Assembly (NCBI RefSeq): GCF_006345805.1
Contig: NC_043020.1
Location: forward strand, 24,180,001-24,244,000
Length of the DNA stretch: 64,000 nucleotides
From: Octopus sinensis
Taxonomy: Eukaryota
Direction: 5' to 3'
Numbering within the stretch: position 1 is the first letter of the stretch; every line of letters begins with the position of its first letter. The notes beneath the pieces were generated by a model that was given only the letters and a program-made list of their open reading frames with translations, was not told the origin of the DNA and searched no databases. Positions 1 through 64,000 of the stretch are shown in pieces. A program made the translations under genes and the position numbers.

Positions 1-263
1 TTGAAAGCAACACTTTCCACCTCACCCTCAACTTCCTTTTCAAGTGATACTTGAAAGAGTTGAGGGCTTGGCTGAGTGTCTGTCTTTAGCCCTTTCAAAC
101 GGGTCCACCATACTACTTATTTAACTACAGCCACAAGACAAATAAAAATTGCCTACTCCTCCCGGCCAAAAGAAGGCGGCGACGCAATCCTCATGATGGA
201 TTCAACTGATAGCTGGATCTGTCCTACACTCGACAGCAGGTGTTCGACATAAACCCACAGGTC
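1..263 (-). mobile_element. C-terminal fragment of an L1/Tx1-type LINE ORF2
   Basis: Minus translation DLWVYVEHLLSSVGQIQLSVESIMRIASPPSFGREE*AIFICLVAVVK*VVWWTRLKG...KYHLKRKLRV resembles the post-zinc-finger region of Tx1/L1 ORF2; contains stops. Confidence 0.65.
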
Positions 264-276
264 AGTAATAATAATA

Positions 277-407
277 TTCTACTTTAGGCACCAGGGTTGA
301 AAATTTGGGGAGGGGAATAGGCGGTTCCATCAACCCCAGTAATTGACGGGTATATATTTTATCGTCTCCGAAAAGCATGAATGGGAAAGTCGACATCGGT
401 GAAATTT

Positions 408-439
<32 letters not shown>

Positions 440-833
440 TCTACTATATGCACAAGGCCTGAAATTTGGGAGAGAGAGATAGTCGATTACATCAACCACA
501 GTACTTAACTGGTACTTAATTTATCGACCCCCAAAAGGATGAAAGGCAAAGTTGACCTCGGCGGAATTTGAACTCAAAATGTAACGACAGGCGAAATACC
601 TATTTCTTTACTACCCACAAGGGGCTAAACACAGAGAGGATAAACAAGGACAGACAAACGCATTAAGTCGATTACATCGACCCCAGTGCGTAACTGGTAC
701 GTATTTAATCGACCCCGAAAGGATGAAAGGCAAGGACGACCTTGGCGGAATTTGAACTCAAAACGTAACGACGGGCGAAATATGGCTACGCATTTCGCCC
801 GGCGTGCTAACATTTCTGCCAGCTCGCCGCCTT
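277..833 (-). mobile_element. Cluster of tRNA-derived SINEs (family M, central GTCGACTTTGCCTTTCATCCTTTCGGGGTCGATAAATTAAGTACCAG domain)
   Basis: Three overlapping or tandem copies with B-box-like GAGTTCAAATTCC. The central domain resembles the Sauria/MetaSINE domain (from recall). Confidence 0.85.
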
Positions 834-1597
834 CGGTAAAAAAAAAAAAAAAAAAAAAAATAATAATAATAATAATAATAATAATTTTCTAAATAACTTT
901 TTATATTTTCCTAAGGGTTTCGGGTGATTGTGGCATTACAATTAAGAAATATAATAAAACGTAGGAAATAGGAGAGCTACATGAGGGTCACAAAGGGACC
1001 CTTACACATCCAGTATATCTTTATAGCCAAAAGCATGTGCCGTCTCTCACGTGTGTTCTCTGGCCAATACCCACTTGCTGACAATAGGTTACATTTACTG
1101 GGGCCATACTCACCACTATCAACAGTATTTCAACTATTTTATATCTTAGAAAGTTAATGAGGGCTGAGGCCGTGAAGAAAAAAGTTATACTCAGTTAATT
1201 AACTGTATAATTACATAACCGTTCTTCATCAGAGCCACTTCGTAGCCACACGGATGACGTAGATTGGACCTTCGGGAAGACGCTTTTGGTCCCAAACCTG
1301 ATAATATTTTTTCAATTAAGTAACTGCGTAAGAGCGGTTTCAACACAGGCGGCTCAGAATTAAGATGTGTAGCTATGTAGCATTGCCAACTCAAGTATGT
1401 TTGGAAAGTATTTAAAGCCATGACATGAATTTTTTCAAGAAGAGACAATGGTATCTTTTCCTGAAGTCGACAAGAATCGGTCCAAGATTAACGTTGTTTA
1501 TCACTTGGCTGACAATGACAATTTATGTCATAGGGACGTTCAAGGCTTTGCACGGAAGAAGCATGAAGGGGTGAATAAATTTGACAAAAAGGGAAAT

Positions 1598-1641
<44 letters not shown>

Positions 1642-1904
1642 TTAGAAGGAGTGACGAAGAAGTGGGGGATAGACATAAATTTATTACGTAACATAGTATT
1701 AAACGGGGTCAGAGAGAATGAGACGGAGATTTTAATGATAAAATAATTAAGCGGGAACCAGATCTTGTATGAGGTCAACCATTCCGTATTGACCTCAGTC
1801 TCGCCGGAAACAGTTTCGCAATATTTACTAAGATATACAGGAGTTACTTAATTCAGGAATGAAAAAATCTCACACCAAAAAGATATTTTTAATTTCACGT
1901 AATC

Positions 1905-2170
1905 GACCAGGTTACCGGATGTTGTTATACAACGCTGGTCACAATGCATTTGGCGTCGTTTTATCTTTCGAATGATGTCACTCCGCTGTCTGGGCGAGCA
2001 GGATAACAATCCACCCCCAATCGGAATGCTACTCCATCGAACGTTCACGCATTTACAGCTACGTGGATTGGGGTTACTTGAAATGAAGTGCTTTGCTACC
2101 GGTCTGGAAATCGAACCCACGAACTCATGGTCGTGAGTGCAACCCGCGTAACCACTAGGCCACGCGACTT
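1905..2170 (-). mobile_element. tRNA-derived SINE (family R-related)
   Basis: Minus head GCGTGGCCTAGTGGTTA...GGTTCGATTTCCAGACCGG; tail as in 17880-17950. A similar copy lies at 16230-16505. Confidence 0.7.
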
Positions 2171-2384
2171 GTTACACAAACATACACACAAGCGCACGCC
2201 CCCACACATATATCTACATGTGTATGCGTATATTATTTATGTAGACACCCAAGAAAGACGGGGTGAAGTAGATTTAGAGATAAAGGTAGACAGATAATCA
2301 GAAAGCGACATAGGAGAATTGGAGGAGGGCATTGTGCAAAAAACATAATGGAAGCAGGGACAAGGAATTCCATATCGAATTTAC

Positions 2385-2550
2385 CTTTGATCTTTCGTAA
2401 ACTGGTTCTTGGAGAATAGACGTAATTTTCTCCAATGAATGGTACTTCAGAGCCATATTGCCAGGAACGAAGAACGTGAACTTTCCCTCATCGTTGAGGA
2501 ATTGGTCGGAAATATCTGTGAGAGCATCTGTAACCAGAGTTGAAATTTGA
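2385..2550 (-). CDS. Internal coding exon D of the fasciclin-domain gene (start of the next FAS1 domain)
   Basis: ttctttgtctttgcag|T CAA ATT ... AGA TCA AAG|gtaaat. 166 nt (phase 2 to 0), QISTLVTDALTDISDQFLNDEGKFTFFVPGNMALKYHSLEKITSILQEPVYERSK. FTFFVPGN is an H1 motif. Joins exon C in frame (AG|T = Ser). Confidence 0.9.
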
Positions 2551-2724
2551 CTGCAAAGACAAAGAAAATTAGAGTAACATTAATTATGCGTATATGAGAT
2601 ATACATACGTGCTTATAAATACGTGTATTATAATACAATTATGTGTTCTGTGTGTGTGTATAATTGTGAATATATAGGTATCAAACATATGCATGTATAT
2701 ATACATAGCTGTCAATACATTTGC

Positions 2725-2755
<31 letters not shown>

Positions 2756-2765
2756 GATATATATA

Positions 2766-2807
<42 letters not shown>

Positions 2808-2873
2808 AATCACTAGCTTCTATCCGCATTTTTTTTCTCTCCTTGTTTCTCTCCGTGTTTTTTTTTCTGTGTA

Positions 2874-2911
2874 TCTTTCTGTTGAAGAGCGTAGGCTCGA
2901 AACGTAAAAGA
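2874..2911 (+). ncRNA. Minimal hammerhead-like motif in a ~200-bp repeat between (TA)n runs
   Basis: UCUUU-CUGUUGA-A-GAGC(guag)GCUC-GAAA-CG-UA-AAAGA, with an A6U change. Paralog at 43942-43977. Confidence 0.5.
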
Positions 2912-3708
2912 CTTGTTTTATTTATATTCCTGAGCGCCATACTAATACATTGTTTGTTTGTACTCCACCTGTCTTCGTCTTTTGTTTATTTTCATAAAGC
3001 TTCCCGTTATATATATATATATAAGCACACAAATGCATGTATACGTATATGAATAGATATATAATCATGTATGTTTATTTTATACTTATTTACATATTTA
3101 TTCTCATATTGTTCTTTTATATTTGTTCGTGCACAACCGTAGATAATTTCAATTAAATACCACAAATTATACATTCACAGAACAAAAATATATTCACGCT
3201 TATACATACACTAGTACACAATGGAACACAACACACACAAACATTCAAATGCGCATACACTCACATACATGCAAACAGTATTAGTATATATGAACATGCG
3301 CACACAGACACACACGTATATATGTATATAAATAGATGTGTTTGTATATATATATATGTGTGTGTGGGGGGCATGTAATAATATTCATGTATGTATAAAT
3401 GTATAAACACACACTACACTCACATATAAACTCGCACCCTCATTTGTATATGTAAGTGCTTGATATATATGTGTGTGTGTGTATGTATATAATGTCTGTG
3501 TGTTGTTCTCTGACATTTGTCAAACGCATTGAACTGTGTCTGTATAGATCAGTGATCAATGAAGCTAGGAATAAAAGAAGCTGAACGCTCTAAACAACCT
3601 CGTCATCATCATCATCATCATCACGTCCATCATCAGTTTCATCCTCATCACCTATCATTGTTATCTATATCATGACCATCATAATAATCATAAAATATCG
3701 CCATTATC

Positions 3709-3755
<47 letters not shown>

Positions 3756-3943
3756 CCTTACTACTATAGGCACAAGGCCTTGAATTTGGAGGAGGGGGAT
3801 AGTCAATTACATCGACCCCAGTATTTAACTGGTACTTTATCGACCCCGGAAGGATGAAAGGTAAAGTCGACCTCGGTGAAATTTGAACTCAAAACGTAGC
3901 GACGGGCGAAATTCCGCTAACAATTCTACCAGCTCGCCGCCTT
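3756..3943 (-). mobile_element. SINE family M copy
   Basis: Aligns with 437-833 and 46241-46475; (ATT)n tail. A deleted copy lies at ~4250-4392. Confidence 0.85.
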
Positions 3944-3965
3944 AATAATAACAACAATAATAATA

Positions 3966-4240
3966 ATTTATTCTTTTATTGGCCACAAGGGCTCACATGA
4001 AATAACATTAAAAGACATATAACAACATTAAAGACAAAAACAGGACGATAGAATGGGTTTTCGCGTGTACACAATATAAATTATAAATTAAATTAAACTC
4101 CCAAAAATGGAGGCGCTTTAAGGTCCTCGTGGAAAAACCGACAAAAGCCACGGGTGCATGGACAACAGGGCAAGAGCCTTTCTTTTCTTTACAGGTGCAC
4201 GCTCAGAATTGGTCCTTTCACAGGCCATTCTTCAAACATT
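3966..4240 (-). mobile_element. Probable 3' end (last ORF2 codons + 3'UTR) of a Tx1-type LINE, embedded in (AAT)n
   Basis: Minus strand reads ...GPILSVHL* then a UTR ending ...CCCTTGTGGCCAATAAAAGAATAAA. Flanked on both sides by AAT runs. Confidence 0.5.
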
Positions 4241-5002
4241 AATAATAATGGTTTCAAATTTTGACACAAGTTCAGCATTTCTTCAAGAGTGAGGAGTCAA
4301 GACGATCACATTGATCCCCGCGCGTAAAGAGCGAGACGAAATTCTGCCAAGCATTTTGACCGGTGCAGTAACGATTCTGCCAGCTCGCCGCCAAAAAATA
4401 TTTCTTTTATAATTATCACTAGCAATGAAGCATCTAGTAATGTCTGTGCACCACACATATACAACCGAACAAAACACACACACACACACAGCTGAACACA
4501 TGTGAATAACATTTCCCCTCTTCCTCTCTTACACGCTCTCTCCTGTTTCATCACTTATTATATATATATGTACGTGTGTATGTATGTACGTATGAGTGTG
4601 TGTGTGTATGCGTGTACGCACAGAATGTACGGCTTTATGTACGTATTGAATGTAAAAACATGAGAGTAACTTTTTGATGTCGATCGGTCCATTATTGTTT
4701 TATGTAAATTCGATGCAACTATTGGACCATAACAGTAAATTCCATGTCCAAGAGAGGTTCTTTGTATAAAAGAGAAACGGGCAGAAACAGACCTGCTATT
4801 AACGAAGGATTTTGACTGTGTGTTTCTATTATATCTACATCCGGTTGAGCATGCGTAGCTTTGGGTCTATACCTATCTAAAACATTTCCCGATGTTTGAG
4901 TTAAACACACATATATGCACACCAACAAATAGCCTTCTCTCAGCCTCCCTAGCCATATCTTACTATATATATCCATTCATCTTTGTGCGTGTGTTTGTGT
5001 AC

Positions 5003-5038
<36 letters not shown>

Positions 5039-5090
5039 GCATGCACGCACACATATCCCCCCTCTCTCTCTATCGATCTATTTATCTACC

Positions 5091-5134
<44 letters not shown>

Positions 5135-6115
5135 TATATATATATAGATTAATATATATAGATATATATATATATAGTATATATTTACATGTCTATAAAT
5201 GTAGACGCACACACACTCACACACAGCTCTTCTTTTATCTAGCTGTCACTACATCTTTACATAAAGACAATATGTACATGTACATATTGAATTCAGGATA
5301 TTTATCACATCTCACTCCGTGTTCAGTCATCAATTAATATATTTGAGAAGATCAGATCTCCCCCATCCCCCCAGGTGTCGATATTGGCAGATAAGAGACG
5401 TGAGTTAGAATAGAGCTTAGAGACGGCCATAAAAACAGCCCGCTGACATGTTAACAATTATTTAAGTGCGCCATTGTTGAACTTATAAAGCAGTACATTT
5501 AAAAGATATGACCTGCCCAGGAACGACTACTGGGCATGTGTAATAGTAGTTTTGCAATTGTATGTAACTAAACTTTATATCATCAATGATCAGCTATAAC
5601 TGTACACGTCGTAACGAATTCATACCCACAAAACCGTACAAGGTAGTCGTAGACACGCAGTAACGAAGATAGTCGTTTCTCCTTTTATTGCTTTAAATCT
5701 TTCGACTCTGTTCATGATATGGCATCGCCTTCAAAGGTGTTGCTTAATTATATCGATCTCCATACTTAGCTTGATAATCATTTCTTGCCATTGATTTTTA
5801 CTGGTGATCGATCGGCGAATTTCACTTGTGATATGTTTTTTTTTCTTTCTTTCTTTCTTTCCCCATTGTTGGACATAAATACCCTACTGTATCTGCATCA
5901 CTCAGAGAGAAACTCAGACACCCAGCCCCTCCCCTACGACTCCACTCCCTCTCTCTCACTCATGTATATGTGTGGGGTGGGGAGAGAGAGAGAATTCATA
6001 ATAGTTGTGATTAAGTCTGCTATGGGAACCATCTTGTATGAGAGTGTGTATATATATATATAATATATATAATATTATATATATATCTATATATATATAT
6101 CTATATATAATATGT

Positions 6116-6158
<43 letters not shown>

Positions 6159-6689
6159 ATTTTCCCATCTAGTAACTGTGTTAGTCAACAATTAAGAAAA
6201 AACTAATGGTGAACCCTAAAGTCATTATAGATTGATTTATTCAAGTATTTACGTCGTTGTCGGTGTTGAATCAGAAAAGTGAATCTTCGCCAATCTTTCC
6301 GACTTCATAATATTATGTCAGGGAATTTATACGATAGCTACTGAATTACCCAAATCCTGAAATCTTGTAAAGTTACACAATTTAACTGATAAATCTTAGA
6401 CCTAATTATTGTTCGCTGTTCAAACTTAATTACTGACCCAAAAATTCCCTTCAAGTAATCTCCATTACTTTTCTAATGCTGCAATGACCTTTACTTTAAC
6501 CTTTTTTACCGTCTTCAGTTAAAGTACTTACATGTTCTCATATTCAAAACGTATTCTAGATTAGAGTACACAGCCGTATACATCTAATTATTAATACTTG
6601 TAACCACATCTTTAAAAAAATTCATTTTCCTTTCTACTTTTAGTTTATTTACTCTACAATTTTCCGTATCAATTTTTCCTGTACTCACG

Positions 6690-7200
6690 AGCATATCGGG
6701 CAGTAAGTTGACGCCATTGGTTTCTGTCTGTTGGTATTCCCTATCTCCGACCATGTGGTATTCCCTATCTCCAACCATGTGGTATTCCCTATCTCCGACC
6801 ATGTGGTATTCCCTATCTCCGACCATGTGGTATTCCCTATCTCCGACCATGTGGTATTAGCCTTTCTCATGACGGTTCGGAATTTTCTACGCCATGCAGT
6901 TTTCAATCTTCCTTTATTTGTTTCTCCATTCACACAGTAATGTCCTCTGAAAGCTGTTTTAAAAGGACGTCGTTCTGGTAGCCGGATTATGTGACCTGTT
7001 AGATTTAATCTCCGTTCTCATAGGATTTGAATAAGTGCTCTTGGCTTTCTGTAGAATGTGTTCTTTGGTTATGTGGTCTCACCATCATTTAATTATAGTC
7101 TAGCTTATATTCCAACACATTTGCTTTCTCAGAACATTGTTTCAAATTTGATACGATGTTTCCTTTCGGTTATTTGATTAAATAATACTATTGTTTCATC
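6690..7200 (-). mobile_element. RTE-clade LINE 3' fragment
   Basis: Minus translation across frameshifts gives DHITKEHILQK, RRLNLTGHIIRLPERR and GRLKTAWRR...NTTWSE, matching the RTE C-terminal pattern RRLRWxGHxxR...GRPxxTW. Confidence 0.7.
6732..6858. repeat. 24-bp tandem repeat, 5.3 copies (TGGTATTCCCTATCTCCGACCATG)
   Basis: Units start at 6732, 6756, 6780, 6804 and 6828, with a partial unit at 6852 and one substitution in unit 2. Confidence 0.97.
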
Positions 7201-7259
7201 ATTGACTAAATTTCTGTAAAAACATTCCACACACACACACACACAAAACACACACACAC

Positions 7260-7320
<61 letters not shown>

Positions 7321-7458
7321 TAGAATGACCTAAATGTGTCGAAAATAGTGTAGCTTAAAATATGTTTTGCTTAGTGAATAAAAACAAAGATATTAAGAAT
7401 CGGAAATATATGACAGATTTCATGTGATAGTCCTAAGAGAGATAGATAGATAGATAGA

Positions 7459-7501
<43 letters not shown>

Positions 7502-8365
7502 AGAGAGAGAGACAGACAGACAGATTATACGAAAACGGAACGCTAATGTGTAGTGTTAAAAAGGTGCTGTCTTGCAGTGAATTGATATTTTGATTATATT
7601 GAAAAGTACAATTTGATAAATCGATTAGGATTTTTCAGAATTTTCTAGACAGCGTAGCCTTTAATAATTACTTTCTTTTAGATGAAGTTAAAGACGCCAA
7701 ATTAACTGCGCAGCTTCCTTTATAATGGTATTCATAGTAGTTCTGTCAGTCTATACTTGAGAGAGAATGACAAGGTAACATGTACCAGGTTAGCTATTTC
7801 AAGTGGTTTCCCCCACCATTCTTGACCGAGCTAAACATCCAGGATGTGACAGATAGTTAAATAGAGCTGTATCAGTACACTGGTTGTACACGGTTACAGC
7901 CGAGTAAATTGCGGCAAAGTAAAATGAAGCAGCTTGATCCGCAAATCACTGCCCGGTCCGCAAATCAAACCCGTGACATTGCAATCAATAATTGAATATC
8001 TTAACCATTTCGCACCGTTTAAACATACACTAAATCGTTCGGCGTAGCAACACACAGTATTTTGTTAAATTTAAAATATTATTTTCTATATTTTTCACTT
8101 TACACCCGTTAGCTGGTATAAGCTGTTTTGTATACCTTATTCAAACGTGGAATATTTTCTCTATCTCTTTTACTTTTATGTTTTAGAATTTTTAATCCAT
8201 AATAATGTTGCATTTTTTAATTATTTCATGTTTCGCTTTGTCTCCTTCGCTGTATTCATTTTCACACATTTTCCGATAATTTGCTTTTGTACGGTTTCTT
8301 TATGTCGTCTTTCATTAAATAATGCATTTGTTTGTCATCGTACCCCCAAATTGCTTTACTATACC

Positions 8366-8431
<66 letters not shown>

Positions 8432-9054
8432 CAATACCAACGAATATACACATTTGTTATACACGCATACTATATACAGGTTTAACGCAGTCCTTCTGAA
8501 GATAACGTTATAATGCGGTTATGCAAATATTTTAAATTAAAATATTAATTGAAATACAAATTTTCTAGAATATCTTAAAAAAACACTAACTCTTACCTTA
8601 ATATTTCTATGAATGTTCACGGCTTTATTATGATTATTTTTTCAGATTTATTACCTTCGCCGATTTACATATATAACATTAAAACGACTTTTCCTAGAAA
8701 TGTTTACACATTTCTCGTTTCTAAACCACACCACCGACCAGCGTTGGTATAAATTTGATTTAATATTTTATGAACAAGATGAAATCTTTCAATAAATTTT
8801 CAATGAAGTTACAACTTTATACAACCATTTATTTCGGTGGATTCCTCGCATTTTGATGTTTTTTTTAATTACAATTCATAACTAAAGTTATTAATCTTGT
8901 GCAATAGCGTGTAGAGATGTACAGGAAAAAGTGATCCACATGATGTATGCATATATATATATATGTATATAATGTGTGTGTATGTATATAAATTTACTCA
9001 TATAGATGTATGTATAAATATATGTATATCTATATATATCTATATATATTATAT

Positions 9055-9090
<36 letters not shown>

Positions 9091-9679
9091 ATATAATCTA
9101 TATATTATTAATGTATTATGTATGTATGTATGTATATATACAGTCCTTGTACATAAGAGTCCTTACAGTATGATTGGAGAGAAAACTGTCCAAATGTATG
9201 CAAACATTCTTGAAAAGATCACTACTTCATGGAAAACTTGTACTAGTTTTAGTTGCAACACTCTTTCAATATCATTTTATTTCAGTAAACTCCATTCAGA
9301 CGAACACGTACTTAGATACAAAAACAAAAAACAAAACAAACATTTCGTTTGCTTCAGTGTATATAGAAAAAGTGAAGGGAAAACAGGCCACATCTTTTAA
9401 TATCTGGATCCGTAAGCTTATTATTAATTGGGTAAAATAACAAACGATTCCCTCAGATTGATTTCAAGAATGGGGCCCGGTGTAAATCATAATTAGATGG
9501 GTTACGGCTCTGAACTCAAGCTGGGAATATATATTTGAAAAAATATTTAAGAAAAAAAATTTAATCTATCTTTTTATCAAGTTGAGTCGGGCACTAGAAT
9601 AAACACATTATGAATTAGCTAAAAAGTGCGGGGACTATTATCGTTGCGATAAAAAAGACAAAGAGAGGAGACAACATGC

Positions 9680-10080
9680 TTATGGGCTAGGGGCCGGAGA
9701 CTGCCGTTTGTGATTAAATATCGGTCACTCAAGTTGCCATCATGTCTCCAAACGAGAACTGCGCGCGCATGCATCAGCCCATAGCCTCCCACTTCATAGC
9801 TATCCGTCCTCTGTCTCCCACTAGGTCATCCTACAAGTGCTTTTCTCTCATTCGATGCATCATCTGCGGGCTGGAAGAGGCCTCGTGACAAGCTCTGCAC
9901 GAGGCGGCTGGGCGAGATTGGGTAAGATCTTCACACGCTCGATGTCACCTTGGAAGATGAAAAAAGACTGGCACAGAATCATCGCCGGCGATGGAGAGCA
10001 CCAGATGACCTGGTAGGCTCTACGCAGGAATACGTCTCTGGGACCACCAACCCCAGCCCCACGAGTAAGAGCCTAAAACA
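9680..10080 (+). mobile_element. RTE-like LINE 3' fragment
   Basis: GC-rich island. Translation SAGWKRPRDKLCTRRLGEIG*DLHTLDVTLEDEKRLAQNHRRRWRA resembles the RTE end (WKRPRGRP..W...DL...A.DR..WR). Confidence 0.65.
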
Positions 10081-10680
10081 AGACAGCAAGGAAACTGTCC
10101 TTCTCTTGGAACAGTTCAAGATGTCTGTATGTCGAGCAACATCAATGACTCAGATCTGGGCTCACTATTCCATTGCGATTCTTCCAAGTAATAGGCCATA
10201 TTTCTTCACTTAGGCAGTCAAAGTTCTGTCCTGGGACACGTCTTTTGAAGGAGAAGCGGATTTTAGTTCCAACATTTATTTCTTTATAACTTTTGTGTAT
10301 CTTTAAGGAGCCTAACTGGAAGAATGCAGTTCTTAGTTGCAAGAGTTGTGAATGGATCACCATTCCTGATTTAATTGAACGCTGCTTGTGTATTCTTCAG
10401 GTAAGATATTCCAAAATCTAGTGAAACCACGGAAAACGTTTTAAGTATTAATAATCTCGGGGTAGAACTATACATCGCTGGTAAGGAGAGCTGTCTGCTT
10501 ACCTGTCTGTCTATCTTTCTATCAATACCTGCCTATCTCTCTATGGATACCTGTCTGTGGATGTCTATCTTTATATCTATATGCCTATGGATATCTATCC
10601 TTATATCTATTTATGTATGGATATCTATCTATTTATCTGTCTATGTATCTATGTATGGATATCTATCTATCTATCTATCT

Positions 10681-10746
<66 letters not shown>

Positions 10747-11693
10747 CATTCATCCTTATATCTATCTATGGATATCTATGTATTTATGTCTGCCTTTCTG
10801 TCTGTCTATCTCTGTATTGAATAGTATATTTTTATTTGTGGAAAAAATGTTTTATATATGGTGACAAGTATTCTATATTCTGTTTACTATTTGAGGCCAT
10901 TTTTCTCACTTCTTTAATTCATATAAAGTCATAGCAACAACTACCTGTTGACACATTGTGTACATTCTGAGGGTGAACATCTCGATTAGACGCTTCTTAG
11001 ATTAAAGAGCCATGCTCAATGTGTATGTATGTGTACGTGTGTATGACCTTGTCTGTATGAATATATGAAAGCACGCAGACGCACGCATAAATATGTATAT
11101 ATACAAGAATACGTATGAACACTTCTACATACATATACATACATACACACATGGATATATGTACACACATCATATATAAACATTTATAAATAAAAAATAT
11201 AAGCGTAGATATGAATACACACACAACTTGCCCCGATGTAGGGTGGCAATAGAACAATGTGCTTGGGAGGAGGTGGGGAGAAAGGAAACGAAAGTTGCGT
11301 GGAAGCTTGCCCTAAACGTTTAATTGAACCAAATAAAAACAACAACAACAACAACAGCAACACTTTAAATGCGACTAAAGTTGATGAGGAAATCCATATT
11401 TTATTGTTAATGTTTATCTTGAACCGGTTGACACCGGAATATTTCATTGAGCGTTATTGCCTGTACTGGGTGACCTTTCAACTTGTAACTACTTCAACAA
11501 TATAAATCGTTTAGCATTTCCTTTACATAATACTACTACTACTACTAATAATAATGAGTATAATATCATTACTATTATTATTATTATTATTATTATTACT
11601 ACTACTATAACTATTACAACTACTATTCGTTGTAGTAGTATTTGTGGTATTAGTAACATTGTATGTGCACGTTTAAGCTATGCACGGGTGGTG

Positions 11694-11730
<37 letters not shown>

Positions 11731-11804
11731 CATATATATATATATATGTGTGTGTGTGTATATATATATAATATATATTATATATATATGCACACACATG
11801 TATG

Positions 11805-11881
<77 letters not shown>

Positions 11882-11897
11882 TATCTATGTATATGTG

Positions 11898-11929
<32 letters not shown>

Positions 11930-12199
11930 ATATATCTATATATATATATATATATCTATATATGTATATATATATGTATATGCGGATGTGGTAGAGGGAC
12001 GTATCAGAGTGTTTAAAATAATCAGTAAGAAGAGGTCACTCTCAAACATGAATGTTTAAGAAGTGTAGAGATAATGTGTTTATTAACGACTTACAATATG
12101 GCCACATGTTGCGACACTCGCATCTTCGGAAGTGAGTCATTGTACCAGACCTAACAAAACAATCACACATTTGTATGGACTAGCTCTGCTCTCAAATAA

Positions 12200-12229
<30 letters not shown>

Positions 12230-12234
<5 letters not shown>

Positions 12235-12920
12235 GTTTTTTCAATTGCATGAACTAAAAGTCGGAAGGGGGCGGAATAGACTACCTTCATCATCAACTTG
12301 CAGGTAGTAATTTTACCTTGTCCTTATTCTTAGTGCAAGTTTTGAAGAGTGCAGTTCGATCTTAAAATTTATTTTTTCAAAGCTATAATGAAAATGACAA
12401 AGCATATTCAGCATATTTTGCGTTAAGAGTTCAATAAAGGCAACAACGCAACCGAAAGTGCGAAGAATATTAATGCAGTATATAGGAATCGGACAATAAG
12501 CGTAAGCCAGTGTCAACGGTGGTTCCAGAAATTCCGAGCTGGAAACTACAGCCTAAAAGACGAACCTCGTCCTGGAAGAACTGCAGAGCCCGACGAGGAC
12601 GTCCTGCAAAACCTGGTGCAACAAAATCCCATCGGTCATTTGGTCATTTATCGACGCCTGCGTGCCATCAGAAATGTCATCAAATTGGGTCAATGGGTTT
12701 CTTGCAAACTTTCTGAGTTAAATCAAACGCAGAGAGTGAATGTGTGCTCTCTTTGCTGCCACGTCTCACGAATCTGTCTGCTTCGAGTGAATCTCGAAGC
12801 AGACAGATTCATAAATAGCGTGTACAGTATTGGGTCTAAATCCCGTTGAGCAGTCCAAATGTTTTTTAACGCAGTATTGCTTTTAGCTTTGTTTGCTTCG
12901 AGATTCAGTCCCCAAAGTAT
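12230..12920 (+). mobile_element. Mariner-family DNA transposon remnant (transposase N-terminal HTH region)
   Basis: HIQHILR*EFNKGNNATESAKNINAVYRNRTISVSQCQRWFQKFRAGNYSLKDEPRPGR (~12403-12579) and GQWVSCKLSELNQTQRVNVCS (WVPHEL-like). Stops and internal deletions; ends approximate. Confidence 0.85.
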
Positions 12921-13989
12921 ATGTATTTGTTACTGATATATTGATCGCCGTTGTAGGGGGAGGGTAAACAAACGTATTCATGAATCAATAGAAGGAAACA
13001 TCGTACCACACATTGACTGTCTTTACTACTAATTCTTCGCCCGCACGTACGCATGCGCAAATATAAGAAACAGCGAGAAAAAAGAGGTGAAGTATACAGT
13101 TCATCCACCAAAAATCAAAATATGTTTGAGAGCTGCCCCTCATGTCAGGACCTACATCGAAATTACGTTTACACGGAGCATAGTTTCGTTACTAAAAGCT
13201 GTTTTAAGTACATACACACACACGCGGACCCTGAACTTAATCATAAGGATGGGAGTATGGGAACATTCATATATATATATGAATATTACTATGTGTGTGT
13301 GTGTGTATATAATATTATATATATATATATATATATAATATATATACAGATATTATATATATATATATATTTACACGCACATACAATGTAATGTTTGCAA
13401 ATACTAAATTGGAGAGTGAGCAGATTTAAACTAAAAACGTTAAGCTTCAAAATGTCAGATCGAATTTAATCGTAGATTACATTCTTTATTTTCTAAGGAA
13501 AAAGTCTGTAAGTCAAAATACGCGCACAAGCGATTGTGTATGTATGTGTATGTGCATGCTTTCCTGTTTGTATGCGTAAGGATAAAAAAAGAAAAGGAAG
13601 AAAAAACACAACCGTCATAACCCTCGTAACCAATTCATATCAGACGCCATTTTAGTGATTTCAGCCTGTATTAAATTCAATTTATGGTTGTAGGTTTTAA
13701 CATGTCCAATATGATTATGCGTCAACTTAATTTTCATTTAAAAGGAAAAGGAACCAAAAAAATATTTTAATATCAGTATTATGACTTTAGTTGTATTTAA
13801 CTACAGTAATAATAATAATAGGAATTATAATGATAATAAGTGATTGCATATGGATAATGACATAGATAATAGTATGTCGTTTAGTCTACATAATGTGTGT
13901 GTGTGTATGTGTGTGTATGTGTGTGACCACATGTCTCGCATCTGGTGCCAACATGGCATCGCAGGTCGTACAAAAATTACTCTGTACCT

Positions 13990-14340
13990 GCGTGTTTGCT
14001 AACGTCGTTCATTTAGTCATGTGTGACACGGACTCTTTTGCCGGTATCATATATGGATCCTTGGAGGCCTCCATCAGGTATGACTGATACATTGTTGGCT
14101 GGTGTTTAGGGTAATCCAGATACAGAGGTCTTGAAGGAAGCCGACGTGGGTGCACAAGCACCGTTTACGTTGGACTGGATATCTTGTTCAGAGGAGTGAT
14201 CGGAGGAACCCTAAGCAGGTGCAATATGGCGAAGGTGTTTGTGGAAAGCGAACCCTTCTCAACCCAACACTCGGTGGAAACTGAGACTGATTTTATGAAT
14301 TGTGTAAAGTCCTCATTGAAGGCATCTGAGATATAGAAGA
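13990..14340 (+). mobile_element. RTE-like LINE fragment
   Basis: DTEVLKEA then RLRWTGYLVQRSDRRNPKQVQYGEGVCGKR matches the RTE QLRWxGHxxRM..R.PK..LYGE...GKR motif. Confidence 0.7.
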
Positions 14341-14464
14341 GGAATTGATCTCAGATGCTGTCGTTAGAAGCGAAGCCACAAGTGTAAAGAATAAATTTGA
14401 CTGCGTGCACAATGTTCTTAATGGTCAGGGACGATGTTCCTTTGTTACGAGTGGACAGTCGTCA

Positions 14465-14800
14465 TATACGTATGTATGTCATTGTTCCGATTTATTTCAA
14501 GAGTTCTTGCCAATAGAGAAACATATCCGGTTTCTAACCCTAGCTTCAAGGTCAATTTCAACATCAACAAGATATTTTTGTAAGTAAGAATGTATGTATA
14601 TATGTATGTACGTATATGAGCAGATTTGTATGTTTTGCTTTATGTATTCTCATGCATATATTTGCATATCTAGACATGCTCATATATATTTAATTGATAG
14701 ACTTTTACAGTTCCAGTGATAGATTGGATCTGTTTTCTTCGAATTAGCTTTCTCCTTTCTGGTTTTGAGAAGCCAATTTTCTCAACATTGGTATTTAGGC
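14465..14800 (-). mobile_element. Second copy of the same R4/Dong-like 3' end
   Basis: Minus translation CLNTNVEKIGFSKPERRKLIRRKQIQSITGTVKV; the UTR aligns with 19500-19600 and 19850-19950. Confidence 0.6.
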
Positions 14801-15009
14801 AATATGCGTGTATGTATATATGAATGTATATATGTGTGTATGTATGAATATATGTATACATGCATAGCTGTCAATATGCGTCTTCTGTTTTCTGTATGTG
14901 TATATATAAGTACATATACAGAAACCAATGTAAAAGTATGTAAATATTATTCATTCTTGAATGTATATATTTATACACAGGATGACATATATATAATGTG
15001 TATGTATAG

Positions 15010-15222
15010 CTTCAAATTATGGTACAAGGACAGCAATGTTAGAGAAACGGGTGTAGTCAATTATATCGGCCCCATTATTTGATTGGTCCTAATCTTATGT
15101 ATCCCAAAATGATGAAAGAGAAAGTCGACTTCGGCAGGATTTGAACTCAACAAAAAATAGAGTCGAAAGATATACCGCTGAGCATTCTGCCCCACATGCT
15201 AGCCATTCTGCAATCTCGCCGT
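15010..15222 (-). mobile_element. SINE family M copy (diverged)
   Basis: GATGAAAGAGAAAGTCGACTTCGGCAGGATTTGAACTC and ATTCTGCAATCTCGCCG match the family. Confidence 0.75.
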
Positions 15223-15381
15223 CACATAGCGTTCTGTGTGTGTGTGTGTGTATACATACATCCGAAACTCATTATGACAACCGAATAACTGTCATATATT
15301 ACAGATAAATTCCTCTACATAATACCCGGTCTCATTCAGTCTTTTGTTGTCATATTATTACTATTAAGACACACACACACA

Positions 15382-15416
<35 letters not shown>

Positions 15417-15443
15417 TATATATATTATTATATATATATATAT

Positions 15444-15511
<68 letters not shown>

Positions 15512-15925
15512 GTTTGTGCGTATGTATACATATATATATATGTGTGGTGTGTGTATGTATATGTAAGTATATTATTTTATGTAATGTTTTTTTTTATTTT
15601 TTACAACATAAAGCTTTATGATAAGCTTTACGCGCGAAACTCCCACCCCTAGGATTACTTTTGTAACTTTATTACAGTGTAATACACACACACACACACA
15701 TACACACACACAAACGTGCGTAAATATCGAACGATGAAAATGAGACCTGTACACTGCGTTGATGGATAAAATTTCTTTATTTGTGACTTACGACTGCCAT
15801 TGGTTTCATGTTGAGCAAAATAGAAAAGTATTTTAATATCTTAACAATTTTTGTAGTCGATCACATGGAGGAATGGTGTTCGTCTCCATTTTGGATAAAA
15901 GAATTTATATATATATATATATATC

Positions 15926-16137
15926 TACAATAATATGTTACATTACTCGGTAGTCAAGATAAAACTCTGAGTTTCAGATGCCGAAGTGAAAATCCACAAC
16001 ACCATCTCTTCGGTTATCTGGCTAAATATCTGGTTAAATAGCCAGATAACCGAAGAGATGGTGTTGTGGATTTCCACTTCGGCATCTGAAACTCAGAGTT
16101 TCATCTTGACTACCGAGTAATGTAACATATTATTGTA
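15926..16137. repeat. Near-perfect long inverted repeat (99-bp arms, 14-nt spacer, 2 mismatches)
   Basis: 15926-16024 is the reverse complement of 16039-16137 at 97/99 positions. Confidence 0.95.
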
Positions 16138-17095
16138 TAGATAAATTTCCACTATTTACATAATATTGAGGTCCTTTTCTTTCTTTTGTTATATTACCGT
16201 TTTATCAATGTATATATATATATATATATATGATGTCATCGGATAAGCTTATGCATCGCTGATCACAATGCGCTTTGCATCGTTTTAGCCTTCGAATGAT
16301 GTCATTGTGTGGCTCGGCGAGCGGGCCAGCATTCCTCTTGATCTGAAGGCTTTTCCGTCGCATGGTTACACATTTACGGTTGAGTGGACGAGAGCAGCGT
16401 GAAATAAATGGTTTTACTCGACAACACAACGTGCCTTCCGGTTCCGGACTCGAGTCGACCATATAGCCACCATGAATGCTACACCCTTAGCCACTAGGCC
16501 ACTCAGTTGCCACATATATCATCAACTGATGTTCGAATTTAGACTTTTAGGTGAAAATGCCAAGGAAATTTCTATTGGTCATCGAATTTTAGCGATAATT
16601 CTTTGACGCCACTCTTTCACTCTTTCTTCCATCTTTAATCAACGCATCATTTAGCGAATCTGGTCTCGAAGAGCAACTGGGACAATTTCTTTCCCAGACG
16701 GAAACAGAAATGGAGAAAGATTTGCGGATATAATCTGTGGACTGTTTACAAGTTTGAAATAATAAAACCAGATTTAGTAAAGAAACATTTCTTTTTTGTT
16801 GTGGGTAGGGGTTTGTTGTTGTGTGTAATATGCGTGTATGTTTATGCGTCTTTCTCAATATGAATGCGTGTGGTTGCGATTCTGTGTGAATGTGCCAATG
16901 TAAGCGTGTGTATGTGTGTGTAAGAAGATTGTGAGTTAGTGATCATGTTTCTAATACGGTATATACGCCTGGTGTATATATGTGTGTATATCAAGTTCTA
17001 ACAAAAAATATGGCTTACCCAAATCTGTTTTTTCTCTCTGTGTTCATCTAAGATATGTAAGTGTGCGCGTGTGTGTGTGTGTGGGCGTGTGAGTG

Positions 17096-17134
<39 letters not shown>

Positions 17135-17143
17135 TTATATGTC

Positions 17144-17178
<35 letters not shown>

Positions 17179-17259
17179 ATATATGTATATATATATATAT
17201 ATATATAAATATGCATGTATATGCATTATATGTATATAAGTGTATTATATAAATATTCT

Positions 17260-17563
17260 TTTATTCTTCAACCTTGTGGCTGCGGCCATGTTGGTGCACC
17301 GCCAGTGTAATCACATTTTAATTTTATATATACACACACACACGCACACACTTATATATATATATATATAATATATATACATACACACATATATATACAT
17401 GACGCGGTTCTTTCATTCTTCGTCTACCAAATCCACTCACAAGGTTTTGGTCGGCCCGAGGCTACAGTAGAAGGCACTTGCTGAAGTTGTCACGCAGCGG
17501 GACTGAACCCGGAATTATATGGTTGGGCAGCAAGATTCTTACCACACAAACACGCCTGTGCCT
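17260..17563 (-). mobile_element. SINE family C copy (internally deleted)
   Basis: CGTCTACCAAATCCACTCACAAGG...GGGACTGAACCCGGAA...CTTACCACAC. Confidence 0.8.
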
Positions 17564-17596
17564 ATACATACATACATACATACATACATACATACA

Positions 17597-17677
<81 letters not shown>

Positions 17678-17679
<2 letters not shown>

Positions 17680-17955
17680 AGGCGCAATGACCAAGTGGTT
17701 AGGGCAGCGGACTCGCGGTTTCGATTCCCAGTGTTTATTGAACAAAAACACCTAAAGCTCCACGAAGCTCCGGCAGGGGTGGTGGTGATCCCTGCTGTAC
17801 TCTTTTGCCACTACTTTCTCTCACTCTTTCTTCCGTTAGCCTGCTCGCTTAGCCAGCGGGGTGGCGTCGTTTGAAGGCTAAAACAATGCGAAGCGCATTG
17901 TGACCAGCGATGTGTAGCAACATCTGATAGTCTGGTCGGTCGCGGTGATCGGTGA
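17678..17955 (+). mobile_element. tRNA-derived SINE (family R) with an alternative 3' tail
   Basis: GGAGGCGCAATGACCAAGTGGTTAGGGCAGCGGACTCG head; tail GCATTGTGACCAGCGATGTGTAGCAACATCTGA is shared with 1905-2170 and 16230-16505. Confidence 0.8.
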
Positions 17956-18641
17956 TATATATATATATATATGTGTGTGTACGTTTGCATATGTATGTGC
18001 TAGTGTGCGCTTATACACACAAACACACACATCTGAGTACTCGAAGTAGTACTCGAATAACGAAGGAAGAGTAACATGCTTTTATCAAACCTGCAAAATA
18101 ATCACGAAACTGCAACTCAGTTTCACTTTCCCAGCAATAAAATTGCATTTCATGTTTGATGTTTCGATGAGCACTATAGGGTGATACTCAAGCATTCACC
18201 TACGAGTGCAGCGCGTGTTGTGGCGGAAACAGCTGTTAGCTAATGAAGCTATGATATATAATCATATAATATATATGCAATTACAACGATAAGCGGTGTG
18301 GCTTTATAACGATAATATCTGATATCATATATGATGTATCGACATTTCTCATATTTCCAAAGAAACACAAGGCCATGTAGGATAATGCTGACTTGCAATT
18401 TTTACTATCGATCTTGCAATTTTACATCCAAACAATTTTCAGAGTATCAACTCCGAATAAATATTTTATTATTTTCTAATATATGTAACTAATTTTTCAA
18501 CGATATTTCACGTTCTGGATTATATATATATAGACACACACACATTCTCTTATTTCCATCTATATTCCCTATCTCCTACTTTTCCGTAATTATTCCTTAT
18601 TTCGAACTCAAATATTTACCTCTATTTAACCATCCCACATC

Positions 18642-18689
18642 GTCTCTAATAAAGGGATATCCATAATATCCCACGAACAGCTGTAAGAC
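18642..18689 (+). ncRNA. Decayed hammerhead motif, paralog of 23102-23149
   Basis: GUCU-CUAAUAA-A-GGGAUAU...AUAUCCC-ACGAA-CAGCUG-UA-AGAC. Stems are retained but the core is mutated; the same downstream TATAAATGTTCTAAAAT is present. Confidence 0.5.
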
Positions 18690-18851
18690 CATATCTTTTT
18701 CCTTATAAATGTTCTAAAATCCTCTTCACAGACTTGGGTTTGTTATCTCATTTTGTCTAATATATATATATATATATATGTATATATATGTGTGTGTATA
18801 TATGTGTGTGTATATATGTATATATGTGTTTGTATGTATATATATATATAC

Positions 18852-18884
<33 letters not shown>

Positions 18885-18898
18885 GGTATATATATATG

Positions 18899-18944
<46 letters not shown>

Positions 18945-19419
18945 CATATGTGTATATCTATATATATGTCTGTGTGTATATATGTATATATATGTATATA
19001 GTGGCTGCTTTCTCATTTAGGAGCAAAGCTATTGTTATTGAAAGAATCGTTGAAATGAGTCATTGATAATGCAGTGTGAATTATATGAATCTTGAGCCCT
19101 GCCAAAGACTTCTGCACATTTTGTGCTGGTTGGCAGCGGTAACCGGTGCCACAGTATGAAGTGTTTTAGCAATGCTTTTCAATCCTCCAACTGAAAGGTT
19201 GCACATGTTCTGTTGTGATCAATAGCCACATCACAATTACCAATGGGTTGATTCCTCTAAGTTCTCTGATGCTTGACCAGGCCTGCATGAACCAAGCATT
19301 TCTTCCTACAAATCATACACATGAAAAACAAAAATCCTCCATTTTCTATTGGTTCATTCTTCCTCAGCTTCCTCTTGTTGTTTTCGGCTTCATTCTCTCT
19401 CTTCCAAACATACATACAT

Positions 19420-19955
19420 ACACAGGAGAAAGCTAACTCGAAGGTTACAGATCCAATCCATCACTGGAACTGTAAAAATCTGTAAAACTTTCCAGACGTT
19501 TATCATTTAAGTATATATGAGCATGTCTAGATATGAAACTATATACATGAGAATACACACATAAAACATAATATACAAATCTGCACACATGCACACATAG
19601 ATTACAAGTTCAGGTTTATACTTGTAAATATTGGGGCCCTGGGATATGTAACACACTGCCTAAAAACCGATCTTGAGAAATTAGACTTCTCAAAACCAGA
19701 AAGAAGAAAGAAGATGTTTATCATTTAGATATGTATACGAGCATGTCTAAATATGCAACTATATGCATGAGAATACACACATAAAACAAAATATACAAGT
19801 TTACACAGATGAATACATACATACATACATACATACATACAAAAATTCCCTGTTGTTGATGTTGAAATTCCAATGAAGGAAATTTGGATCTTGGTTAGAG
19901 ACCGGCTCTTTCGCTATTGGTAAGAAATTTAGAACTAAAACTGAACATACATATA
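19420..19955 (+). mobile_element. Rearranged 3' fragments of an RLE-type (R4/Dong-like) non-LTR retrotransposon
   Basis: DYKFRFILVNIGALGYVTHCLKTDLEKLDFSKPERRK (19600-19710) and RRLQIQSITGTVKICKTF (19438-19491). About 100 bp are duplicated (19497-19600 vs 19715-19815), and the segment ends in (CATA)n. Confidence 0.6.
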
Positions 19956-20239
19956 CACACTAATGTATATGTTCTATATAATACATAAAGATATATATAT
20001 ACAATATGCTCCATAGTTCATTATATACAAATATAATATACACATTGTACATTTTAAAATATATATATATATATAAAGTACATGTCGTTCCATATTATAT
20101 CAATTAGTTATATATGAATTATACATATACAGGATATATTAATGATATATATATTTTACATTATATATATATGCATATATATACATACACACACACAATA
20201 TATAATATATATATAATATATATATATATATATTATAAA

Positions 20240-20306
<67 letters not shown>

Positions 20307-20429
20307 GTATGTATATAATGTTATGTGCATAACAATGTGTTTTATATTATCTGTCTATAATGTATATTTAATAGATGCAATAGATTGTGTCTCGTATATA
20401 TAAAATGAAAACGGAGTTATATCTTTTAA

Positions 20430-20579
20430 CATTTTGGTTTTTATCGTTTTGTAGCACCGCTGTGAAGGACCGTCTAGTCGAACAAATCTTTTTAGCCGAA
20501 CTGCTAAATTGCGGGGACGTAATGGCACCAATACCGGTTGCCAAGCAGTGCTGGAGGACATACACACACATATACACAC

Positions 20580-20624
<45 letters not shown>

Positions 20625-20780
20625 ACGGGCTTCTTTCAGTTTCCGTCAATAAAATCCGCTCACAAGGCCTTGGTCAGCCCGGAGTTACAGTAGTAGCCAG
20701 TTTCCACATGTGCCGTGCAACGGGACTGAAACCGGAACCATGTGGATGGAAGTAAGTTGCTCACAACGCAGCTTGCGCTG
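20430..20780 (-). mobile_element. SINE family C copy (diverged)
   Basis: Both halves are recognisable around the internal (TA)n. Confidence 0.75.
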
Positions 20781-21581
20781 CGGATAATATTTAAATATAA
20801 TCATAAACTGAATATATACCATATATTAATATCTATATATATATATTATAGATATATATATATTCTATATATATATATATATATATTACACACATACATA
20901 TATTATAATATATGTCTATATATCTACATATATCAAATGTATATACATATATCAAATGTATATCATATATTACGCATATACACCATACCTAAAATATTAA
21001 ATACAAAAACATATATGTCTATATTGTACTTATACGCAAGCATACATACGTGCACACACACACACACACACACATATTTATAAATACAAGCACACACAAT
21101 TTTAAATATATGCACAATACATTATATCTAAATGTATATATGTGTGTTTGTGTGTGTGTAATGCATATTGAGATTAATATACATTCAAACAGACAAAAAA
21201 TATAATTTATATACGCATCTATTGTGAGATTGCTTTTTTAGAATAAATATTTGTCTACTGTTAGAGTTAACACGAACATTTTATATAGCGTTCGTAAAAG
21301 TGCTTTGAAATAATATTACTTTAACGTTTGACACCCACCCACACCATATATATTGTACTTCGTGTGTGTGTGTGTGTGTATATATAATATATATATATAT
21401 ATATATACACACATACACGTTTATAGTCATATCCGTAGAAATGTTTGCTTGTATATATATGTATATATACATATATATACAGACACATCAATACATTAAA
21501 ATGTTTAATATTATATTGTGCGTCGTTTATATTCATAACTATTCATATATAAATACTAGATGAGCTGTATGTGTGTGTATA

Positions 21582-21648
<67 letters not shown>

Positions 21649-22771
21649 CACACCGACACAGACGCATGTGGGTGTGTGCGTGTGTTTACATATTTCGATA
21701 GAGAATCACATTTTGATGGCTGCATGCAGATGGAAGTACATATTTGTCGTTACAAATATTTTTGTATTCTTTTATGTATGTATATAATCTTATATACATA
21801 CACGTAAATAAGTCTATATATCGTATGAATACCTGCATATAAATGTATACAGATATTGGTATATAATTATATACATATAAAATTTGGAGTATATGTGAAT
21901 ATATATATACGTGTGTGTGTGTGTGGAAAACGTTCTCACATTTGTAACTTTGCATGGCTTTTGGAGTAAGTCAATTCAAACGCTACAAAAGCCCAAGTTT
22001 AACGTTAAATCTCAAGTTACAGTTAGAAATTTTAAGTGGAGTTATTCATTTACGCCGCCCGTCAAAGTGAATTACAGCGTGCACACACAGACACACACAG
22101 ACACACACACGAACACACACACTCTATCTCTATCTCTCTCTCTATCTCAGTCTTTCTATCACACATGCATATTTGTAGCTACAAGATGACAGAAAGTACT
22201 CAATACGTGCAATGGAACTTCCTTTCTAAAAAATGATTTTTTTCTCACTGTTTTTGTTTCTTTTCTTTTTCTTTTTCTTCTTTATGCACACCACCTCAAA
22301 TGCAGACCCGGGAACTATCATTGATGGTTCGTTTAGTTCGTGTGAAACATTTAGCAATACATATCGAAGTCAATTTAACTCTACGGATATGTCGATGTAT
22401 ATACATACATACATAATTGAAGAAACTGGAGTCACGACGAGGGAGCACGGTTGGTCCTTTGTTTATTCGCTAGAGTTTGTTTCGACACAACGTAGTTCCT
22501 CAAGAATACAGGTATTTGATTATGCAACCGTTTGCATAATGAGATCTAGTTGTGTTTCCTCAGGCGATATACAAGCGTTGTCTCTTTTAGTTTAAAATCT
22601 TTGACTGCAAGGCCTTCCTTTCCTGACTCCATTTTCTTCAATTTTCTATCCACATAACTCGAATGCCCAATTTAGGGTTCGAAATATGTAATAATATTCC
22701 AAATATTACTGAGTTATTCTGAAGGTGGACGAGGTCTATACTGTACTCTAACACTTTCTTAACGGAATACA

Positions 22772-22832
<61 letters not shown>

Positions 22833-23030
22833 ATGTGTTAGCATGTGTATGGATGATGCTTGAACGTTAGGGATTTTTCGCCATGTATTGGTTGGTTCAC
22901 ACTGAGAGATGAGCGGCACCTTGGGAAATTAGTGCCATACTATTTGAGAATTGACCTCATGAGTAGAGGTAGGAAGACGGTAACTCCATACAACACCGTG
23001 CACAGATACAAACTTATGCACAGGTGTGTA

Positions 23031-23063
<33 letters not shown>

Positions 23064-23101
23064 ATCATATCTAAATTAACTATTACCTATTCTCTCACAC
23101 C

Positions 23102-23149
23102 GTCTCCGATGAAGGGATATAATAAATATCCAGGAAACAGATGTAAGAC
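23102..23149 (+). ncRNA. Degenerate minimal hammerhead motif in a pLTR-like repeat
   Basis: GUCU-CCGAUGA-AG-GGAUAU(aaua a)AUAUCC-AG-GAAA-CAGAUG-UA-AGAC, with a U4C change. A more decayed paralog sits at 18642-18689. Confidence 0.6.
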
Positions 23150-23311
23150 CTGTCTATAAATGTTCTAAAATCTACTCAGCCTTGGTTTTTTTTAATCTCA
23201 TTACGAAAGTCTGTCTACCTATTTGTGTCTACCTACCGCCTGTCTATCTACTTGTGTCTGTCTATCTATCTATCCATCCATCCATCCATCCATCCATCCA
23301 TCCATCCATCC

Positions 23312-23361
<50 letters not shown>

Positions 23362-23600
23362 TTATCTATCTATGTGTCTTTCTGTCTATTTACTTACACA
23401 CACACGCACACGCACACACACACACACACACCACACACACACACACACACACATAAATGTCTCTCGTTTACAAGAAGCTTTACACTCTGCTGTGATATCT
23501 CGGCATGAAATTTGTTTTATCTATCATCAACTACAACTGCCAATAGCTGTGCAGATGCTTTCGTCTAATGATACATGCCTGGAAAAGGGGGAAAAAGAAA

Positions 23601-23643
<43 letters not shown>

Positions 23644-23951
23644 GGAGAGAGAGAGGCAAGGAAGGTGAGGAGGGAAAGTGTTAGGTTGAAAGAATGTTTC
23701 AATCTTGATATCTGTATTAGTCTATGACTGTCTCTCTCACTTAACGTATTCGCGGGAGTATGTGAGTGTGTGTGTGTGCGTGTGTATGTGTGTGTGTGAG
23801 TATGTATAGACGTATGTGTGTGTCTGTGCGCCTGTCTGTTAGGGGTGAAGTATCAAGAAGCCTTTTGGTGCAGAAAATTATATTCTTCCTCCACTCTTTT
23901 AAGTGGATGATGTCTTAATTGGCTTTTGCAGTGCGCCCAAATATATGTATG

Positions 23952-23983
<32 letters not shown>

Positions 23984-25311
23984 ATATATGTGTATATATA
24001 GTGTTAGTTTTAACCTGGTGTGAAAAATCATTGCTACCTCTTGGCTACAGTACCGTGGATGTAACCGATGGGTGGGATTTTAGGTCGGGACGTTGTGTGT
24101 GCCTAGGGGCTGGGGTTGTTGGAAATTAGCAAACGAGTGTACTTGTGGATGCTTGGTTGGTATTATGATGGCGTTGGAGGTGTCAGGGGGAAGTAATGAC
24201 GGCAGTGGCGCAAGGGGCGGTAGATGATGGTGGTTGGCGGGGGTGAGAGTGGATGTAGGCGGCACGGAAGTCACTTTGCAGCAGCCAGAACGAAATAAAT
24301 CTTGTAAACGCCAGAACAACAGCAGCAACTGCTGCCGCTATAGTTGTTGTTATTATTATTATTACTATTATTATTATTATTAGTAGTAGTAGTAGTAGTA
24401 GTAGTACTAGCAGTAATAGTAGTAGTAGTAAAAACAACAAGTAGACGGGTGAAGAGAATATATAGAGCAAGAAATACAGCAACAGGATGATCGTTCCCTT
24501 TAAGAAGTCTTCTAATGGGTCTTTGAAAAACGAAACATCAACACCTCAAAAAGCATTTAAAAAAAGCCCCAGCCTCTGTACATAAAACAATGCAATCTTC
24601 CGCCCCTGCCCCTCTCACACCGTGACCCCCTCCCCACCGATCACAACTAAAACAAACAATTAAGCTGAAGGCAACAACAACAAAAACACTGCACCCTCCC
24701 CTACACCCCCCCCCACACACACACACCAAAAAGTAAAACTAAAACAAAACAACACTGAAAACGGTGAGGAAAAAACTTAAAAGAAATAAAAATAAAATTC
24801 AGAAAGAAAATCGCTACGAAAGAATGGCTGGAAAGAATAATGGGAAAACCTGAAGGTAGAAGACGAAAGGAAGAATGAAATAAAGGGACCGGAGGGTGTG
24901 TGTGTTGGGGAGGTGGTGGTGGTGGTGGTATATAACTTATCTCCCTCGCCGTCCTAATATAAGATTTTTGTTAACGTACAGAGAGTAAGGAATTGTGTGT
25001 TAAAAATGTCCCTTTAGTGAAACTGAAAGAGTTGTGTAAACAACCGAAGATGTATGTTTCTGCTACAGCATGCACGCATGTATGTTTGGATATGAATGTG
25101 TGTGTGCGTGTGTTTTGTATGTGTATGTGAGTCCGTAATAAAAAAAAATGTGTGTATGTATGTGTGTATGTATGTATGCATATATGTATGTATAACCTTG
25201 TATATGTATAAACCCACACATCACATGAATATTTCTAAATATACAGACATTATATATATATATATATATACACACACCCACACACACACACACACACGTA
25301 CATATACAGAT

Positions 25312-25343
<32 letters not shown>

Positions 25344-25392
25344 ACACACACATATATATATATACGCACGTACTATAAAGAGAGAGAGAGAG

Positions 25393-25447
<55 letters not shown>

Positions 25448-26232
25448 ATGTCCAATCTGCATGTATATCAACGATCTGAATGGATAGGTGCTGAAATCGT
25501 TCGGGAGAAGAAGAAAGAAAACTGTTTTCTGTGAAAGACATGTTTTTCGCCTTTCGATTGCTGCTCGCTCTTCGGGTTGGCACAGAGCATTAAGCTAACT
25601 GCAGTGTCGTAAGCGATGCAAGGCTGTTACGCCGAGATGATTGTCTTAGTGCAACAGATGAAATACTGCGAGAGTCTGAAAGAACCGAGGCTTCAGAGCA
25701 AAAACGCCGCGAAAAATAAGAACACACACACACACACATATATAGATGTGTGGTGAAGAAGTTCGCTTCGACACCATGCGGTGTCGGGATCAACCCCACG
25801 GCACAGCACCTCTGGAAATTCTATTCTGCTATAACACTGAGGCCAACCAGTGTCTTGTGAGTGACTGTGAGTTTGGTAGACAGAAAATATATGAATCCCA
25901 CGTCAGGTTAACAATATTCTTTAGATTAGTAAAGAAAATCCGCGTATTACTGTGGCAGGGTCCGAGGCCATAGCTCACTGCGAGTCTATATTGGAAATCC
26001 CTGGTTGTGTTCCAGTTAGACTGGTCTTTAAACGGTGATGTACAAGACAAGACATAAATAATGGTCATTACATAGTCTTCTTTACTGAAGTAAATTTTAG
26101 CAGTAACGAAACTATCATGTGAGACAAATTTATTGTCTTTGTGTGTGTGTGTGAGTGTGTGTGTGTGAGTGTGTGTGTGTGAGTGTGTGTGTGTGAGTGT
26201 GTGTGTGTGAGTGTGTGTGTGTGTGATTATTA

Positions 26233-26272
<40 letters not shown>

Positions 26273-26274
26273 GT

Positions 26275-26480
26275 AAGGTGACAAGCTGGCAGAACCGTGA
26301 GCACGCTGCTTAGCTGTATTTTGTCTGAGCTACGTTCTGAGTTCAAATTCCACCGAGTTCGACTTTGCTTTTCGTCCTTTCGAGGTCGATAAATTAAGTA
26401 TCAGTGGAGTACTGACGTCAATATAATCGTCTATCCCTCTCCCCACAAATTCCAGCCTTTGTGCCTACAGTAGAAATGAT
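26275..26480 (+). mobile_element. SINE family M copy
   Basis: AAGGTGACAAGCTGGCAGAACCG...GAGTTCAAATTCC...GTCGATAAATTAAGTA...TGTGCCTACAGTAGAAA followed by (ATT)n. Confidence 0.85.
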
Positions 26481-26492
26481 TATTATTATTAT

Positions 26493-27043
26493 TGAGTGAG
26501 AGAGCAGTGCATGTCATCAAAGTGACACTGGGGTAAAATATACGAAGCCCAATATACCCATCATGACTACCCGTCTGATAAAGGTACACCAGGCACATGC
26601 ATCACAACCATATGTGCGCGACATGGTGATCCCATATCAAGATAAACAGCACATGACCTTGCAGGTGGGGCCCAGTTAGAATTTTCTTCAGGGTGAGTAG
26701 CCATCCCGATCAAAAGGTCCCTGAATAAGGGTTGTTTAAGGATGTTGAAAGAACCACCCATGTTTCCAAAGGTGAATTATCAAACCCAAGAATCCCCCTC
26801 AACACATGGCTATGATGCTCCCCCACTACTTCTGCTCGTGATCAGAGATGCATATATCGTCAGCACTAAGGGACCATGCTCAACTGGTAAGGTCAAACAA
26901 CTGACAAGCAAATCTGTGGTATGAGCAGAATACTTGCTGTAGCCCATCTTTTATACCAAGACAAAACAATGTACATGATAACACTTCCAATCAGTTGAGA
27001 TCAGAAGCCATGAGAGCCACTGCCTGGTACTGCATCAGGGTAT
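26493..27043. repeat. ~550-bp non-coding, moderately GC-rich segment embedded in (ATT)n; probable non-autonomous retroelement
   Basis: Sharp boundaries against ATT runs on both sides; no TIRs and no coding motif seen. Confidence 0.45.
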
Positions 27044-27064
27044 TTATTATTATTATTATTACTA

Positions 27065-27110
<46 letters not shown>

Positions 27111-27132
27111 CATTATTATTATTATTATTGTT

Positions 27133-27350
27133 AAGGCGCCGAACTAGCAAGATCGTAAGCACGCCGAGTAAAATGCTTAGAAGTATTTCGTCCGTCCTCA
27201 CGTTCTGAGTTCAAATTACGTCGACGTCACCTTTGCCTTTCATCATTTCAGGGTCGATAAATTAAGTACCAGTGAAACACTGGGGTTGATGTAAGCGACT
27301 AGTCCCATCCCCCACAATTTTAGGCCTTGTGCCTATAGTAGAAAGGATTA
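27133..27350 (+). mobile_element. SINE family M copy
   Basis: Full-length copy with an (ATT)n tail. Confidence 0.85.
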
Positions 27351-27584
27351 TTATTATTATTAAAGCAGAATCGTTCTCACGATATAAATGAAAGCAAACG
27401 ACAACAGAAAGAACAACAATAACAAAGATAAGACAAAAACTGAAAAAGAAAAAATCTGCAGCACAAACGACAATAATCCCAAGAAGAACAGCAACAAGAA
27501 CTAGAACAACAGGCAAATGAGAAAAGCGTAACAACACGCAGCGAAATTCATTCACCAGTAGAGCTTTCCTTGTGTAATAATAGT

Positions 27585-27985
27585 CGTCGTCGTCGTCGTC
27601 GCGGCACTCCGTCGGCTACGACGACGAGGTTTACAGTTGATCCGATCAACGGAACAGCCTGCTCGTGAAATTAACGTGCAAGTGGTTGAGCATTCCACAG
27701 ACATGCGTACTCTTAACGTAGTTCTCAGGGAGATTCAGCGCGACACAGAGTGTGACAAGGCCGGCCCCTTTGAAATTCAGGTACAACAGAAACAGGATGT
27801 AAGAGTGAGAGAAAGTTGTGGTGAAAGCGTAGAGCAGCGTTCGCCACCACCACGGCCTGCCGGGGCCTCGTGCAGCTTAAGATATTTTCGCTGAATAAAC
27901 ACTCACAACACCCGGTCTGGGAATGGAAACCGCGATCTTATAACCACGAGTCCGCTGCCCTAACCACTGGGCCATTGTGCCTCCA
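27585..27985 (-). mobile_element. tRNA-derived SINE (family R) full-length copy
   Basis: Minus start GGAGGCACAATGGCCCAGTGGTTAGGGCAGCGGACTCG (tRNA-like A box). The head is shared with 17678-17955; tail ends in (GAC)n. Confidence 0.8.
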
Positions 27986-28551
27986 CACATACACACACAC
28001 TGTATATATGCTCATGGTTCCGCCTTGTTCCGGGACTGAACCGAAAACCAGATGGTTACGAAACAAGCTTTTTAAGCACCCAGCCTAGAGAGACAAATAC
28101 AAAGAAAGCGAAACGTAGTTAAGTCGAGTGATTTAGTGTGGACGAAAGATTAACAGAGAGAGGGGGAGGAGGGGGAGGAGGGGGGAGGGGGAGGAGTCAT
28201 AGATGGTTGTTCAAAGAAAATGAAGAATATAGCATCATACGGTGTTCAAGGGTGGACTGGTGGGGGCTGTTGTTGTTAGGGGCGATGGAGGAGATGGCAT
28301 TGGTGAGGAGGAAGAAGGGGAAGTGGATGGGTGGGGTGTAAAAATAAAGGAAATATATTTCTCATTATAGGGTTTCGTTATGTCTTAATCTTGAAATTAC
28401 ATCACCATGTTTTGTTGTTGTAGTTGTTGTTGCAATTGTTGCTTCTCAGTTTCGTTCTACGATATACTGCCTGCTCTCACCATACCCTGTTCATACCCGT
28501 AGCACATCCACATACACACACATACCCATAAACGTGTATACATTTGGATAC

Positions 28552-28589
<38 letters not shown>

Positions 28590-29247
28590 CACTAGGAAAT
28601 ACACACAAGCACATTGGCATATAGACACATACTGGTGTGTGTGTATGCGCGTGTGTGTGTGTGTGTGCGTGAGTGTGCATACGTTTATGTGTGCTTACAT
28701 ATATGTGTATATATGTAAGTATTTATGTATACAGAAAAAAGTATTTTTTTCCATTCACTGCACTCCCGCGAACGAAATTATCCTCGGATGTGTGTGTGTG
28801 TGTGTGTGTGGTGTGTGTGGTGTGTGTGTGTGTGTGTGTGTGAGTGTGTGTGTGTGTAAAAAGGAAGCTGCGAAGAAAAGAATGTGGAGCAAAGCAGAAA
28901 GTGTTAGAAAAGGAAGAAAAAGAAACACCAAGAAATAGTGAAAAGAGAAAAAGTCGAGGAAGAGGATAACGACAAGGAAGTCGAAATGGAAGATGACGAC
29001 GAAGAAGAAAGAGAAGGAAAGACGGAGGAAGTGAATGAGAAATAGAGGGAAGGAGGGAGGTGTGACAGCTGAAAAAATGATTCTGATAGTAAACGGAATA
29101 TGGTTTATGGTGTGTTTTAATAATTTTCTGGGAAGAATACGATGCCATACACACGCATCACAAATATACATACATGTCTGTGTGTGAGAGTGTGGACACA
29201 ACACCGTTACTCACAAACGCATGCAGATACACACATGTATGTATGTG

Positions 29248-29280
<33 letters not shown>

Positions 29281-30128
29281 TTGTGTGTGTATATTGTATA
29301 TGTGTGTATGTAGGCTATTCATACTTAGAGATATGCATGAGTGCCTATGTATTCAAACGTATGCAGTCACACACATATGTGTGTGTATATATATATGTAA
29401 TATATGTGTACATGTATGCCTGATATGTGTGTGTTTGTATGTATATGTGTGTGTATTTATATTTGTGTGTGTGTAGGCTATGCATACTTAGAGATACACA
29501 TGATTGGCTGTGCATTCAAACGTTTTTGTTTTATTTTTATTTTTATCAAAATTTGAGTGCTCCGTAGACGTTATGTAAAAAAAAATTCCCTTTACAGCCA
29601 CCTATGTATCATACTTAAAGCATAGACACTGGGGTCGATAAATTAAGTTCCAGTTGAACTGGAGTCGATATAATCGACTTGCCCATCCTCCGAAACTGCT
29701 GGACTTTTGCCAAAATATACATGTACGCCTGTAGTTTAACTGTGTGTGTGTATATATATATATAATTCTTCTACGAGAGTATTATTGACTGAAACTTCAA
29801 AGTTGTGGCGAGTTAAAATCTTCGTTGGATATGTGGGTTTGAATGGAGTGGTAATTAAATTTTAGGTTAGGATATGCTAAAGAAATGTACTGGAAAAGTT
29901 TCGTTTTTTATTAAATTTGGGATTATGTTATTGTTTAGAATCTATTCCAAGATAAACTTCAATACAACGTAGTAATAATGGTCGCGTTCTTAGATAGATG
30001 GCTGAAACCTCGAAGTCACTTTCAATTTTCTCGTTCAATGATAATAAATTTGTACCCTACACAAGTATAGAGTGCCCCCTCCAGATTAACGTAAAATCAA
30101 ACATCCATCCATCTGTCCTTTCTTTCTC

Positions 30129-30184
<56 letters not shown>

Positions 30185-30193
30185 TCAAATTGA

Positions 30194-30405
30194 TATACAA
30201 TAATCCCTCGACTATCGTTGGTGTTACATTCCAAAATCACCCGCGATAGGTGAAAATCCGCGACGTAGAAACAGTACTCTACTGTCTTTCTTTTAAAATC
30301 ATTTTTATAATTTGTATATATTTATTTTATTATAAATGCAAAACAGCATTACAGAGGAATGTACGTAAGCTTAAATAATAAACCGCGATAGATGAACTGC
30401 GATAT
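30194..30405. mobile_element. Tigger/pogo-like non-autonomous DNA transposon end
   Basis: Starts TA-CAATAATCCCTCGACTATCG (CAGTxxTCCCTCG-type TIR after TA), with repeated CCGCGATA subterminal motifs. Confidence 0.45.
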
Positions 30406-31738
30406 GTACAAATTTTTTTACAAAGCGAAGGTGAGCGACTTCTAAGTCGCGACTTGTTTGCCGTATTCAGAAGTCTGTCGGTGAGCAAATCGCAACTTCC
30501 AAGTCGCTATCAATATTTTTCTTATAACTTAATATGTAATCTAATTAAAAAAAATATAGAATACTACGTCAGTTTAATGGTAACATAGACTAAACATAAC
30601 CACCCACACACACAAATTCCACACCCACACACATATATGTCGATATATGTATAGATGTGTAAATAAATATATATTTAAATGTGTTTACAATATATAGAGT
30701 ATAAATGTATATAAACATTTTCGTATGTATAAAAATATATAAACATATATGTACATGTATATATGTGTGTATGCGTACACATATACACACATACGTATCC
30801 TCATAAATTTATGAACATACACATAAACTGGCACGTGTGTGTGTATACACATACACAAACACACACAATATGAGTGTGCGTGTGTGAGTGTATGTGTGTG
30901 TGTGTGTTGGAGCAAATGTGTGTGCATTCGTTGGCGAAGGATTTTCTTATCTTTTATCGTTTAACGAAGATAAAGATTAAGATGTTTATGATGTTAATAA
31001 AAACGACTACCATGATGATGATGATGATGATGATGATAACGATTGAGAAAAAATGGCGGCGGCGATTAATGATGATTAAAACAAGATATAGTAATAGATA
31101 GCTTCTCGCACGCACGCACACGCGCATATATATATATCTGAGAACGCTCACACGCGCACTCAAACATTCCCATACTCACACACATATATCCATTCATTCT
31201 AACAAGAACAACAACAACAACGCTAAGAGCCACATCCTTACGATAACAATACGAACGCTCAGAAGATGTAGCGCAACATTGCTAACGATACGAAGATTAT
31301 TATCAATACCATCATCATCATCATCATCATAATCACCAACACTATCATCATCACCGCCATTGTCACATTTATCTTCATCACATTCTCACCATCTTTATCA
31401 TCGTCTTCGTACTATTATTGTCACAATCATCATCTCAGTCACCAGCGGAATTATTCCCATCATCCGCAACATTACAAGTATTTTCATCGTGCATTCTCAC
31501 ACCAGCACCACCACCATCATCATCATCATCATCATCATCCTTAACGTTACCACTCCTCCTCGTCATCCTCTTCAACATCAAACCCCATCAATAAGACCGC
31601 CAATGCTATTTCATTGGTTCCCTTAAGGCTGGCAGTTGTAATGATGTGTAAATTATTTAATGGACAGATATCACTTGGAAATATACACAAGCACATTGGC
31701 AAAGAGAAGCACACATATGTGTGTGTGTGTGCGTGCTT

Positions 31739-31775
<37 letters not shown>

Positions 31776-31989
31776 GTAAATCTTTATGAATATAATGCAA
31801 TCATTATATTTTAAGCTAATTAATATGTATGGAATATTTATGCATATTATTTTTATACATATGTGAAAAATGTGAATAACCAAGCGTCGGTATGTATATA
31901 TGTGTCTATATATAATATATATATAATGCATAATGTATACGATAAATATATCTATAATTTGAGCTTATATATTACGTATGCAATATCCA

Positions 31990-32045
<56 letters not shown>

Positions 32046-33335
32046 ATATATATTTTTATACATATCTAAAATATGTATATAATTGTCTTCAGTACACACA
32101 CTCATACACACGCACACACACACACACATACACACACACACACGCACAAACACGCGTACACGTACACGCACTCATACAAGCACCTTATCTCTAATATATG
32201 TATGTATGATGTCCTAGGCCATAATTTAAATTTTATGTTGCTATGATCAATCAAGCCGTCATTCAGCGTTCTGTAATTAAAAAAATTCCTTTGAAGAGAG
32301 CTTCGAGACTTCGCCATTTTATTCGGCAACACAGATCATGAGCGACAAACATAAGGAATTGTAAGACCCAGCAGAGACTAAATAATTTAAGGGGAGAGCA
32401 CTGCGTGGGTCGTTGACTAATTACGGCTTATAATTGATAAGAGAGCAGCAAATTCAATTGCTGTTTGGGGCTTGGGTATGGGTCGATGGTAAAATATCTT
32501 TTGTATGCTCCTTATTACTGAACATTGAAGTTTATGTAAGATATTCGGGTAAATTTGACAATCTTTTGTCTCCTTTCTTTCAAAAATATTTTGATCTATT
32601 GGCGTTGGACAGCATAAAGATTAAAGTTGTAGCTGAGAAAAAGTTACAGAGATGTACAAGGAAAATGTTTCTTCTCTTTTGTTGTAGATAACGATGGCTT
32701 TCACCGCCTGCTACTGTCTTCTGTCTGTTCTGTGTCTCGAGAAAGAAAGCACTTAACGTTCAAAAGCATATATTTTTAGAACTAAAAGAATGGTTGTTCT
32801 GCGTGAACCAGGGTTTAAATGTGTTTGCTGTCACCCTGATATACATTTTTAATGAACAGCCAACCCATTCTCCATCCCCTTTTTATAAATTTCTGCCCCA
32901 TGTAAAAGAGCATCTACTCCTAGCTCTGCAATTGTTTGCAGATTTCATTATTAAAGCTACATATTGTTTACTTCTCTCAGCTTCCTCAGCTGGGAAAACT
33001 CACCCGTACAAGCGACGTATGTGGTCCCTCATAGGTCTCGGTACCATTGTTTCTAAAGAAATAGTTTCTCATGGCAGAACAAGAAGCTTTCCAACTGGCT
33101 TAAATATTTCAACCCCACACGCGAATAAACATTATAAGGTTTCAGACAAAAATTTTACTCTATACGATGTGTTGAGTACATTTTCGTTTGTTTTATAACA
33201 CGCTCACACGCACGCACACAACACACACACACACTCACACACACACACAAATATATATATATAATATATATAATATATATATATATAATATTTTATATAT
33301 ATATGGATATATATATATATATCATATATATATAT

Positions 33336-33387
<52 letters not shown>

Positions 33388-33402
33388 ATAAATGCACCCT
33401 TT

Positions 33403-33638
33403 TAAAGCCTAGCCAGGATCATGGGCCCGGTTTTCCCGGTTTCAATGACGTATGTGCTCCCTAGCTGGACGGGACGCCAGTCCATCGTAGCGTTACTCAT
33501 TTTTCCAGCTGAGTGGACTGGAGCAACGTGAAATGAAGTGTTTTGATCAAGAACACAACACGTCGCCCGGTCCAGGAATCGAAACCACAATCTTACGATC
33601 ATGATGCTGACACCCTAACCACTAAGCCACGCGCCTCT
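33403..33638 (-). mobile_element. tRNA-derived SINE (family R-related)
   Basis: Minus head GAGGCGCGTGGCTTAGTGGTTAGGGTG...GGTTTCGATTCCTGGACCGGG. Related copies lie at 48225-48430 (+) and 50968-51220 (+). Confidence 0.8.
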
Positions 33639-33749
33639 GCACACACACACACATACACACACACACGATGAATAATATGTTATGTGTATCTGTGTCTATA
33701 TATTGTATTGTGTATAAGATATATAGCTATACATAATAGCTACATACAT

Positions 33750-33804
<55 letters not shown>

Positions 33805-33953
33805 TGCAGATATGCACTATTGCATATTGGACGTAAGGACAGAGGATTCTTAATATTTAATAACGTTGTACTTTGAGAAGTGGAGTTAAATAAATTTACG
33901 CATTAATAACTAGCTAACACAAAGCCGTTAGCTCGTCATTAATAATAATAATA

Positions 33954-34023
<70 letters not shown>

Positions 34024-35190
34024 GACGTTTGCATCTAATATCGTACATGTATTCAAACGTAGAATGATAATTAAGCACACACAATGATATATAAATGGAA
34101 ATTAAAATTTATTTTTTCCTAATATCCAAAGAGAATTTATCATAAGAGATAAAAGGAACGTATATATAGAGAACAAACACACACACACACACACACACAT
34201 TCTATCTCGCCGCTCTTCTTTTCCACACTCCCTATAAACGATCTTGTACGATTCCTACTTAAGTGTCTCTTTTTATCCATTTCCTCGGAGTGTCGTTTTA
34301 AAATTAAAACACTGCGGATGTAAGTGTGGCTGTCTTTGAAGTTGTTGTGCGTGAGAAGTTCTTAGAGAAAGAGAGAGAGCTAGAAAGATAAAGTGAAGGA
34401 CAAAGCTTGAATGAAGAGAGGGAGAGAAAGAGAGGTGGCGCGTTAGAGAGAGAGGGAGACGGGAAAGTGAAGGATATACTTTCTTTTTTACCTCATTTAT
34501 AAGCATTGAAGATCAAGCAACATGATATTAAGTCGATTAATCTGATTATGAGAACGTTTATATCTTGAGGGTGTGGGGAGGAGGGAAAGAAGCATGTAAC
34601 ACCCAAAATGCGCGCACGCTTACACACGTTCTATCACATACGCACGCACGCACGCATGTGTGTGAGTGTGTGCACGTATTTAAATCTTTGACTACGTGCA
34701 AACACACATACATACCTACACACAAATGTGTGTGTATATATATGCACACATATAGGCTATTCACAAAACTTTTCATCATGTCAAGTATGGGGGAGTGAAA
34801 GAGAAACGCGTGCATACACATGCAGACGTACATACATATATATCTATATACATCTATACATACACGTATTGTCACGAACGTTCTTACACTCATACACACT
34901 CACGGCTACACACAGGCGCAGACATGCATATATATATATATATATATATAGTCATACGCAAACACACACTGCAGCCGAGCCAGTTACAAATATAATAAAC
35001 ATAAGATCACCAAGCATTTTCTGCTGGACCACGTCAGGCCAACGAGAGGGAGCCTTTATGTGGACGATAAATTAGCTAGAAATACCAGCCAACTCGTTCG
35101 AAAATTGACATCCTGTGGTGAACTTATCATGGAATGTAGCCGTACTGTATGCAAATAGGATAGGATGAACCCAATTGGAAAGATTTAGGT

Positions 35191-35471
35191 CAATGATTTT
35201 CAACAAATTTCTTGAACATAGACCCCTTTGGATATTGTTTATTTTACTCAACTGCCTCCCCGTAGCTACTTGATGTTAAAAATCAGTCCTATTTTTATAA
35301 TTAAAAATCAGTCCTACTTTTATAATTAAATATTAGGAATTGCAAGAAGGAAAGGTGAAAATATTTTGTGTATCGTAAAACTATAATTTATTGCAGATAA
35401 GTTTTAACTGCAAAATCTTACACGGACCGTCTCCCCACCCGGGTCATATAGACTCCGGTTAAGGACGACTG
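35191..35471. mobile_element. Older copy of the same hAT-type MITE family
   Basis: Degenerate ends CAATGATTTTCAAC ... GGTTAAGGACGACTG. Internal text (AAAATCTTA..GGACC, GGTCAT.T.GAC) matches 48620-48863, and there is an internal ~22-bp tandem duplication at ~35276-35325. Confidence 0.55.
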
Positions 35472-35776
35472 ATGATGGATAGAATCAGTGTCGAGCTGTA
35501 GCTAACTGACAACTGAACCGCGTTATTTACTATCATAATAACCACAACTGCCACCATCGCTATAACAATGACACCCTTCACCACAAACAGCATCACAGCA
35601 ATCATTACCATAACAATAGCCATCACAACTTGTATCACGACAAGCATGACCTCTATCCCAATAACCACCTCCATTACAACCAGCCACTAATAGAACCACT
35701 TTGCACAAGACACCGCTTACACAGTCTTTCTTCTCTCCCTCTTCTATTGCTTTCAAAGATTCGTGTGTGTGTGTGT

Positions 35777-36014
35777 TTTATTTGTGTTTTAAGGTTACCA
35801 TTGGTTTCAAGATAAGAGAAATATCTTAAAATCTTAGCAATTCTTCAAGCCGATAACATGGAGGAATGGTGTTCGTCTCCATTTTGGATGAAAATATAAT
35901 GGTGATTTCTTCCAAAATGGAGACGAATAGCATTCCTCCATGTGGTGGGCTTGAAAATTATTAAGATATTAATATATTCTTATCATGAAATGGTAGCCTT
36001 AACACACAATTAAA
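35777..36014. repeat. Imperfect long inverted repeat (~110-bp arms); a single arm also occurs at ~15775-15896
   Basis: The inner stem 35856-35888 pairs with 35911-35943 at 31/33 positions; the outer arms align with indels. Confidence 0.85.
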
Positions 36015-36079
36015 GAAACTTTATTCACCAATACGATGTTGAGCACTCGTTCTCGTTGTTCCACATTTACGTATATAAA

Positions 36080-36443
36080 ATCTTTTCTTTGTTTCAGTCA
36101 TTTGACTGCGGCAATGCTGGAGCACTGCCTTTAGTTCACCAAATATTTGTAAGCTCAGTACTTGTTCTATCGGTCTCTTTTGTCGAACAGCTAAGTTACG
36201 GGGACGTAAAGATACCAACATCGGTTGTCAAGCGATGGTGGGAGGGGGTCAAACACACACACATATATGTATATACATACGACGGCCGTCTTTCAGTTTC
36301 CGTCTGCCAAATCAACCTACAAGGCTTTGGTCGGCCCTAGTCTATAGTAGAAGACACTTGGCCAAGCTTCCGTGCAGTAGGACTGAACCCGGAACCATAT
36401 AGTTGGTAAGCAAGCTACTTACCACACAGTCACTCCTGTGCCT
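36080..36443 (-). mobile_element. SINE family C copy
   Basis: Aligns with 43470-43870. A partial copy lies at ~36865-37025. Confidence 0.85.
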
Positions 36444-37317
36444 TATATATATATAATGTGCATATGAGAGAGACTGTCCCATCGAAGACGTTTTTTACTT
36501 TCAATTTTTTTGGCCTAATGACTTGCATAAATGATTTGTTTGTTGTGATTAAACGAATGTGCCGCACTTTGGATCACTCTCATCATCAAATCAACGTTGT
36601 CTAAAGAGGAGCACTCTGGCATGTTTTGCTCAATGTTTTGCTCAAGAACGCAACGTTCCTCCCACTCTAGGAATTGAAATCACAATCGTTATATCGTGAG
36701 TGGGGCACCTTAACCGTATGTATGTATGTATGTATGTATGTATGTATGTATGTATGTATGTATGTATGTATGTATGTATGTGTATGCATGCATGCAAGCA
36801 TGTGTGCGTGCGTGTGTGTATGTGCGTGTATGTACGTATGTACGTATGTGTCATTTTTCACCCGCTTCAGTCATTAGAGTGCGCCCATGTTGAGGCATCG
36901 ACTTCAAGAATTTCAGTCGAACAGATCAACCACAATACCCTTGTTTTATGCTGGGTGCTTATTCTTACATTCTCTTTTTGTCGAACCGCTACGTTACGGG
37001 GACACAAAAGCATCAATACTTCGGTGAGTTCTATTCTACACACACACAAACACATGCACGGATGCGCGTACTTTTCTCAACTGAGAAGGTTTTGGTAAGA
37101 TATCTCAGCTATTCTGTGTAGCAGACTATTTTTTCGTTTAGGGATTATTTCTATCGTCAGCTCATATATCTGTCTCTATATACATACATATCCATTGAGA
37201 GTACAATCTCTGTATATATCAGACTATAAACGTCTTTATCTATATCTGACCATCCCTCTCAGTATTATCTCTATCTATTCCACTGACTATATATCTATTT
37301 CACGATAATAATAATAA

Positions 37318-37401
<84 letters not shown>

Positions 37402-37922
37402 AATAATAATAATAATAATAATACACACACAAAAAACAAATGAAATCAAACGAGTGATCTTGAAGTAGCCATTTTTGCAGGTGTCGTTCACAAAGGATTT
37501 TAAACGAAAGAACACCAACATAAGCGTTTCTTTGCAATCTTTATTCCATGGTTACCAAAATATCCTGACAGTGAATATTCGAAAGTAAACCAGAGTCCTT
37601 TTACTAGTGGATGATGGGAATCGAGCAACTCGGAGTACTGGAGATCGTAGCCTTTCAGTTATGATGTATGAAGGAATACTCCACATTTGAAATGCAACCT
37701 GTAGTTTATCACTCCTGTTGAATCAACAAATGTATAGATAGATATATATATACATTCCACTACAAACTCACACAGATGTACCCAGGCAACAACATATCGA
37801 TCTGTGTTCATTTATCAAACTAATGCATCTATATGTATGTGTAGTTTTACGAATGCGAATAGAAAAGGAATCTTTATACAAAGAATCTCACGCGATCTCA
37901 ATCCCATTCTCTCTCTATGTAT

Positions 37923-37953
<31 letters not shown>

Positions 37954-37970
37954 ACACACACACACACACA

Positions 37971-38015
<45 letters not shown>

Positions 38016-38070
38016 AAACTAAGTGTACTGCAGTCACACACGATGACGAAGAAGAAGCTTATCACATTAC

Positions 38071-38224
38071 CTGACTGAAGTCTCTTTGTCAATCATTTCA
38101 ATCAAATTAAATGGTGAGTAGTTTAGGAAGCCATCGATGACGTATATAATGCCATTACTGCAACCGATGGCGGGGTTGATCAGGTAGAGTCTCTGCATTC
38201 CAAATCCGGCATCGACATAGATAC
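38071..38224 (-). CDS. Internal coding exon C of the fasciclin-domain gene
   Basis: gtctttctctgacag|GT ATC TAT ... TCA GTC AG|gtaatg. 154 nt (phase 1 to 2), (G)[50 protein letters not shown](S). [12 protein letters not shown] is the FAS1 H2 motif (NGxxHxIDxVL-like). Confidence 0.92.
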
Positions 38225-38421
38225 CTGTCAGAGAAAGACACGGATAAACACAAGGATTACAGACAAACGAAAACAGGTACTAAGCTCAACACGACTCTCT
38301 CTCTCTATTGTTTTCGACTTTTTAGCGTGTACGTGTGTGTATGTATGTATGTATATATTTCTATGCATATATATGCGTGTGTATGCAAGTATGATACATA
38401 TACGTGTGCATGTATATATAC

Positions 38422-38493
<72 letters not shown>

Positions 38494-38552
38494 GCACAGA
38501 ATATATAGTTACGTGTGTGCACATGCATATTTAACATATATATATATGAGTA

Positions 38553-38623
<71 letters not shown>

Positions 38624-39190
38624 AGAGAGAGAGAGAGAGGGGTAGAGTATATATATGTGTGTATATGTATATACATGTGTGTATATATCTATATATATGT
38701 ATATATATGTATGTGTATATATATGGATGTATGTATATATGTATGTGTGTATATATGTGTGTATATATATATATATATGTGTATGTATATACATATATAT
38801 ATATGTGTGTGTGTGTTCGTGTATATATGTGCTTGTGTAGATATATATATGCGTATGCACTAAGATATGCCCTAAGAGTCTGTGAGTGCCCATATACATA
38901 GAAATATATGCACGTACATTTGTGTGTAAATGCATAGACATGTATGAATACGTGAATGAATTTTGCAATGTCGTGTTTGTTAACCATCTTATTCTCTGTT
39001 TCTGTTTTTCCGTTTTCAATATATTATTATTATTATCATTATTTTGTTTTCTATATTTACTAGACCAGTTTGTTTTCCATGAATAAACATGTTGACAAAG
39101 GCGAGATAGAAAGAAAAAATGGTCCAGAATGGCAGCTGCCACTAAAACTGTAACAACAACCAAAAAAATGCAGGATTGCAATATCATCAA

Positions 39191-39253
<63 letters not shown>

Positions 39254-39254
39254 C

Positions 39255-39690
39255 ATTTCTACTGGAAGCACGAGGCCTCAAATTTCGGTGAAGGAATAAT
39301 GTCGTTAAAATCGACCCCAGTGCGTAACTGGTACTAAATTTTATCGACCCCAAAAAGGAAGAAAGGCAAAGTTGACCTCGGCGGAATTTGAAGTCAGTAC
39401 GTTGCGGCAGGCGAAATACCTATTTCTTTACTACCCACAAGGGGCTAAATACAGAGAGGACAAACAAGGACAGACAAACGGATTAAGTCGATTACATCGA
39501 CCCCAGTGCGTAATTGGTACTTATTTAATCCACCCCGAAAGGATGAAAGGCAAAGTCGACCTCGGCGGAATTTGAATTCAGAACGTAGCGGCAGGCGAAA
39601 TACCGCTAACAAGTTGAGTACATGGTATTTATTTTATCGACCGTTGTGGAATTTGAACTCAAAACGTAAAGGCCGTGCTAAAGATTCTGC
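39255..39690 (-). mobile_element. SINE family M dimer/cluster
   Basis: Same organisation and junction as 437-833. Confidence 0.85.
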
Positions 39691-39966
39691 TAGATTACTG
39701 CATTAACAACAGATGAAAGAGAATAACAAAGCGAAAAAAAATTGCCTTGCCGTACATGACATCGTACATAACACATTCGATAGTGATCGATGCTGCTTCT
39801 CTGTGGTGGATCGGCTTTTGACAATCAACAGCAAAAATAGCACTTACTAAAAGATCTATCGGCCAGACTCGGTGGCACAGCGTAAATACAGGGTTAAACC
39901 TAAGACACAATATGAACTTATGATGCAAGGGCCGTGCTCAGATTTACAGTAAAATCCCTGGGACTT

Positions 39967-40050
<84 letters not shown>

Positions 40051-40132
40051 TAAATGAAGTACAAGGAAAGGAAAAAATGTAGTTGTAGGCGATCATTAAT
40101 TCATAAACCAGGTTGGTACAGTTCCAGTATAT

Positions 40133-40223
40133 ATTCTACAAATTGTTTCAGAGTCTAATTAATTGCAAAGACAAAAAACGAAAAACACTTCTTGAAATAA
40201 AAATTAGATTCTTCGTCAGGAAT
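40133..40223 (-). ncRNA. Type I hammerhead ribozyme motif with extended stem II
   Basis: Minus strand: AUUC-CUGACGA-A-[GAAUCUAAUU...AAUUAGACUC]-U-GAAA-CAAUUUG-UA-GAAU. Core intact; stem I is AUUC/GAAU. Confidence 0.72.
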
Positions 40224-40677
40224 TACCTATCGGTATGAATAGAAACGACCAACAAAAATATAAAAAGACCTTTCATAGTCCAGACGGGTGTATATAACGG
40301 ATAGAGTTAACTATTGAAGAGGTTGCAAGAAGCATTGAGTGGATTTGTTAATTAATAAGGCATTCGAAAAGGATGAGTCTCCCCAGACACAACAATAGAT
40401 ACACACACATATATATGTATAGCTAATAGTGAAGGATCATCAATCCTAGCAAAATACTTCATAAACTCTCAGTTGGTACACGAGGCTAAAAAAATTATTC
40501 AGATTAGTGAAGAACGCCGAGTATTTCTATGGCAGGGTCCAAGGTTATGGTTCGTGACACTTCTATAAAGTAAATCCGTGGATGGGCTCCAGACCAACTG
40601 GTGTGTGCATTGAGCGATATATAAAACACGTTAAAAATAGTGGCCATTACACATTTTTCTTGTAATGGAGCAAATCT

Positions 40678-40800
40678 GGCTTACAGCCGTTTCCAGTAGT
40701 CATTATAGGTACACTACTGATAGGTTTACTCAGTTGGTCTATTGATCAACTGAGGCAAATTGAACGACCTAAAACAATTAATGCTACTTTCGTCAGAGCC
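40678..40800 (-). ncRNA. Type I hammerhead ribozyme motif with extended stem II
   Basis: Minus strand: GGCU-CUGACGA-A-[AGUAG...long nested hairpin...CUACU]-G-GAAA-CGGCUG-UA-AGCC. Core C3-A9, GAAA and the UH site are intact; stem I is GGCU/AGCC. Confidence 0.75.
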
Positions 40801-42796
40801 ATGTTTGGTTATAACAAGCAAAGTACTGAAGGAATGGTGAGTGCATGGGGGAGGAAGGAAAGTTTGCAAAAATTATTTCAATATATATATTGAAATAATC
40901 TCCGAACCAAATTTCCTTCAACAACGAGTAACAAGGTCGTACCAGGATGTTGGCGCTGTTTGTTTTTCTTTAGACTCTGTTATAACCAGAGAGAGCTGGT
41001 CATTGGTTAATTGTTTTCCAGACATAACTAGTGTGTCATAACAATCCCGCCTTCATCTCTCTCTCTATTTCTATTCTCTCCCCTCCCCTCATCACCCTCT
41101 CTTCGTCTCTCTCTCTCTCCCTCCATCTTTATATATCTCTCTCCTCTCTCTGCGCTCTTATTCTCCCGCCCCTCTTTCTCGTTCTCTCCTCCCCTCTTTC
41201 TCTGTTCCCTTCTCCTTCAGTACTTCCTACTTGTAACCGCTACTCATCAAATCACCACTTCTCTCTCTCTCATCCTACCAGAACTTCTCAAAGAATGTTA
41301 TAAAATAGAGACACAGAGGAAGATGAGGAAATAAAGAACAGGAGAGAATAAAAGAATAAGAGAATAAGACAGAAAGTGTGTGCGGGGTTGAACGGAGAAA
41401 GAAAGAAGGCCGGATGTTGTTTATAATCAATGTCGTCTGGCTCTCAATATATTTCCCATCGTATGGTGGCGTCAGTGTCATTTGGTGTCACTGTTTGGCC
41501 GAATGTCAGAAAAATAGATACCAGGTCGATGACCAGTTTATGAGAGAAACTCTACGTGGTCGCTTTAGCTGCTAGAAACAGCATACAAATGTCCCCCAAA
41601 TTATAGTTGCTGGTTTTAAGAAACAGGACGGTATGCACATGGCTGCAACTACATTGGTAACAGGTCTATCTGATTGTGACTGAACTATGGCTAAATAACT
41701 ATAATGAGCAGGTTCACTTCGAGGTAGTTAGGGGATGCTATTTCTAGCATGTTACGCAACCTCCTAGAAATAGCACTCAGATTCCTTTCAACTCAGATGC
41801 TGCTATCTTAAATTGGGATTTAACACAATATGCTATGAAACCCTCTTTATAGAAACTAAAGAGAGCGTCAGGGCTGAAGGAGCTTTCATCATAGGTCATC
41901 TCGTTCGTGGCTGGCCTGGGGCTAAAACAGGAACAGCAGCCATGTTTAATTACAGACATATGTCTTTGTTAATGAATAATTAATGATAATCAATGGCGTC
42001 TTTGGAATAAATTCGTGCGTGTCCCCCCCCCTCAATACATATGAGAATGAGGGAATAGTCAGAAAGCATTTTTTCAAGATAAACATTATTTCTAGGATGA
42101 AGTGGCGGAGTGCCAGAATCATTACAGCACTGGATAAAAGGTCACGGTTGTTTTTCATTCCGAGTTCAAATGATGGAGTTTAAATTTGCCATTCATTCCC
42201 CCAAGGTCAATGAAGAACCAGCCAAGTACTTGAGTCAATGATATTAACTACTCGCTTCTCCTAAAAATTGCTGGCTCTGTGCCAAAATTAGAAACAGATA
42301 AGTATTTTTAACATAGAGATAAGATCACATATTTAGTGGAAAGAACTGTCGATTACATTCGCCCGTGGAATTGGAAATAAACGGTAAAATTTACTTAGGG
42401 AACTTGTGGTGTTCAAACCCTCGTCCTTCCAGCGCAATAGTTATTTTTTTAATGTTTTACAAAATGCTATAAATTTACGGATGGAGAACAATGAAATATA
42501 TCGCTTTCATAATAAAAACTGGTGGCTCTTCTATGGAGACCGGAAGGATACAAGATGAATTCGACCTCTGCCAGATTTGAACACCCAGCGTAACTAAATA
42601 CAGTGTTAATCTGTGTGTCCCTACAATAGATCTTCTTTGACGGTCACACATACAGACTGACATGTTGTTATATGACCTGTACCATGTACATCACGTCTTT
42701 GACTCAGATAAACACATCAAACCACATATGTACACCTACATACACCTTCGACACACTCCATATATGCATACTGATACATACACAAGAGAGAGAGAG

Positions 42797-42852
<56 letters not shown>

Positions 42853-43469
42853 ATAAACAAACAAACAAGCAAGCAATCTGTAGTTTAGTATTCAGCAAGA
42901 TATGGCTACCAAATCTTCAATACTGAATTCCAAGCACGGTATACTGTAAATCCGCCATTAAAATCCGTCTTGCATTACCATTCTGTCTGTCTGTCTGTTT
43001 ATCTACCTATCTATCTACCCACCTATCTCGCACAAAGATATATATATATATATATATATATATATCTTTTCTCTTCTTTTTATATATCAGTCTACTGTAT
43101 TTGTTCGCTCCCCACCCCGACCTCTTCTGTGTTCTCCATCTTAGAAAAAGATATTCAAAGTGAGATGGATTTCCCTACAGATCATCGATTATCATGGATA
43201 AAACAAATATATGGAAGGCTGATGTTGCTATTGGTGGTGGTGGTGGGGGTGATAATGATATGTATATAGAAAGAGTATATAACCTGTGTGGTAATGACAC
43301 GAACGCGTCGATGGTGTGGTCGTGTGGTTGAGGAGTCCGTTTCGTAATCACGAGTTTCTGAGTTCGAACAACTTTTATATTTCCTCGAATAAAATCGGGT
43401 TGGCCCGAACAGCCAGCTGGTACGATTTCATCAACACAAATAGTGTGGAAATTCGTCATATATATATAT

Positions 43470-43870
43470 TCTCTTTTACTCTTTTACTTGTTTCAGTAAT
43501 TTGACTGTGGCCATGCTGGAGCACTGCCTTTCGAGCAAATCGACCTCAAGACTTATTCTTTGTAAGCCTAGTACTTATTCTATCATTCTCTTTTGCCGAT
43601 CCGCTAAGTTACGGGGACGTAGACACACTAGCATCGGTTGTCAAGCGATGTTGGGGTGGAGAAGCACAGACACACAAACATATACACACACATATACATA
43701 TATATACGACAAGCTTCTTTCAGTTTCCGTCTACCAAATCCACTCACAAGGCTTTGGTCGACCCAAGGCTATAGTAGAAGACACTTGCCCAAAGTGCCAC
43801 GCAGTGGGACTGAACCCGGAACCATGTGGTTGGTAAACAAGCTACTTGCAACACAGCTACTCCTACGCCT
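43470..43870 (-). mobile_element. SINE family C full-length copy
   Basis: Reverse complement aligns end to end with 60052-60458. Confidence 0.9.
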
Positions 43871-44229
43871 ATATATGTTGCCATGCTTGACCGCTAAATC
43901 CACAAGTTTTCTTTTTATTATCTCTGCTAACGTTCTTTTTCCTTTCTGTTAAAGAGCGTAGGCTTGAAACGTAAAAGACTTGTTCTCTTTCCCGAGCGTC
44001 AAACTATTACACCTGATTGTTGCTCATACACCTGACTTCGTTCTGTTGTTTTTCTATAAATTTCATCTAATATATGTTCAACTTGAAGGAGTGTAATAGG
44101 CGAAATCCAGGCTATCTATGTTTCCTAGCTAGCAGATCTAATATATTACTCAACGAGGTGTGCTAAGCTAGATACTTCCTACACTTAGGTCCATGGATTT
44201 TTCAATTACAAATCAATAGTATATACGAT

Positions 44230-44276
<47 letters not shown>

Positions 44277-44404
44277 TGTGTGTGTGCATGCGTGCACGTG
44301 GGTTTATATATGTATACATAATGCCAGTATTTGACCGAACAGATAACACAGGCAAATAGTCAATGTGCTGAAATGCCGATTTGTTTCAACTCGGTGACGC
44401 TGTT

Positions 44405-45330
44405 CAACTTGAACTAGCAAAATCGTTACCGTGGCGGACAAAATGTACAGCGACATTTCTTCCGATTTTACGGTCTACGGTAAAATTCTACCGGGTTCGA
44501 CTTTGCTTTTCATTCTTTCGGAGTTCATAAAATAAGTACCAGTTGCACACTGGGGCCGATGTAATCGACTGATACCCTCCCCCGAAATTACTGGCCTTGC
44601 GCCAAACTTCGAAACCACTATTTACTGCTGGTGTTCTATGTACGTCATGTGATCGGAATGGTAAGAAGAGTGGAGCACTGGATGTGCTCTGCAGGATGTC
44701 TAAGATGCGTATCAACGACTATAATGAAAACAATGAGGTAACTGCAGTGCGAAGACAAGATCAATAAGAACCAAGAGAACAGCAAGTGTGGTTGGGAATT
44801 TTGGCACAAAACTATCAGTATGGAAGAGGAAGTCGATTACGTTGATTCCAAAAGGATGAAAGGCGGAGTCGACATGGACAAAATTTGAACTCAATAATGA
44901 AAATAATGGCTTCAAATTTTAGCACAAGGCCAGCAACTTCAAGGGAGAGGGTTAGTCGATTACAACGACCTATTAGCCTTCAACGGGTGCTTGCTTTATC
45001 GGGCCCGAAAGGGTGAAAGATAAAGTCAACATTGGAGGAATTTGAACTCAAAACATAAGGACGGACGAAGTACCGCTAAGAATTTCGCCCTGCGTGCTAA
45101 CGATTCTGCTAGCTCACCGCCTTAATAATAATCCCTTATGCTAGAGGCACAGGGCCTGAAATTTTCGGAGGAGGTGGGTTGTCGAGAGTATCTACCTCAG
45201 TAACCAAATGGTACTTAATTGGTCGACTCCAAAAGAATGAAAGGGAATCTGTCCGAGGTGGAATTTGAGTTCAGAACATAAAAACGGACGAAATGTGGCG
45301 CGGTAACGATTCTGCCGGTTTCGCCGCTCT
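44405..45330. mobile_element. Cluster of four SINE family M copies (one plus, three minus)
   Basis: Repeated central domain and B-box-like motif. Confidence 0.8.
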
Positions 45331-45419
45331 GAGGACAAAATCAATAAAAGCGAAAACACTGCAGACAACTACCACTGCAACAATAACATCAATGACGATG
45401 ATAATACATAAGATTTAAA

Positions 45420-45710
45420 GGGTAAAGGGTAAAAAGCCCCTTCGGTCATGAATGACCATGGGATTGTACCTAGAAAGTTTACCTCCGAGACACAAGTACA
45501 AGCAGGGTTGTTTATGGAAGACCAGCAGTCGCTCATGCATGCCATGTCACCAATCTTATCCAAGGGAAAGGCAAAGGCTGATACAGCTTGACACCAGTGA
45601 CGTTGCAACTGATTTCTACAGCTGAGTGAACACACAGCCAGGATCGGGAATTAAACTCACTACCTCATGATTGTGAGCCCGACGCTCTAACCATTGAGCC
45701 ATGCGCCTTC
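45420..45710 (-). mobile_element. tRNA-derived SINE with a TTTACC-type tail
   Basis: Minus head AAGGCGCATGGCTCAATGGTTAGAGCGTCGGG; the tail region aligns with 63320-63630. Confidence 0.75.
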
Positions 45711-45742
45711 ACATAAGATTAGGTTGAAATAACTTCACTCAC

Positions 45743-45872
45743 CACCGATGTTATTCCGGAAGATTTTGAAGGATATATTAAACTGGTTTTTGATGACACA
45801 TTTTTTCCTTAATCTTGAACGGAGGTACTTCCAGTCCAGGCGTGAATTCTGCACCACGTGACCTGCAAATAT
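45743..45872 (-). CDS. Internal coding exon B of the fasciclin-domain gene
   Basis: ttttcttctccccag|ATA TTT GCA GGT CAC GTG GTG ... ATC GGT G|gtgagt. 130 nt (phase 0 to 1), IFAGHVVQNSRLDWKYLRSRLRKKCVIKNQFNISFKIFRNNIG. GHVV matches the FAS1 [FY]H motif position. Confidence 0.88.
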
Positions 45873-46240
45873 CTGGGGAGAAGAAAAATAGCTATTAAGT
45901 AACAAATAAAAGTTTACAAAGAATATGATTCATTTTACTAAAATAGAAGTAAAAACGAAACAAAATTATAGTCCAAAACATGTGCTTCACGTTTGAGAAG
46001 AGACTCTCAATACAGTAGCTTAAGTGGCTAGAAATGGCTGCAAAATGTCATCGGTCAGGCTTACATCGTAGAGAGAGAGAGAGAGAGAGCTAACCTAGGA
46101 GATACAGGATGAGTGCAAAGCATGCAATAAGTAAATAAACGCTACGCGCCGGATCAAGATAGAAGTGTGTCGGTGGGTAAAAGGATGAGGGTGAGAGATA
46201 AGGCGAGTGCGCGTATGAGGACTTAATATGAAATCAACCA

Positions 46241-46472
46241 AGGCGGCGAGCTGGTAGAATTGTTAGCACGCCGGGCGAAATGCTTATCGGTATGTCGTCT
46301 GCCGTTACGTTCTGAGTTCAAATTCCGCCGAAGTCGACTTTGCCTTTCATCCTTTCGGGGTCGATAAATTAAGTACCAGTTACGCACTGGGATCGATGTA
46401 ATCGACTTAATCACTTTGTCTGTCTTTGTTTGACCCCTCTATGTGTAGCCCCTTGTGGGCAATAAGGAAAGA
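46241..46472 (+). mobile_element. Full-length young SINE family M copy with a 16-bp TSD
   Basis: TSD AATATGAAATCAACCA (46225-46240) / AATATGAAACCAGCCA (46473-46488), 14/16 identical. Tail ends CCCCTTGTGGGCAATAAGGAAAG. Confidence 0.9.
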
Positions 46473-46609
46473 AATATGAAACCAGCCAGGAGTGTAATTT
46501 TGTTTTCAACTTGTTTTAACTCTTCTTTACTTTTTTAAAATTTTAAAGCAATAAATGTTTTTCTTTTGAAAATTCGAATATAAACACACATTTTAGTAGG
46601 TATGTATTC

Positions 46610-47154
<545 letters not shown>

Positions 47155-48619
47155 AAGGAAGCACGAAATTCTACACAAGCACTCCCCTGATTACATTGCA
47201 TCCTGCAGCTAGTAGTTCCTAACATAATTTCTTGTTCCCTTGTCGTCCATTTAATTCCTTATTACTGCTCTGTACTTGACTAACTCTTCTATAACATGCG
47301 TCTATTGAGTTTTAACTCCTGGTTGTTAGTATCGCTAGCCTAAGCGAAATATCAATACACACACATATAGTGTGGGGGTGTATAGTAAATGGAAGAAGAT
47401 AGTTTGTGCAGTACATGGTGTAGAATTTGTTCGCATATTTATTTAAGCTGTGGATTTAGTCGTTACTCGATGTTCACGCTGTGCACACTTTCATTTAGAT
47501 TGCAAGATCGTGGAAATTCGAGCGTCAAACTCCAGTTGCGCCGAGCCCCGCTTTTAATATACGTATGCGTCTAGGCGCATGGGCGAGTGTGTGTGTATGT
47601 GTGTGTTGTGGATGTTTTGATAACTGGTTTTTACGTTATTATTCCTACATTAATAATTCGATTGCGAAATATTTCTCGTTGAATTCATAAACAGCAAACA
47701 ACCACCTGCAAGTAATTCGTTCAAATCATTTTTAAGGGGTGCCCACATCTGTCGATCTTACGATCTGTCTGTTTCGAAAAATAGATTTTCCAGAACCTGG
47801 TTTCCATATATTGACAGACAAATGCAGATTAGTGTGCAAATATGACGTTACATAATTCAAACCAGCTGGTCTTCTTCTCTATCGCACAGTTATATTTAGT
47901 TACGAAGTGATATATAGATATATGCATACACGCACGCGTATTTATAGTCAAATGAATATGTATGCAGGCATTGGAAATTATAACGCGTAGCACACACACA
48001 CATATATGTAATCATGTATACAAGCGTATGTATGTGTGTGTGTATATATGTCTGTGTGTTGGTGTAATCATATACATATATGTATATATAACCACATATA
48101 CATACATTTGTGTGCGTATGTATTGGTTCAATGAAAATACCAGAAATATCTGAGCTTCTAGACAATCAAGCAGAAATTGCACCAGGAAGAGTTCAATCCT
48201 TGAAACATTGATGAAGATACATGTCCAAGTGGTTAGAATGTTCACTCACGATTGCAGGATCATAATTTCGATTCCAGGACCAAGGAGTATGTTATGCTCT
48301 TGTGCAAAACACTTCATTTCACGTTGCTCCAATCTCCACATTTCAAAATAAATAATTCTTCGACGGTCTGGCGTCTCGTCCAGGGCCAATATTATTAACC
48401 AGGTGACCAACTCTGAGTCTTCGGACTCATGACAGTAATATACCGGGGAGTCAATTTACATTACTTTTTTCCCCGGACTGATATTCTAAAATCTTATAGG
48501 AAATATCCGCAATCTCCGATCTGGTACTCCTTTAGAAGTGATTGTTTCGACTCGCAAAGTCACAATTCAGAGTCTATTCCAGGTCATCCTTACCTATAAC
48601 CTCCAATATCCCTCGACAG

Positions 48620-48863
48620 CAGTGGTTCTTAACCATTTTTCTATTTTTTATTTTCCTCTATTGGATCCCCATAGCGATTCGATGATTAAAATCTCCTATT
48701 AAATTTTTATAATTGAAATTACATCAAGTTTTATATGAAAAAAAAACCCCAAACAATTTAATATCTTGTAAATTGTACAAGCACAAGCAATTTATTGCTC
48801 ATAAATTTTAACAAAATCTTATATGGACCTTGAAGGTCATGTGGACCCGATTGAGAACCAATG
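48620..48863. mobile_element. hAT-type MITE (MER5/Charlie-like ends)
   Basis: TIRs CAGTGGTTCTTAACC ... GATTGAGAACCAATG. Flanking 8-mers CTCGACAG / CCCTACAG (6/8), consistent with a decayed 8-bp TSD. Confidence 0.75.
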
Positions 48864-49379
48864 CCCTACAGAAAGAAGGGGTTGCGTTCCACAGATCGTA
48901 TTGCCTAGAATTGATAGAATGCAGCAGGGCCCTGACAACGTTCAAATAACTTCAATCGGAATAATACTTTACAAATTAATACGACGCAAGAAAAAATAGA
49001 AAAAAAGCTATTTTAAACTAAAATAAAGAAATATGTTATAATATGTAAGGAATGCATAAGAAATAGTAATAAAATATTGATAATGTTTAATGCAAAAGAG
49101 AAAAGCTTGGATAAAACAATGGGAGAAAGAAAATGTCTTTCTTTGTTCGTGTTAGAAATTTGGCAGAGAAAGTGTAACGTGTGAGTGATGGTCGAGATGA
49201 GAGAGTGACGATAAAAGGGAGATAATTTGAATTGTAAAAAAAATGTTGCTAAATGGATATGGCGCTGTGTGCTATTTCATTGAAGTTGGCGTTTAGGTGT
49301 ATGTGCACGCAGGCGAGTGTTTGTGTGCACGTTACATGGATACATATTTGGACGCACGCATGCATGTACATAAGTATTT

Positions 49380-49459
<80 letters not shown>

Positions 49460-49655
49460 TGTGTGTAAGTCTCTGAGAGACAGAATCATTGAGGGAAAGA
49501 AAAAATGTGGTGTGACCAAGAGATATAAATAAAGACAGTAAAGAGAGATGTTACTTTTAATGAACGACATTGCGGATGTCATACAAAACTGTCAACGCCA
49601 TTTTCGCTTATTTCTTCTTTTGTGTTTAGATCTTATCCTTTCATTCTTTGTGTGT

Positions 49656-49693
<38 letters not shown>

Positions 49694-51729
49694 ATGTATA
49701 TATATTATGTGTGTGAGTATATATGTTTGTATGTTTCTATTTGACTTCCATTTTTCACTAACCTTGTAAGGGTTAATATGACCGCTGAAGCAGAAAATAT
49801 TTGCACCGTACACACTAACGCATAATTATAAACGTGCACTCACACACACGCGCGCGCGCGCAGTTCTGTATGTGTAGGTGTGTGTGTAGGTGTGAATGCA
49901 GTGTGGGTGAATAGTTAAGAATTCCGATTGAAAACTACGAGGTTCAGGGTTCGATTTCTCAGCATAGTATTTTGGACGAGTGTCATTTCTAGAACCTCGA
50001 GTTATCTCCTATTTCGTGAGTGAAACCGGGTCAACGGAGATTGTATAGAATCCTGTTGGATAGGTCAGGTTGCATTCATTCTACCTGAGAATTACAGAAA
50101 GGGTGGACGTATATGGCATACTCAACTGCGCACACTCACACATACACACACATGTACAAATATGTAATTGTATGTGTGTATGTATGCGCACAAATACACA
50201 CACACACATACATATGTAACGTTTTAGTCATTAGACTGCGGCCATGCTGGGGCACCACCTTGAATTTTAATCGAATGAGTTGACCCCTAGTACTAATTTT
50301 TTAAAAGCCTGGTAGTTATTTTATTGGGTTTCTTATGTCGCACCGCTAATTGACGGAGAAGTAAACATACCCACACTGGTTGCCAACTGGTGGTGGTGGT
50401 GGGGGGGGGACACAGTCACACACACACACACATTTATTGAGTTTCATTTATCCTGTTCGTTCTACTAAACATACGCCTCATCTAGAAGGATGCCTATATA
50501 TATATATCCATGTGTACAGAACTATATTCAATACAGAGAAAAAAACTAAGCCCTGTGTATATGAAGAACAACAAAAACACAAAATAACGCCCCACCACAA
50601 TCCAACAACACCACCACCACAAAACCCCGAAAAGCAATAAATGCAAGAAGCTAGAAAGCCAAAACATTTGGAGTCAGGAGTTAATCTCAATAAGCCAAGG
50701 CTTACATCTGCAATAAAATTTAATTGAAAGATCATCTTACATCAATAACCAAATGGATGACAAGATTTTGTTTTCATCCTATTTTAGCAAAGAGTGGTGA
50801 ACCTTCCTAAAATTACACTTAACAATCTATTACTTCGTTCTGAGTTCGAATCTTACTGGAGCCATCTTTGACTCTCTTCCTTTCAAGAAGGATAAAATGA
50901 AGAATGTACCATAAATCCCAACAGTATTACAATTTTAGGAAATCGATCCTGTATCAGGTTAGATTGAAGGCGCGTGGCTTAGTGGTATAAGCGTCGGACT
51001 CTCTATCACAAGATTGTAGTTTCGATTCCCAGACCGGGTGGTGCGTTGTGTTCTTGGGCAAACCACTTATTTACGGCTAAGTGGACTGCAGCAATAAGCA
51101 ACAAAGTAATTCTGCGATGGACTGATGCCCTGTTCAAGGGGAATGTTATGGTCTCTGTTGTTTATACACCATGGAATCCTGGTATGCAGCCTTCTGAGTC
51201 CTAGAACTAAGTTAGAAGAAGGTGGCTGCATCGAAATATTTGTTTTAAAGTAACTTCCTACTTCTCTATAAGTTGCCAGTTCGAATACCGCCTGGGGAAT
51301 TTCTTTATTTTTCCACCCTCCTGGATCGGTTCCATACGTCACCTTTGAAGTCACAAAGATTGATGTAATTCACAAGAATCGTTTACCAATATTCACATAT
51401 TGATATGATGCAGTATCCTTGGCAGCAAATCATATTGTCTTTTAATATTATCAACAAGCATGTAATAATCTGTTTGTTACGATGTGTGTTCTTGCGTTGC
51501 GCTTTAAACAATATTAATATTGGAAACAAATGGAAGAATAAGCAAAATCTTTGGCAAGTTCCAATGTTTCCGATTGAACAAGGAGAGGCAAACATCTTGT
51601 CGAACAATCTGACACACAACTGAAATAGTTAACATTGTGAGGATCCAAACAAGCTTGATTATGGAAGACTATCTGAGACATAACCAAAATATTTGAGATA
51701 AGTATCCCACATGGGTGCAAGACAAAGTG

Positions 51730-53014
51730 CATATTAGTGGGAGGGAAGCAGTCGATTAAATAAACCCCAGTACTTGGGAATTACTTTATGTGTTTGAAAG
51801 GCAAAGGTAACGTCGGTGAAATCTGACCATCGGACAAAGACGTTGCGGGATATGTTCCAGTTCAATCCCCACCGCAATCATCTTTGCATTTCGTCGTGTT
51901 GGCATCGATTAAATAAAGTCTACAATTGCAATCGGTTGTAAGTAGCTAAAGCTCAGCCTCAGAATTTCTGATTTGTGCCTTTGTTACAAAAGTTTATTAT
52001 TGACGGAAAGTGGAGAATAAATTAAAGGGTTGTGGGTTGACAGAATGTTGAGAGAATCGGGCGGAATGCTTCCCGGTAATTGTTCAGGCTCCTTATCCGA
52101 ATTCGAACGGGAGTCAACTTTACCTTTATCCGTTCCGCGTTGATAAGAATACTATTTTCTTATTGGGGTCGATACTATGTTGTTCTCCCCACCCCTTAAA
52201 AGATATCTGGTCTCGCGCCAAAATCATAAACCGTTTATCGATTATAAAGAGACAACGAGTTGACAAATACGTCAGAAAATGCTTTATGGTATTTGGTCTG
52301 AGTTTTCATCTTCTGGGTTCAGATCCTGGCGAGGTCAACTTTACCATACATCTATTAGGGGGCAGATAAAACTAAGGACCAGTTAAATAATGGGGCCGAT
52401 TGTATCAACTAATGCCTGTACTCCTAAACCGAAAACTTATGCCTATTATTATTATTTGCACACCACATAAGGCAGAGAGCTGGCAGAATCGTTGGCGCGC
52501 TGGGTAAAATGCTTGGCGGCATTTCGTCTATCCTTACGTCCTGACTTCAAATTCCGCCGAGGTCAACTTTGCCGTTTATCCTTTCGGGGTCGATAAATTA
52601 AGTACCAGTTACGCACTGAGGTCGATGTAATCGACTTAATCCCCTCCCCTTGTGGCAAAAATTTGAAATCATTATAAGCACACCACATAAAATGTTTAAC
52701 GGTATTTCTTCCGTCTCTCCGTTCTGAGTTCAAATTCCGCTGAGGTCGATTTTGCCCTTCATCTTTTCGGGATCGATCTAATGAACCAGCTGAGAACACA
52801 GACTTTGTTGTCATCGGATAACCAGCAATCAACCAGCCCCCTCCCACAAAATTTCAGGCCTTGTGCCTATAGTAGAATGGTTTAATATTATTGATGGTCT
52901 GAGTTCACATATCTTTTCAGGATCGATAAATTAAGTACCAGTGAAACACTGGGGTCGATGTAATCGACTCATCCCTTGCCCCCAAATTACTGCTCTTGTG
53001 TCAAAAGTTGAAAC

Positions 53015-53059
<45 letters not shown>

Positions 53060-53275
53060 TTTCAAATTTTGCATAAGACCAATAATTTCGGAAGAGGTGG
53101 AAAATCGATTATTTTGAACTCCCAGAACTCAACTGGTATTTATTTTATCGACCCCAAAAGGGATGAAAGGGAAATTCGACCACGATGGAATTTGAACCCA
53201 GAACAGAAAGTCGGACGAAGTTCTGCTAAACATTTTGTACGACGCGCTACCGGTTTGGTCAGCTCGTGGCCTTTT
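51730..53275. mobile_element. Dense pile-up of at least 7 SINE family M copies of differing age and orientation
   Basis: The central domain recurs at ~51780, 51880, 52110, 52330, 52560, 52745, 52915 and 53150. Confidence 0.8.
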
Positions 53276-53704
53276 TATTACTGAAGTAATATGCAGCGAG
53301 AAAACAAAATGTATTTGCACAGTTACATACTTACGTCTCTACTCCCGCTCTCACGCCTTATGTTTAACTATATATATATAATGTTTATGCCTTGTCCGAA
53401 GACCTAAAAGTGCTCAACACCCTATTGTACTAACAATGTCCGCTGTCTATTATTGTTTGTCTCTAAGATAACAACGATGATTACAAACGGACGTCTTAAG
53501 TTTTGGTGCAGCGCGACCTGTTCGTCTGGCTGCATACGTCATCAAGGTGAAAAGTTCATTCCGAGCCACAGATGATAGATAATCCTTTCATAATACAATA
53601 GGTATCGTGTATGTATATATATAATATATAAATTATATATTTGTATACGTAAATATTACATACGTGCATATATCACCTCAGCACATAATTGTGCGCGCAC
53701 GTGT

Positions 53705-53793
<89 letters not shown>

Positions 53794-54299
53794 GACACTG
53801 ACACATGCGTAGGTGTATGTGTAGGAGAGGTTCACATTCACCTACATGTATATGCATATGTTCAAACAATAAACGCACAACAAACGTGCACATATATACC
53901 TACCTACATATATACACACACCCTTAGGCTACCGCCGTCCTACACACACCACGCTCGCGTTCAGTTTTGCTAATACAAACGCTAAGACGAATCTCTAGCA
54001 GTGAATAGGATCGGGACACCATTAACGGAACGTTGTAGATTCACCCCTGATTATGGCAAAACCTCACCAGCTGCCTTCTACTTCCATCTCCCATACACAA
54101 AAAGACTGACCGGCTTTATCAACCGTGCTGAGCAAATATCTATTCTGGCTTCGTTCTTGACCTTGTCCTAAGATATTAGCAAATTCTTAGTGAAATTTTC
54201 TGACCATTCACTGACCAGCTAACATCTGTGATTCAATATATTTAAATCGTGAGGCTTCAAAAGCTTCGCCACTGATAGGAAACATGAAAAGAGATAGAG

Positions 54300-54860
54300 A
54301 GAGGTGGCGGTGAGGGGGAGGGTGGATGGTAGCGTGGTTGGGATGGCGGTGGGAGTAATACTAACTGGGTGTTGGTGTGAGGAGTGAGTAGCGACTTGGT
54401 GTGTGGTGGTGGTGGCATTAGTAATTTGTGTGTGTCGCTGCTGATAATAGGGACTGGTTAGGTAGCGATGGTATGTGGCGGTGGTAGTAACGACCGGCTG
54501 TTGTGGTGGTGGTGGTGGAGGATTTGGGGGTGTGGTAGGTGGTGACGAAATTAATGGCGGTGGCGGTTTTGGTGTTGTTGATGTTGATGGAACTGCTATT
54601 GGTGATGATGTTGGTGTTATTGCTGCAGTGTAGATAGTGATGGAGTTGTTGATAGTGATGATGATGATGATGATAGTGGTGGTAGTGGTGGTGGTGATGT
54701 TGGAGGAGGTGGTGCAGTTGATGCTTTTGGTACGATGTTGGAATTGTACTTGATATTGGTATGGATGATGGTGGTGTTGGTGGTGTTTTCATTTGCTGGT
54801 GGACGTGGTGGTGACGCTGTCGATGGAGATGATGATGGCGGTGGTGCTGGTGCTGGTGTT
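54300..54860. repeat. GGT/GAT-rich degenerate trinucleotide low-complexity tract
   Basis: Imperfect (GGT)n/(GAT)n. Similar tracts lie at 24170-24430, 31300-31600 and 35520-35700. Confidence 0.8.
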
Positions 54861-55206
54861 GGAAAATATTCAATGTTGGACATTGGATTAAAACAGCAGA
54901 CTAGAAGCGATAGAGCCTGCCTGCCACACACCTCTAACCGCCTCCTCGCTCCCATCATCTCCTGCTTGAAGCATTAGATAACATGTCTTCACTCAAACAC
55001 AGCCGCCTCCACACCCCATCACCTACCGAACTTTGGCGTCTGCAACAACAGCAACAGCAAGAGCACCAATAATAATAATAATAATAATAATAACAATAAC
55101 ATCAACATTCACCGCAAGTGTAACATCGTTACCAAAGCGACGACGTTATCAGAATGCACACACACATACAAGTGTATATATACAAGATCACGCACACAGG
55201 TGTACA

Positions 55207-55253
<47 letters not shown>

Positions 55254-55419
55254 TATGTATGTGTGTGTGTACACACAAATAAACGTTAATGGAATAAGAA
55301 AGTTTTTGGTCGAAAGTAAAAGTAAACGACTAAGAAGAAAATATGAACTATCTTTTATTAAATAAAATATTAAATTAGAACAATCTTCAGTATGATAGGA
55401 GCTGATACCGATCGATCTA

Positions 55420-55428
55420 TCCACCTAC

Positions 55429-55496
<68 letters not shown>

Positions 55497-55564
55497 ATAT
55501 CTATCTATCTATCTATCTATTTATCTATCTATCTGTATATATCTATCATCCTATTTATATTTAC

Positions 55565-55600
<36 letters not shown>

Positions 55601-55617
55601 ATATCTATATATCTATA

Positions 55618-55678
<61 letters not shown>
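55420..55678. repeat. (CTAT)n microsatellite, representative of very many (TA)n, (CA)n, (GA)n, (ATT)n, (CATA)n and (CTAT)n tracts across the window
   Basis: Seen directly. Other examples: 10600-10780 (CTAT), 11695-11980 (TA), 33940-34020 (AAT), 37305-37420 (AAT/GAT), 47028-47152 (TA). Confidence 0.98.
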
Positions 55679-55789
55679 CGGCATGGACGGACACTAGTCA
55701 AATGGGCTCCACGTAAGTTGGCCCCTTTTACATGTTTAAAACTCCTTGTTGTGAAATATTTTGTTCTTAATAGTTGTGCAAGATCATTC

Positions 55790-58700
55790 ACTAAAAAATC
55801 TGAGAATTATTCACGTAGGATTCCGCCCCTGTATGGGCGAAATTACCAAAAGTTTCAAAACTTTCGTGGTTTCTTTTTAGCCATTTTTCATTTTTGAAAA
55901 TGGCAACTGGAAACAACGTGACGAGCCCGCCAGTCATGCAGAACGGTAGCGAAACACTATTTCTACCATTAGCTGCTAAACCTCGCAGCTTGAACACCGC
56001 TGTCAGCACCACCACCACTACCAACAACAACAACAACAACAAAATTAACGTCGCAAGACCATTCACCATCGCCGCCACCAAAGACATTAACTTAGATTTT
56101 CCCCACTCCCTACACCACTTGTCGATGAAAGAAGGACGGAGAAAGGGATTTCAAAAACGATTACAGACTCAAACATGAATGCCAGTACCACCACCAACAA
56201 CAACAACGAAATCAGCACAAAGCGCCTACCAAAGACAACACCAACACCACTACCACGACTTCAACTGCTACAACTAACTCCACTGCCACTAATACCAACC
56301 AAAAATAGAACAAACTTCGCGGAAGCCATAAAACAAAAACGGTCAATCGTAAAATTTACCGCACAGGAAATAAACCTCACAAAGGCACTGGATCTCAAAG
56401 TAAAGACAATATTCGTAGACCCGAAGGGTAGACTGGTCGTCCTGGATGTCGACAGCAGCAATGGGTGCGGTTTTCGACTCGTATCAGTCTACGCACCGCC
56501 TTTAACAGGTCGGACGGATTTCTTTCAACGTCTAGAAGTATTCATGGGAACGTCTCGTCCTTTACTCTTAGTGGGGGATTGGAATGCTACCTTGGACACG
56601 CATGTAGATTACGTGGGCAGAGATAGGAATAGAAGGGGATGCAAATGCCTCAGAGACCTGCTCAGACGCTTTCAACTGTCTGACAGGTACCGACTCGACC
56701 ACCCGAATGCGCCAACGTGGACATGGAGCAACCGCATCGGGTCGTCGAAACCGTATCTAGATAGGATACTGTGTAGGACAGTAGATAGAGATAGCGTAGG
56801 ATGTTCATAATTCCACATAGTCAGCTACACGGATCACAAACTTGTGACATGTACGCTAGACTTAGGTATGACACATAGGCAGGGATACTGGAAGCTAAAC
56901 GCGTCTTTCCCATCGAGACAGGTTTTCAGAGACCGGATTAGCACACTAGTAAAGAGGGCTTTGACGGGAGCCATCATCAACAACAAATGGTGGTTTGCCC
57001 TCAAGAGAGCAGTAAAAGCAGAAGCGATTAAGTATGGCAAAGCACTATCCATAGATAGAAACATAGTAGAGGGTGAGCTAGTTAAGAAGCTAGAAGAGGC
57101 AATTAGAAGCGGCATCGCATCCGACGTTTTGGCGGCGAGGTTGGCCCTCGACCAACACTTCAACGCCAAACACGAAGGTTGTGTTGTCAGAGGTAGGATG
57201 CGTGCTCTAAGGAACGAAGGTGTTGGAGCCGTGAGAGAGGCCCGGGTGGCAGAGGCGCAATAGGGCAACAAAGCCACCATTCGGTCTCTGGTAGATGAAC
57301 AGGGGCGCGAATTGCGCGAGCCAAGTAAAATGTGTGAGGCCTTTCAGCAGCATTTTACCCGACTGTTCGGGACGAGTGGCGGGCAAGAAGAACGTAAGGT
57401 GGATTCAGTGCCTACATACACAGCCTACCACGACTCTCGACAAGAGAGGCAAGACGCTGCGAAGGTGCCATCACGGCGGCGGAAGTGCAAGACGCGATGG
57501 CAGGATGCTCGAGGGACAAATCGCTGGGTTTGGATGGTCTACCCTACGAGCTTTACAGTTATATGCCAGACTTGTTTGGAGACGTCTTGGCAGCGGTGTA
57601 CTGCAACTGGCAGCGGTGTACTGCAACTGGCAGCAAAACGGGAGTATTCCTGGTTTTGTGAGCCAAGGAGCCGTAACACTGCTGAAGAAGGATCTAAACA
57701 AGGGGAATGTAATAGATAACTTTAGGCCCATCACTCTGCTTAATGCAGACTTGAAAATTTTGGCCAAGGTGTTAGCCAAGAGGTTGGCGCTTGTCATCGA
57801 GAAACTGGTCGACAAGGCGCAAACGTGCGCTGTGCCGGGTCGGAGCATCCATGACAACCTTCACCTGATGAGCTACATCATAGACAGGGTAGTTAATGAA
57901 CCTGGCATGGGTGGTGCGCTGATCAATTTGGATCAATCGAAAGCTTTCGATAGGGTAGACCATCGATACTTGGAGGCTGTCCTCAGAGCGGCTGGTTTCG
58001 GTCCCGTCTTCCACGGCTTGATAGCTGCTTTGTACAGAGGCATCCGTTCGGTAATTCGCGTACATGGACATCATACCGAGATTTTCGACATCGCACGTTC
58101 GGTCCGTCAGGAATGCCCCCTCTCGTCGCTTCTCTACGTATTGATTCTCGAGCCATTATTATGGAAGCTTGCAACTCTGAGAGGCATCCCACGAGAATTG
58201 GGATGCGGGACGAGCATGTCTGCATACGCGGACGACGTCACCGTCATAGTGTCTAGCCACGAGCACATCGAGCGTGTCGGCGAGACACTGAAAGACTACG
58301 AAGCGGTGACAGGAGCGAAAATCAACCAGGAAAAATCAGTGGGCTTGCGACTCGGCACTTGGAGAAGCAAGCCCATGCTGTCCACCAACGCCTCCGTCGT
58401 GGGACGCTGGACCGACAGTCCGGTCGAGTTGCTTGGGGTCTGGTTTGGTCCGGACCTCCAATTGGAGAAAAACTGGAACGAGATAACGAGCAGGGTGGTC
58501 ACTCTCGCCCGGCAATGGGCAGAGAGGAAACTGTCCCTAAAAGGTCGGGCGGAGGTGGCGAACTCGTACATCGCGTCCGTCATCTACTACCGCCTGACCG
58601 TCGTGGCCAAACTAGAACGCATTCTCTTTCGCTTCTAGTGGAAAGGATGCGTCCCGATGGTCAGGCGATCCATTAGCTGTCAACACCCGTAAAAGGGAGG

Positions 58701-59037
58701 ACCGGGCATGCCGTGGTTGATGATGCGCAGACACGCGCTGAGACTGCGACATCTCAGGCTCTACGTAGACGACGGTGAACAGGTGTGGTCGCCGTTTGTG
58801 AGGCACGCTTTCCCGCAACTTGTCGCCATGACCGAACTGCATCGTGGATCAAAAAGAGGCCGAGAAAGGGCGAATGGCACCGCGCGTGTCGCGTTGCTCT
58901 CAAGCAACTCTGCCGTCCCGGGTCGACCTTGAGTGACTTCAACACGACCCAAGCATTCTATAGGAGATTAGTGGAGGGGAGGTACGATGACAAGCTCGGG
59001 GCGAACCTGGACGTCAACGAGGAATACCTGACCCGCC
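55790..59037 (+). mobile_element. Decayed L1/Tx1-type non-LTR retrotransposon (APE endonuclease + reverse transcriptase), internally deleted and 3'-truncated
   Basis: APE motifs GRLVVLD, VSVYAP, LLVGDWN, TWTW, YLDRI, DHK, GYWKLN (56400-56900). RT motifs NFRPITLLNADLKILAKVLAKRL, LDQSKAFDRVDH, SVRQECPLS, SAYADDVT, GAKINQEKS (57715-58340). Stops at 56808, 57261 and 58636 plus frameshifts. Ends are approximate. Confidence 0.95.
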
Positions 59038-59339
59038 AGGTCAGAGTAGACAGAATAGGTTGTTCCGCCCAGTACACTGTGGACATTGCAGAAGACCATA
59101 TGCTAGAGTAGCACCAACATTTTTATACGTAAGGTTTCAAACACCAAGCTAAGTCATTGGCCGATGGCGGCAACCAAGCCAAAACCTCCGGTTCACTATG
59201 TCTTCTTTGTAAATATATTTAGTATAAAACTGAAACTGAACCTAAAACAGAATATTCTGTGACATTCGATTTCCTTAGTTCTTGTTCAAAGTTTATTTCG
59301 CCGACTTTCTTCCATTTTCTATACGTCCTTTTATCGTTA

Positions 59340-61030
59340 TACGAGTTGTAAACACACTCACACACATTGTCAGTACTATATCGGAGCTGTGGTGCTTTTC
59401 AAATTTTCCATGACTTGTGAGATGTTGACCACGTTATTACCTTATGAATGTTAATATCTGTGCTGGTCGAGTGAATACGTGAGTCCAGGTACCAGAAATC
59501 GACAACTGACCCAATGGGCTCTGAGTAAAGTATAAGACCAGTCACACCAGCATGTTCACCAATGATTACGGTCTTTGTCTTTGAGTGGTTTATTGTGAGA
59601 CCAACTTCATTGGTAGCTGACTCCAGGTTTGTGAAGGGAGGTTGAGCATTTGAAATAGTATGAGAAACAAGAGTGTGATAACATCTGCAAAGTCGTGGCC
59701 AGTGATGTACGATGCTTTATGACCTGAACCTTGGCAGGGACGGAGAGATGTGTCTAGTTCAAATTCCATATCGTGCTGTAGTGCATTGTCCAAGATGATA
59801 TTGAAGAAGAAAGGCGCCAAGGTGTCTCTTTGGAGAACTCACGTGTTGACAGCGAATGTGTCAGTGTCTCCGTCAAGAGAGTATAGGAAATTCTGCAGCT
59901 AGCATAGGTAGCACGGATAGCATTGACAGCATCATTTGGTACGTCATCGGCAACCGGAAACATTTACCCGTGATGGATAGTCAAAAGCTTTGGTGAAATC
60001 CACAAAGATGGTTGAGATGGTTTCAGTGAGTTGACGAAGAGTTAAGATAATAGGCGTAGGAGTGACTGTGTGGCAAGTACCTTGCTTACCAACCACATGG
60101 TTCCGGGTTCAGTCCCACTGCGTGGCACCTTGGGCAAGTGTCTTCTACTATAGCCTCGGGTCGACCAAAGCCTTGTCAGTGGATTTGATAGACAGAAACT
60201 GAAAGAAGCTCGTCGTATATATGTATATAAATATGTATGTATGTATTTGTGTGTGTATATGTTTGTCAGCCTTTGTTTGTTCCCCCAACATCGCTTGAAA
60301 ACGGATGCTGGTGTGTTTACGTCCCCGTCACTTAGTGGTTCGGCAAAAGAGAACGATAGAATAAGTACTAGGCTTACAAAGAATAAGTCCTGGGGTCGAT
60401 TTGCTCGACTAAAGGCGTGACCACAGTCAAATGACTGAAACAAGTAAAAGAGTATAAGTTTAAGATACGAGTTTGCGAAGACCGTTTTCGCTTGAGCAGA
60501 TTAGTGTTTCGATGGGGTTTCGGATGCGAGTGCGCATGACATGGTAGGCTGATCATAACGTCAAATTAGTGCCACGTCACGAGCCGTATCTTCATACATC
60601 CCCCTGTTCCGTGTTACAGTGGAATCTGTTTGGCTCTACGGCTCTGAATGCTGGTCTCTTACGGCGGCCCAACAGTGATCACTAGACGCTCATCTCGACT
60701 TCTACGCAAGGCCTTTAATATTTCTTATGCCGACTATATATCAAACAAATTACTATATGGATTTTTTCCTCACGTCAACCAATCAAACAAAGAAGGCTCA
60801 AATTCACAGGCCATTGTATTCATCGATCAACAGATCAACCTGTCACTATGATCCCCCCCTATAACCACGTGGGGCGTTCAAGTCTGATGATCAAGCCCCA
60901 TTACATATATCCGGGAACTTATGTGGGACACAGTACTGAACACTGTCTCTGGGTTGGAATGTACAAAGTCATCTGGCAGAGACAGGAGGGAAATTTGTTC
61001 TCGAGTTGGAGACTACGTCCATAGTTGATG
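59340..61030. mobile_element. Decayed RTE-clade LINE with an inverted 5' part (RT core on minus, C-terminus on plus), interrupted by a SINE
   Basis: Minus: IRNPIETLICSSENGLRK (60470-60530), IFVDFTKAFD (~59980-60010), GVLQRDTLAPFFFNIILD, HDFADVITLL, EVGLTINHSKTK. Plus: FRVTVESVWLYGSECWSLT (60607-60663), RLLRKAFNISYADYISNKLLYG. Confidence 0.85.
60052..60458 (+). mobile_element. Full-length bipartite CORE-type tRNA SINE (family C) with an internal microsatellite and an 8-bp TSD
   Basis: GGCGTAGGAGTGACTGTGTGG...GGTTCAGTCCC...ACCTTGGGCAAGTG (CORE-like), internal (TA/TG)n and an AAGTAAAAGAG tail. TSD TTAAGATA at 60042-60049 and 60460-60467. Confidence 0.9.
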
Positions 61031-61297
61031 TGGAGTAGACTAAGAAAGATCAATACCACATACTTAAGGCATGTGCTTAAACGCCAGAAGCTGCAGTTCT
61101 TTGCCCTAAAAGATTGCTTAAAAAAAACACATAGTCTTGAAAAAACAACGCATATATGTTAACTGGTATCGATAACGTTTCCATAATAGAATTGCTCTAT
61201 TGCAAAATCCGAATGAATATATATACAGACACAGGTATACATATATACATACATACATACATACATACATACATACATACATACATACGTACATACA

Positions 61298-61329
<32 letters not shown>

Positions 61330-62261
61330 CATCAGTGATGACTCCGGCACTCAGGGTATTCGGGCTTTGTCCGAGTATAAATTTAGTAAAGTGGACGTGT
61401 ATTTGCAAACTGATTTAATTTCTGCCAACACTGACTTCAAGTATGTAATTTCAGTCAATAACTCGGGCTCCTTTTATCAAGCCTGGTTTTAATTCATTTA
61501 TTTCCGTTCAACGTCTGATGGTCGTCTTAGAGATGCCCTGTGTCAAAAAATATCATTCGTAGCATACGTTCTCTCGACATGTCTCACATGCGCCTGACTC
61601 GGACTCAGAAGCTACACCCCGAGTTGTTATCTATAAACGAAAATATTAAAAATAACTAAAATTCAATGTTTTCTTGAAACAATAAATTTCTATAGCGATT
61701 AGGATTTAAATTCCAATCTATGAAATGTTTCCGTTCTAAAATATTCTTAAAGGAAGGAAAAGTTATTCACCAACTCGGGCTAATATGAACGAGCCTGGTA
61801 GGTGTAAAAGACTAACTGGCATCCCTTGTCAAGAGTACAGGCAACAGAGAGATTGCTGATGTTTGTTGTGAACTCAGCTGTAATTTGATTGCTGTTATTT
61901 TGTGTATAAAGACCAGTTGTGCTTTGCAGGGTTGCTTTATTTTTAACCTTAACTTGGAAATGGAGAAAGACGTAGTGCTAGATATTAAAAAAATAAGTCC
62001 TTTGGGGCTAGAAATAAAGAGAGCAGGCAATTGTCTTATGGGAAATTTGTGACGAGCTCGAGTAACGCTGATGACCTGGGGTCGCCTCTGATACACACAC
62101 ACATACATACACACACATATATAAGCATACATATAAATATATATACACACACATACATATATATGCACATATACACACGCACATATGTAAACACACATAC
62201 ACACCTACATACATACGCACACACAATAACAAAATGAACCGTCGTGGAAGAGGCGTTTTAC

Positions 62262-62421
62262 CTTTCTTATTACTTGGAAGTCATTCTTAATGTCTTTCAT
62301 CTTTTCTCTACCGATTGTCATCAAAAATCCCTCTGACGGGGCAAAGACACTGATATTGGTGGTCTCATCTTTGGCCTGCGACAAGAATTCTGGATCTAGG
62401 GAAAGGATCTCGTAGAATTCC
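62262..62421 (-). CDS. Internal coding exon A of a multi-FAS1 (fasciclin-domain) protein gene
   Basis: Minus strand: poly-T tract ttttcag|G GAA TTC ... ATA AGA AAG|gtaaaa. 160 nt (phase 2 to phase 0), EFYEILSLDPEFLSQAKDETTNISVFAPSEGFLMTIGREKMKDIKNDFQVIRK. SVFAPSE resembles the FAS1 H1 motif (TxFAPxN/D). Splices in frame to the exon at 45872. Confidence 0.9.
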
Positions 62422-63035
62422 CTGAAAAAAAAAAAAAAAAAAAAAAACAAAAGTGTTGAAAAAACAGAAACTTTAAGAAAAAAGGAATTAAATTTAAGGT
62501 CATAAATTAAAATTACCAAATTAATCATAAGTTAGTAATAACTATAATTAGTAATAACTATTCATTAATGAATTTTTGGGTTGATGAGTTTATATTGTGT
62601 GCGAAACAACTAATATTGTTGACTAAAATATAAGGAAGAGATTTTCACTTGTTAGGCTCTGGGTAGGAAACATCGGTTCGAGGCTGGAACTGATAAAAAT
62701 GTCGTAAATTTAGGTCTAAACGACCTACCATAGTTATTTCCAGCGCTGGTTTTATTTCAAACCCTAATGTCTATAGTTTATATCACTCATTAATCCAGAG
62801 TCTAAAATTACTTCAGTGTCTTGTAATGTCACTCATTTGTACAATACCTTCGGTACTCCTCTGTCTAATGCTGAAGTCACACATTTACTTGACCAGTCCC
62901 CAACATTCATTATGCATGTCCATGTCACTCTTCAGTCCATGTTTATAACACTCATCTATTCGTTACCTATATCACACTTTCTTTTTGGTCTGTAGCAGTT
63001 ATCTGTCTATTACCTATATAACCCGTCTGCTTAGC

Positions 63036-63087
<52 letters not shown>

Positions 63088-63198
63088 TATATATAGTTAA
63101 TCCAAACATGAAAACACAAAGAGAAAACACAACAACGCAAGAACGTGGAACAGGTATAGTGTTACTGGACGATCAGGAAAGGAAAGAAAGAAAGAGGA

Positions 63199-63231
63199 TT
63201 TAACGTTTCGAGTGGAGGTGTTCGTCAGAAA
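63199..63231 (-). ncRNA. Minimal hammerhead-like motif in a ~200-bp repeat (63097-63310)
   Basis: Minus: UUU-CUGACGA-A-cacctccactc-GAAA-CG-UU-AAA. Core intact, stem II damaged. Confidence 0.45.
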
Positions 63232-63319
63232 CATAGGAAAAGGAAAGATCCAAGGAAGGGAAGACGGAGGGAAAAATCGCCAACGATACACACGCGGTCA
63301 CATATTGAATATATATTAA

Positions 63320-63630
63320 GTGTAAAGACTTCCTTCGGTCATATATGAGTATGTGATTGCATCTGAAAAGTTACCTTCCGTGGCACAAGTCCGAGCAAGA
63401 GTGTTTATAGAAGCCACCAGCCACCCCTCTCCAAGTCACTGATGATATCTGAGAGAAAGGCAAAGGGGCAGATACAGCTTGGCACCAGTAACTTGGCAAC
63501 TCATTTCTACACCTTAGTGAACTGGAGCAATATGAAATAAAGTGTCTTGCCAAAGAACACAACACAAAGCCTCGTCTAGGAATAGAACTCACTGCTTCGT
63601 GATTGGGAACACGACGCTCTTACCACTGAG
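63320..63630 (-). mobile_element. Second copy of the 45420-45710 SINE family
   Basis: CCTTCGGTCAT...GGAAAGGCAAAGG..GATACAGCTTG.CACCAGT...TTTCTACA is shared. Confidence 0.75.
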
Positions 63631-63694
63631 GAAACAACTTCCAGAGCTATTGTGTAATATGCATAACATAATACGCCTGACTGTACCGCCTTTG

Positions 63695-63730
<36 letters not shown>

Positions 63731-63942
63731 GCTAAATTTGGTGGCTAATTTAAGCAATGTGTTCGTGGATGGTTAATGGATCGGAGTAACAATTCTTGAA
63801 ATATGCCTATAGACGCATAATCTTTTTTTTTCTATCTTTGATGGCATTGTTTGCATAGACGTATTCGTATATGTAAAGTCGTAACTTTTAGTGTTGGCTC
63901 TGATTTCTACAGAATATCTGTAGAGATAAGTTTAAAAAATTA

Positions 63943-63989
<47 letters not shown>

Positions 63990-64000
63990 ATTATATAATA

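Follow-up and report, generated by a model that had tools for sequence, protein, structure and literature searches.

Two hammerhead motifs in an intron of a fasciclin-1-like gene

The window, by which we mean the whole 64-kb stretch of Octopus sinensis DNA that was analysed, contains four exons of a host gene on its minus strand (about 62421-62261, 45874-45743, 38224-38071 and 2552-2382). They match protein P0001, which is fasciclin-1 of Octopus bimaculoides in the NCBI naming. Two type I hammerhead motifs, A and B, are located in one intron of this gene and on its sense strand (Table 1); the placement in a fasciclin pre-mRNA intron, proposed in an earlier note on this DNA, thus holds.

Table 1. 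Features of the host gene and of the two hammerhead loci in the window.
Feature	Position	Strand	Remarks
Upstream host exon	45743..45874	minus	exon match and contig junctions
Intron of the fasciclin-1-like gene holding A and B	38225..45742	minus	GT-AG, 7,518 nt
5′-truncated copy, probable Penelope-like family A	40405..40861	minus	hammerhead-bearing 3′ end (40861 to about 40617) and optional extension to about 40405
Hammerhead A (type I)	40677..40801	minus	core CUGACGA ... GAAA ... UA
Stem II domain of A, nested arms	40694..40789	minus	z = -3.2 when folded alone
Third, unrelated dispersed repeat, about 75 nt	40345..40420		between A and B
5′-truncated 3′ end, probable Penelope-like family B	40050..40290	minus	runs into microsatellite
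Hammerhead B (type I)	40133..40223	minus	core CUGACGA ... GAAA ... UA
(TATC)n(TA)n microsatellite	39967..40050		at the 3′ end of B
Downstream host exon	38071..38224	minus	FAS1-type motif NGIIYVID

The exons flanking the intron are joined in contigs of three of the four RNA-type runs (two studies), that is, they were spliced across both motifs; in run X6 these exons are not covered. The RNA nature of the runs is our guess, but the exon junction has splice ends. The spliced contigs show that mRNA is made and are compatible with cutting of some fraction of the transcripts. All sequencing data are contigs, and RNA ends at the cut sites are therefore not visible. Runs X4 and X5, which carry other organism labels, have a 5′ flank with 0 differences over 329-358 nt, and for this reason they do not provide a test of motif conservation. 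A G>C change at window position 45822 in the upstream exon, found in contigs of three RNA-type runs, is probably an allele.

Both motifs have the type I core (C3U4G5A6-N-G8A9, G12A13A14A15.1 and U16.1-H17) with three helices and an open stem I, and all 11 core letters are kept in both window copies. Stem I of A has 5 bp (UGGCU, 40801-40797, with AGCCA, 40681-40677) and is followed by CUGACGA (40796-40790), a stem II domain of 96 nt, GAAA, helix III and UA. Helix III reads CGGCUG in the window and CAGCUG in most family A copies. In B a stem I of 4 bp (AUUC, 40223-40220, with GAAU, 40136-40133) encloses CUGACGA (40219-40213), a stem II domain of 63 nt (40212-40150), GAAA, CAAUUUG and UA. The predicted cut sites, 40682/40681 in A and 40137/40136 in B, are 545 nt apart. 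The coordinates agree with the earlier note on the places of the two motifs, on this distance, on stems II of about 60 and 95 nt and on the nested arms in the larger of them.

Neither motif begins stem II with the G10.1-C11.1 pair: the domain of A opens with an A·G mismatch, which is present in all 14 family A hits, and in family B the base is A-U in the window copy, A·C in most copies and G-C in one older copy. When folded alone, the stem II domain of A stands out (z = -3.2 and -3.7) and that of B is unremarkable (-0.95 and -1.2).

Scanning both strands of the window with a type I descriptor returned A and B as the sole matches, which confirmed the two motifs. The same descriptor found one hit in 14 of 200 block-wise dinucleotide shuffles of the window and two hits in none (0/200). 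An Rfam search did not find them: no hammerhead reached the gathering score in the window, and none was reported at E up to 10 in 39900-41100. The length of stem II is the likely cause of this miss.

The repeat search of the window was dominated by microsatellites. An upstream intron contains a broken LINE with frames for AP endonuclease (PF03372) and reverse transcriptase (RT; PF00078) antisense to the host gene (56091-58638, plus strand). A frame at 12427-12846 (plus strand) resembles the N-terminus of a mariner transposase, and an inverted repeat with 108-nt arms, 95% complementary and 14 nt apart, is located at 15917-16146. High-copy short repeats at 39295-39700 and 43330-43870, presumably SINE-like, have a very high summed depth in RNA-type contigs.

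Two dispersed families with traits of Penelope-like elements

Comparison with the 2.72-Gb genome gave 1153 first-look candidates for the A stretch and 253 for the B stretch, of which 40 per family were scored; these candidate numbers are not copy numbers. Identity among the 39 other best places was 82-89% for A and 84-91% for B. No B match was found within 1.5 kb of other A loci (0/29) and no hammerhead A match at other B loci (0/29). A and B are two separate dispersed families. The third repeat gave 429 first-look candidates with 78-90% identity, mostly at query positions 1-83 of 131.

In both families the copies share their 3′ ends and break off unevenly at the 5′ side; inverted 5′ pieces, partial tandems and microsatellite borders also occur. 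The 3′ limits of family A copies fall into two groups, around 40617-40650 and around 40390-40430. Some copies continue past the first (TA)n patch with an optional 3′ extension, which measures about 220 nt in A (window 40617-40405) and about 110 nt in B (L032, L036, L045-L047 and L060); these extensions are longer than the 30-40-bp tails described for Penelope-like elements (PLEs). An ORF start in these extensions was considered and rejected, as the N-terminal RT profile did not match (best E 0.44). At L038:1750-2700 (plus strand) a second Hydra-type RT fragment (SDKTG, MGSSDS) lies in (TA)n right behind the family B end. One family A place (L012, L016 and L023; G000:C6:29526800-29527447) consists of three head-to-tail units of 221 nt that are 99% alike; each spans the hammerhead, and in the aligned copies the core is intact and helix III reads CAGCUG. 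Two such units could pair in cis as a homodimer, and the array might be retrozyme-like, a local duplication or an assembly artefact. Such units were present in one of the 27 distinct other family A places examined.

Longer copies of both families contain remnants of a GIY-YIG endonuclease (EN) 1-2 kb upstream of the hammerhead, which supports the earlier assignment of the motifs to the Penelope type. Pfam returned this domain below its cut-off (E = 0.0044), and a profile of 22 homologues gave E values of 1e-25 to 1e-41; a protein search with the B endonuclease fragment (78-251 aa) gave no match. Walking upstream from family B reached the GIY-YIG-type frame, and the hammerhead-B stretch is located 1.0-1.5 kb downstream on the same strand in four of the ten best endonuclease loci (L181, L183, L184 and L188). 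L181 and L183 also contain RT remnants, the latter with an inverted 5′ copy; RT and EN remnants of this family are present at L181, L183 and L187. The hammerhead-A stretch, whole or in part, lies downstream on the same strand in 4 of 30 endonuclease/3′ UTR loci (L232, L233, L234 and L240), in six of the 30 the 5′ side carries an inverted copy, and genome coordinates add two further links (L223 with L002, L230 with L015). At L111 an endonuclease remnant lies beyond a microsatellite, upstream of family A; this stretch was the query that yielded the 30 loci. Only EN and linker, and no RT, were linked to family A, and no full-length element of A or B was recovered; the ORF remnants of both are nearly all broken. 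A reading of family A as non-autonomous, with one defined 5′ start, was rejected, since what looked like that start comes after a microsatellite within the 3′ UTR.

Several motifs in these remnants point to the Hydra clade. The linker CxCX5C was found in A (L225, L230, L231 and L233) and in B (L181 and L187). CxxC and CxH around the conserved E and N, with no Cys pair between GIY and YIG, are present in both families (L130, L135, L232 and L233). Insertion into (TA)n and a hammerhead near the 3′ end were observed as well. The RT N-terminus of a related younger family (L192) has RWL and SDKT, the clade motifs being RWK and DKT. Passages of Craig et al. 2021 (PMC8557442) list CxCX5C, CxxC..E..N..CxH and the missing Cys pair in GIY-YIG as Hydra-clade features and give microsatellites as targets of these elements. 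A and B are two families of Penelope-like retrotransposons, likely of the Hydra clade, a clade assignment that rests on motifs. The Neptune clade, considered first, was rejected on the motif test.

The younger Hydra-type family (L191 (2048-2102, minus strand), L192 and L195) has open RT-EN frames of 650-750 aa with about 82-90% amino-acid identity between copies. A long Asn/Ser-rich stretch takes the place of the CxCX5C linker, and a hammerhead with a 55-nt stem II follows 0.6-0.9 kb behind the ORF.

Decay of the copies and predicted cutting

To the alignments 27 A and 30 B sequences contributed, including the window copies (L001 and L031) and leaving out L009, L016 and L023, which are truncated or overlapping; the copies were picked by likeness to the window, which biases the resulting counts. 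They differ by about 7% from the commonest letters. With CpG columns set aside, the core changed at 4.5% compared with 7.4% in unpaired columns in A (p = 0.10) and at 4.6% compared with 6.7% in B (p = 0.23); the core conservation in paralogs that the earlier note had asked about thus shows no significant excess. Two observations count against a reading as decay: stem columns of B changed less than unpaired ones (3.8% vs 6.7%, p = 0.005, one of four tests), and the four letters closing helix III of A are invariant in 27 rows. Of the other copies, 16 of 26 in A and 12 of 29 in B retain the complete 11-letter core. Since intact cores are common among the copies, those in the window give no sign of selection.

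Stem covariation, the second check proposed for the paralogs, did not rise above shuffles within A or B: pairs with two-sided changes numbered 3 in A (3.1 expected in shuffles) and 0 in B (0.2 expected). This is expected of dead copies. Across 22 clusters the stems differ in sequence, but the scan had required pairing. In the RNAalifold folds of A1 and A2 the hammerhead does not appear. Altogether, the copies fit decaying copies of once-functional master sequences, and nothing points to a function of A or B in the fasciclin gene.

In the folding models, whose energies leave out tertiary contacts, co-transcriptional folding and proteins, the monomeric hammerhead fold is predicted to lie 8.3-11.4 kcal/mol (A) and 6.9-7.2 kcal/mol (B) above the free ensemble, and 4-16 kcal/mol above it in 16 other A copies. 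In the predicted minimum-energy fold of A, the 3′ strand at the base of stem II is instead paired in a competing 7-bp hairpin (40719-40694); in the window copy this hairpin is strengthened, and the palindrome has two G·U pairs. Double hammerheads require that the stem I strands and helix III pair across two copies. Predicted helix III duplex energies are -9.7 kcal/mol for A:A, -4.1 for B:B and -0.2 for A:B, and in the model the cross stem I of A and B fails to pair (outward from the core |xx||| and x|xxx|). A with A and B with B are thus predicted to dimerise, and A with B is not. The legend to Fig. 1 in Cervera and de la Pena 2014 (PMC4209133) is consistent with the cross-copy model, and that paper reports inactive monomers and weak dimers.

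We conclude that A and B are very probably the 3′ ends of two Penelope-like families that were inserted separately and are now passive, decaying relics; very likely, the motifs once worked on tandem RNAs of their elements and are mostly inactive in the intron. Each copy would have arisen by target-primed reverse transcription that began at the 3′ end of the element and stopped early. In an active element, the hammerhead would cut the tandem element RNA as a homodimer formed through the palindromic helix III, probably helped by an element protein. In the intron, each single copy has a helix III of 2-3 bp, is predicted to misfold and would have no compatible partner in cis. Such copies would be expected to cut the fasciclin pre-mRNA little or not at all.

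The relics, though unselected, might not be quite inert, with one copy weakly cutting a small part of the pre-mRNA after pairing in trans with other RNAs of its family or with the help of an element protein. This would more likely be A than B, because helix III of A still self-pairs. Such cutting is rather unlikely: the cores are intact and in sense orientation, the A:A duplex is predicted to be stable at the energy given above, and RNA-type contigs resembling the family exist, but trans dimers need a high local concentration, A has the strengthened hairpin and the two G·U pairs, and the spliced product is present in two studies. Protein-assisted cleavage was shown for another PLE hammerhead, which according to Frangieh et al. 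2024 (PMC11167929) cut only with the element protein, could be dispensed with for insertion in vitro and gave no read ends at the site of cutting; the ORF remnants of A and B, however, are nearly all broken.

The earlier note had gone further and proposed that the pair could cut a 545-nt RNA out of the intron. The geometry stands, in that the intact cores are on the same strand at that distance; the excision is not supported, because cross pairing of stem I and helix III fails in the models and the families are unlinked in 29 + 29 other loci. A selected host function in which A and B act in cis and release this RNA co-transcriptionally is therefore very improbable. The third repeat separates A from B, and chance alone would leave both cores intact in roughly one such pair in four (16/26 x 12/29). 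An unrelated hammerhead hit lies within 1.5 kb at 6 of 56 other A/B loci, and such hits are on the same strand within 600 nt at 2 of 56, so close pairs of this kind also occur elsewhere. To a non-LTR retrozyme, that is, a non-coding tandem unit with circular RNA formed by hammerhead cleavage, we give almost no weight. The 221-nt array at L012 would suit it, but this is one place in 27, longer copies run into endonuclease ORFs, and in the window the two families are represented by a single copy each, in line with the earlier view that the two motifs are no simple retrozyme tandem.

Long stem II domains in octopus hammerheads

In class, clade and layout the motifs resemble hammerheads already in print, also for the octopus genus; what is new is the length of stem II. 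File S2 of PMC8557442, the only paper that our search for hammerhead ribozyme, Penelope and Octopus returned, lists among its rows Hydra-clade hammerheads including Hydra-1_Obim from Octopus bimaculoides. Like A and B, the hammerheads described there are in sense orientation near the 3′ end, read CUGANGA-N-stem II-N-GAAA, have a palindromic C..G helix III of mostly 6-7 nt and an N·N at the base of stem II; the elements likewise have a C-terminal GIY-YIG without the CCHH Cys pair, CxCX5C, CxxC and CxH, and (TA)n ends. In contrast, stem II measures 12-26 nt by our count in 26 Hydra-clade rows of File S2, compared with domains of 96 nt in A and 63 nt in B. A and B also differ from these elements in a 3′ UTR of 1-2 kb and in the decayed look of both families, and their hammerhead sequences differ from the one listed for Hydra-1_oBim. 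In File S2, two PLE-X1 hammerheads of Selaginella have a stem II of about 50 nt (our count), still below 63-96 nt; these belong to endonuclease-less, 28S-targeting elements of a plant and have non-canonical stems.

Published type I hammerheads share with A and B a stem I of 4-5 bp and a palindromic helix III, and they too are mostly single dispersed copies of truncated elements with inverted pairs nearby. In these, helix II has 6-8 bp, a further base follows A9 and the G10.1-C11.1 pair is conserved, whereas the base of stem II is A·G in A and A·C or A-U in B and the domain is several times longer. Non-LTR retrozymes of animals, as described in parts of PMC7229834 and bioRxiv 10.64898/2026.07.22.740005, are likewise type I and related to PLE pLTRs; they are tandem repeats of one unit, whereas A and B occur once each in the window and belong to different families with linked ORFs.

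Long domains are not restricted to A and B. Among 53 distinct hits in 22 clusters, taken from 0.95 Mb of overlapping and PLE-biased loci in which single hits may include chance matches, other stems II measured 43, 44, 46, 51, 52, 55, 68, 69 and 76 nt, and short ones 12-31 nt. In octopus, Hydra-type elements bear hammerheads whose stem II domain is 43-96 nt long and which Rfam misses. The literature found contains no report of such long stem II domains, with the limit that Lunse et al. 2016 or the supplements to PMC4209133 may list long variants. Published descriptors may have capped the length of stem II, and cephalopod ribozyme counts are probably too low.

We regard it as quite improbable that stem II of the octopus Hydra-clade elements has become a long folded domain which holds the ribozyme inactive as long as no element protein or second copy is bound. 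Were it so, intronic sense copies would be switchable cut sites in host pre-mRNAs, and retroelement activity would trigger cutting of many nascent transcripts. Gating of cleavage by the long domains would also help to explain the purpose of PLE hammerheads. In the younger family, 14 pairs follow one another without a break in the 55-nt stem II of L191 (z = -5.6). Another hammerhead, with a 43-nt stem II, CACCGUG and UU, is present twice on one strand, at L187:1038 and 1596 (plus strand), 558 nt apart.
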